DNA from: Malacoraja senta
Lineage: Eukaryota
NCBI GenBank assembly: GCA_038087875.1
Contig: CM075989.1
Coordinates: 3,348,001-3,412,000, forward strand
DNA: 64,000 nucleotides
Direction of reading: 5' to 3'
The notes under the pieces are model-generated. The model made no database searches, was not told where the DNA came from, and saw only the letters and a list, made by a program, of their open reading frames with translations. Position numbers and translations under genes: made by a program. Below are positions 1-64,000 of the stretch, one piece after another (the first letter of the stretch is position 1; the number at the start of each line of letters is the position of its first letter).

Positions 1-90
1 CAATATTCAGCAAATAATTCTTACATCAGCTTCCAACAAGGTACTGAAGAAATGCTGCATCCCTTGCCTGTGCTCAGACCCTTCCCTGTC

Positions 91-225
91 TGTGTAGGAA
101 GGAACTGCAGATGCTGGTTTACACCCAAGATAGACACAAAATGCTGGAGTAACTCTGCAGGACAGGTAGTGTCTCTAGAGAGAAGGAATGGGCGATGTTT
201 CGGGTCGAGACTCTTCTTCAGACTC
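91..225 (-). mobile_element. Single-arm pLTR-derived repeat (family also at ~1127, 6615, 7231, 11971, 15041, 16877, 22520, 33475, 36237, 36938, 42165, 48785, 49248, 63283)
   Basis: Recurrent motif agacacaaaa(t/a)gctggagtaactcagcgg...agcatctctggagagaaggaat(g/a)ggtgacgtttcgggtcgagacccttcttcagact. Confidence 0.75.
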
Positions 226-304
226 CTTCCCTCATATCATGGGAGGGGCAGTGGTGGGATATGGCCTGACCCATGCACGCAGAGAAAGAAGAAACACCTC
301 AATA

Positions 305-600
305 TTTAGTTAGAGATACAGCGCGGAAACAGGCCCTTCGGCCCACTGAGTCCACACCGACCAGCAATTCCCACACACTAGCACTGTCATCCACACTAGG
401 AACCATTTACAATTTTTGTTTTTAACCAAAGTCAATTAACCTACAAACCTGTATGTCTTTGGAGTGTGGGAGGAAACCGGAGATCCCGGAGAAAACACTC
501 GCGGTCACGGGGAGAACGTACAATCTCCCCACAGAAGCACCCGTAGGCAGGATGGAACCCGGGTCTCTGGCGCTGTGAGGCAGCAACTCTACCGCTTGAG
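305..600 (-). mobile_element. HE1-type V-SINE (other minus copies: 3530-3797, 4490-4790, 9545-11948 split, 13975-14296, 19222-19612, 24712-25028, 46000-47295 split, 50605-50780, 62340-62632, 63790-64000)
   Basis: Reverse complement of the HE1 consensus features (tRNA-like head, V-domain, CR1-like tail). Confidence 0.85.
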
Positions 601-1629
601 TGAGTGCCGGTATTGATAATCTTATTAAATGTAAATGGCAAAACTGCCACACTGATGATTAATCTGAGAGATGTACTTCATGTGTTCAGCCACAGGGGGG
701 AGTCTGACTGAAGACTTCACAAAATGAAGTCCATCCCCTTCCCATTCAGCCAAATCGATGAGAAGTTTTTCACCTGAAAGAAATTCAAGGCTTTTCACTT
801 GATTTCCCTCTCCCGTAAAAATGTTCAGACAGCATTTACAAGGATGTTGCCTGGACTTGAGGGATTGAGCTGTATGCAGAGGTTGGGCAAGCTAGAACTT
901 CATTCCTTGGAGCGCAGGAGGATGAGGGGTGATTTTAAATAAGTGTATACGATCGTGAGAGGAATAGTGAATAGGTGAATACACAGTCTTTTACACAAGG
1001 TTGGGGAATCAAGAACCCGAGGACATAGGTTTAAGGTGAGAGGGGAAAGATTTAATAGGAACCTGAAGGGCAACTTTTTCACTCAGAGGCTGGTTGGTAA
1101 ATGAGGAAGTATTTGAGGCAGATACTGTGTGTAGGAAGGAACTGCAGATGCTCGTTAAGATAGACATAAAAAGCTGGAGTAACTTAGCGGGACGGGCAGC
1201 ATCTCTGGAGAGAAGGAATGGGTGATGTTTCGGGTCGAGACCCGGCATATATAGGCAGATATTAGAACAGCATTTTAAAGATAATTGGACAGGGACATGG
1301 AGAGGAAAGGTTTGGAGGGATATGGGCCAAACGTGGGCAGGTGAGATGAGCGTAGATGGGCATTTTGGGCGGTGTGGTCATTGGGCTGAAGGGCCGATGC
1401 CCATGCTGTATGACTCTATGACAAGAAATCAGATCTATAAGTTTGCATTTGTCAGACACCAAGTTCTCTGGGAATGAACACACTGCCGTAACCTCAGGGT
1501 CAAATGCAAGGACTCTGTCAGGAGGTTGGCGGGATCAGGAACTCAGCGGGACAGGCAGCATCTCTGGAGGGAAGGAATGGGTGACATTTCAGATCGAGAT
1601 CCTTCTTCAGATGGTTGGTGGGTATATGC

Positions 1630-2140
1630 GATACAATACGATACGATAGAACTTCATTGATCCCAGGAGGGAAATTGATCTGCCAACAGTCACAAAAACA
1701 CAAAATACATGAAACATGAAAACATGAACGAGTGGAAAGGCTTTGTGATGTGCAAAGATTGAAGAGGTGGGGGGGAGAGGGGGGAGAGGGGAGGGAGGGA
1801 GAGGGGGGAGAGAGGGGGAGAAGGGGGGAAGGGAGGAGGGGAGTCAGTCTCAGTCTCAGTCTACCCCACGACAGAAGGGGGAGGAGTTGTACAGTTTGAT
1901 AGCCACAGGGAAGAAGGATCTCCTGTGGCGTTCTGTGGAACCAGTCTGTTGCTGAAGGTGCTCCTCAGGTTGACCAGTGTGTCATGGAGGGGGTGAGCTG
2001 TGTTGTCCAGGATGCTCCGCAGTTTGAGGAGCATCCTCCCCTCCAAGACCACCTCCCAAGACCACCTCCCATCTGCCCCCAGGACGGAGCCAGCCTTCCT
2101 GATGAGTTTATTGATCCTATTGGCATCCGCGGGTGTGAAT
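1630..2140 (-). mobile_element. Rex1/Babar LINE 3' fragment
   Basis: ADANRINKLIRKAGSVLG...ILDNTAHPLHDTL...SNRL; (atacg)n tail on plus at ~1630-1646. Confidence 0.75.
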
Positions 2141-2345
2141 CTTTGCACAGATCCACACACCATGATAGAGACAGCTTGCCCTCCTCACCCCCAGGTGTAA
2201 GAGAAAAGCTGCCATACAAGATTCTGTGGCCCCACATCGGAAACGTTATGTTGCTGTTTTATTTTTTTGTTTAGTGTTTATTTAGCTTTGGAGACAAAGC
2301 ATCAAAATAGGCCCTTTGGCGTAAAGAGTCCACGGCAAACAATGA

Positions 2346-2851
2346 TAGGGTCGCCAACTGTCCCGTATTAGCCGGGACATCCCCATTCCTTGGGCTAAAT
2401 TGGTTTGTCCCATACGGGACCGCCCTTGTCCCGTATTTGACTGCTACTACTCAGATCGAGGGGACTGGCAGGTCGGAGTGCCGCGTCCGGCCCCGCCTCA
2501 CCCGTCCCAACATAGTGCAACCCAAGGAGTGCAGCAGCAGCAGCAGCAGCGCCTCGCCCGTGGCCCCATCGGTCGACAGCCCGGAAAGCTGTCCGACCTT
2601 CGGACCTTTGCTTCCCGCCGACATCACCACCCCTCCTTCTCATGGCCGATCATCGGTCCATGAGTTGGATGGGGTGCCAAAACTCCTCAGCTGGCCCGCC
2701 CGCCGGCTGGGCTTTGTGTGCAGTCCAGCACCCGGATCAACTCATCATTCACCCAGCCACGAACCGAGTCGGTCAACGAATTGCCGTCGGGAATTTGTCC
2801 CGTATTTGACCTTTGGTCCCTCATTTGGGAGTGAGAAAGTTGGCGACCCTA
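2346..2851. mobile_element. Non-autonomous hAT-like (Tip100-type) DNA transposon inside a SINE
   Basis: Terminal inverted repeats (TIRs) TAGGGTCGCCAACT / AGTTGGCGACCCTA; subterminal tgtcccgtatt repeats; degenerate 8-bp TSD (aacaatga / accatcga). Confidence 0.75.
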
Positions 2852-4920
2852 ACCATCGATCACCCATTCACGCTAGTTCTACCATATCCTTCTTTCTTAT
2901 CCACTCCCTACGTACTAGGGGCAATTTTCAGAGGCCAATTAACCTACAAACCCGCACTTCATTTGGGTGTGAGTGGAAACCAGAGCACCCGGAGGAAACC
3001 CACGCGGTCACAGGGAGAACGCGAAAACCACACAGACAGCACACGAGGTCAGGATCTGGTGCTGTGAGGCAGCAGCTCCACCCGCTGCACCAGCATACCG
3101 CCACTATGTCCCTGTAGTTGTACGCTGCATGCCAGGGTTCGGAGTAATATTTAATAGCTGTATTTAATATTTAATCAGCTGTCCATTATGTGTGAGAGTT
3201 TCACACTTGACATATTTCATGACTGAGAGCCAAATTGCATTATTCATTAACCGAGCTGAATCATGCCATTTGCTGACTGGATTTATTTTTCAAACCGAGT
3301 TTTAAACCCCAGCTCTGCATCAATGTCTACTTGCTCCCCTTCCTCACCCACTCCCGCCCTGAAAACAGAATCAATGCACTCCTCATTTGCACGCTCAGCT
3401 GCTGCAGTCCCTCCTTTTTAGCCAAAACGACCAAACCTCATCTTCCATCCCACCTAAGTTTCACTTAACAAAAATCCCTCTCAGCTGGGATCTACAGCTG
3501 CCAAATCGTTATCATCACAACTCTTTTCCTCAGTGCGGAAACAGGCCCTTCGGCCCACCGAGTCTGCGCTGACCAGTGATCCCAGCACACTAACACTACC
3601 CTACACACACGAGGGACAGTTTGCAATTCCTACTGAAGCCAATTAACCTACAAACCTGTACATCTTTGGAATGTGAGAGTGAAACCGGGTTACACGGAGA
3701 AAACCCACGCGGTCACGTACAAACTCCGTACAGGATTGAACCCGGGCCTCTGGTGCTGTAAGGCAGCAACTCTACCACTGTGCCACCAAGCCGCCCTCTG
3801 CGTACGTGACAATTAAAAACTCTTGTCTCTCGATTTTAAAGCCTTTTTCAGGATCCCCCCCCTCTCTTTTCCATATTAAAGACCCAGCCAGTTCAATCTG
3901 TCCGAATGGACATAACCTCTCAGTTCTGACATAAACATTTCCAGACATCTTGCTGCGCCGTCTCTCGCCGTTTGACATTTAGTTTTATAATGTGGAGATT
4001 GTGTATAATGACTAAAAACAGCACCATGACCTAGCGATCAAGAGGTATGCAGTCCAATCCCTCAACAGCAGCAGCCCTGGTATGTAAATTTAGTTAATTG
4101 AATAATTAGAATTGAGTATCACTAATGTTGGCCATAAAACGACAATATCACCATTTAAAATAACTTAGAGAAAGTGATTTACCTTCCTTAACTGGTCTGG
4201 GGTTCTAATTGACTCCACATGTAATCAGCAAAGTGATTGATTCAGGAACGGCCTAACAAGACCAGCCCCATGCTTCCACATTTACTGCACTGTGCAGCCC
4301 CTCTTGCACAAGGACCTCAGCTGCTCAAGATGGCGGCTGCCTGCCTGCCTGCCATCCATCTGCTCAGTGGCAGGTAGGGATGAGGAATAATTAAATGCAC
4401 GCCTCGTCAGCCATTCCCACATTCACGCACGTGGCATTGGGCCGAAGGGCCTGATCCTGTGCCGTACTGTTCAATTGATTGATTGATTAGGTTAGTTTAG
4501 TTTGGAGATACAGCGGGGAAACAGGCCTTTCAGCCCACCTGGCCCCACGCCGACCAGCGATCCCCGCACATTAACACTATCCTACACACACACTAGGGAC
4601 CATTTTTACATTAATACCAATTAACCTCCAAACCTGTACGTCTTTGGAGTGTGGGAGGAAACCAGAGATCTCGGAAAAACCCACGTGGTCACGGGGAGAA
4701 CGTACAAACTCCGTACAGACAGCATCTGTAGTCGGGATCGAACCCGGGTCTCTGGCGCTGTAAGGCAGCAACTCTACCGCTGTGCCACCGTAACTGCACT
4801 CGTTGATTTTTTGATACCTTATTGTCACATGTATAGGGTGCCGACATAGTTGCAATGGTCCCTCTTACTCCTCCCACACCCCGCCCCCGCCCCCGCCCCG
4901 CTGAGTCCCTCTGGGTTCTC

Positions 4921-4987
4921 ACTGGCATGTTTACACTGGCATGTTTACACTGGCATGTTTACACTGGCATGTTTACACTGGCATGTT
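4921..4987. repeat. 14-bp tandem repeat (actggcatgtttac) x~4.7
   Basis: Direct reading. Confidence 0.95.
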
Positions 4988-5414
4988 AGGTGTTATAAAC
5001 AAAAGCCATTGGCTCAATAGTTAAATCAAAGCCTAACATCCTCTTGAATTGGATGTAAAAATGAGCGGATCAAGCCCTGGGATTCTTTACCGAACTAACG
5101 TCAGCGTTGGAAATTCTTCACCACATCCCTCTCCTGGCTCCACAATGACATTGTTTCCAAGTTATTGTGTCCAGTGCAGCACGGTGGTGCAGCAGTAGAG
5201 TTGCTTCCTCACAGCGCCAGAGGATGTGGAGGCTTTGGAGAGGGTGCAGAAGGGGTTTCCCAGAATGCTACCTGGGTTAGGGGTTAGTAGGTACATCGAG
5301 AGGTTGGACAGATTTGGACTGTTTTGTCTGGAGTGCCAGAGGCTGAGGGAAGACCTGATAAAAGTAGATCAAGTTATGAGAGGCATAGGGTGAACAGTCA
5401 GTTAATCCCAGGTA

Positions 5415-5717
5415 GGGCGGCAAGTTGGCGCAGCGGTAGAGTTGCTACCTTATAACGCTTGCAGCACCTGAGACCCTGGTTCGATCCTGACTACGGGTGC
5501 TGTCTGTATGAAGTTTGTACATTTGCCCCGTGACCTGTGTGAGTTTTCTCCGAGATCTTCGGTTTCCTCCCACACCCCAAAGACGTACAGGTTTGGAGGT
5601 TAATTGGCTGGGTATAAATGTAAATTGTCCCTCGTGCGTGTGCAGGGATCGCTGGTCGGCGCGGACCCGTTGGGCCGAAGGGCCTGTTTCCGCGCTGTAT
5701 CTCTAAAACTAAACTAA
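5415..5717 (+). mobile_element. HE1-type tRNA-derived V-SINE, full length
   Basis: A box tggcgcagcggtag, B box ggttcgatcc, V-domain ggtttcctcccacac, CR1-derived tail gggccgaagggcctgtttcc, (taaac)n end. Confidence 0.9.
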
Positions 5718-5734
5718 GGTGCAAATACCAATGA

Positions 5735-5869
5735 CTAGAGGACATACAGTAGCTTGAGAGAGGACATACAAGCTAGAGGACATACAGTAGCTTGAGAGAG
5801 GACATACAAGCTAGAGGACATACAGTAGCTTGAGAGAGGACATACAAGCTAGAGGACATACAGTAGCTT
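5735..5869. repeat. 38-bp tandem repeat x3.5 inside a CR1 3' fragment
   Basis: Unit ctagaggacatacagtagcttgagagaggacatacaag at 5735, 5773, 5811 and partial 5849. Confidence 0.9.
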
Positions 5870-6036
5870 TGAACTGTGAAGGACAAAGTTGTGAGTTTAT
5901 TTTACACAGAGAGCGATGAGTGCCTGGAACGCGCTGCCAGGAGAGGTGGTGGAGACAGAGTCAGGCCCGGCACAAATCGCAGGAACAGCACCTTATATTT
6001 CCCTTGGACGGCTGACAACCCAACAGTATGAATTTT

Positions 6037-6588
6037 TTTTTTTTATTTTATTTTTTTTTTTTAATTATTTTTATTAGAAGTACGGTAAATTACAATAATA
6101 CACAACACTTATATCTTAATACATTTTTTATACCGCTTCATTTTTTTGAGCTTTAAGAGAAAGATAGAAGTAAGAAAAGTAAAGAAAGTGCGCAAGAGTC
6201 GTGAGGTGCAAGAGAGTGTTGTGAAAAGAAAGGCCCTTAGAAAAGAAGTTAGAGAAGGAAGTAAAGTAAGAAAGTAGACCCTAGAAAAGAAAGAAAAAGA
6301 AAGTAGGAACAATCGCAGAAAGGGGACCACCAACCAAGTCTGTTTTTGTTGTTTTACCTCCCATTACCAGGTCCTGATACCATTTCTTTATTTATTTATT
6401 TTTTAAATTACTATTGCACCTCATGCTTGTAATAGGTCCAAAAACGTAGACCACGTCTTTTGGAATTGGTCTGCTTTACCTGCTAAGAGGAATCTCATCT
6501 CTTCCAGATGTAATGTTTCAAACATATTTGATGTCCACATTTTTATTGTAGGTGTGGGCGCATTTTTTCAGAATTTAAGTATGAGCTT
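6037..6588 (-). mobile_element. 5'-truncated L1-clade LINE (3' end of ORF2, 3' UTR, poly-A)
   Basis: Minus translation PTIKMWTSNMFETLHLEEMRFLLAGKADQFQKTWSTFLDLLQ, homologous to the element at 34676-36213. Poly-T on plus; 15-bp TSD aac(a/g)gtatgaatttt (6022-6036 / 6589-6603). Confidence 0.85.
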
Positions 6589-8579
6589 AACGGTATGAAT
6601 TTTGAACTCAGAAGCTGCATCTCCGGAGAAAAGGAATAGGTGACGTTTCGTGTCGAGACCCTTCTTCAGACTGAGAGTCAGGGGAAAGAAGCTGGCTGAC
6701 CCGCTGAGTTACTCCAGCTTCTTGTGTCCATCTTCTGTTAAATGTAAAGTGTCTATCTGTAAATATAAATCATGTTCTTTTAAAAAACAGCGGTCATCTC
6801 GACCTACAATCTCCACGTAAGTGGCCTTCAAATGACTATGGGCTTCAGTGCAGTGATCCAATGACATAGGTGGTATTATCACAGGTACAGCAACAATCTC
6901 ATGTTATTTATCTTTCACTAAAACCACGCAAGGCTGAACATTTTGAGATGATCAGTTTCAAGGTTAACAGGAGCTGACTAATATCCAGGCTCCCATGCGA
7001 TGGGATTAAAGTAATGTTCAACAGATTGCACTGCACCACAACTGGCTGGATCAGTTTAATGTTTCACCAAGACCATCTGCTGCTGCCTTTCCTCCCTAAG
7101 CAGAGCTGCACAATTGGGCCCCACTCAGTCATTCCCCTCCTGCTCATTGCTGGTCGCTTGCTCTGGTCTAACTATGATCGAGCCGAGTTACCTGAATCCC
7201 TGTTGCTAGAATCCACTCCATGCATGGATAGGTAGACACAAACGGCTGGAGTAACTCAGCGGCTCAGGCAGCATCTCTGGAGAGAAGGAACGGGTGACGT
7301 TTCGGGACGTGGCCCGTTTTCAGATTGAGTTATTCCAGCAGTTTGTGTCTACCTTCGATTTAAACCAGCATCTGCAGTTCTTTCCCATACATCAATAGGA
7401 CAGGTTTGGAGGGATAGGCAGGTTGGACCAGTGCAGATGGGACATGTTGGCCGGTGTGAGCAAGTTGGGCCAAAGGATCTGTTTCCACACTGTATCACCA
7501 CAATGACGCTGTGACTCGATGACTTGATGACATGTGTAGTAACTGGTCTGCATTAATGCAGTACTGACCCTGTACCCATGCTTCCAGCATTTCCACATCC
7601 AATGTTCGCAACAAATCCTTGCATTTTGCATTTGTGGTAAAGACAATAGACAATAGGCGCAGGAGTAGGCCATTCGGCCCTTCGAGCCAGCACCGCCATT
7701 CAATGTGATCATGGCTGATCATCCACAATCAGTACCCCGTTCCTGCCTTCTCTCCATATCCCTTGACTCCGCTATCTTTAAGAGCTCTATCTAACTCTCT
7801 CTTGAAAGCATCCAGAGAATTGGCCTCCACTGCCGCCTGAGGCATAAAGACAAAGACTTATGGCTCAATGGTTCGAAGATAGACACAAAAAGCTGGTGTA
7901 ACTCGGGCAGCATCTCTAGAGAAAAGGAATAAGTGATGTTTCGGATCATGAGTTCAATGGTTCAATGGTATTTTATTGTCACCTGTACCTAAGTACAGTG
8001 AAACCCTTCTTTTGCACACTGCTCAGTGACAATCCTGCTATACATCAGGCACAGCCATACTAAGTATAAGAGTGTCAAATAGTAAACCATACTGAGTCAC
8101 TGCACATGGCGACACATTTTAGGTGCCATCTTGTACCCTTTATGTCCAATTTTTTTTAATGTTAAGAATTTTAATTTGGCCATAAAGGCCCGTTGTCCTG
8201 GCAACGGCACAGGGTGGGAGTTGCAGGGCTCGGCCTAGCCAGGTGAAGTTGTCGATGTCCACTACCGCTTGCTGTGCTGCTCCTTGCAGTTCAGCCTCTT
8301 GGAGCGGCTCCTGATCTAGTCGAGACCCAGGCCTCTGCAGGGCCTCCAGGGGCCTACTCCGCCCACTCCACCCACTCCGGCGTCTCCTCGACATTTGCCC
8401 GTGAAAGCACCGTCCCTCATCTCAGACGGCCATTGCTCATCCTCCCTGCCCCAGGGTACTTCCCACAGTCAACCCAGAGCACCTCCAAGCACCTCCAAGG
8501 GTGCGGGATGTAAGCCCCCAGCTCACTCACTAGCAGCGATCTTTCCCTCCGTCCACCGTCATCTTGAAGCTACACCTGC

Positions 8580-9545
8580 CTTCAGCGGTCGGGGCGTTGA
8601 GTATAAGAGTCAGGAGGTCATGATGCAGCTTTATAGGATGTTGCCAGGACTAGAGAGAGAGTCTGAGCAACAGGGAGGGGTTGAGTAGGATGGGGCTCTA
8701 TTCCTTGGAGCACAGGAGGATGAGGGGTGATCTTAGAGTGGTGTATAAAATCACGAGAGGAATAAATTGGGTAGATTCACAGAGAAGGTAAATCAAGAAC
8801 CAGTGGACATAGGTTGAAGGTGAAGGAGAAAAGACTTAATAGGAATCTGAGAAGTAACCTTTTCACACAAAGGGTGGTGGGTGCATGGAACAAGCTGCCA
8901 GAGGAGGTGGATGAGGCAGGGACTATCCCAATGTTTAAGAAACAGTTAGATGGGACAGGTTTGTTGGGATATGGACCAAGCGCAGGCAGGTGGGACTAGT
9001 GTAGCTGGGACATGTTGGCCGGTGTGGGCAAGTTGGGCCTCAAGGCCCGTTTCCACGCTGTATCACTCTATGACTCTATAGGACTTTGGTTAGGCTGCAT
9101 GTGAAGTATTGTTGCAATTCTGGTCATCCCCATTCCAGGAAGGATTTGCAGCCTTTGGAGAGGATGCAGAAGAGGTTCACCAGAACGGTGCCTGGATTAG
9201 GGGTTATTAGCTACAGGGAAAGGTTGGACAGACTTAGATTATTTTCTCTGGAATGTCAGAGGTTGAGGGGAGACCTGATAGAAGTATATATATCATTATG
9301 AGGGGCAGAGATAGGGTAGACAGTCAGAACCTTTTTCCCAGGATGGAAAAATCAAATACTAGAGGGCATAACTTCAGGGTGAGAAGGGGCAAAGTCTAAA
9401 GGAGATGTCTGGGGCAAGTGTTTTACGTACATGATGGTAGGTGCCTGGAACACGCTACCAGGTTTGGTGATGGAAGCAGATACGATGGTGGCGTTTAAGA
9501 GGCTTTAGGAAAAGCACATGAATATACAGAGTACGAAGGGAAGTG
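8580..9545 (+). mobile_element. Two adjacent degenerate CR1 3' fragments
   Basis: EYKSQEVMMQLY, RNLRSNLFTQRVVGAWNKLPEEV, LERMQKRFTR..PGL...RLRGDLIEVY. Confidence 0.8.
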
Positions 9546-9790
9546 TTTGGTTTAGTTTAGAAATACAGCGCAGAAAAAGGCCCTTCGGCCCACCAAGTCT
9601 GCGCCAACCAGTGATCTCCGCACACTAACACTATCCCACCCACATTAAGGACGATTTACAATTACCCCAAGCCAATTAACCTACAAACCTGTACGTCTTT
9701 GCAGTGTGGGAGGAAAACCGGAGATCCCGGAGAAAATCCACGCAGGTCACGGGGAGAACGTCCAAACTCCGTACAGGCAGCACCCGTAGT

Positions 9791-11887
9791 TCGGTTGAAA
9801 GGAAATAGTAAAAAATGGAAAGAGCCATGGTTTTCATGGGTAATTGGACACTTGGTTCGGAAAAAGAGAGAGATCTACAATATTTATGGGCAGCATGGAG
9901 TAAATGAGGTGCTTGAGGAGTATAAAGAATGTAAAAAGAATATTAAGAAATAAATTAGAAAAGCTAAAAGAAGATATGAGGTTGCTTTAGCAAGTAAGGT
10001 GAAAGTAAATCCAAAGGGTTTCTACAGCTATATTAATAGCAAAAGGATAACAAGGAATAAAATCGGTCCATTAGAGAGTCAGAGTGGACAGCTATCTGCA
10101 TAGCCAAAAGAGATGGGGGAGATATTGAACAATTTCTTTTCTTCGGTATTCACGAAGGAGAAGGATATGGAATTATGCGAGGTAAGGGAAACGAGCAGAG
10201 TAGCAATGGAAACTGTGAGATTCAAAGAAGAGGAGGTGCGGACACTTTTGAAAAATATGAAAACGGATAAGTCTCCAGGTCCTGACAGGATATTCCCTAG
10301 GACATTGAGGGAAGTTAGTGTAGAAATAGCAGGGGCTATGACAGAAATATTTCAAATGTCATTAGAAACGGGAATAGTGCCGGAGGATTGGCGTACTGCG
10401 CATGTTGTTCCGTTGTTTAAAAAGGGTTCGAAGAGTAAACCTAGCAATTATAGACCTGTTAGTTTGACGTCAGTGGTGGGCAAATTAATGGAAAGGATAC
10501 TTAAAGATAATATATATAAGCATCTGGATAAGCAGGGTCTGATTAGGAACAGTCAACATGGATTTGTGCCTGGAAGGTCATGCTTGACTAATCTTCTTGA
10601 ATTTTTCGAAGAGGTTACTAGGGAAATTGATGAGGGTAAAGCAGTGGATGTTGTCTATATGGACTTCAGTAAGGCCTTTGACAAGGTTCCTCATGGAAGG
10701 TTGGTTAAGAAGATTCAATTGTTGGGTATTAATGGTGGAGTAGCAAGATGGATTCAACAGTGGCTGAATGGGAGATGCCAGAGAGTAATGGTGGATGGCT
10801 GTTTGTCAGGTTGGAGGCCGGTGACTAGTGGGGTGCCTCAGGGGTCTGTGTTGGGTCCACTGTTGTTTGTCATGTACATCAATGATCTGGATGAAGGTGT
10901 GGAAAATTGGATTAGTAAGTATGCAGATGATACTAAGATAGGTGGTGTTGTGGATAATGAAGTAGATTTTCAAAGTCTACAGAGAGATTTAGGCCATTTG
11001 GAAGAGTGGGCTGAAAGATGGCAGATGGAGTTTAATGCTGACAAATGTGAGGTGCTACATCTCGGCAGGACAAATCAAAATAGGACGTACACGGTAAATG
11101 GTAGCGAATTGAGGAATGCAGTTGAACAGAGGGATCTAGGAATAACTGTGCATAGTTCCCTGAAGGTGGAATCTCATGTAGATAGGGTGGTAAAGAAAGC
11201 TTTTGGTGTGCTGGCCTTTATAAATCAGAGCATTGAATATAGAAGTTGGGATGTAATGTTAAAATTGTACAAGGCATTGGTGAGGCCAATTCTGGAGTAT
11301 GGAGTACAATTTTGGTCGCCTAATTATAGGAAGGATGTCAACAAAATAGAGAGAGTACAGAGGAGATTTACTAGAATGTTGCCTGGGTTTCAGCAACTAA
11401 GTTACAGAGAAAGGTTGAACAAGTTAGGTCTTTATTCTTTGGAGCGCAGAAGGTTAAGAGGGGACTTGATAGAGGTCTTTAAAATTATGAGCGGGTTAGA
11501 CAGAGTGGACGTGGATAAGCTTTTCCCATTGAGAGTAGGGAAGATTCAAACAAGGGGACATGACTTGAGAATTAAGGGACAGAAGTTTAGGGGGAACATT
11601 AGAGGGAACTTCTTTACTCAGAGAGTGGTAGCTGTGTGGAATGAGCTTCCAGTGGAAGTGGTGGAGGCAGGTTCGATGTTATCCTTTAAAAATAGATTGG
11701 ATGTGTATATGGACGGGAAAGGAATGGAGGGTTATGGTCTGAGTGCAGGTAGATGGGACTAGGGGGAAGTATTTTATTTTTAATTTAAAAATTTTTTTTT
11801 TTTAAATAAAAAAAAATAAAAATTTAAATGTTCGGCACGGACTTGAAGGGCCGAGATGGCCTGTTTCCGTGCTGTTATGGTTATATG
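9791..11887 (+). mobile_element. Young 5'-truncated CR1-clade LINE (HER1-like) inserted in an HE1 SINE
   Basis: ORF 10113-11762 has KSPGPD, NYRPVSLTS, QHGF, DFSKAFDKV, GVPQGSVLGP, YADD and RRRLRGDLIEVFK. The 3' end resembles the SINE tail. Short TSD gtagt (9786-9790 / 11888-11892). Confidence 0.95.
10113..11762 (+). pseudogene. CR1 ORF2 reverse-transcriptase and C-terminal region, 549 aa open; endonuclease domain missing
   Basis: Complete RT motifs including YADD. In-frame stops upstream (near 9951 and 10101) and 5' truncation show it is a dead-on-arrival copy. Confidence 0.9.
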
Positions 11888-12844
11888 GTAGTCAGGGTCA
11901 ATCCTGGGTCTCTCTCGCTGTAAGGCAGCAACTCTACCGCTGTGCCACAACAATGAGTCCTGTGCAGGAGAGAGACACAAAACGCTGGAGTAACTCAACG
12001 GGTCAGACAGCATCTCTGCAGAAAAGGAATAGATGATGTTTCGGGTCGAGACCGTTCTTCAGACAGGAGATACGTGCCACATATTTGCCACAGCCCTTGT
12101 GGGCTGAAGGGCCTGTTTCTGTGCTGTACCGTTCTATGTTCTATCACAAAAATACTTTCATCTGCCTATCAAAATCATGTGAGCCTACATTAGAATGGCT
12201 GACAAGAGGCATTTGCTCAACAAAGTCACAAACTTTTCTCTGTGGAGCTAACTAGCTGTTTAAAATCTCTTAACAAAAGTGTAGAGTCTGTGGCTAGAAA
12301 TATTATCACTCGAGCTAGCCAACATTAACACAAAATATCCTTTATTGATGACAGCCATTCTCAATCAAACCCCCAGTTACTGGTGGAACAATATACCAAG
12401 GTCACCTTATGGATTCACTTATTCTTAAACTCCCACAGTAATATTTTTTACAAAGCCTTGTGCGTGTTTTACACCTCCGCCTGGTCAATAGACAATGCTA
12501 CATTGAATTTAGAGCATGAATACAGGAGAATAGGTTGTCCGTGCACACGAACAATCCTCACAGAAATTCAGACGTAAGAATGAATGCTTCCTTTTCCCAT
12601 TCCACAGCAGCCTGGAGAGGTGGCTCAGGGTAAATCATAGCTTGAAAAAACACGGATAAATCCTTACTGAGAAGATGACAGTTCAGTTCAGTTTAGATTA
12701 TTGTCACGTGTAGCAAGGTACAGTGAAAAGCTTTTGTTACCTGCTATCCAGTCAGCGGAAAGACAATGCATGATTACAATCAAGCCATTTACAGTGTATA
12801 GATACATGATAAGGGAATAACGTTTAGTGCAAGGTAAAGCCAGC

Positions 12845-13725
12845 AATAGTCAATAGTCAGATTCATTCGTCATGTACACAATGAAGTGCAGTGAAATGAA
12901 TTTGCCAGCAGCGGTACAATAAAAAAGAACACACAATACACAATAAAAATTTGACACAAAACATCCACCACAGCATTCTTCACTGTGGTGGAAGACACAA
13001 AGTTCAGTCAGTCCTCCTCCATTTTTCCCCGTGGTCGGGGCCATAAACCTCCGCAGTCGCTGCTGTGTGCGGCCAGATGTACAGGCAAGGTAAGTCCCGG
13101 ATCGGTGTTTCTCTACCGGAGACCGCGGCTTGAAGGTGACGTAGGCCGCGGGCCGGCGGTCGGAGCTCTTCTCCAGGGATTCCCGGCGATGGTAAGTAAG
13201 TAAGTCCCCGCCACGCCCGTGGCAAGAAGCACCGCAGATCGCGGCATCAAGCTGTTGTAGGCCGCGGGCCGGCAGTCGGAGCTCTTCCCCTCCGGGGTCC
13301 CCAACGAGGGATCCCAGGCTCCGGACGCTGCTCCAGCTTGAAGCTCCACAGACCGCGGCTTCAGGCTGCCGCGGGCCAGCGATTGGAGCACTCCCTGCTG
13401 GCGACCCCCGGCATGGGTTCGCCCTGCTCCGCGATTAAATGTCCACGCTGCGCCTGCTGCTGAAGCTCCGGGCCCATCTCTGGGAAAGGCCGCACCCGCA
13501 CCGATCCTTGGTGTTAGGCCGCGAGGGAGGCAACATGGAAAAAGTCACCTCTCCGTGGAGGAGGCGACCAAAAGTCGTTCCCCCCTTACCCCCCCTCACC
13601 ACCCCCCACACAGGACACACCGGGAGACAGCTAAACTAACATTTGGACATACTAAAAAATTAAAAAATAAAGTAGAATTGACTAACACGCTGCTGGCAGG
13701 GCAGCCGTCTCGCAGCGCCCCCACT
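12845..13725 (-). mobile_element. GC-rich non-coding LINE-tailed element (related plus copy ~22680-23408)
   Basis: Internal repeats (ggccgcgggccggc, cggagctctt); 3' region tccaccacag...ttcactgtg(g/a)tggaag shared with 23240-23285; (actattg)n tail. Confidence 0.55.
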
Positions 13726-14534
13726 GACCAAAGTCCGATCATGCATAGTCCAGGGTCACTAAAGAGGTGGATATTAGTTCAACACTGCTCTCTGGTTGTG
13801 GTAGGATGACTCAGTTGCCTGATAACAGCTGGGAAGAAACTGTCCCTGAATCTGGAGGTGTGCGTTTTCACACTTCTGTACCTTTTGCCTGATGGGAGAG
13901 AGGAGAGGAAGAAGTGGCCGGCATTGAGAGCTGGAGAGGTAATGATAACATGTGCTTGATTTTTAGTTTTGTAGTTTAATTTAGAGAGATACAGCATGGA
14001 AAACAGGCCCTTTGGACGACCGAAACCGCACTGACCAGCGATCACCGCATTATTATCACCGCCCTACACATACTAGGGACAATTTACCCTATGCCAAGCC
14101 AATTAACCTACTAACCTGTACGTCTTTCGAGTGTGGGAAGAAACTGAAGATCTCGGCGAAAACCCACGTGGTCACGGGGAGAACGAACAAATGCTGTACA
14201 GACAGCACCCGTAGTCAGGGTCGATCCCAGGACTCTGGAGCTATAAGCGCTGTAAGCGTTGTAAGGCAGCAGCTCTACCGCTGTGCCACTGTGCCGATTT
14301 TTACAAAGGAAAAGGAGACATGATGAACCCCAAATGCCGTTATTCTGAGCAAAACATAAAGTGCTGGTGTAACTCCGTGGGTCAGGCAGAATCTCTGGAG
14401 GGAATGAACAGACAGCATTTTATGTTGGGTCTCTTCCTCACATTCTATTAAATCTTGGTCACCTGCACTCAAATGGTTGACATGAGGTGCTTGCTCAACA
14501 ATATCAACTAGCAGAACAACATAGCAGAGGTCCT

Positions 14535-14990
14535 GTTGCCAGGACTCGAGAGCCTGAGCTATAGGGATAGTTTGAGCAGGCTGGGACTCTATTCCTTGGA
14601 GCACAGGAGGATGGGGGGTAATCTTATAGAGATGTATAAAATCGTGAGAGGAATAGATCGGGTAGATGCACAGAGTCTCTTGCCCAGAGTAGGAGAATCG
14701 GGAATCAGAGGACATAGGTTTAAGGTGAAGGGGAAAAGATTTAATAGGAATCTGAGGGGTAACTTTTTCACACAAACGGTGGTGGGTGTATGGAACGAGC
14801 TGCCTGAGGAGGTAGTGGAGGCTGGTACTATTGCAAAGTTTAAAAAATATTTGGACATGTACACATGTGTATAGGGATTGGGCCAAAAGCAGACAGCTGG
14901 GACTAGTGTAGATGGGACATGTTGGTCGGTGTGGTAAAGTTGGACCGAAGGGCTTGTTTCTACTCTGTAATACTCTTTGACTCTCTCTTG
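14535..14990 (+). mobile_element. CR1 3' fragment
   Basis: PGLESLSYRDSLSRLGLYSLEHRR...FFTQTVVGVWNELPEEVVEAG. Confidence 0.85.
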
Positions 14991-15212
14991 CTCTGAGAAG
15001 ACAACTAGCTATTAAAAATCGCCCAACAATTAATTTATTCAGAGTCTGAAGAAGGGTCCCCACCTAAAACGTTGCCTATCCATTCCCTCCACCGATGCTG
15101 CCTGACCTGCTGATTTACTCCTGCACTTTGTGTTTTACTCAAGAGAGGGAAGAAACCTGGTGCTACATTTGATGGTCATCTTGAAGAGAGAATTAGATTT
15201 AGCTAGACAAAA

Positions 15213-15266
15213 GGGGTGGGAGATTGCAACCTTCACGTGGTCCGCCCTGTTTCGACGAATGCAATC
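15213..15266 (+). ncRNA. Minimal HDV/CPEB3-like self-cleaving ribozyme (predicted)
   Basis: P1 GGGGTGG(15213-19)/CCGCCCT(15242-48) with G1-U wobble; P2 GATTGCA(15222-28)/TGCAATC(15260-66); P3 ACC/GGT closing L3 TTCACGT; GT after P1; vestigial P4 TTCGA; J4/2 CGAA with candidate catalytic C at 15256. Confidence 0.85.
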
Positions 15267-15357
15267 AACCCGGCGTGCACAATCAAATAAGATCAAATAG
15301 AACAAGTTGTCCTACAACTTTAGGCTGTCCACGCCATACACAAGAAGAAGAAGAAGG
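15213..15357 (+). mobile_element. Short non-coding retroposon headed by an HDV-like ribozyme, (AAG)n tail
   Basis: TSD tagacaaaa (15204-15212 / 15358-15366); (AAG)5 tail; near-identical second copy at 33494-33637 on minus. Confidence 0.9.
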
Positions 15358-15675
15358 TAGACAAAAGTGCTGGAGAAACTCAGCGGGTGCAGCAGCATCT
15401 ATGGAGCGAAGGAAATAGGCAGTTTCGGGCCGAAACCCTTCTTCAGACTGATGTGGGGGGGGGGGGGGGCGGGGAGAAGAAAGGAGAAAGCAAGAGGAGG
15501 AGCCCGAGGGCTGAGGGAGAGCTGGGAAGGGGAGGAGACAGCAAGGGCTACCAGAAATTGGAGAGGTCAATGTTTATGCCGCTAGCGTGCAGACTGCCCA
15601 AGGTGCATATGAGGTGCTGCTCCTCCAATTTCCAGTGGTGCTCACTCTGGCCATGGAGGAGGCCCAGGACAGAAA
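15358..15675 (-). mobile_element. Penelope-like element 3' end and pLTR, inserted in a CR1 3' end
   Basis: Reverse complement matches 59215-59542. Host CR1 sequence agat(t)tagct is repeated on both sides (15195-15204 / 15675-15683). Confidence 0.85.
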
Positions 15676-16181
15676 GATTAGCTCTTAGGGCTAAAGGAAT
15701 CAATGGATATGGGGAAAATGCAGGAACGGGGTACTGATTTTCGATGATCAGCCATGATCATATTGAATAGCGGTGCTGGCTCGAAGGGCCCCAAATGGCC
15801 TACTCCTGCACCTATTTTCTATGTTTCTATGACATATCTTACTGCACAGCATTTGTGGTTAGAATGGGACTGATGGGAGGAGTGGCCACTTCTCATTCTT
15901 AACAATGGTCCCTGTACTGACGGGATCTGGGGAAGATTAGTCCTGACTGGCAACCTAGCGAATTGGGGAGGAGTTCAGTTTCTGGAGAATAAACTAAACT
16001 TCTCTTTGTGGAGCAGAAAGAAACTGCAGAACCTTGTTCAATGGTTGTCATGAGACCGTGCCCACATTGTGCATAAGCTGTGGACTCTTGTATCTGGCAG
16101 AGCAAAGTTCATAACATGGTAGATGATCAGATCCTTTAAAAGGCGATTGAGTAAGTGTGTCGAGTTCATGATAGGGACATC

Positions 16182-18630
16182 AATCTATTTCCTTCATATT
16201 TATATATATATATATATGATATTTGGCCAGTCTTCATATCTAGAGAGCTCATAAGAGAGGAATTAATAAATTTCAAGAGATTGATGGAATAACCTTTTTG
16301 CAGATGCACAACTTCAAATTAACTCCTTGCCCTTTAAACTATTCCACAATTACACCACGCCATGGGGAAAGAAGATTTGTCGCTGAATCATTGCATATAG
16401 TGAAGCCTTGTTACATTCGGACAGGGCCAAGTACTGACTGCTTTGCTACGGCCTAAATTCCGTTGTGTCTGTGGACAATAATGTGAGCGTGAGGAACAAT
16501 ATAATACAGCAAGCCTGTGATCTATGGTGGCAGCTCCCTGGGTAGATTGCCCTTGCAGGATGTACAGTATAATGTTCTCAAGCCCATTGAATAAATTCTG
16601 AAGCGGTAATCGATTAAATAAGTTACAGGATACATCAGGACAGCATGATGACGCAGCGGTAGAGTTGCTGCCTTACTGTGGCAGAGACCCGGGTTTATCC
16701 TGACTACGGGTGCTGCCTGTATGGAGTTTGTACGTTCTTCCTGTGACCATGTGGGTTTTCTCCAAGTGCTCTGGTTTCCTCCCACTCTCCATAGACGTGC
16801 AGGTTTGTAGGTTAATTGACTTTGGTAAAATTGTAAATTGTCCCTAGTGTGTAGGATAGTGCTAGTGTACGGAGTTAGACACAAAAAGCTGGAGTAACTC
16901 AGCGGGACAGGCAGCATCTCTGGAGAGAAGGAATGGGTGATGTTTCGGGTCGAGACCCTTCTTCAGATGGGAATATATGGAGTAATTGCTGGTCGGGGTG
17001 GACTTGTTGGCCCGAAGGTTTCCACGTTGTATCTCTGGAGTGAAAAGTCTAAATTATAGATAAGCAAAGCTTTAAGGGCATGTCCCACTTGCCGATTTTT
17101 TCAGCGACTGCCGGCATCATTGATTGACGTGTCAGGTCACCGAAAAATTAGCGGCGAGACGCTGCGTGACGCGGCGTGATGACGTATGACGCGCGGTGTT
17201 TTTTCAAGTGTCGCAACATTTTTTTTGTCGCCGCTGGATTTTGAAATGTTCAAAATCTTTTGGCGACACTGATATGATGTCGGCAGTCGCCGAAAAAAAT
17301 CGCCAAGTGGGACAGGCCCTTTAAGGAGTTACTCTGAAATTGCCAAAGGCAACATGTACTTTTGTTCCTTGCAAGACTGTTAGTTTATGCAGGGGGGTAG
17401 AGAATGGTGCATGGTGACAGATGCGGTCTACCATCTATGCTGGAAAGGGCACAGAAAAGATTTATAAGGATGTTCCCAGGACTTGAGGGCCTGAGCTTCT
17501 GGGAGTGGTTCATTGGAGACCTTTGAACTTCATTGGAAACCTTGAACTATCTTTAATCGGACTTTATCTTGCACCAAATGTTGTCTGTGTACGGTGAATG
17601 ACTCGATTGTATTCACGTATGGTCTTTTCTTTGACCAGATAACACGCAACAAAAGCTTTTCGCTGTACCTCGGTATACGTGACAAGAATAATAACAAATT
17701 AAATAGACTACGTTTTGGCAGGCTAAGACGTTATTCCTTAAGACGTTAAGGGCTTGGACACGCCAGTGGCAGGAAACATGTTCCCGATGTTGGGGGAGTC
17801 CAGAACCAGGGGCCACAGTTTAAGAATAAGGAGTAAGCCATTTGGAACGGAGACGAGGAAACACTTTTTCTCACAGAAAGGGGTGAGTGTGGAATTCTCT
17901 GCCTCAGAGGGCGGTGGAGGCAGGTTCTTTGGATGCTTTCAAGAGAGAGCTAGATAGGGCTCTTAAAAATAGCGGAGTCAGGGGATATGGGTAGAAGGCA
18001 GGAACGGGGTACTGATTGGGGATGATCAGCCATGATCACATTGAATCTATTTCCTTCATATTTATATATATATATATGATATTTGGCCAGTCTTCATATC
18101 TAGAGAGCTCATAAGAGAGGAATTAATAAATTTCAAGAGATTGATGGAATAACCTTTTTGCAGATGCACAACTTCAAATTAACTCCTTGCCCTTTAAACT
18201 ATTCCACAATTACACCACGCCATGGGGAAAGAAGATTTGTCGCTGAATCATTGCATATAGTGAAGCCTTGTTACATTCGGACAGGGCCAAGTACTGACTG
18301 CTTTGCTACGGCCTAAATTCCGTTGTGTCTGTGGACAATAATGTGAGCGTGAGGAACAATATAATACAGCAAGCCTGTGATCTATGGTGGCAGCTCCCTG
18401 GGTAGATTGCCCTTGCAGGATGTACAGTATAATGTTCTCAAGCCCATTGAATAAATTCTGAAGCGGTAATCGATTAAATAAGTTACAGGATACATCAGGA
18501 CAGCATGATGACGCAGCGGTAGAGTTGCTGCCTTACTGTGGCAGAGACCCGGGTTTATCCTGACTACGGGTGCTGCCTGTATGGAGTTTGTACGTTCTTC
18601 CTGTGACCATGTGGGTTTTCTCCAAGTGCT
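16182..18630 (+). repeat. Dispersed direct duplication of ~590 bp (16182-16770 copied to 18044-18630)
   Basis: Identical from aatctatttccttcat to gtgggttttctccaagtgct except one TA unit in the microsatellite. Confidence 0.95.
17075..17320. mobile_element. PIF/Harbinger-like MITE
   Basis: TIR AGGGC(A/C)TGTCCCACTTG...CAAGTGGGACAGGCCCT, ~50-bp imperfect inverted arms, 3-bp TSD TTA. Confidence 0.85.
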
Positions 18631-18685
18631 TGAAGGGCCAAATGGCCTACTCCTGCACCTATTGTCTATTGTCTATTGTCTATTG
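17745..18685 (+). mobile_element. CR1 3' end interrupted by a templated insertion (18044-18630)
   Basis: NMFPMLGESRTRGHSLRI; 3' UTR catgatcacattgaat...gaagggccaaatggcc and (ctattgt)n tail. Confidence 0.8.
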
Positions 18686-20090
18686 TCTATTGTCCTTGAA
18701 GCGCAGGAGGCTGAAGGGTGATCTTATAGTGTATCAAACCAAGAGGTATTGATAGGATGAGTGCACAGTCTTTTACCCTGGGTGGGGGGAATCAAGAACC
18801 AGAGGCAATAAGTTTAAGGTGAGAGGGGAAGTGCTTGAGGAGCAACTTCTTCACACAGAGGTGGGTTTATGGAACGAGCTGCCAGAGGACGTAGTTGAGA
18901 CACGCATGATAACAGCATTTGAAAGACGCTTTTTGTATTTCTAAAATACGCTCTATTGAATACAAAACAAATACTGTGCAAGAATTTGTCACACATTGTC
19001 AGTGTCTATCCATTCAATACCGTCATACTCAGTAGTGTTAGCACCTCCCTTTACTCCTTACACAAAACCATCCTTGCCGACATATGGCCCCTTCCCTTGT
19101 TTGAGGGGTCCCCCCACCAGACTCTGCCTCTCAATGTCCAGCAGCAGAACGACCCTAGACTGCAGTCCTCCCGCACAGAACTTTGGCGTTACCTGCACCA
19201 AGCTTCTTTGCGTCCCTCAGCATAGTTTAGTTTAGAGATGCAAACAGGCCATTCAGCCCACTGAATCCATGCCGACCATCGATCACCTGTTCAATCCAGT
19301 TCTATGTGTATGAAGGAACTGCAGATGCTGGTTTAAACTCCTGCTGAGTTACTCCAGCATTTTGTGTCTATCTTCACTCCAGTTCTATGTTATCCCACTT
19401 TCGCACTCACTCCCTACACACGAGGGGCTATTTACAGAGGGCCAATTAACCTGCAAGCCTACGCGTCTTTGGGTTGTGGGAGGAAGCCAGAAACCCACAT
19501 GGTCACGGGGAGAATGTGCAAACTCCACACAGAGAGCAGCCATGGTCAGGATGGAAGCTGGGTTTCTGACACTGTGAAGCAGCAACTCTACCAGCTGCGC
19601 CACTGTGCCACCCACTCTTCCTGAAGTCTAGAATGGACCAGTTGGCAACATTCCCTGAGAGACTGTTTCATAGACATTTGGACAGGTACATGGATAGGAA
19701 AGGTTTAGAGGGATGTGGACCAATCATGGGCAAATGGGACTTGCTTAGATGAGCATCTTGGTTGGCATTGATGAATTGGGCCGAAGGGCCTGTTTCTTTG
19801 CTGTATGACTGTACGATGAAAAGAAAGAATGAATACGACAGTGGTGTTTAAGAGGCTTTTAGGGTAGGCATATGGTGGGCAACGGAATCAAGGGATATGG
19901 GGAGAAAGCAGGAACGGGGTACGGAATTTGGATGATCAGCCATGAAGGGTGCTGGCTCGAATGGCTGAATGGCCTACTCCTGCAGCTATTTTCTATGTTT
20001 CTGTGTTTCTACATTTCTACGTTTCTTAGTGCATGGAGCAGGGTGCTACGAATCATGTACAGGCAGATGAGATCAGGTTAACTTGGCATC

Positions 20091-20291
20091 AGGAACTGCA
20101 GATGCTGGTTTAAACCGAAGATAGACACAAAAAGCTGGAGTAACTCAGCGGGACAGGCAGCATCTCTGGAGAGAAGGAATGGGGTGAAGTTTTGCGTCGA
20201 GACACTTCTTCAGACCCGAAACGTCACCCATTCCTTCTCTCCAGGGACGCTGCCTGTCCCGCTGAGTTACTGCAGCTTTTTGTGTCTATCG
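20091..20291. mobile_element. Palindromic pLTR-derived hairpin element
   Basis: gatagacacaaaaagctggagtaactcagcgggacaggcagc...cgctgcctgtcccgctgagttactgcagctttttgtgtctatc. Confidence 0.8.
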
Positions 20292-23200
20292 AACTTGGCA
20301 TGGTATTCATCATAAACACTGTGCCAGAGGGCCAGTTCCTATGCTGCACTGTTCTAATGGGCTTGATGGGCATGGTCACTCTTTCCATCCTGTATTCACC
20401 CGGAACAGAATGCTAGCCACGGGTAAATCTTGAAGCAATAATAAGTGTAAGGCCAGCCTGCTTAGTCCCTTCTTTCACCAGGGTGGCTACTTCAGGGCTG
20501 CACGGAGGCGCAGTGGTAAACTTGCTGCCTCACAGCGCCAGAGACCTGGGTTCGATCCTGATTACGGGTGCTGTCTGTACGGAGTTTGTACGTTCTCCCG
20601 TGACCGCGTAGGATCTCTCCAGGTGCTCCGGTTTCCTCCCACACTTAGGTTAATTGGCTTCTGTAAATTGTCCATAGTGTAGGATGGTGCTGGTGTACGG
20701 GGTGGTCACTGTTTGGCACGGACTCGGTGGGCCGAATGGCCTGTTTCCACACTTTGCTTCTAAAATCTAAAGTCTAAAGACTGAAGTCCTAATTCCTGCC
20801 AGATTATCTCTCTCCTGATGATATCATTTGTACTTTGAATAACCCAATGATTATTTAGTTCGACTGCAGGCCTTGAGAGGAGACATTACATCCACTCAGT
20901 GCTTTCCGTTTGTGCTCATTTCCATTTCTCTCCCGACCTCTTTCTCTCACTCTCAAGTGATGTTCTACATGTGCCTAAGTGACAAGCTGCATCTTCTCAT
21001 GAAACGCCTGTTTGGTCTCTCTCTCTCTCGGACGCCCACGAGATCAGTGCCTGAGTTTGGTCTCCAGACTCGGGCTGACAGCTTAGTCTGAATGCTTCCC
21101 ACGCACGTGGGTCACCCCAGAGCTGGAGGGAGGGAGGCAGCCGTCCAAGTCATGATTCATTAAACACTTCAGCAGAAAGGCTCCCAGGAAGAATGCATTT
21201 GAAGGACAGAAGTTCTTCAACACATCAGTACATTTATCAGGCAATTTGCTTCTTTGAATCAATGTAAAAGAGATACTCCCCAGGCAGCGGTTGCCAATGT
21301 CACCCACTTAAATGCCGGGAGATAGCAGATTCAGCCCACAGAGTGCTGAGACCGACATTATCCTTGGACTCGGAGATTTAAGTGCTTTCCATTAAGTAAA
21401 GCTCTGCTATTTATACCACAATATACTGTGTGCCATTGTAATCAGGGACCATTAGTGTCACGCCAGCATTGATGTGTATGACAAGCTGAAGTTGACACCG
21501 TGCTATGTATGCATGGAGGACTATTGCAGAAGAGCAAAATGGCCGTCAGGCTCAGATGGCCGGCACGCAGTGGGCCGTGACGCTCCCGGCATGCAGCAGC
21601 GAACACGCCCGCGGGCTCGACGGAATCCGCTCAAAGGCTCGTCAGTCAGCGGGACCTCGCCCAAAGGGACCAGGAACCTGCCCAAATTACATCAAATGGT
21701 GTAACTGGGAGGTAGCTGGATGCAAGGAGCGAGGGTTGGTGGGAGGGTGAACCGGGGTAATGTCTCCAGCGCCTTTGAGGTCGGCTGCAGGAGGTGCCCC
21801 CGGGACACAAAGATGGCCGGGCGGGGAGAGGAGAGGGGTGTCGGTTCGCGGGAACTGCTCCAGAACATCGAGCGACCGGACTTTGGACTTTGAATAATGG
21901 CGGCAAAAATGGCGGGGCCTACATGAGTAATTTATGCAAAATGCATTGCACTGTGCAGTTGCGTACATGACAAATAAAGCACTATTGACTAATCAATTAG
22001 GCCCACATTCCCAGCCTCGGTCCTATATCAGTGAAGGAACAAGTGATGGAGTAGCTCAGCGGGTCAGGCAACATCTCTGGAGAACATGGATAGATGATGT
22101 CTCGGCTCGGGACCCTTCTTCAGACCCAAAGCCTCGTGACTCATGGAAGTTAATTCAGATAAATCTAAGATGTTGTATTTTGGGAAGTCAAACAAGGAAG
22201 GCTCGTCACAATGAATGTCAGGGCCCTGGAGAGCGTTGTAGAACAGAGGCATCAAGGGGCACAAGTACCTTGTTCCCTGAGAGTTACAGAGCCTGAAGAA
22301 TGTCCCCATGTTCTCCAGAGATGCTGTTACTCAAGTCCAGCATCCACACTTCCTTGTTTCTCATATATGAATAATTTGGATGAGATCATACCAGGCGTGA
22401 TATTAGTAAGTCTGCAGATTACTCAAAACTCAGCGATATCGTGGGCAGAATGATGGGCCAAGAAAGTGGGCCAAGAAATGGCTAACGGAGTTAGAAGCAG
22501 ACAAGTGTGAGGTGTTGGAACCAAGAAGCGTCTCGACCCAAAGCGTCACCCATTCCTTCTCTCCAGAGATGCTGCCTGTCCCGCTGAGTTACTCCAGCTT
22601 TTTGTGTCTATCTTCGGTTTAAACCAGCATCTGCATTTCCTTCCTACAGCATAGGACGTTCACAGTTAACGACAGGGCCCTGGTTCGCCTCGCCAACGGT
22701 CTGTCTGTCACTTCCTTCTTTGTGGTTTAATAGTAGGTGTTAAATGTATGTTGTTACTGTTCTTTAGCTTGTTTTATGTGGGGGGGGGGTGTGGGGGAGG
22801 GGCGGTTGGGGGAAACTTTTTCTAATCTCTTACCTCGACGGAGATGCGATTTTTTTCCGTATCGTATCTCTGTCCGCACTGCGGCCTAATATCGAGGCGT
22901 TGGCGGCCTTTGCTGGAGACCAACTTTTGAGAGCTCCACCCTGACGAGCCTACGGGACTTTAACATTGCAGAGCCCGAGATCCCTTTGCCCGGGATCGAC
23001 CTCGGAGCTCCACCCGTGGGTGCTTGCGGACTTAACATCATGGAGACCAACTTCGGGAACTCCAAGCCGCAGGAGTTTCGACCGCCCCAACGCGGGATTT
23101 TCGATCGCCCCAATGCACCTTCGACCGCCCCGACTTGGGAGCTCCGACCGCTGGCTGCGGGGGCTTCGATTGCCCCGACGGATGGTTCGACTCCCCCGAC

Positions 23201-25084
23201 CGCAGGAGAATAAAGTGGAAGAAGATTGGACTTTTTTGCCTTCCATCACAGTGATGAATGTGGGGAATCCACTGTGGTGGATGTTTATGTTAATTTTTAT
23301 GTAGTTGTGTGTCTTGCTGCTTTTGTTTTTGTATGGCTGTATGGTAATTTGAAGATCACTGTACCTTAATTGGTACATGTGACAATAAATTACCTTTGAA
23401 ACCTTTGAGTTTTCTAGAGCAGAGGAATCTAGGAGTGCAGATACACAATTTCCTGTTCCAAAAGATATTTAGACAGAGTACATGGACTGGGAAGATTAAG
23501 AGGGATATGGGCCAAATGCAGGCAGGTGGGACTGAGGGAGTTTAATGATTTAGATGTTTCAAAATGGATTCTGCTGTAGATTTAGAAGTTGCAAAATGAA
23601 TGCTTAACCTTTCTTCTATTTCAGCGAGATTTCTGCACAAAAACACCAGGTGTCTTGTCCTATAATATAAACACTGGCAAGATTACAGCACAATAACATG
23701 AATGTTTTGCCTTTCTTCTATAACACTAGCAAGATTTCAGCACAATAACACGATATTTTGCTCTATGATATAAACAATCAGAAAGATGTTCAGACAACTC
23801 GGTTCTTACCCTCTACTCTACAGATTGTAATGTACAGACAATCAACAAAGTCAAAAAACAAGAGTGCTTGAATCTGCAAAAAATAGCTCCTTCAGCATAA
23901 CCATATATGGGCTAACCTTTCCTCTATCGAAAAAACTTGTCAATCCTCTGATTTTAACCATATATGGACAAGGCAAGAGGCTGTACAATGCTCTGTAAGA
24001 TAAAGAATAGCTGAATTGCTGATTATTAGGGTATACATATATCTGATTGAACATTACCTCTGTGTGTGGAGAAAAGGGGACTGTAGTCTGCATTTACATA
24101 CTGTGAGAGCTGTCCTCCCACACCCGTCTGGCGAAATAAAGACGTTACAAAATTACTAACTTTTGTATTGTTATCAGTTTGAAGCAAATCGAACTTTAAC
24201 AGGACTAGTGTGGATGGGGCATCTTGATTGGCAGGGGCAGAAGGGCCTGCTGCATGACTATGACTATGAATGTGGTGTCACAGGTAGATAGGGTAGTGAA
24301 GGTGACTATTGGCATGGTAGCCTTCATCGGAAGCTGAGAAGTTATGTTCCATTTGTACATGATATTGGTGAGACCACAAGGAGCATTATGTTTAGTTTTG
24401 GTCACCGTGCTATAGGAAAGATGTTGTTAAGCTGGAAAGAATGCAGAGAAGATTTACAAGGATGTTGCCAGGACTCGAGGCCCTGAGCTATAGGGAGAGA
24501 TTGGGCAGGCCAGGGCTTTAGTCCTTGCATTGCAGGAGGCTGTGGTGTGATCTTATAGAGGTGTATCAAGTTATGAGGGGAAAAGATGGGGTAGATATAC
24601 AAATGATCTCATGGTCCTATATCCCTCTTTCCTATCCATGTACCAGTTCTCTGGTTTCCAGCCAGATCTTAAAGTGGATAAAATCATGAGGGGAATAGAT
24701 ACAATAATACATTTAGTTTAGTTTAGTTTAGAGATATAGTGCAGAAACAGGCCATTCAGCCCACGAGTCCATGCCGATCAGCAGTCCCGGCACACTAACA
24801 CTATCCTACACACACAAACACACTAGGGGCAATTTACAATTTTTACCCAGCCAATTAGCCTACAATCCTGTATGTCTTTGGAGTGTCGGAGGAAACCGGA
24901 GCTCCTAGAAAAAACATACACAGGTCACAGGGAGAACGTACAAACTCCGTACAGACAGCATCTGTAGTCAGGATCGAACCCGGGTCTCTTGCGCTGTAGG
25001 CAGAAACTCTACTGCTGCGTCACCGTGCAGTAGTTGCACTTGGACTGGTACGTGGACAGGAAAGGTTTAGAGAGATATGGGCCT

Positions 25085-25400
25085 TCCTGAGGGTAAACCC
25101 ACAAAAAGCAACTGGTCCAGATGGAGTTCCTGGCCATGTCCTTAGTAGCAGCGCGGACCAGCTACTGGGAGTATTCGCGGACATCTTTAATCTCTCCCTA
25201 CTCTGTTCTGAATGACCTACCTATTTCAAGAAGACCACCATCACCCCAGTGCCGAAGAAAAGCAAGACCTCATGCCAAAACGACTACCGTCCAGTGGCCG
25301 TGGCATCAACCATCATGAAATGTTTTGAGAAGCTAGTTATGAAATGCAATAAATCCAGTCTACCCAGTGGCCTTGACCCCTGCAGTTCACCTACCGCCAC
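25085..25400 (+). mobile_element. Rex1/Babar RT fragment
   Basis: Frameshifted [10 protein letters not shown]...[14 protein letters not shown]...[18 protein letters not shown]...LDPLQFTYR. Confidence 0.75.
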
Positions 25401-26920
25401 AATTTACAAGGATGAGAGGTGATCTTATTGAAACATATAAGATTGTTAAGGGTTTGGACATGCTAGAGGCAGGAAACATGTTCCAGATGTTGAGGGAGTC
25501 CAAAACCAGGGGTCACAGTTTAAGAATAAGGGGTAAGGCATTTAGAATGGAGATGAGGAAACACTTTTTCACACAGTGAATTGTGAGTGTGGAATTCTCT
25601 GCCTCAGAGAGTGGTGGAGGCCGGTTCTCTGGATACTTTCAAGAGAGAGCTTGACAGGGCAATTAAAGATAGCGGAGTCAGGGGATATGGGGAGAAGGCA
25701 GGAACGGGGTACTGATTGGGGATGATCAGCCATGATCACAATGAATGGCGGTGCTGGCTCGAAGGGCCGAAATGCCGACTCCTGCACCTGTTGTCTATTG
25801 TCTATTGTCATGGATCTATACACTGTAAATGGATTGATTGTAATCATGTATTGTGTTTCTGCTGACTGGTTAGCACACAACAAAAGCTTTTTACTGTACC
25901 TCGGTACACATATCAATAAACTAAACTGAACTGAAAATGTGAGCAAAGGGGACTAGCATAGAGCATCTCACTCGTCATGGATGAGTTGAGCCGAAGGGCC
26001 TGTTTCTGTGCTATATGACCATAAGTCTCTTCAGAACATTTAAATATCTCTTGGTTCTATCAATTATGCCTCTTTCTGCATCGTTCCCCTTCAATTTATT
26101 CCGCATCTACAATTTGGCCATCAAAATCTCGGCCTGGGCCAAATGGAGATTTGTTCCCACAATTGCCTCACTAGTCATTGCCACACACTGGCACTACCTG
26201 GTCAGACGGGTAGCACGGTGGCGCAGCAGTAGAGTTGCACCAGAGACCCAGGTTCAATCCTGACTACAGGTGCTGTCTGTACGGAGTTTGTACATTCTCC
26301 CCATGACCTATGTGGGGTTTTTCCGAGATCTTCGGTTTCCTCCAAAACTCCAAAGACGTACAGGTTTGTAGTTTAATTGGCTTTGCATAAATGTAAATTT
26401 TCCTTAGTGTGTGTAGGGTAGTGTTGATGTGCGGGGATCGCTGGTCTGTACGGAATCGGTGGGCCGAAGGGCCTGTTTCCGCGCTGCTTCTCTAAACTTA
26501 ACTAAACTGAACTAAATTCCCTAATGTTTTAATTTAATCACAGAATTTAAATAATTAGGACATTTGGATTAATGATTTGGAAGCGTGAAATTCACATTTC
26601 ATTGAGGCATTGGTGGAATTTAAATTCAGCAAATTTAGTACTCTTATAAAATGTTCGTATAAGCAATAACAATCATTTTAACATAGTTGTCTGATTCACA
26701 TATGTGAAATAAATATGCTTTCATAGATTTCATAGAACTGGCCCTGCAGCCCACAAACTCTGTGCCAAACATGATGCAAAGACCATCAGTTATCTACCTG
26801 CACATATCCATATCCTTCCATTCCCTGCATATCCACATATCTATCCAAAACACTTTTAAATGCCACTAATGTATCTGCTTCAACCAACATCTGCGGCAGC
26901 ACATTCCAAGCACTCACCAC

Positions 26921-27515
26921 CAAAGATCCTGTAGCAAGCAAGATAGTGCACTCCTACTAAATCCAATGGGCTGATGTGTAGTATGCTACGGGGCAGAACG
27001 TCAGCCTTTTCGTCGGCCATTTTAGTAACCCGACCCGACTTTGTATATCCCTCTCGCAGTGTAATCAGCGTTGCGGGGGAACAGTTTGTGTGTGTGATAT
27101 AGTGTTAGACCCATCATTCATAATTCTGTATATTCATAATTCTGCTATTTTTTGTTAATGATTAATATGTCAATAAATTATAATTCTGTTCATTTTCTTT
27201 TTTTAATGTTTTTTTTTAATTTCCTTTTTTTTAACGTTTTTTTTTTAAAGTCTTTTTAAATGGCTCATGTGCTGTGTTTGAGTTGATGTTTGTATTAAAC
27301 TTGCACACTGTCATTCATTTGATCACATTGTTCACAACAGTATTTAGTAAAATAATAGCAATATGGAGATTCCAGTTGCTACAGGATCTTTGGATAGGCG
27401 TGCGGAAACGGAAGCCGGTTACGGAAATGGGGCCGAAGATTACCAATAAATCTGCCCATGACCGTACTACGTCTTTTTCGTCGAGTGGGCTATCATGCTT
27501 GCTATGGGATCTTTG
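26921..27515. mobile_element. Non-autonomous DNA transposon with 8-bp TSD, P-element-like termini
   Basis: TIR CAAAGATCCTGTAGCAAGCAAGATAG / CTATCATGCTTGCTATGGGATCTTTG; perfect TSD ctcaccac (26913-26920 / 27516-27523); inserted in a minus-strand CR1 3' end. Confidence 0.8.
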
Positions 27516-28512
27516 CTCACCACCTTCTGTGTAAAAAAAACCATATCCCGCACATCTGCTTTAAACTTTGCCCTTTTTACCTTGAAGCTATGCCCTTTAG
27601 TATGTGATTCTTCCACCTGACTGTCGGATTCTGACTGTCTACCCTAGAAACATATAAAATTCTTAAAGGATTGGACACGCTAGATGCAGAAAAAATGTTC
27701 CCGATGTTGGGGGAGTCCAGAACCAGAGGTCACAGTTTAAGAATAAGGGGTAGGCCTGAGATTTAGGACTGAGATGAGGAAAAACCTCTTCACCCAGAGA
27801 GTTGTAAATCTGTGGAATTCTCTGCCACAGAAGACAGTGGAGGCCAATTCACTGGATGTTTTCAAAAGCGAGTTAGATTTAGCTCTTATGGCTATCGGAA
27901 TCAAGGGATATAGGGAAAGCGCAGGAAGGGGTACTGATTTTAGTTGATCAGCCATGATCATATTGCATGGCAGTGCTGGCTTGATGGGCTTGATGGCCTA
28001 CTTCTGCACCTATTTTTCGATGTTTGTATCTGTGTCTCTCATTTTTAAAGATTTCATTTAGAAAATCAGGGCTACGGGGAAATGGTACATCTGAGGCCTT
28101 GATCATATTGAATGGCAGAGCAGGATTGATGGGCCAGTTGACCTATTTCTCTGCTTATTTTCTCCTGTTCTTGTGCTCACCACCCTGGTCGTGCTCTAAC
28201 CTCACACCTACCATCAGGAAGAAGGTCCAGGTGCCTGAGAACCGTGACCACCAGCTTCAAGAACAGCTTCTTCCCGCAACCATCAGGCTCTTGAACACAA
28301 CTCTATGCGTGGCAGATGCAGTTTAATGTGGATAAATGTGGGGTTATCCACTTTGGTAACAAAAACAGGAAGGCAGATTATTACCTAAATGGTGTCAAGT
28401 TGGAAAAAAGGGGAGTACAACAGGATCTGGGGGGTCCTTGTTCATCAATCGATGAAAGTAAGCATGCAGGTACAGCAGGCAGTGAAGAAAGCGAATGGCA
28501 TGTTGGCCTTCA

Positions 28513-29086
28513 CAGGGGGGCGGAAAACCCGGGGGGGCCAGAGGGGACACGTCCCCCCATGTTTTGAGAGGTGGGGGACATCCCCCCCAAGTTTTTGTGA
28601 ACCGTATTTAAAAATCTCCGCTTTCCGCGAGACAGTGGGGGTGGGACTGATGATCGAGGGCGCGATGATTGGAGGAGGGAGGAGTGGGGGGGATGGGACT
28701 GAGGATAGAGCATGGTGATTGGAGGAGGGAGACGTGGCACAGACCTGCGCCTCATCCACAGGCAGGATCGATCCCGGCCGGGTCTCCGGGGCTGTCCGGA
28801 GTGCCCCCCGAGGTCGGGAGTCAAACACGAGCTGTGCCCCCAGGCCCAAAGCCAGCGCAGAGAAGCAGCGCTAAACCCAGCTCAACTCTGCCTGTCCCGC
28901 CAGGCTAATCTGCCTGGGCTTGCGGGAAATATGGCCAGCGCGGAGAATCTGCGCTGGTGTCCCGTCAGTCCAGTCAGGTATCCAGAAGCCTCGCGCGCGT
29001 GTGTGTGAGTGGGCGCATGCGCGCACGGCCGCCAACAAATTGTGTCCCCCGTCCCCTCCATGTTTTGATAGCGAGTTCTGCTCTTG
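28513..29086. mobile_element. Non-autonomous hAT-like DNA transposon interrupting a CR1
   Basis: Perfect 8-bp TSD ggccttca (28505-28512 / 29087-29094); imperfect TIRs CAGGGGGGCGGAA / TTCTGCTCTTG; CR1 frame KANGMLAF|ITRGVRYRSKEVLLQLY resumes after it. Confidence 0.8.
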
Positions 29087-29581
29087 GGCCTTCATAACAA
29101 GAGGAGTTAGGTATAGGAGCAAAGAGGTCCTTCTGCAGTTGTACAGGCCCCTAGTGAGACCACACCTGGAGTATTGTGTGCAGTTTTGGTCCCCTAATTT
29201 GAGGAAGGACATTCTGGCTATTGAGGGAGTGCAGCGTAGGTTTACAAGGTTAATTCCCGGGATGGCGGGACTGTCATATGCTGAGAGAATGGAGCGGCTG
29301 GGCTTGTATACTCTGGAGTTTAGAAAGATGAGAGGGGATCTTATTGAAACATATAGGATTATTAAGGGTTTGGACACGTTAGAGGCAGGAAACATGTTCC
29401 CGATGTTGGAGGAGTCCAGAACCAGGGGCCACAGTTTAAGAATAAGGGGTAAGCCATTTAGAACGGAAACGAGGAAACTTTTTCTCACATAGAGTGGTGT
29501 CTGTGGAATTCTCTGACCCAGAGGGCGGTGGAGGCTGGTTCTGTGGATACTTTCAAAAGAGAGCTAGATAGGGCTCTTAAA

Positions 29582-29582
29582 T

Positions 29583-29633
<51 letters not shown>

Positions 29634-30036
29634 CTTTATTCATTTCGAACTCAAGGTCCAGACAAGGGACATTACATAAAAATATATTGCATATAAAAAC
29701 ATCATAAAATACATATAAAATCTTAGTATATCACCTATAAAAGCATCATAAATTACATATTAAAAAAAGCCATAATACATGAATTGAAATCCAGAATAAA
29801 AAAGAATGATCAATGCCCTACAACGAGGCAATGATACCAGTGTCTCCACAACTGGGATTGGTAGCGTGTAGTGCTAAACCTTATGTTTGACAAGGCCACA
29901 ATAATTACATTTTTAGAGTCATTTATCCTGCAAATGAATTTACACATATGATTTCTTAGGAGAGCTTCTAAAGTACTGACTCCTGCAGCCACAAACATAT
30001 TACTTGCACTACACCATCTAGGTTTCCTTAGCAGTG
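29582..30036 (-). mobile_element. 3' fragment of a second CR1/L2-group LINE family with (TTA)n tail
   Basis: Minus translation ...PRWCSASNMFVAAGVSTLEALLRNHMCKFICRINDSKNVII; long (TAA)n on plus; TSD ttaaa (29577-29581 / 30037-30041). Confidence 0.7.
29585..29632. repeat. (TAA)n microsatellite (LINE tail)
   Basis: Direct reading. Confidence 0.9.
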
Positions 30037-30433
30037 TTAAAGATAGCGGAGTCAGGGGACATGGGGAGAAGGCAGGAACGGGGTACTGATTGGGGATGAT
30101 CAGCCAGGATCACATTGAATGGTGGTGCTGACTCGAAGGGCCGAATGGCCTACTCCTGCACCTATTGTCTATTGTCTATTGTCAACGTTAATCTCAGCAA
30201 CTATGAACTTGTCTTTGGTTTTGCTAATGACTTCAATTTTTGCATCAATAATACAGTTGTTCATTTTTTTTTAATATAATACATTATCTGTGTTTATTGC
30301 ATTTACACACTTATTGAACTGCTGCAAGTAATCATTTAATTGTTCTGCTGTCGGTACACATGACAAGTAAACACTCTTGATTTTGAACCTAGCTGGGCCT
30401 GTACAGGATCCGGATTCCTGTTAATGTGATTAA

Positions 30434-31075
30434 AGGGCCTGTCCCACTTGGCCGTCATTCGCGCACCATTTACGTGACCTGCTAGCGTGTGGGTAGCGTG
30501 TAGGTAGTGTGTGGGTAGCGCGGGACGGGTGCATGGAGTGGCATGGAGGAGTGTGGACTTCGTCCTGCACTAAATCTTCGTGCGCCACCGGCCTGTCGCG
30601 TAACTGACGGCCAAAGTGGGACAGGCCCAAGACCCTGGCGCAACGCAACGTCTCACCTCCAACAGCAGCAGAAGCAGGCAAACGATCGCCGAGCTCGGCC
30701 TGGGGCTCACGGCCGTTGCGGTCTGGATCCGCCCCCACTCCTACTCCCAGAGTGGGACCAAGACGATTGGAGATAGACACAAAATGCTGAAGTATCTCAG
30801 CGGGACCGGCAGCATCTCTGGAGAGAAGCAATGAGTGACGTTTCTGGTAGAGACCCTTCTTCAGACTGAAGAAGAGTCTCGACCCCAAACATCATCCATT
30901 CCTTCTCTCCAGAGATGCTGCCGGTCCTGCTGAGTTACCCCTGCATTTTGTGTCTATCTTCAAATGACATAATGCGCTCCAGACGGCTGTGCGGACGCAT
31001 GATGACGCGCGCGACCGTCGCGCATAAGTCACTACCGGCCTGTCGCGTAAATGACGGCCAAGTAGGACAGGCCCT
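30434..31075. mobile_element. PIF/Harbinger-like non-autonomous element with an internal extra TIR
   Basis: AGGGCCTGTCCCACTTGGCCGTCATT...AATGACGGCCAAGTAGGACAGGCCCT, flanked by TAA/TTA; extra right-end copy at ~30588-30628. Confidence 0.8.
30771..30962. mobile_element. Palindromic (inverted) Penelope-pLTR-derived hairpin element, nested in a Harbinger-like MITE
   Basis: agatagacacaaaatgc...cttcttcaga|ctgaagaag...gcattttgtgtctatct, ~95-bp inverted arms homologous to the pLTR at 59450-59542. Confidence 0.8.
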
Positions 31076-31914
31076 TTACTCTTCTCTGTCTTGTGACTTG
31101 CCGAAGAAGAGGTGGCACGGTGGCGCAGCGGTAGAGTTACTGACTTCCGGCGCCAGAGACCCGGCTTCGAACCTGACTACGGGTGTGGTCTGTACGGAGT
31201 TTGTACGTTCTCCCCGTGATCACATGGGTTTCCTCCGGGTGCCCTGGGCAATGAACAATTTTTACCAAAGCCAATTAACCTACAAACCTGTGCGTCTTTG
31301 GAGGTGGGGTGGGGGGGGGGGGGGGGGGGGGAAGCGGAGCACCCGGAGAAAACCCACGCAGGTCACGGGAGGTACGTACAAACTCCATTCAGGCAGCACC
31401 CATAGTCTGGATCATACCCGGGTCTCTGGCGCTGTAAGGCAGCAACACTACTGCTGCGCCACCGTGCCGCCCCAAATATATGCTGTTGCTTGCACAATTT
31501 AGACTGGTTAAATGGCATGTTATCTGTATCATATTGTATCTATAGGCACGCAGTTTAGAATTTTGTGTTTGTCACTCTATTAGTAGCATATGCTTTAATT
31601 TGTTGTAATATAATAACTCCCACACAACACGATAGCTCTGGGAAAGAATGCACAATACTGAGCTCATTTTTTGTAAACATTTGCTAGCTCTTTATTTTCT
31701 AGCAATAGAGAGTCCGAGAGTCTATCGTAAAAATGGTAAATCTATATTTTAGATATTATAGATCTGAATTATAGATCTCAGTCTGAAGAAGGGTCTATTA
31801 AGAGATTGTCTTATTTGTTCCCAAACATGATGCATTAAATATGCTCCAGTGTAAGGTCGTGCCTCTTCCCTTCACAAACAGCAGTTTATTTTATGCAGTT
31901 CTCTGTATAATTTC

Positions 31915-32440
31915 AGAATAGCTCCATCCAAGACCGCAAGAAATTGCAGCGAATTATGGACGCAGCCCAGACCATCACACAAGCCAACGTCCCTTCCATT
32001 GCACCTCACGCTGCCTCGGCAAGGCCAGCAGCATAATCAAGGACGAATCGCACCCGGACACTCTTTCTTCTCCCATATCCCATCGGGCAAGAGATACAGG
32101 AGTGTGAAAACACACACCTCCAGATTCAGGGACAGTTTCTTCCCAGCAGTTATCAGGCAACTGAACCCTTCTGCCACAACCAGAGAGCTGTCCTGAAATA
32201 CTATCTACCTCATTGGAGACCCTCGGACTATCCTTGATTGGACTTTGCTGGCTTTACCTTGCATTAAACGTTATTCCGCTTATCATGTATCTATGCACTG
32301 TAAATGGCTCAATTGTAATCATGTATTGTCTTTCTGCTGAAGGGTTAGCATGCAACACAAGCTCTTCACTGTACTTCGGAACACGTGACAATAAACTAAA
32401 CTGAAACTATCCTGAAAACTGAAACTAAACTGAAACTATT
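31915..32440 (+). mobile_element. Rex1-type LINE 3' end (related tails at ~12680-13925, 17510-17700, 25810-25935, 41085-41690, 41910-42165, 50015-50310)
   Basis: HIPSGKRYRSVKTHTSRFRDSFFPAVIRQLN followed by the shared 3' UTR ending gtgacaataaactaaactgaa. Confidence 0.75.
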
Positions 32441-32719
32441 AACTGCTCATCAGTGACATTTGGAAGTGGCTTGTCGGCTGGTTATTCTTTGCATCACTGA
32501 CTGTGATAGTTAATATCTTCTGACTATGGTAGCTATTCCCTAACAGATATGATAGATATCATGTGAACCTAATATCACTAATCACCACTAATACATAACT
32601 TTACCTATGTATCTCAATAAACCTCATATATAAATGTTGAGCAAAAAATTGATTTTACAGTTAAGTAGATTTAGACAAGAATAAGGGTTAGAAAAAAACA
32701 AGGGCTCTATTTACCAAAA

Positions 32720-33035
32720 CAGTGTGTAAAATCATGAGAGGAATAGATGCATAGCGTCTCTTGCCCAGGGTAGGGGAATCGAGGACCAGTGGACATAGGT
32801 TCAAGGTGAAGCGGAAAAGATTTAATAGGAATCTGAGAGGTAACTTTTTCACACGAAAGGTGGTGGGTGTATGGAACAAGCTGCCAGAGAAGGTAGTTGA
32901 GGCTGGGACTATCACAATATTTTTAAAAAACAGTTAGACAGGTAGGTGGGACTAGTGTAGCTGAGACATGTTGGCCGGTGTGGGCAAGTTGGGCTGAAGG
33001 GCCTGTTTCCACACGGTATCGCTGTGATTCTATGA
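32720..33035 (+). mobile_element. CR1 3' fragment (others at ~830-1420, 24270-24600, 25400-25810, 27650-28025, 34260-34632, 43145-43480, 61420-61825)
   Basis: aggtaactttttcacacgaaaggtggtgggtgtatggaacaagctgccagag and the gggctgaagggcctgtttcc tail. Confidence 0.75.
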
Positions 33036-33493
33036 TTCTTTTGATGTTATGGATTTAAAAGAATAAAATAAGGACACAACAATGGCTTATGAATCAGTAA
33101 TAAGGAGAATAAACCTAGGATATCTATTGGAAGTATAAAAGAGGAGTTTGAAAGAAAATATTGTATACAATTGTATGTTGGAATTTGAAGGTGCTTAGCA
33201 AGATCTTTAAGAAGAAATCAAATTCTTAAAGCTAAATAATAAAGAGGATAGAGAATGAATCCGGAAATTGTATTAGAACTGGCACCAGCCTTCTTTAGCC
33301 CTCGCGTTTCCAATTCTGTAATCATGTTATAATGGGAGAATAATGAAAATAAATGAGTCTATAGCTTGCATCATTTGAATCGAGCCGCCTTCATTCTGAC
33401 TGTTCTGATAATCTAAAATGGACACATTTGGCTCAACCATTCAAGCACTGTCTCCTAGTTCCATTTCCCTTCATAAACACAAAAAGCTGGAGT

Positions 33494-33637
33494 CTTCTTC
33501 TTCTTCTTGCGTATGGCGTGCACAGCCTAAAGTTGTAGGACAACTTGTTCTATTTGATCTTATTTGATTGTGCACGCCGGGTTGATTGCATTCGTCGAAA
33601 CAGGGCCGACCACGTGAAGGTTGCGATCTTCCACCCC
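33494..33637 (-). mobile_element. Second copy of the HDV-ribozyme-headed short retroposon
   Basis: Reverse complement reads GGGGTGGAAGATCGCAACCTTCACGTGGTCGGCCCTGTTTCGACGAATGCAATC...(AAG)5; 11-bp TSD aaagctggagt (33483-33493 / 33638-33648). Confidence 0.9.
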
Positions 33638-34675
33638 AAAGCTGGAGTAACTCAGCGGGACAGGCAGCATCTCTGGAGAGAAGGGATGGGTGATGTTTCC
33701 AGTCGAGACCATTCTTAATGGAGATTAGCTTGGACAGGGATATTTTTCTGGCCAAGATGGGTCAATTGAGCAAAGTACCAAAGGACTGATGATGTCTGTA
33801 GAACATTAAATATCAGCTTGACACAGTGGGACCCTTCTTAGCTCTAAGTCAACAATTTGCGAAGACAGCAGTTAATCGAGGGCGGATTTGGCGCTGGCGA
33901 ATTGATGGATAGATACAGCATGGAAACAGGCCCTTCAGCCCACCGAGTTGATGCCAACTCGTTCACACTAGTTCCAAGTTATCCCACTGTCACATCCACT
34001 CCCTACACGCTAGGACTAATTTACAGAGGTGATGTGGGAAGTGGGAAGAAAGTGGAACACCCAGAGGAAACCCACCCGGTCACATAACATGCAATCTCCA
34101 CACAGAGAGCATAAGGTCAGAATCAAATGGGGTCCCTGGCGCTGTGAGGCAGCAGCTCTACCAGCTGAATAGAGAGATAAAGGAATAGTGCTTAATTGTA
34201 AGAGGTACAGCCTGTTGAATGAGAAGTTCAACTGACTTTAGAGAAGAACTTGAATGATTATGTTTGGCGAATAGTGAAAGGCCTGGATAGAGTGAATGTG
34301 AAGAAGATGTTTCCACTAGCGGGAGAGTCTAGGACCAGAGGCCATAGCCTTAGAATAAAATGATGTACCTTTAGAAAGGAGATGAGGAGGATTTTCCTCA
34401 GTCAGAGGGTAGTAAATCTATAGAATTCATTGCCACCGAAGGCTGTGGAGGCCAAGTCAATGGATATTATGAAGGCAAATATTGACAGATTTTTGATTAG
34501 TGTGGGTGTCAGGGTTTATGGGGAGAAGGCAGGAGAATGGGGTTGAGAGGGAAAGATAGATCAGCCATGATTGAATGGTGGAGTAGACTTGATGGGCCAA
34601 ATGGCCTAATTCTGCTCCTAGAACGTATGAACTAATGATTGTATAGCATCTGGAAGGAGGAGCAAAGGAGATCTT

Positions 34676-36213
34676 TTTTTTTAAATATTTTTATTTATTA
34701 GAAGCAGTGTACAAAAATATAACCAGCGGCATATGACATAATACAGTTATTGTACAGCTTCAATTTTAATTTGTAGCTAAAGTTGAGAGAAAAGAAGAGA
34801 GAAAAAGCAAGAGAGAGAAAAAGTGGATGTGCAAGAATAGACCCCCCAGACTACCAAATTGGTGTAGCCAAAGAGTGAGTAAGTAAAAGAAATAAGAAAG
34901 ACGTAGAGAAATAAAAAGACAAAAACAAAGAAAAACAAAAGATGATGATATACCTGCCTCGTATCCCTCCCCACCCATCACCCAACCCGTAATTAAATTT
35001 AACTCCAAAATTGTGTTGCACCATACTATCCTTGTAATGTATCAATGAATGGTGTCCATGCCTTCGAAAAATGCTCTGGTTTTTCTGCTAAGACAAGTCT
35101 CATATTTTCAAGATGTAGCGTCTCAGACATGTTTGTAATCCACATTTTGAGAGTAAGGACAGATGTATGTTTCCAAAATTTGAGTATTAGTTTTTTCGCT
35201 GTTACCAGACCATAATTGAGGAAACGTCTTTGAAATATTGATAGCTCAGAGCAGGCTTCTGACGTTCCTAGAATAATCAGTTCCGTGTCGGGGTCCAATT
35301 TTGTTTTTAATGTTTTTGAGAAAATTTCAAAAATTCTTCTCCAAAAGTTATGTCATTTTATGCAAGAGGCGAAGGAATGTGTTATAGTTGCTTCTTGAAG
35401 GAGACATTTGTCACAAATAGGAGATACATTTGGACAGATCTTATTCAGTTTAGTCTTTGAATAGTAGAGTCTGTGTAGTATTTTAAATTTATTTTAACGT
35501 ATGTCTAACGTTAATCGAACAATTGTGTATATATAAACGGTTTTCTTCCCATCTGTCTTTTCGAATTTTTAGGCCTAGTTCCTCTTCCCAGTCTCTTCTA
35601 ATTGCTTCTGACGATGGGATTTCTATATTTAGAAGGGTATTATACAAATATGATGTTAAGTTGTTTGACTCTGAATTTCTATTCATACATTCGTCTAGTA
35701 CATCTGGCAGCAGAGTTTGGTAGTCTTGGGTATATGTTTTCAGATAGTCTCGAATTTGAAGATATCTGAAATATTGATTACCTTTCAGGTGATATTTCGA
35801 CTGTAATTCCTGAAATGAGAGAAGAGTTCCCATCTCGTAGAGATCTCCAAGTTTTTGATTCCTAGTCTTTCCCAATAAGTAAACGTTTTATCTATAATAG
35901 ATGGCTTGAACAAAGGGTTATTGGCTATTGGTGAAAGAAGAGATAAATTTCTTAGTTTAAAAGTTGATTTTACTTGTCTCCAGATTCGTAGAGTGCTGTG
36001 AATAATCAGATTTTTATCATATAGTGTGTTCTTCAAATTTGTTGTGGAGAGAAAAATCGCGCCTATATTAAAAGGCGAGCAATCCTCTCTCTCCATTATT
36101 AACCAGTCTACCTGTTGGCATGAGTTATCCAGCCAGTAAATTACATTTTTAATATTCGTTGCCCAATAATAGTATAAGAAGTGGGGGAGAGGCAATCCGC
36201 CCGTTTCTTTGGA
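34676..36213 (-). mobile_element. 5'-truncated L1-clade LINE (fish L1/Swimmer-like), frameshifted
   Basis: Fragments GGLPLPHFLYYYWATNIK, FRYLQIRDYL and AKKLILKFWK typical of L1 ORF2 C-terminus; A-rich tail; 13-bp TSD caaaggagatctt (34663-34675 / 36214-36226). Confidence 0.9.
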
Positions 36214-37426
36214 CAAAGGAGATCTTGATGGTGAAGTCGACACAAAATGCTGGAATAACTCAGCTTCTTCAGACTGAAGAATGGTCTCGACCAGAAACGT
36301 CACCCATGCCTGTCCCGCTGAGTGGAGTAACAAGATTTGTGTGTCTATCTTTGGCTTTAACCAGCATCTGCAGTTCCTTCCGACACAGATCTTCATTGTA
36401 GCCTGGACAACACTCCTCTGCCATCCGGCACTATCAATGGTGAGCGTTTTGCGTCCTTAGTAAGATCTTGTTAACATAAATTGCTTCCTATATTTGGCAA
36501 CATAAAAGTGACTACACTCAAAAATAATTTGATGTGAAGTGCTTTGGAAAACCCTTAGTTTACGAAAATATGCTTGATTAATTCATGCTCCAATTTTCTA
36601 TCATGTTTCCCTGTGGAGAACGAGAAAGGATAATGCAGGAGAAAAAATATACATTTTAACAAACCACTACCAAGTCACAGAGAGTAAAGATCGCTGTTCT
36701 TGTGACTCACAAGAGAGTATAACAGGGAAATGGTTTGTCAAAATGACAAGCTGAAAAGAAAAAAATAAAGACGTGGAATGATAGCCCATATTTTCTAACC
36801 CCAGGCTGTCCTGCAGCATTTTACACTCGATGGAGTATTTTGAAATGTAGTTCCTGTTATGAAGTCGGAAAAACAGCAGCCAATTTATGCACAGCCAGGT
36901 TTCAGAAACTGTGGCGAGATCATGTCTTAGATTGGAGGTAGACAAAAATGCTGGAGAAACTCAGCGGGTGAGGCAGCATCTACGAAGCGAAGGAAATAGG
37001 CAACGTTTCGGGTCGAGACCCTTCTTCAGATGTCTTAGATCAAACGTCTTAGATCAGACCCTTCTTCAGACGTCTCAATAATGTCTTAGATTGGTATGAG
37101 TTGTGAGATTGACCATTGACCCAGACATGGGGATAACGGGATAGAATGGATGTGGAGAGGATGTTTCCACTAGGACCAGAGGTCATAGCCTCAGAATTAA
37201 AGGATGTTTCTTTAGGAAGGAGATGAGGAGGAATTTTATTAGTCAGAGGGTGGTGAATCTGTGGAATACATTGCCACAGTAGGCTGTGGAGGCCATGTTA
37301 ATGGATATTTTTAAGGCAGCGATAGATTCTTGATTAGTACATGGGTCAGGGGTTATGGGGAGAAGACAGGAGAATGGGCTTAGGAAGGAGAAATAGATCA
37401 GCCATGATAGAATGGCGGAGTAGATT

Positions 37427-37830
37427 TAGAAACATAGAAACATAGAAAATAGGTGCAGGAGGAGGTCATTCGGCCCCGAGCCAGCCTTCATTGTGATCAT
37501 TGGCTGATCGTCCCCTATCAATAACCCGTGCCTGCCTTCTCCCCATATCCCTTGACTCCACTAGCCCCTAGAGCTCTATCTAACTCTCTCTTAAATCCAT
37601 CCAGTGATTTGGCCTCCACTGCCCCCTGTGGCAGTGAATTCCATAAATTCGCAACTCTCTGGGTGAAAACATTTTTTCTCACCTCAGTCTTAAATGACCT
37701 CCCCTTTATTCTAAGACTGTGGCCCCTGGTTCTGGACTCGCCCAACAATGGGAACATTTTTCCTGCATCTAGCTTGTCCAGTCCTTTTATAATTTTATAT
37801 GTTTGTATAAGAACCCCCTCATCCTTCTAA
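37427..37830 (-). mobile_element. CR1 3' end nested in a plus-strand CR1 3' end (~37125-37877)
   Basis: MFPLLGESRTRGHSLRIKG...FTQRVANLWNSLPQ; (tttctatg)n tail. Confidence 0.8.
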
Positions 37831-39689
37831 TTTGATGGGCCGAACGGCCTAATTCAGCTCCTATCACTTATGAACTTATGAATAACTCTCCTGGTCTTCT
37901 TTGATGGACAGTAGGACTTTGGGGTCCGATTCCACAGCTCCCTGTAAGTGGCAACACAAGTAGATAGAGAGATAGGTCATGGGCCTGCAGCGGCCTGGGG
38001 CTTACCTGGATCGGGGGCACTCCAGTACTTCCAGCATGTGGACTTTGCACTTTGGACTTTTTCTTTTTCTTTGTAAACGGAGCCAAAATATGGCGACTGT
38101 GCATTTGTGGGTTGTGCAAAAGAATTTCACTGAGCTGTGCACACGAGACAATATAGAACCATTGAACCATTGACGAAGGTTATTTGGACTCGATTCTCCG
38201 TGATTGTTGTCAGAAAACAGTCGAGGGCAAAATAAGAACATCTTTGTTTTTGCTTCTCAAAAGAAACAGCTGAAGTTTTGTAACTGTGTCGGCGCCCTTT
38301 ACGTGGGCCCTCTTTGCATACCTTGTGTATGGTACGCAAAACAAAGACTGTCACTGTGACATGTCACATGTAATTATAAAGTATCAATCAGTCAAGAAGG
38401 TGTATGGTATGTCTGCCTTTATCCAGTTGGGGTATTGAGTATAACAATCAGGAAGTCATGATGCAGCTTTGGGTAGGTTACATTTGGAGTATTATGAGCA
38501 GCACCTCATTAAAGAGAGATGCCAAGACTACAGTGAAGTGTTTTGCTAGACTGGATTAGTGGGTATTACAGTAGCTATATGAAAAGTTTGGATTGTTTTC
38601 TCATGAACGGCAGAGGTTGCGGGGAGACCTTTAACCTACAAACCCACATATCTTTGGGAAGTGGGAGGCAACCGGAGCGCCCGGAGGAAACCCATACGGT
38701 CACAGGGAGAACGTGCAAAAACTCCACACAGAGCATGAGATCAGAATCGAGCCCGGGTCCCTGGCGTTGGGAGGCAGCGACTCTGCCACTGTACAACTGT
38801 GCCACCATTCAGCACTGTTCCTTCCGTACAGATCATCAAAACGTGACGGTCCCGACCCAAAACGTCGCCTGTTTCTCTACACTAAACTAAAACTAAAGTT
38901 AGTGAATGCACTCATTATACAGACCTCCATTTTAGAGTTACACTCCCTGCTCAGAGAGGTCAGCACGTGGAACTAATCATCAAAAAGAATTGTTGTTAAT
39001 AGCATACAATCATTTAAGGATAAAAGATAAACTGGTGAGGAAGGTAAAGCTGGTCGAGTTGTCTGACGAGGGGAGAGGAGGCTCATGTAAATAATTGATC
39101 CATTGGGCTGAATGCCACTTCTGTGCAGAATATTCATTATCATGAATCAGGGGTGCACGGTGGCGCAGCAGCACCAAGGGCCCGAGTTTGATATGACCAC
39201 GGAGGCTGTCTGTAGAGAGTTTGTACGTTCTCCCTGTGACCACGTGGGTTTTCTCCGGGTGCTCTGGTTTCCTCCCACAATCCAAAGACCTACAGGTGTG
39301 TAGGTGTAGGTTAATTGGCTTGGTAACGTTGTGAATTGTCCCCGGTGTGTATGTTAGTGTACGGGGTGATTGCTGCTCGGCGCGGACACGGTGGGCCGCA
39401 GGGCCTGTTTCCATGCTGTATCTCTAGGCTAAACTAAACTAAATCTCTCACCAGCTGAGTGAGTTTTCTCCGGGTGTTCCGGTTTCCTCCCACACTCCAA
39501 ACATGTACAGGTTTGTACATTCATTGACTTTGGTAAGTTGTAAAATTGTCCCGAGTGTGTGTAGGGTAGTGTAGGTGGCGATTGCTGGTCAGCACGGACC
39601 CGGTGGGCTGAAAGGCCTGTTTCTGCTCTGTACATGTAAAAGTCTAAAGTCTAGTGGTGAGGTTGCGTCCAAATGAACCTTGATATAAA

Positions 39690-40205
39690 GGTCATAAGGT
39701 CATGTGATAAAAGTAGAATTAGACCATTCGGCCCATCAAGTATACTCTGCTATTCAATCATGCCTAATCTATCTCTCCCTCCTAACCCCATTCTCCTGCC
39801 TTCTCCCCATAACCCCTGACACCTGTACTAATCAAGAATCTATCTATCAATGCCTTAAATATATCCACTGATGGCCTCCACAGTCTTCTGTGGCAAAGAA
39901 ATCCACAGATTCACAACCAAAGAAATTCCTCCTCATCTCCTTCCTAAAAGAACGTCCTTTAATTCTGAGGCTATGACCTCTAGTCCTAGACTCTCCCACT
40001 AGTGGAAACATCATCTCCACATCCATTCTATCCAAGCCTTTCGCTATTCTGTAGGTTTCAATGAGGTCCCCCCTCATTCTTCTAAACTCCAGCGAGTACA
40101 GGCTCAGTGCCGACAAACGCTGATCATAGGTTAACCTACTCATTCCTGGGATCATTCTTGTAAACCTCCTCTGGACCCTCTCCAGAGCCAGCACATCCTT
40201 CTCGG
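39690..40205 (-). mobile_element. CR1 3' fragment
   Basis: [42 protein letters not shown]. Confidence 0.85.
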
Positions 40206-40274
40206 ATAAAGTTGTCACAATTGGGAATAAGTCAGTCATGTGGTTCATTAATTGGCAGAATTCTTTGTTCACAG

Positions 40275-40612
40275 GGCGGGGATGTTGATGGCAAGGCTGT
40301 CACTTAGTGTCCATTCATAGATGGCTCATTCACAGGTCATTCCAGAGAGCAGTTAAGAATCAACTGCTCTATTGAGTCTAAACTCAGGTCAGGGCTAGAC
40401 TAAGTACAGATGACAGGTTTTATTTCCTTCACTGTAACGAGCACCATATGGAGTTTTACTCCAATCTGCTAGTTTCATGGTTGCTTGCTTTTTAATTCCA
40501 GATTTATTTAAATATTGAATTTAAATTCCCCCGCTGACCTGGTAGGATTTGAACTCACATCCTTGGATCAATAGTTCAGGACTCTGCCTGATTGTCCAAT
40601 GATTTAATCACT
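40275..40612 (-). mobile_element. Old, diverged tRNA-derived chondrichthyan SINE (other copies on plus: ~4020-4430, ~26570-26720, ~56070-56370)
   Basis: Minus strand reads gagttcaaatcctacca...ggggaatttaaattcaat...aataaatctggaatt...gttgattcttaactgctctctggaatg; the same blocks recur in the other copies. Confidence 0.6.
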
Positions 40613-41262
40613 TGCTACTCTACCCAATGGATCACAGATCATTAAAAGACTAAGTCCTGAAACTCGAGCTACTGTAACATTCATAGCCACTACTGCAAAC
40701 AGTTCCATTAAATGAGACAGATGAACGTTATACCGAAAGGACTGACAATTTAATTTCCTAGCTCTTTTGTGCACTAACCTTAATAGCAATTACCAGCAAA
40801 GAGTTTCCTCCTGGACCACAAACTGACATCTTCAATGTCAATAACCATGTCTCCAATTGTCTCATTTTCAGCCAGTCTGTCAGAACTGCTTGTGATGAGG
40901 TTTCTAACCTCGCTCAACTTCGTTGGCTGAGCGCTCTGAGGAAGAGAGGGCATTTTAAAAATCAGTACGCAAGGAGGCAGGGTGCCATTGAAGGCTGTCG
41001 GAGGCAGGGGAGCGGGCAGGCAGAATACTCAGAGATGTTTCAGATGTACGCTGCACATTTTGCAACGTGGGAGGCCACAAGCCCAGTTCAGTTTAGGTTC
41101 AGTTTAGTTTATCGTCACGAGTGCCGAAGTAACAATGAAAAGCTTTTGTTGCGTGCTCTCCAGTCAGCAGAAAGACAATACATGATTGCAATCGAGCCAT
41201 TTACAGAGCGTAGAAGGGAATAATGTTCAGTGCAAGGTAGAGCCAGCTAAGTCTGATCAAGG

Positions 41263-41476
41263 GTGCAGGAAAGAACTGCAGATGCTGGTTTAAATTGAAG
41301 GTAGACACAAAATGCTGGAGTAACTCCACGGGACAAGCAGCATCTCTGGAGAGAAGGAATGGGTGACGTTTCGGGTCGAGACTGAAGAAGGGTCTCCACC
41401 CCGAAACATCACCCATTCCTTCTCTCCAGAGATGCTGCCTGTCCCACTGAGTTACTCCAGCATTTTGTGTCTACCT
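41263..41476. mobile_element. Palindromic pLTR-derived hairpin element
   Basis: gtagacacaaaatgctggagtaactc...gagttactccagcattttgtgtctacc inverted arms. Confidence 0.8.
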
Positions 41477-42321
41477 AAGTCTGATCAAGGATAGTCCGAG
41501 GGTCACCAATGAGGTTGGTAGTAGTTTCGCACTGCTCTCTAGTTGTGGTAGGATGATTCAGTTGCCCGATCTGGAGGTGTGCGTTTTCACACCTATGCCT
41601 TTTGCCTGATGGGAGAGGGGAGAAGAGGAAGTGTCCAGGGTGTGGCCCATCCTTGATTATGCTGCTGGCCTTGCCGAGGCAGCATGAGGGGCACTCCCTC
41701 CCCCGAATTCCAGCGATTACTTTATCCCTCATTAAGGATGGCACAGCTGGTAGAGCTGCTGCCTCACAGCGCCAGAGACCCGGGTTCAATCTGACCTCTA
41801 AATGTATCTCCTCACCTCCATGATACAAGATGGCGTCCAAGCCAGGCGACTCTGTGTGCTAGTCACAGAAGTTGATCTGCAACCATGTATTACAATCTCT
41901 ACTCCAACAGCAGGCAACTGAACCATCTTATCACCAATTAGAGAATGGTCCCACTATTTACCACACTGGAGACCCTCAGACTATCTTTAATCAGACTTTA
42001 CTGGACTTTATTTTGCACTAAACATTATTGCCTTTATCTGTACACTGTGGACGGCTTGATTGCCATCGTGTACTGTCTTTCCGCTGACTGGTTAGCACGC
42101 AACAACAGCTTTTCAAGGACCCTCGGTACACACGACCATAAACAAATTGAAACTAAACCAAACTGAAGATAGACACAAAACTCAGTGGGACAGGCAGCAT
42201 CTCTGGAGAGAAGGAAAGGGTGACGTTTTGGATCGAGACCCTTTGTCTGGGTGACGTTTTGGGTCAAATACTAAACATTACTTCCTGTGGCAGCAAGTTG
42301 CACATTATATCTGCTCTCTGA

Positions 42322-42551
42322 AGGGCCTGTCCCACTTGGGCGTCATTTGTGCGTCATGCAGGTGGCGTGCGAAGATTTTGTGAATCCCCAAATCCTGGGG
42401 CGCTGCGCGCGACTGCGCGTCACTGCCTACGTCACCACGCACCATGCGCTCGTAATACACTTCATGCGCGGGTAATGCACGACAAGGCGCATCACGTGCG
42501 CCTCAGGACACGTAAATGACGCGCAAATGACGCCCAAGTGGGACAGGCCCT
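42322..42551. mobile_element. PIF/Harbinger-like MITE
   Basis: TIR AGGGCCTGTCCCACTTGGGCGTCATTTG / CAAATGACGCCCAAGTGGGACAGGCCCT; perfect 3-bp TSD TGA. Confidence 0.85.
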
Positions 42552-43479
42552 TGAGTAACCAAATCCTTCCAGAATTCTGCTGCAGATTATGTGCCTTCTT
42601 TACATTCATGCACGCCAGATACACACAATTGTTCAATTTATTTATTTCACGAGAACAAAAGGGAAGCTGCAGGCTGTTGACATATCGAGGGCACAAAACT
42701 GTTAAGTCTGAGAAAATCAGAGCAAAGCATTAAAAAATCTACGTGAATGCTCCAGATCTTCTACTTACATTTTGCACAGGTTGCAAAATGATGTCCTGCC
42801 ATCCCATAGCCGCAGGCACAGAGGACTCAGAGAAAGTCTGGGCAGAATAAATACACCAAGTAGCAATTTGAAGGCTGCAAGTGCCTTCTTTGATTGTTTG
42901 TCTTTGTGGCCAACTGGTAAAATAGTGTTAGGCTTTGCGTAAATATCCTGAGGTGATAAAACCTCAGAGTCTCCATTCCAATTTCCTCCATGTTAGACCG
43001 ATAGAGTCACACAGCACACAACAGGCCCTTCGGCCCAACTCATCCTTGCTGACCGAGATGCCACATTTTCCCACGTTTGGCCCATATCCCTCGAAACCTT
43101 TCCTATCCATGTACCTGTTCTCTGGTTTCCTCCCAGATTCTAAAGTGTATAAAATTATGAGGGGAGTAGATCGGGTTAATTCAGAGTCTTTTTCCCAGGG
43201 TAGAGGAATCTAGAACCAGAGGACAAAGGTTTAAGGTGATGGGTGGGGGTGGGGGGTGGGGAAGATTTGCTAGGAACCCCAGGAGCAACTTTTTCACACA
43301 GAGAGTGGTGGATATATGGAACGAGTTGCCAGAGGAGGTAGTTGAGGCAGGCACTATGACAGCATTTTTAAAAACTTGAACAGGTACATGGATAGGAAGG
43401 GTTCAGTGGGATATGGAACAAATGGGATTTGGGCAGGTGGGACTATTTGGAAGTTGGGGCATCTTGCTTGGCACGGTCA

Positions 43480-44330
43480 AATATTGTATTATATTGTATT
43501 GTATATCTTTATTGTCATTTCCTGAGTATTCACATACCCAGAGGAAACAAAAAAACGTTCCTCAACCAGTGTCCATTTCAGTGTGCAGTAAAAAATAAAT
43601 AGAAGTAAAAATACATATATCATGAACAAATTAACACTCTACTCTACTAAACATCAACAGGCGTTCCGATCGGCAGCGGCACGACAGTGGCTCTGCTGCA
43701 GTGTGTCCAGGTTGGTGGTTGGTGCACGATACTTTGGCAGGGGACAAAGTCCGTTTATCAGTCTTATAACCTGCGGGAAGAAGCTGAGGAGCATCCTGCT
43801 GGTTTTGCACCTAATGCTCCTGTACCTCTTCCCAGATGGCAGGATGGAGAATATGTGATGCAATGGGTGGTAGGGGTATTTGATGATGGAGATGGCTCTG
43901 CTGATACATCTCTTCCTGTATATGTCCAGCAGGAAAGGGAGTGGAGCACCAATAATCCTGCTGGCGGTCTTCACAATCCTGTCTAGTTGGTGCCGTTCGT
44001 ACGCCTTGCAGCTCCCGAACCAGGAAGTGATGCCGTAGGTTAATGTGCTCTCGATTGTCCCCCTATAAAAAGTTCGTAGGTGTGTAGTGGGGAGACCTGC
44101 TTTACATAGTCTTCGGAGAGGGTGTAGTCGCTGCTGGGCTCTCTTGACCAGTGCTGTGGTGTTGGTCGTGGACGTCAGGTCATCTGACAGGTGGAGTCCT
44201 AGGAACTTCACGCTGTTGACCCTTTCCACATCAGCTCCATCGATGTGCAGAGGTGTATGGTGTTGTTTTCCCGCCCTCCTGAAGTCAACCACCATCTCCT
44301 TAGTTTTTCCCACGTTGAGAATGAGGTTGT
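43480..44330 (-). mobile_element. Rex1/Babar LINE 3' part
   Basis: KTKEMVVDFRR, VKFLGLHLSDDL, KRAQQRLHPLRRL, FYRGTIESTLTYGITSWFG, LPSGKRYRSI. Confidence 0.9.
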
Positions 44331-45027
44331 GGGATTTGCACCTAGATCTGAAGGGCCTGTTTCCACCCTGTATGAATCTGTGTACTGGTTGGTACTTGGC
44401 AACTGTGATTTGCAGTCCCCACCGCCAGTCGAATCCGAGGAAACTTAATAAGAATGTCAGGAGGATTAAAAAAGAGATTCCATTTGGATTAGTTCAAGCA
44501 GGGGGATGATGGTCAACATGGATCCAGTGGGCCGAAGGTCCTGTTTCCATGCTATATCTCTCTATGATTCGATAACTCTTTCTATGAGTCACTGTGACCA
44601 GTGTAAGACTCTGAAGTAAATCCAAGAAGGAGGATGTGACCCTTTAAAGTAACAGGGTATTCCTTTCACTATAGATAGTGTCACGATTTGGGACAGATCA
44701 AAAATATTACACTGAAATTGTGTACAATCATAAGAGGTATTTAATGCAACATAAGCATTGTGCAAATTAATTATGGTATAATAATACATGTGAATGTTCA
44801 TACAAGAGATGGCGGGCTTGTGCAGCGGTAGAGTTGCTGCCTTACAGCGCCAGAGACCTGGGTTCGATCCTGACTGCACGGAGTTTGTACGTTCTCCCCG
44901 TGACCATGTGGGTTTCCTCCGGGTGCTCCGGTTTCCTCCCACATTCCAAAGACGTGCAGGTTTGTAGGCTTATTGGCTTTGGTAAGAATTGTAAATTGTC
45001 CCAAGTGTTGTCGGATAGTGTTGACGT

Positions 45028-45670
45028 ATGGACATGGACTACATATGCCAGGCAGGAGAGAAGACTCAACACCTTACACCTTAGAAGCATCCACCTTATC
45101 TTGGGCATATCCTGGCAAGACAGAGAGTCCAACGCCGAGATCCTGTCTCGCGCTGGCCTTCCCAGTAAGTACACTCTACTCAGGCAGCGCAGACTGCGGT
45201 GGCTGGGCTATGTCCACTGCATGGAGGATGGCCGTATTCCAATAGACATCCTCTATGGAGAGTTGACATCTGTGAGGAGAACCATCGGCCGCCCCCAGCT
45301 ACGTTACAAGGATGTCTGCAAGAGAGATATGAAGGCGCTCGACATCGATGTGGAGTCATGGGAGAGCATTGCAGCTGACCGCATGAGGTGGAGAGGTACC
45401 CTGAACCAACATCTCAAAACGGTGGAAGAGAAACTGTTGAACGCAGCGGCAGACAAGCGGGCGGGCGGGCAGAAAGGAGCGCAGCAACTTCAACAAACAA
45501 TTGCAAACTGTTCCTAGTGTGTAGGATTATGTTAGAGTACGGGGATCACTCCCACATTGGTCTCTTCAGCCACAAGCGATGTTGCTCCAGCTGAGGATTG
45601 GAGCAAGCAGCCAACAACTAGGATGCATCACCCATGGTCAGTCATGACCGAGGGGGGGCCTACGATGATG
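45028..45670 (+). mobile_element. RTE-clade LINE 3' part inserted in an HE1 SINE
   Basis: TWTTYARQERRLN...ILGISWQD...RRLRWLGYV..MEDGRIP..ILYGEL...GRPQLRYKDVCKRDMK; (GAT)n tail. Confidence 0.85.
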
Positions 45671-46098
45671 GGGTGATCGCTGGTCGACGCGGACTCGGTG
45701 GGCCAAAGGGCTTGTTTCCATGCTGTATCTCTAAAGTAATAAACTAAACTAAATGAGATGTTTGTGAGGGAAACATCTGTAGTTTTGTACATTATAACAT
45801 GAGCAATTAGGAAGGGGTGCCAGAGTCACAAGCTTCTCGACATTGGGGGGAGGTTCTTGGTATACTGGGATAGCTTCCAAGTAAAGAGGAATCAAAATAG
45901 GAAAACAGGAAAATTGGCAGTCTTAGGGAGGCAGAGAAGGTCCATTATTTAGCCTCCGAACCCTCTCTCCACATAAACGGTCGTCATTGTTGTGCCTTTG
46001 TGTTTAGTTTAGTTATAGTTAGAGATACAGCATGGAAACAGGCCCTGCGGCCCACCAAGTCCACGCCGACCAGTGCACACACTAGCAATATCCTACAC

Positions 46099-47118
46099 AA
46101 TCAGATATTCGACTCGATAACAATCAGCACGGGAGCACCTCAAGGCTGCGTGCTCAGCCCCCTGCTGTACTCACTCTATACTCATGACTGCATAGCCGGT
46201 CATAGTGCAAACTCGATCATCAAGTTCGCTGACGACACCACTATTGTGGGACGTATCACTGATGGGGATGAGTCAGAGTATAGAAGAGAGATTGAGTGAC
46301 TGACCATATGGTGCCAGCACAATAACCTGGCCCTCAACACCAGCAAAACCAAGGAACTGATTGTGGACTTTGGAAGGGGTATGATGGGGACCCACAGTCC
46401 CGTTTATATCAATGGGTCGATGGTGGAAAGGGTCAAGAGCTTCAAATTCCTGGGCGTGCATATCTCTGAAGATCTTTCCTGGTCCGAGAACACTGATGCA
46501 ATTATTAAGAAAGCACATCAGCGCCTCTACTTCCTGAGAAGATTACGGAGAGTCGATATGTCAAGGAGGACTCTCTCTAACTTCTACAGTTGCACAGTAG
46601 AGAGCATGCTGACCGGTTGCATCGTGGCTTGGTTCGGCGACTTGAGCGCACTGGAGCAGAAAAGACTACAAAAAGTAGTAAACACTGCCCAGTCCATCAT
46701 CGGCTCTGACCTCCCTTCCATCGAGTTGATCTATCGCTGTCGCTGCCTCAAAAAGGCTGGCAGCATCATCAAGGACCAACACCATCCTGGCCACACACTC
46801 ATCTCCCCGCTACCTTCGGGTAGAAGGTACAGGAGCCTGAAGACTGCAACGACCAGGTCCAGGAATAGCTACTTCCCCACAGTCATCAGGCTATTAAACT
46901 CGACTCGGACAAAACTCTGAACATTAATAGCCCATTATCTGTTTATTTGTACTTTATCAGTTTATTTATTCATGTGTGTATATATTTATATAATGGTATA
47001 TGGACACACTGATCTGTTCTGTAGTCATGCCTATGTTCTGTTGTGCTGAAGCAAAGCAAGAATGTCCTTGTCCTATCAGGGACACATGACAATAAACTCT
47101 CTTGAAACACTTGAAACA
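46099..47118 (+). mobile_element. Rex1/Babar LINE 3' part inserted in an HE1 SINE
   Basis: STGAPQGCVLSPLLYSLYTHDC, KFADDTT, FKFLGVHISEDLSW, LPSGRRYRSL; premature stop at 46297-46299; (cttgaaaca)n tail. Confidence 0.9.
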
Positions 47119-47792
47119 CTCAGGACAATTTACAATCTTTACCAAAGCCAAATAACCTACAAACCTGTATGTCTTATGAGTGTTGGAGGAAACCGGAGCA
47201 CCCGGAGTAAACCCACACGGGTCATGGGGAGTACGTACAGGCATCACCTGGGTCTCTGGGGCTGTAAGGCAGCAACTTTACTGCTGCACCACCATGATGT
47301 TTCCAGCCATTTTTCTTAATTTAACCTCTGAGATACAACACGGGATGTCTTAATTCAATAAAGGCTCTCTCCAAATGGAAGTTGTTACCTTAAAGCAGTA
47401 ATAAATTATATTTTACTCAATGGAGATAAAAGAGAGACTGCAAATGCTATAATCTGTACAACAAACAAACTGCTGGAGGAACTCAGCAGGTCAGGCAGCA
47501 TCTATGGAGGCAAAGGAAAGGTCAAAGTATCGGGTCAGGGCCCTGTTTCCTGCATTATGCTCACAAAATTGCTTAGAAGAATAAATAAATCCTCCATACA
47601 CGAAAAGCCATCTCCAACAGCTCAAAAGCTCATTGTTTATGCAGTACTAGTTTTTAGCACAAGGTTCATAGTACATGGTTATCAGAGTTCAACTTTCAGT
47701 GTATTACAGGTGAATACATTAATTTTATATTATTAATCTTGTTTAAAGTCACATTCTTGTGTCTGTTTGCTGGAGATTTCATTTAAGGTCAA

Positions 47793-48100
47793 CGGGTTGG
47801 CACAGTGGCAGCCTTACAGTTGCTGCCTCACAGCGCCAGAGACCCGGGTTCGATCCTGATTACGGGTGCTGTCTGTACGGAGTTTGTACGTTCTCCCCGT
47901 GATCTATGTGGGTTTTATCCGGGTGCTCCGGTTTCCTCCCACACTCCAAAGACGTACAGATCTGTAAATTAATTTGGCTTCGGTAAAAATTGTAAATTGT
48001 CCCTAGTGTAGGATTATGTTAGAGTACGGGGATCGCTGGTCGGTGCAGACCCAGGGGTTCAAAGGGCCTGTTTCCGTGCTGTTTCTCTAAAAATCTAAAC
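47793..48100 (+). mobile_element. HE1-type V-SINE (other plus copies: 16641-17050, 20495-20780, 26207-26515, 39150-39440, 44808-45752 split, 49394-49685, 52656-52945, 55040-55255, 60957-61217)
   Basis: ggttcgatcc B box, ggtgctccggtttcctcccacactccaaagacg core, CR1-like tail. Confidence 0.85.
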
Positions 48101-48152
48101 AAGTCACCTTGGGAGATTAATTGGCAGATAATTGGATACCAACTAATTGAAT

Positions 48153-48342
48153 GGAACAAAAAGTGCTGGAGTTACTCGGTGGGTCAGGCAGCATCTCAGG
48201 ATGACATGGTTAGGTGACGTTTTGGGTCGGAACCCCTCTTCAGATTGAAGAGGGGTCCTCACCTATCCATGTCCTCCAGAGATGCCGCCTGACCCACCGA
48301 GTTCCAACAGCACTTTTTGTTCTACGTAAGATTCCAGCATCT
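48153..48342. mobile_element. Older palindromic pLTR-derived hairpin element
   Basis: gaacaaaaagtgctggagttactcggtgggtcaggcagcatc...gatgccgcctgacccaccgagttccaacagcactttttgttc. Confidence 0.7.
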
Positions 48343-50978
48343 AGTTTAGTTTAGTTTAATTCATTGTTTGCATACTACACGTGATTAAAATCAAGCCGTC
48401 CACAGTGTCTAGATATAGAATAATGGGTACAACATTTAGTGCAAGATAAAGTCCAATAAGGAGCACGCCACAGGGCTGCCTGACTGTGGCACTGTGGGAG
48501 AGACACAATCATCTGGGGAAATTAACCTCTGCCCCTCCCCTGTGCCTCTGCCCTCTCACCATGACTGACCTATTTATACCCTCCACAGCCTAAATTCCTT
48601 CCTCCAGCATCACAATTTGTAACTCTTCCATCCTGTCTCACACCTTCTGCTTTAATCTCTGACCTTTGTTCCAACCATCTGACTATCTAACCCCCCCCCC
48701 TCGCCTCTATCCACCTGCCACGCTTTGTCCTGCCTCTCCTCTCTTCTAGCTTTCTTCCCTCCACTCCCCACCCTCACAATCATTCTGAAGACGGGTCCCG
48801 ACCCAAAACCTCACCTATCCATGTTCTCCAGAGATGCTGCCTGACCTGCTGAGTTACACCAGCACTTTGTGTCCTTTTGTGTGAACCAACATCTGCAGTT
48901 CCTTGTTTCTACAAGAATGGAGTGGCAGCAGGAGATAGTATGAAGAAGGTGGTTAACATTCAATGGCAATTGAATTCAACAGGTCTTTGCATCAGACTTC
49001 TCTGTAAAAATGCCCCAGTAATAACTACAGGTCAGGAATCGGCATGGTATTGCGCGACATAATTTGTTGGAAGTGCAGGCTGATGACGCTCCGTGTGCTG
49101 ATGGATTTTATCCTTGAGTTTTAAATGAAGTAGTTAAGTGGGATAGTTGATGCACTGTCAGTCACACAGAACAGAAACAGGCCCTTCAGCCTATCTGGGA
49201 CCACCTTATTGCACTTCTACACCAATCCCATTTACGTGCATTGGGACTGAGTCTGAAGAAGGGTCTTGACCCGAAACGTCACCTATTCCTTTTCTCCAGA
49301 GATACTGCCTGCTGAGTTGCTCCAGCCTTTTGTCTATCTTGGGGCTATGCTTTGTCTATTTAAGTATCTATTGGTATATTGTATTAATCCTAAGGGCGGC
49401 ACGGTAGCGCAGCGGTTGCTGCCTTACACCGCTTGCAGCGCCGGAGACCCGGGTTCGATCCTGACTAGAGGTGCTGTCTGTGCGGAGTTTGTAAGTTCTC
49501 CCCGTGACCGCGTAGATTTTCTCTGAGTTCTTCAGTTTCCTCCCACGTTCCAAAGACGTACGGGTTTGGCTTGGGCTCAGTGTAAATTGTCCCTAGTGTG
49601 TGTAGCATAGTGTTAATGTGCAGTGATCGCTGGTCGTTGTGGACTCGATGGGCCTGTTTCTGCGCTGTATCACTAAACTAAACTAGATCTATAGATTCCG
49701 GCTGGAATTTATTCTTGTCCCACCACAGATACTACCTGGCCTGATGAGTTCCTCCAGCACTGTTTTTTGCTTGAGTTTACAGTATCTGTAGTCTCGTGTA
49801 GCCAGAATAAGTAATTTGTCTTATGAGAAAGATTGGGTGGCCTAAGCTTGTAGCCACTGGAGTTACGAATAAAAGAGATGACCCTTTGAAACTTAATATT
49901 CTGAAGGAGCTTGACATAAACATAGAACAGTTCAGCACAGGAATGGCCCCTTTGACGCACAATGTTTATGCTGACAATTATGCCAAGTTTAACTGATCTC
50001 GTCTACCTGTACATGAGTTGAGTTTATTGTCACATGTACAGTAAAAAGCTTTTGTTGCATGCTAACCAGTCAGCAGAAAGTTACAATCGAGCTAGCCACA
50101 GATGGACGATAAAGGGAATAACGTGAATAATGTTTAGTGCAAGATAACGCCAGTAAGGTCCAATCAAAGATAATCCAAGGGTCTCCAATGATGTGGATAA
50201 TAGTTCAGGACTGCTCTCTAGTTGGTGACAGGATGGTAAGTTGCCTGATCACAGCTGGGAAGAAACTGTCCCTGAATCTGGAGGTGTGCGTTTTCACATT
50301 TCCATGTGCCTTTCAAATGTGGAATTAGAGTGGATGTTTCCGTGTGAGAAGATCCAAGAACTGGAATCTCAGTTTAAGCGCCACTCATTTAAAGAAAAAT
50401 TGTTTTTGCATAACAAATATCTGGAATGCTTTGCCTCAAAAAGTATTGGAAGCAGTCTTTGAATGTTTTAGAGGGAGCGGTACATGGATTCTCAAGTGCA
50501 GGAGGATGAAAGATTACTATAGGTAGAGGGGATATAGAGTTGTGTTACAGTCAGATCAGCTATGACCTTATTAATGTAAGATTTTGTTCTGACTGCCATT
50601 GGCTTAATTTAGAGGTACAGGACAGAAACAGGCCCTTCGACCCACCTAGTCTGCACCGATCTGCGATCCCCGTACCCGAGCACTTTCCTACACACTAGGG
50701 ACAATTTTTACCGATGCCAATTAACCTATAAACCTGTACGTCTTTGGAGTGTGGGAGGAAACGGAAGAAACCCGGAGAAACAAACCAGGAGAAACTAATA
50801 CCTCTATTTCACCTTTTCCTTATGGAAAAGCTTTGTCCGCCCATTGTGAATGAGATTCAGGTCCAGTAATCCAGGTTTTTTAACTTTCAAACTATCACAA
50901 AAAGATACTAACAAGTGCGGTTTGATTGCAGATTTTTAATATCAAAATTTTACTAACATACTGGAAAAAGTAAATAAA

Positions 50979-51417
50979 TTTCAAGCTCCTTCTTTATGTA
51001 TACAAAGCCCTTAACGGGCTTGCCCCCACCTACATCAAAAATCTGCTTACCCACCATACCACCTCCAGGTCCCTCAGATCGGCCGACTTGGGGTTACTGA
51101 CCATCCCGCGGTCTAGGCATAAGCTCAGGGGCGACCGTGCTTTTGCGGTTGCAGCTCCTAGACTATGGAAGACTCCCTCTTCCCATCAGAACTGCGCCCT
51201 CCATCGACTCTTCTAAGTCTAGACTTAAAGCTTATTTCTACTCTCAAGCCTTTCTTGAGGTCCTCTGAGGGAGGGCTGTATGTATTCATCTATGTATGTA
51301 TTGTTAGATCTATGTACCACTGTTTGTAGCACGTTAGTACATGCACTAATGTAAAGCACTTTGGTCAACGAGAGTTGTTTTTAAATGTGCTATAGAAATA
51401 AAATTGACTTGACTTGA
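50979..51417 (+). mobile_element. L2 LINE 3' end (duplicated at ~54237-54675)
   Basis: FKLLLYVYKALNGLAPTYI..LL..HTTSRSLRSAD..LLTIPRSR...GDRAFAVAAPRLW; tail aaataaaattgacttgacttga. Confidence 0.85.
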
Positions 51418-52512
51418 TATATAGACTCAGGAACAGCTTCATCCCGTTATCGGGCTTCTGAACAGTCCTTCCATTTGTTAGGGTACTGTCTGATTCTCCT
51501 CTACCGCATTGAGGACATTGGACTTTGTTCATGGAACTATGGCTCTATAAAAGCGGGCAGGTAGGACTAGTGTAGATCGGGCATCTTGGTGGACATATGT
51601 AAATTGGGCCAAAGGTCCTGTTTCTGTGTTGTATGAGTGTAAAACACTAAATGCGCTACAATGCTGAGCAATATATTCTGCACTCTGTATCTTCTCCTCT
51701 ATCTAGTGTACTTGAATTTGAACTGATTGTATGGTATATCTGCCTGACTGTGGCACTGTGGGAGAGACACAATCATCTGGGGAAATTAACCTCTGCCCCT
51801 CCCCTGTGCCTCTGCCCTCTCACCATGACTGACCTATTTATACCCTCCACAGCCTAAATTCCTTCCTCCAGCATCACAATTTGTAACTCTTCCATCCTGT
51901 CGCACACCTTCTGCTTTAATCTGACCTTTGTTCCAACCATCTGACTATCTAACCCCCCCCTCGCCTCTATCCACCTGCCACGCTTTGTCCTGCCTCTCCT
52001 CTCTTCTAGCTTTCTTCCCTCCACTCCCCACCCTCACAATCATTCTGAAGACGGGTCCCGACCCGAAACCTCACCTATCCATGTTCTCCAGAGATGCTGC
52101 CTGACCTGCTGAGTTACACCAGCACTTTGTGTCCTTTTGTGTGAACCAACATCTGCAGTTCCTTGTTTCTACAAGAATGGAGTGTCAGCAGGAGATAGTA
52201 TGAAGAAGGTGGTTAACATTCAATGGCAATTGAATTCAACAGGTCTTTGCATCAGACTTCTATGTAAAAATGCCCCAGTAATAACTACAGGTCAGGAATC
52301 GGCATGGTATTGCACGACATAATTTGTTGGAAGTGCAGGCTGATGACGCTCTGTGTGCTGATGGACTTTATCCTTGAGTTTTAAATTAAGTAGTTAAGTG
52401 GGATAGTTGATGCACTGTCAGTCACACAGAACAGAAACAGGCCCTTCAGCCTATCTGGGACCACCTTATTGCACTTCTACACCAATCCCATTTACGTGCA
52501 TTGGGACTGAGT

Positions 52513-52543
52513 CTGAAGAAGGGTCTCGACCCGAAACGTCACC
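52513..52543 (+). ncRNA. Minimal hammerhead-ribozyme-like core in a Penelope pLTR-derived repeat (representative intact copy)
   Basis: CTGAAGA-A-GGGT(CTCG)ACCC-GAAAC-GTC: both hammerhead boxes, stem II, palindromic ACGT stem III and a GUC triplet. Stem I is only ~2 bp. Confidence 0.55.
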
Positions 52544-55500
52544 TATTCCTTTTCTCCAGAGATGCTGCCTGCTGAGTTGCTCCAGCTTTTTGTGTCTATC
52601 TTGGGGCTATGCTTTGTCTATTTAAGTATCTATTGGTATATTGTATTAATCCTAAGGGCGGCACGGTAGCGCAGCGGTTGCTGCCTTACACCGCTTACAG
52701 CGCCGGAGACCCGGGTTCGATCCTGACTACAGGTGGTCTGTGCGGAGTTTGTAAGTTCTCCCCGTGACCGCGTAGATTTTCTCTGAGTTCTTCAGTTTCC
52801 TCCCACGTTCCAAAGACGTAGATTTGGCTTGGGCTAAGTTGTCCCGTGTGTGTGTAGGATAGTGTTAATGTGCAGGGATCGCTGGTCGTTGTGGACTCGA
52901 TGGGCCGAAGGGCCTGTTTCTGCGCTGAATCACTAAACTAAACTAGATCTATAGATTCTGGCTGGGATTTATCCTTGTCCCACCACAGATACTACCTGGC
53001 CTGATGAGTTCCTCCAGCACTGTTTTTTGCTTGAGTTTACAGTATCTGTAGTCTTGTGTAGCCAGAATAAGTAATTTGTCTTATGAGAAAGATTGGGTGG
53101 CCTAAGCTTGTAGCCACTGGAGTTACAAATAAAAGACATGACCCTTTGAAACTTAATATTCTGAAGGAGCTTGACATGAACATAGAACAGTTCAGCACAG
53201 GAATGGCCCCTTTGACGCACAATGTTTATGTCGACAATGATGCCAAGTTTAACTGATCTCGTCTACCTGTACGTGAGTTGAGTTTATTGTCACATGTACA
53301 GTAAAAAGCTTTTGTTGCATGCTAACCAGTCAGCAGAAAGTTACAATCGAGCTGGCCACAGATGCACAATAAAGGGAATAACCTGAATAATGTTTAGTGC
53401 AAGATAATGCCAGTAAAGTCCAATCAAAGATAATCCAAGGGTCTCCAATGATGTGGATAATAGTTCAGGACTGCTCTCTAGTTGGTGACAGGATGGTTAA
53501 GTTACCTGATCACAGCTGGGAAGAAACTGTCCCTGAATCTGGAGGTGTGCGTTTTCACATTTCCATGTGCCTTGCAAATGTGGAATTAGAGTGGATGTTT
53601 CCGTGTGAGAAGATCCAAGAACTGGAATCTCAGTTTAAGCGCCGCTCATTTAAAGAAAAATTGTTTTTGCATAACAAATATCTGGAATGCTTTGCCTCAA
53701 AAAGTATTGGAAGCAGTCTTTGAATGTTTTAGAGGGAGCGGTACATGGATTCTCAAGTGCAGGATGAAAGATTACTATAGGTAGAGGGGATATAGAGTTG
53801 TGTTACAGTCAGATCAGCTATGACCTTATTAATGTAAGATTTTGTTCTGACTGCCATTGGCTTAATTTAGAGGTACAGGACAGAAACAGGCCCTTCGACC
53901 CACCTAGTCTGCACCGATCTGCGATCCCCGTACCCGAGCACTTTCCTACACACTAGGGACAATTTTTACCGATGCCAATTAACCTATAAACCTGTACGTC
54001 TTTGGAGTGTGGGAGGAAACGGAAGAAACCCGGAGAAACAAACCAGGAGAAACTAATACCTCTATTTCACCTTTTCCTTATGGAAAAGCTTTGTCCGCCC
54101 ATTGTGAATGAGATTCAGGTCCAGTAATCCAGGTTTTTTAACTTTCAAACTATCACAAAAAGATACTAACAAGTGCGGTTTGATTGCAGATTTTTAATAT
54201 CAAAATTTTACTAACATACTGGAAAAAGTAAATAAATTTCAAGCTCCTTCTTTATGTATACAAAGCCCTTAACGGGCTTGCCCCCACCTACATCAAAAAT
54301 CTGCTTACCCACCATACCACCTCCAGGTCCCTCAGATCGGCCGACTTGGGGTTACTGACCATCCCGCGGTCTAGGCATAAGCTCAGGGGCGACCGTGCTT
54401 TTGCGGTTGCAGCTCCTAGACTATGGAAGACTCCCTCTTCCCATCAGAACTGCGCCCTCCATCGACTCTTCTAAGTCTAGACTTAAAGCTTATTTCTACT
54501 CTCAAGCCTTTCTTGAGGTCCTCTGAGGGAGGGCTGTATGTATTCATCTATGTATGTATTGTTAGATCTATGTACCACTGTTTGTAGCACGTTAGTACAT
54601 GCACTAATGTAAAGCACTTTGGTCAACGAGAGTTGTTTTTAAATGTGCTATAGAAATAAAATTGACTTGACTTGATATATAGACTCAGGAACAGCTTCAT
54701 CCCGTTATCGGGCTTCTGAACAGTCCTTCCATTTGTTAGGGTACTGTCTGATTCTCCTCTACCGCATTGAGGACATTGGACTTTGTTCATGGAACTATGG
54801 CTCTATAAAAGCGGGCAGGTAGGACTAGTGTAGATCGGGCATCTTGGTGGACATATGTAAATTGGGCCAAAGGTCCTGTTTCTGTGTTGTATGAGTGTAA
54901 AACACTAAATGCGCTACAATGCTGAGCAATATATTCTGCACTCTGTATCTTCTCCTCTATCTAGTGTACTTGAATTTGAACTGATTGTATGGTATATCTG
55001 ATCTGTTTGGATAGCAACAATTGGATAAATTGTGACATAACGGTAGAGTTGCCTTGCAGCAGAACCCAGGTTCGATCCTGACTACGGGTGCTGTCTCTAC
55101 GGAGTTCGTACGTTCTCCCCGTGACCTGCGTGGATTTTCTCTGAGTGTTCCAGTTTCCTCCCACACTCCATAGGTGTACAAGTTTGTTGGTTAATTGGCT
55201 TGGTAAAATTGTAAACTTGTCCCTAGTGTGTGTAGGATGGTGTTAGTGTGCAGGTATGTCCACCATTAGGTGTACCCTAGGCTATTTAGACTTTGCAATG
55301 ATTTAACATAACATCAAGCACCAAAATGTGACAGGGAAATGTTTGTGAGACTTGAAATCGCATGATTTAATACTTAATTAATGTTACCACATGGCATAAA
55401 TGGGTTGTTGGGTGAATCTTCCACCAAAGCAGAGGGGAAGATCATGACCCAAGTGACTTACAATAAAATCCAATGAAGTATTGCTTTAGATTCTGCTCAC

Positions 55501-56635
55501 TCAAGAGCAAGTACATTTCAGTAGGGTGAGATCTAGATAATCTAATTAGCATCTTCCAAGCTAAAAGCAATGTAAGTGCAAATTTCATTATCACTGACAA
55601 GCTCAGAAATTGTGCAGACAAACATTTAACAAATGCAGTTTATAAAGATGCTGGTTTACACAAAGACACAAAAGGATACAAATTGCTTGAGTAACTCAGC
55701 AGGTTGACAACATCTCTGGAGAACGTGTTTTAACAAATAGAGTATGATAATGCCCGACTTAAAATCAGCTTCCATTTGTCACTGGTCTGAAGGCTTCTGA
55801 TTTTACTAGCTGGTAACATATGATGGTTGATTATGGAACAGTTCTCACGAATAGTGCGAGATGGGGGATAAACTGCTGAAACCGAACAATGCCTTCGCTT
55901 TTAGATTCTTCCATTCCAAATTTCTTCTTTTATTCCCACAAATATCTGTTCCTTACTGATATACAATTTGAGAGTGTGTAACAAATCTTCAAGTGGCTCA
56001 ATAGTTTTGTTTTTCCTTGGATATTATAGTCAAAACCAATTGTTTTCTTGCACTGATTTCTACCACACAATGGTATAGTGGTTAAAATTACCAGACCGCC
56101 TGTTCAGAGACTAGAACACAAATCCCACTACGACAGCTATGGAACTAAATTGTTAATAATCTAGAACAGCCATTAATAAGAATGACACATAAACCACTGA
56201 ATTGGAATTAATTCTCACCTGGTTCACTAATGCCATCTTTACCTGGTTCAGGTAGTTACCTGGTACATGACTCCAGACTCACAGCAATGTGGTTGACTTT
56301 GAAATGGCTGCAAGGACATGGATGATGGTGGATTGACTGTAAATGCTAGTTTAAACCTGTGATGATTATATATTTTTTAAATTGAAAATGGACTAGATTT
56401 GATAATTAAACTGGATTTGATAAATGGACTGGATTTAAAAATGCTGCCTTTACCTGTGATTGCCCTAATCAAAATATAAACAAAATAAAATGGACTGGAT
56501 TTGATCAATGGACTGGATTAAATAAAATGGACTGGAACATACCCAGTTAGATTTCTGAAAGTGACAAAACTAAGCTAAAGACTTAAGAAATCCCCAACAT
56601 ATGAGAAAATGGTAACACGCACATTTGATTTATAA

Positions 56636-56641
56636 TTTAAT
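56636..56641 (-). terminator. Candidate polyadenylation signal (ATTAAA) of MRPL46
   Basis: ATTAAA on the minus strand ~37 nt after the stop. An AATAAA further downstream (55934-55929) is an alternative. Confidence 0.3.
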
Positions 56642-56677
56642 GGTGATAATAATTCTATTTTTAACAAAATAACTTTT

Positions 56678-56940
56678 CTATACATATATTGTCGAGCTAT
56701 CAAAGATGAAGCGATTAACTTGTTTCAAGTAGTTTGGTTTGAGGTAGTCCTTCAGTTCACTCTTGGTTACCCACACATGGTCCTCTTTCTTTCTTGTCTT
56801 GAGATCTCCGTTTATCAGCAAGGCTTTAAAGAAAAACACTTTGGTTCCGACATTACTGGAAGTTTGTATCGCCCTGGGATACTTGTATTTATAGACACCA
56901 GTTGGAGCATTGCCCATAAAAACAGCTTGCAATTCATTTC
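56678..56940 (-). CDS. MRPL46: Mitochondrial ribosomal protein L46, terminal coding exon
   Basis: (G)[86 protein letters not shown] contains the MRPL46 motifs GNAP, KVFFFKA and HVWVTK.EL..YL. Acceptor tattttctag|GA; stop TAG at 56680-56678. Confidence 0.95.
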
Positions 56941-57307
56941 CTAGAAAATAGTGGGAGGAGTGGATTGGAGAGAGAAAAAGACATATTCAGTGAAATTCAA
57001 AAAACCAACACCCTTTACTGAAGAGAAGCAAGCTTAAATATGCAAGGACGCAATATTTATTGTCAAATGAACCAGAGACGGTACAAGAAGTTTTATTCCC
57101 AACTGCAAATTGGCGCGATATGAAATTAAATGTTTGAAATAACAGTGAAAACAGATTCAATAGTTCTGTTCATAGATATCAAAAGTGAAAATATGACTAG
57201 TCTGTCGGGAAAAGGCTGGCACGGCACAATAGACTTGGTGGCCATTTCCCCATCCTTTATCATGCTACAATTCTAACAACGTCAAAAGCTACCAAAAACA
57301 CTCTTAC

Positions 57308-57481
57308 CAGCCAGCGTCGACAAGGTACGTTCTGCAGTCTGCCTCATGGTTTCCCCTGGCGTCCAGTAACTCTGTGGCAACAACCAGATCTCTTCATCCC
57401 CCACTTTTTCTTTTACTAACAACAGCAGTTTTTCATCCAGTCGCCTATTCAGTGTTGATCTATCATTCCGCTTGTCAGCTT
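57308..57481 (-). CDS. MRPL46: Mitochondrial ribosomal protein L46, internal coding exon (probable exon 3)
   Basis: (E)ADKRNDRSTLNRRLDEKLLLLVKEKVGDEEIWLLPQSYWTPGETMRQTAERTLSTLA(G). Acceptor gtatcttag|AA, donor G|gtaagag; 174 bp, phase 1-1, in frame with the flanking exons. Confidence 0.95.
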
Positions 57482-58585
57482 CTAAGATACGCGTGGAAAT
57501 ATACATTTTAAAAACTAATCTGCTTGGACACCAACACGTTTCAAGAAATGATTCAGCACAACTGATTGCATTCTTCTCAAACAAAGAATTATTCGCATTA
57601 AATAATCACAAACAAATCATTAATAGTTCTGCTACCATTCAGGAACCCGAGATTCTAAAACTCAGAAAGTTCAATGGAGATGTGAGGAGCAAGTTTTTAT
57701 TTTACACAGAGAGCGGTGGAGGCCTGGAACACTTTGCCAGTGGTGGAGGCAGTGGCATTTCAGAGGTTTTTATAGATAGGCACATAGAAGTACAGGGAAT
57801 AGAGGGATTATGGATCATGTACAGGAAGATGAGATCAGTTTAACTTGGCATCATGTTCGGCACAAACGTTGTGGGCCGAAGATGAAGGTGAATCCTTCCA
57901 CCTTCAGTGTAATTGCATCACACTGTCCCCGTCTGTAGTAATGGATATTGGTCACTCATCTATTCCGAGATGAAGATAGAAAAACTGGGAAAGAGAAGGG
58001 CAGAGTCAGAGGGAGACCATGTGAGCAGGCAGGTAATTGGCAGCTACAATAGTATAAAGTTTCAGTTCTGTGCAAATATTTAGGAAAATCAACTGCAAAT
58101 AAGATATGGTTACAAAGGGATATAGATAATTTAGATAGGTGGACTAAGACCGAGCAAATATAAAATGGGGAAAATGTAAAAATGTCTTTGGCAAATAAAT
58201 CGTTTTTAAAAAGCTTATTAGCTTAATGGTAAAATATTTCATATGTAGAGGCCTCAGGCTATCCGAGTAAATGATCTGCAATAGGCTGTGTACCACTAGA
58301 ATAAATAGTTAGGAAAGCTCACAATTTAATTCAAGCAGGTGTGAGTTGTTGCACATTGGCAGGTCAAAGACAAAGGGAATTATGCATTTAATGGCAGAAC
58401 CTTTATCAGCATTGATTTACAGAGAGATCTTGGGGTCCAAGTCCGTAGCTCCCTGAAAGTAGCAACACAAGTGGATAGAGTGGTAAAGAAGACATATGGT
58501 ATTAGCTGGAGCCTTTACTATGAGAGTCAGGAAGTCATGTTGCAGCTTTATAAAATATTGGCTTGAATACATTCGGAGTATAGAG

Positions 58586-59542
58586 ATCCCCTATAAACCC
58601 ACTGACTCCCATGGCTATCTGGACTACACTTCTTCCCACCCTGCTACCTGTAAGGACTTCATCCCCTACTCCCAATTCCTCCGTCTACGCCGCATCTGCA
58701 CCCAGGATGAGGTGTTCCACACCAGGGCATCGGAGATGTCTTCATTCTTCAGGGAACGGGGATTCCCCTCTTCTACCCGGCTCTCACCAGGGTCTCTTCT
58801 ATACCCCGTGACTCTACTCTCACTCCCCATCCTCCCACTCGTAACAAGGGCAGAGTCCCCCTTGTCCTCACCTTCCACCCTACTAGCCGTCACGTACAAC
58901 AAATAATCCTCCATCATTTTCACCACCTCCAACGTGACCCCACCACTTGCCACGCCAATGCTACACGTGTCGCTTTACCTCCCCCCTTGACTCCATTCAA
59001 GGACCCAAGCAGTCTTTCCAGGTGCGGCAGAGGTTCACCTGCACCTCCTCCAACCTCATCTATTGCATCCGCTGCTCTAGATGTCAGCTGTTCTACATCG
59101 GTGAGACCAAGCATAGGCTTGGCGATCGCTTCGCCGAACACCTCCCCTCGCAATAACCAACCTGATCTCCCGGTGGCTCAGCACTTCAACTCCCCCTCCC
59201 ATTCCGAATCTGACCTTTCTGTCCTGGGAATCCTCCATGGCCAGAGTGAGGACCACCGTAAATTGGAGGAGCAGCACCTCATATTTCGCTTGGGCAGTTT
59301 GCACCCCAGCGATATGAACATTGAATTCTCTAATTTTAGGATGTCCTTACTTTCTCCTCCCCTTCTCAGCTCTCCCTCAGCCCACTGGCTCCACCTCTTC
59401 CTTTCTTCTTCCCGCCCCCCCCCCCCCCCCACCCCCCACCCTCACATCAGTCTGAAGAAGGGTTTCAGCCCAAAACGTTGCCTATTTCCTTCGCTCCATA
59501 GATGCTGCCTCACTCGCTGAGTTTCTCCAGCATTTTTGTCTA
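58586..59542 (+). mobile_element. Penelope-like element (Neptune type), 3' part with GIY-YIG endonuclease and pLTR, in an MRPL46 intron
   Basis: YKPTDSHGYLDYTSSHP..IPYSQFLRLRRIC (end of RT), CYTC linker, NLIYCIRCSRCQLFYIGETKHRLGDRFAEHL (GIY-YIG); ends in pLTR with ctgaagaagggtttcagcccaaaacgttgcc. Confidence 0.9.
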
Positions 59543-60501
59543 TCGTCAAATTCAATAATACGGGATTGGCTCTTTCGGACAAAGATTAAAAGAAATTTCT
59601 TGACCAAGATGGTACCAAATGTCTTGAAATTTCTATCCAGCATAGTTGGGGGAGGGGGGCTCAGTCACCATTGAACTCAGAGATCAATAGATTTATAGAT
59701 ACGAGCAGTCCATGAGCTACATAAGGATTTTGTTACTGAAAACTGTCCGTAAGCAAACCACTGAAACCTCAATTTTCTACAGCTACCTATATCATATCAC
59801 TCCACATACACTTGCCATTATCCTTTCATTTCAGTGAAAACCACCCATAATTAAATTAGTGAGTTATATACCCTATCCAGTCACTAATGAATACGAAGAA
59901 ACATTTGATTATTATTTAGCTAAAAAAATGTTTTAAAAATGTATTGGAGACTTTGTGCGCAGCAAGTCAGGTCATAAGTACCCTGGCAGACCTTGTATTA
60001 AGGAAATCAAGGGTTTGTGTAAGAAAGTAGCACTGAAGTTAAAAATAATTCAGCCATGATCGTGTGAAATGGTGGAGCAGGTACGCTGGGTTAAATGGCC
60101 CGCATCTGCTTCTATTTCTAATGTTTATATGGAAAGTTTCGAATTGTATCTCTGGCAGGAATTACAGTGTCTAAATAGCACAGCAACTGAGACCACATTA
60201 TAACTATAACAGTTAAGGTACTGTGAAAGGACAAATGGGGTGGGATTGGGCTGTGTTTGTTGATCTGTGTCTTTCGGAGGTGCATGATTTTGTAATTGTT
60301 ATAAGAGCATTCTGAAGAAGGAAAAAAACGCTTGAGTGCCTGCAACAGTAAACACCACATTAAACAGAGATTCTGTATATAAGGAGCAGATGAATCTTTG
60401 CTGTATTTGATGCTCTGAAATAAAGTCTTGATGCTCTGCCCAATCTTTGTGGTGTGTTTTAAAGTTTTTTTAAACAATACAAATCAGGACAAGACACAGA
60501 C

Positions 60502-60700
60502 CTTGCACTCTCGCAGTAGGTTTGAACTTCCTGAGCTTCTGTTCCCACACATCCTCCAGATCTTGGCTGGTCACAATGTCTTGGCCAGCATCCTCCTCTT
60601 CATCAGAATCATAATTATTTGCCTGCCTTCGACGAATTCTTTCTTCATCTTCAAAGACTCGTAGCTCATGATCAGAATAGAGACTTTTCTCCAGTTCCAT
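60502..60700 (-). CDS. MRPL46: Mitochondrial ribosomal protein L46, internal coding exon (probable exon 2)
   Basis: Translates [66 protein letters not shown], matching the vertebrate MRPL46 motifs SLYSDHELR and QDLEDxWEQK. Acceptor tattttacag|ATG, donor CAAG|gtctgt; 199 bp, ends in phase 1. Confidence 0.95.
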
Positions 60701-61605
60701 CTGTAAAATATAAGCAAGATCAATTGCATTTTAGGAAGCTGGAAATGAATTCAATGCACCATAGCATCAGACTCATACACTCAGAAACTAGATCCCCAGC
60801 CCAGCAAATCCATATTGACCATCAAGCATCCATTTACATTATCCATATCCCTCTATTCCCTGCACATGAATGTGCCCATCCAGAAGTCATCATGCTCCCA
60901 TTTACATTAGATCAACACAAATCCCATTTTATTCTCCTTACATATCTATCAACTTCAGCGGCACGGTGGCGCAGTGGTAGAGTTGCTGCCTCGGGTGCTG
61001 TGTGTGTATGGGGTGTGCACATTCTCCCTGTGACTGTGTGGGGTTTCTCTGGCTGCTCCAGTTTCCTGCCACACTCCAAAGATGTGCAGGTTTGTCGGTC
61101 AATTGGCTTCTGTAAATTGTCCCCAGTGTGTAGGATAGTGTTGGTGTATGGGTATCACCGGTCGGCGTGCACTCAGTCGGCCGAACAGCCTGTTTCCACT
61201 CTGTCTCTCAACTAAACTTCCCCAAAATTCTACCCTTCACCGACCCGAAGGCATTTTAAGTGCAGCCTCCAGATCTAGTATTTCACAAGAAGCAAAATAA
61301 AACTTAGAAAATTAGACTGATTCAAGGTGCACAGATACATTAGTGTGCAGTATCTTTTCAAGAAAGATTGCTATATCCAAAGCTGCCAATTGCCTCATTT
61401 AAAAGATATCAGCCAGACTCAAATATCAAATATTAGAGGGCATAGCTTTTAAGGTGAGATGGGATAAAGTTTAAAGGATATGTGTAAGGCAGATTTGCTT
61501 TTTAAACAATGTGGGTAGTGAGTACCTGGAACGCGCTGTCAGGGGTGGTGGTGGAGAAGAGATACAATCGTGGAATTTAAGACACTTCTGGATGGGCACA
61601 TGCCA

Positions 61606-61752
61606 GTGCAGGGAATGGAGGGATATGGATTATGTGCAGGGAATGGAGGGATATGGATTATGTGCAGGGAATGGAGGGATATGGATTATGTGCAGGGAAT
61701 GGAGGGATATGGATTATGTGCAGGGAATGGAGGGATATGGATTATGTGCAGG
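61606..61752. repeat. 28-bp minisatellite x5.2 derived from a CR1 3' end, in an MRPL46 intron
   Basis: Unit gtgcagggaatggagggatatggattat, perfect copies. Confidence 0.95.
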
Positions 61753-64000
61753 CAGATACGAGTTGGTCTTGGCGTCATGTTTAGCACATACATGGTGGGT
61801 TCCTGTGCTGTACCGTTCTATGTTCAACTCATGCAGCTTTAATCTCGAGATACAAACTCCAGGGTCTTCATATTTCCAGCCACTGTCATCAGTTATTATC
61901 AAATAATGAATCTACTCTGATTAAAGTGACATGCTGGGTGGTGTCACACATACCAGCTGCCCTCCCCCATACCCATTCATCATAAGTGTACCACATTGAT
62001 TATTGATTTGCAAGCTGTTTGACTGCAACCTATCTTAGCAATATTTGATATTTTTATAGGCATGCACATTTCAGAGATTACAGGATACACAAGTACCACC
62101 AATGAATTACTTTTTTACTCCTCTCGGACTGAAGTTGCAGATGTCAATAGCAGCGTCTGGATTTATACTTAAGAAGAGATCAAATAACTAATACAGACAG
62201 GGACAAGGTGTTGGGGTAACTCAGTGGGTCAGGCAGCATCTTTGAAGAACATAGATAGGCGATGTTTCAGGTTGGAACCCTTCTTTAGACTGGATAGGTA
62301 ACCTTAGATCTTGACCTGAACCATCATCACCTATCCATGATTAGTTTAGAGTACAGTGTGGAAACCGGCCTTCCAGCCAACCAAGTCCGCGCCAACCAGC
62401 AATCCCTGCATACTAACACTATCCGACACACACTAGGAACAATTTACAATTTTACGAAACCAATTAACCTACTAACCTGTATGCCTTTGGAGTGTGGGAG
62501 GAAACCGGAGCAGCCTGAAAAAACCAACGCAGGTCATGGGGAGAACATACAGACAGCACCCGTGGTCAGGATCTAACCCAGGTCTCCGGCGCTGTATGGC
62601 AGCAACTCTACCGCTGCACCACTGTGCCGCCGCATGTTCTCCAGGGGTGCTGTCTGATCGGCTAAGTTCTTCCAGCATTTCATGTCTTTTTTGCTGGTTC
62701 CTAATTTCTTCAATACAGGTATGGATGCATGAGATACAGTGGCCTGGTAGCATACACCGTAAAATTTAATTTTAGATGTTTGATAATCTTGAGCCATGGC
62801 CAATCAGTAAACAAGCCAACTTTTATATTCCATTGGTGATGCTTTGATCATTTCACTACATACCAGTGACTCTAGGGCTCATGAATATTTTTCACCACAG
62901 GATAAAGTATACCATTATATAGTACCAGTACCCAGTGGGGATTTATACTCTTTGTAAATGTTTTTTGTGACTGTTATTATTTATATCTTACATTATTTAT
63001 ACATTACCGGAAAGAAAGCAGGAATTTTGATCTCACAATAAGACTACCCTGCAGCTTGATTATTAATTAAATATTGTTTTAAATATTCATTTCACAACCA
63101 GGGTTATGAAAAGAGACCATCCTGTCAAAAATTTTTACATGATACAATATTAGATTGAATAAATCAAAAGATCTTGCATTTATATTGCTTATTTCTTAAC
63201 CTCGGGTCTTTCCAAAAAATGATAGCATCCAAACTGCTCCATTGTTGCAGTGTAGAAAATGCACCAATCTTTGCAAAATAAGATCGACACAAAAAGCTGG
63301 AGTAACTCAGCGGGACAGGCAGTATCGCTGGAGAGAAGGAATGGGACGTTTCTTCAGACTGGTTAAGGATAAGGGAAACGAGAGGTACAGACAGTGATGC
63401 AGAGAGATAAAGAACAATGAATGAAAGATATGCAAAAAAGTAACGATGCCCGAGAAAACAGGCCATTGTCTCTATTAACATCAGTGATTATAAGATAAGA
63501 TTAGCCGTTTTAGATAATCAGATAGTTGCGGGAATACCAGATCAACTGATAAATGTATCAGGTTAAGATAGAGAATAACTGCAGCATTTGTTCCTATATT
63601 CTCACTCTTTTCTCACCTTACGCCACTCAATTCAAAAGCCATTTCTATTGGATCCAACAGTCATCATACAGCCTGGAATCAGGCACTTCGGCCCAACTCG
63701 TCCATGTCGACCAATATACCCCATCTAAGGTCCTACCTGCCCCCATTTGACCCATATCCCTCTAAACCTTTCCTATCCATGTACCTGTCCAAGTTTAGAT
63801 TCTATTAGCGATGCAGAGTGAATCAGGCCATTCGGCTCCCCACGTCCGCACCGATTACCGATCACCCAAACACTAGGGACAACTCACAGAAGCCAATTAA
63901 CCAGCAAACCTGCACATCTTTGGAATGTGGGAGGAAAGCGGAGCACTCCGAGAAAATCCAGGTGGTCTCAGGGAGAACGTACATACCTCATACAGATAGT

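Follow-up and report, generated by a model that had tools for sequence, protein, structure and literature searches.

A dispersed 145-nt retroposon family headed by a P4-less HDV-like ribozyme fold in the genome of Malacoraja senta

The 145-nt element in the window and its genomic family

The stretch of DNA analysed here (the window) comprises 64 kb of contig CM075989.1 in the Malacoraja senta assembly GCA_038087875.1. It carries remnants of CR1-type LINEs at 10104-11759 (+), 43657-44493 (-), and 46300-46917 (+), with an RVT_1 match at 1.7e-36 and two frames that match Pfam ALKBH8_N, and no host gene was recognised among its 12 longest frames. The nearest named homologues of the CR1-type RT of the window are those of the rays Hypanus sabinus (74%) and Mobula birostris (54%).

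On the plus strand, at 15213-15356/7, lies a 145-nt ribozyme-headed element flanked by a target-site duplication, TAGACAAAA, at 15204-15212 and again at 15358-15366; G15357 may be taken as the last base of the element or as a base of the target, and either assignment fits. The sequence itself, an alignment to RF02682, the covariance model R1, and covariation (see below) all place a P4-less HDV-like fold with a CPEB3-type core in the first 54 nt (15213-15266, +). P1 pairs GGGGTGG (15213-15219) with CCGCCCT (15242-15248) over 7 bp, including a G1-U wobble. J1/2 occupies 15220-15221, P2 pairs GATTGCA (15222-15228) with TGCAATC (15260-15266) over another 7 bp, and the 3 bp of P3 (ACC, 15229-15231, with GGT, 15239-15241) enclose L3, TTCACGT (15232-15238). 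Directly after P1 comes GT (15249-15250), followed by the 5-nt linker TTCGA (15251-15255) in place of P4 and by CGAA as J4/2 (15256-15259), which holds the candidate catalytic C15256, a role assigned by analogy only. The remainder of the element, on the same strand, consists of a non-coding 3' body (15267-15341), characterised from folds and the RNA variant table, and an (AAG)5 tail (15342-15356). In the body the fold predicts a long-range stem between 15272-15280 and 15327-15335 and a hairpin formed by 15304-15310 and 15314-15320; position 15329, within the long-range stem, is C in the window copy versus G in about 98% of the RNA reads. The helices P1, P2, and P3, L3, the GU, the linker, CGAA, the duplication, and the (AAG)5 were each found in the sequence at the place that the sequence-only reading had given them.

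The window copy is inserted inside another, very abundant repeat, with an RNA depth of more than 4000 over 15365-15400 and a loose-end consensus at 15353. RNA depth over this hosting repeat (...GTGCTGGAGAAACTCAGCGGGTG..., 15358-15457) exceeds 4,000 per orientation, and opposite-strand joints are numerous there. A second copy of the same element is found on the minus strand at 33494-33637 (96.5% identity, head at 33584-33637), flanked by ACTCCAGCTTT at 33638-33648 and 33483-33493; in its head, P1 and P2 have each lost one pair to a substitution. The window contains an 18-mer of the element core twice, where 0.01 occurrences would be expected, and this, together with the matches of model R1 described below, takes the core match beyond chance.

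In the assembly of 1.94 Gb, the 54-nt head was matched 5,708 times when up to 3 mismatches were allowed, and a 3' 54-mer of the element 5,079 times, with 0 matches in the reversed-pattern controls for both counts; from the comparison of the two numbers, most copies are full length. A genome search with the 145-mer gave 998 first-look candidates, of which 40 were scored. All 40 were 97-100% identical, and 36 of them begin at query base 1. Among 31 copies inspected with their flanks, the 5' end is G1 in 28 and G2 in 3, and the preceding flanks are unrelated. A script detected a duplication of at least 6 bp adjoining G1 in 24 of these 31 copies, the remaining seven having interrupted tails that the script handles poorly. 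Tails in the 31 copies run from about 2 to 9 AAG units, some of them interrupted, and the target-site duplications of the family measure roughly 9-12 bp. The 145-nt element is a young, large non-autonomous retroposon family, and the multi-copy retroposon with duplications and a common 5' end at G1 that had been proposed from the window is borne out by the genome counts and by the 28 of 31 copies that start at G1. The 31-mers of the element are also present in sequencing runs bearing 8 organism labels from 11 studies, with no RNA run listed among these indexed runs.

The family is not uniform. A subfamily without 18 nt of the body accounts for 14 of the 24 matches of one pattern search, 3 near-variants counted in, and its copies sit in independent flanks; it has therefore still transposed, and that part of the body is dispensable. 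Another subfamily (L111, L112) has a different, shorter middle (...GATAGATGTAGTGTTTTGTT AGGCTG...), and one instance of this type lies directly 3' of the end of a CR1-like element. L062 (about 1090-1510) and, downstream of the head, L084 contain a small inserted element bounded by inverted ends (CCCTGTCCCAC...GTGGGACAGGG). Its insertion point is the TTTA of a 145-nt element copy, and related upstream ends at the same TTTA site in several other copies suggest that this site is a preferred target of the inverted-end element.

The fold of the head and its sister families

No Rfam family matched anywhere in the window at gathering thresholds, and the window head matched neither the curated CPEB3 model (RF00622) nor the HDV models at E up to 10. 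In a permissive scan RF02682 was the only model to match the head, weakly (14.4 bits, cut-off 44, E 2.3), although its alignment covers 15213-15266 exactly and from one end to the other. A plain MFE fold of the 145-mer was no better than shuffles (z 0.15), a value that is uninformative for the head since the MFE program cannot model pseudoknots. The strands of the head follow the HDV-like order P1-P2-P3-L3-P3'-P1'-(P1.1)-J4/2-P2' and form a nested double pseudoknot from which the P4 helix is absent, the 5-nt UUCGA standing in its stead. The single-stranded core of the head equals the Rfam CPEB3 consensus, and the motifs UUCACGU, GU, and CGAA, which the sequence-only reading ascribed to the mammalian ribozyme, agree with this consensus.

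Heads from six families, 22 in number and none of them from the window family, were used to build a covariance model, R1. The structure given to it consisted of P1, P3, and the base of P4 only; P2 was withheld. On both strands of the 64-kb window (128 kb), R1 returned exactly two matches, and these were the two element copies, both aligned over model positions 1-67: 15213-15266 with 33.4 bits and 33584-33637 with 36.8 bits, at E-values of 5.7e-7 and 7.8e-8 that are rough because the calibration was short.

Pairs were then counted in 27 heads from seven families against the full double pseudoknot, with slid partners as the control. Paired cells amounted to 89.1% as compared with 38-46% for slid partners, the covariation score was 0.503 as compared with at most 0.092, and both sides changed in 15 of the 22 pairs. 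P2, which is absent from the structure of R1 and is free of bias, was 94% paired, with compensation in 6 of its 7 pairs. P1 was 85.5% and P3 92% paired, in an alignment fitted to P1, P3, and P4 that biases these helices towards the structure; many of the 27 rows are decayed copies, which lowers the pairing percentages. G15213-U15248 closes P1 as a G-U wobble, and of the 23 lettered cells at this column pair (1-57), 15 hold G-U, the misses being decayed or 5'-shortened copies. The consensus of L3 is U-Y-C-N-C-G-U, a G and a U follow P1 in all heads (27/27), L3 forms the P1.1 C-G pair with the G that follows P1 in 26 of 26 cases, and J4/2 has a C in 25 of 27 heads followed by two A (27/27 and 26/27). 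The conservation of the pairings in P1, P2, and P3 that the earlier reading had proposed to check is present across seven families. The HDV-like/CPEB3-like fold of the head is supported by covariation, and from this fold we infer cleavage.

The element is accompanied in the same genome by at least two sister short families with HDV-like heads. One of them (L091-L098, ~200 nt, ~2,250 copies) is also P4-less and passes the RF00622 cut-off with 35-44 bits. Its head reads GGGGYC AA GGAAAGA GCG UUCACGU CGC GGCCC(C)U GU UUCCA CCAA UCUUUCC. A T stands before GGGG in 7 of the 8 copies, the models set that flank base at ribozyme position 1, and a +1 G thus seems to be missing from the DNA copies with GGCCCCU. 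The two P4-less families have a near-identical linker (UUCGA CGAA in the 145-nt element, UUCCA CCAA in the other) and differ on both sides of the helix at 3 pairs of P1, 5 of the 7 pairs of P2, and 2 of the 3 pairs of P3. A common linker combined with compensated helices argues that the fold stayed under selection after the loss of P4, and the ~2,250 copies of the second family suggest that P4-less heads are compatible with amplification.

The third short family (L085-L089, ~200 nt), reached via RF02682, has kept the P4 hairpin and is nearest to that model, at 26-37 bits (cut-off 44). Its head is GGGGCUC..CACC UCCCCGU GGUG..CGAA CGACAAC and its tail is ..CTCAAACGC(AAG)n, ending ...AACGC(AAG)n; the 3' end of the 145-nt element reads ...GTGCACGCCATACGC(AAG)n. 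At least three more families with CPEB3-type heads, mostly decayed, were also seen (L081, L106; L099, L104, L105, L108, L110; L100, L102, L107, L109). In one of these, both P4 (CAGAUUCUACAAGAAUCUG) and P2 (AGCAGGA/UCCUGCU) are very near the Rfam CPEB3 consensus.

A CPEB3-headed LINE and the proposed mobilisation of the element

When RF00622 was run over the genome, 39 of the 60 matches listed exceeded the cut-off of 35 bits, the best with 64.2 bits. The matches are the first bases of repeated elements and belong to several families with different helix sequences, with scores of 61.3 bits for L079, 59.7 for L081, 51.4 for L104, 48.2 for L100, and 43.7 for L091. Among them is a LINE of ~3.1 kb that opens with a full CPEB3-type ribozyme of 73 nt, at 61-64 bits on RF00622 (copies L077-L084, L101, and L103, e.g. 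L079:1501-1573, minus strand; L078 + L090). Read from L078 and L090, this LINE encodes Exo_endo_phos (7.4e-9) and RVT_1 (9.5e-33) domains in a 940-aa frame that starts at nt 85, and it has an (AAG)4 tail at nt 3127-3138 and an 11-bp duplication. After one in-frame stop the frame is open through the (AAG)n tail (...HEKKKK), with no stop before the tail in the copy read. A length of ~3.1 kb, a single endonuclease+RT frame, and a trinucleotide tail make up what we take to be the RTE layout. Only 10 heads of this LINE are present in the genome at up to 3 mismatches. Homologues of its RT (L090:3-1400) with 53-60% identity were found in a psyllid, a springtail, a tubeworm, and an Antarctic fish, which is unusually close for such distant hosts and makes horizontal spread possible; their names carry no clade, being 'hypothetical' or, for the tubeworm protein, 'from transposon BS'. 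A metagenome scan for relatives of the N-terminal half of the LINE gave 2 loci, both 5'-truncated and without heads.

The head of the 145-nt element is of the same ribozyme kind as that of the LINE. A model made from the LINE and sister heads recovers the element head; the single-stranded core is common to both, and their helices differ in a compensated manner. A LINE with an (AAG)n tail, as postulated from the element, exists in the genome; it is autonomous, with an endonuclease+RT frame, and its head belongs to the same ribozyme class. As to the further expectation that such a LINE would share the 3' end of the element, no LINE with its last 26 nt was found at up to 2 mismatches. Patterns that demanded non-element letters beside the motif found no LINE with the same head or tail either, and matched only internally deleted, 5'-truncated, or interrupted copies of the element and its subfamilies. 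In blastn of the element body against the LINE copy and other loci, the tail repeat alone matched, and the 3' ends of the LINE and the element have only ACG-N-(AAG)n in common (one LINE 3' end compared). No wider 3' homology having come to light in that comparison, the two are linked through the tail repeat, a brief ACG-N-(AAG)n end, their common ribozyme class, and the length of their duplications. Judged by the tail, the ribozyme class, and the duplication length, the CPEB3-headed endonuclease+RT LINE is the likely mobiliser of the element.

We favour, with a probability of about 0.7, the reading that the element is a LINE-dependent retroposon, presumably without a promoter of its own, whose P4-less head self-cleaves from host transcripts. 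A copy would be transcribed as part of a longer host transcript, and its first 54 nt would fold as a P4-less HDV-like double pseudoknot. The RNA would be cleaved just 5' of G1, with C15256 as the putative catalytic base by analogy, and this cleavage would give the element its precise 5' end. The structured 3' body and the (AAG)n tail would be used in trans for target-primed reverse transcription, probably by the endonuclease+RT LINE of the same genome, which has a full-size CPEB3-type head and the same tail repeat, and insertion would yield the duplications of ~9-12 bp. The element would probably belong to a type composed of a ribozyme head plus a 3' tail, as the R2 SIDEs do, in contrast to a Pol III SINE.

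Two oligo-dT RNA-seq runs, whose reads come from many copies, cover the element at ~600-900x per orientation. The window locus is silent (depth ~0 at 15149-15208), and the element reads stem from other copies within longer transcripts and are equally numerous in the two orientations. Read-through across G1 is abundant, with 794 reads of run X23 that extend past 15213 into heterogeneous flanks, and no pile-up of 5' ends at G1 is listed in the oligo-dT reads. Efficient cleavage is not visible in steady-state poly(A)+ RNA, which argues weakly against it in a test that is itself weak, as the library appears to be unstranded, reads from antisense and intronic copies are mixed in, and fragments with a 5'-OH may not be stable. 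According to a 2026 preprint, ligation captures HDV-like ends poorly. In about 1,300x of RNA coverage, head variants in at least 10% of the reads are confined to J1/2 (15220), to the linker (15254), to the N of CNAA, where G becomes U or A (15257), and to 15244, where U.G becomes U-A and stays paired. The CpG of L3 decays in single copies, at a frequency below 10% of the reads. This pattern is suggestive of master copies that keep the fold.

The lack of a 5'-end pile-up and the many read-through reads are also what one would see if the head were the descendant of a LINE ribozyme that no longer cleaves without P4 and if the 5' end came from an internal promoter starting at G1. A sharp 5' end by itself does not speak for either process, as a transcription start and a cleavage site look alike, and a head that is both promoter and ribozyme has a precedent in Pr77 of L1Tc (PMC3383444). 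After the loss of P4, however, the helices of the two P4-less families still changed by compensation, and the high-frequency variants within the family avoid the core. Both observations fit selection on the fold and not on a DNA promoter motif, and we consider a promoter-made 5' end unlikely.

The size, the copy number, and the LINE-type tail of the element are SINE-like, and an ordinary Pol III SINE could combine an unrecognised internal promoter with an incidental pseudoknot. The best A-box and B-box matches, scored against a consensus that we assume for the two boxes, have 3 mismatches each. Such likeness is at chance, however, 299 of 2000 shuffles being as good, and the B-box-like TTCGA is replaced by TTCCA in the sister family, whereas the ribozyme pairings are kept. 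ARAGORN found no tRNA and Rfam no 5S, 7SL, or snRNA family, so that a Pol III-type head (derived from tRNA, 7SL, or 5S) was not detected in the element by Rfam, ARAGORN, or the box scan. The original remark that tRNA A and B boxes are missing agrees with these results, and a Pol III origin appears very improbable. A chance arrangement in a repeat, which the low Rfam scores and the MFE z of 0.15 might suggest, is excluded for practical purposes by the recovery of the head with exact borders by the independent model R1, by the covariation of the pairings across seven families, and by the identity of the single-stranded core with the Rfam CPEB3 consensus.

Relation to known ribozyme-headed elements and to the CPEB3 ribozyme

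HDV-like ribozymes lie at the 5' ends of R2, R4/Dong, RTE, and L1Tc LINEs, where cleavage at the junction frees the LINE RNA from the co-transcript, as cited in PMC3774820. The element treated here is of the non-coding derivative type. The candidate LINE has a 5' ribozyme as well, and its single endonuclease+RT frame, its length of ~3.1 kb, and its trinucleotide tail would correspond to the RTE layout. In Drosophila, R2 SIDEs, together with hybrid SIDEs of the R2/R1 kind, are non-coding and combine a 5' HDV-like ribozyme with a 3' end that is used by a LINE (PMC3414825). The proposed likeness of the element to the SIDEs lies in the ribozyme head, a 3' end for the LINE machinery, the independence from Pol III, and the dependence on co-transcription. 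As far as that source describes them, however, SIDEs occupy only rDNA target sites in few copies, have large R2-type ribozymes, and show clear 3' UTR homology to R2 or R1, whereas the element is scattered in ~5,700 copies, its P4-less head measures 54 nt, and extended 3' homology to the candidate LINE is not seen. In trypanosomatids, L1Tc and NARTc carry a common HDV-like ribozyme (Pr77, L1TcRz) in their first ~77 nt, according to PMC3185411, PMC3383444, and PMC4035085. As in M. senta, an autonomous LINE and a non-autonomous element there have HDV-like heads and dispersed copies. The trypanosomatid pair differs, in these accounts, in its protist lineage, in the ribozyme sequence, and in Pr77 being a promoter as well, and NARTc is a truncated L1Tc, whereas the body of the element is unrelated to the LINE.

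With the mammalian CPEB3 ribozyme (RF00622) the head has an identical L3 UUCACGU, the GU after P1, CGAA in J4/2, and the helix order in common. Unlike CPEB3, the window head fails the RF00622 score, lacks P4, and has different sequences in all helices; the CPEB3 ribozyme is single copy, intronic, equipped with P4, and described as mammal-only in PMC8233481. According to this 2021 study, the CPEB3 ribozyme family is not known outside mammals and is for that reason without outgroups. No report of the 145-nt family, of CPEB3-type ribozymes in cartilaginous fish, or of the CPEB3 family in any host other than mammals was found in the literature searched. Metagenomes and gut phages have yielded P4-less HDV-like ribozymes (drz-Mtgn, theta ribozymes) that lie beside tRNAs, and P4 is dispensable in these minimal variants (PMC10879173). 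The head of the element is like them in forming the double pseudoknot without a P4 domain, but it stands at the head of a eukaryotic retroposon, whereas the minimal ribozymes of that source are tRNA-adjacent and of metagenome or phage origin.

The known ribozyme-processed non-autonomous retroposons come from Drosophila rDNA, in few copies, and from trypanosomes; the family described here is dispersed in a vertebrate and has ~5,700 copies. Thousands of copies, together with sister families that all have HDV-like heads and an (AAG)n tail, would mean that ribozyme processing can replace a Pol III promoter genome-wide. The head is a natural 54-nt P4-less HDV-like ribozyme fold in a eukaryote, with cleavage predicted by analogy. 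The genome also holds multi-copy elements above the curated CPEB3 threshold of Rfam, and since the family is stated to lack outgroups (PMC8233481), the origin of the CPEB3 ribozyme becomes testable by comparison. We suggest only tentatively, and think it somewhat doubtful, that the heads are kin by descent of the mammalian CPEB3 ribozyme and that no natural HDV-like ribozymes of eukaryotes are smaller than the 54-nt P4-less heads, which would be active in vivo and, with a tail of ~90 nt, enough to launch thousands of copies. If this were true, the fish heads would be the first members of the CPEB3 ribozyme outside mammals, and they would hint at a LINE/SIDE insertion as the source of the ribozyme in the CPEB3 intron.
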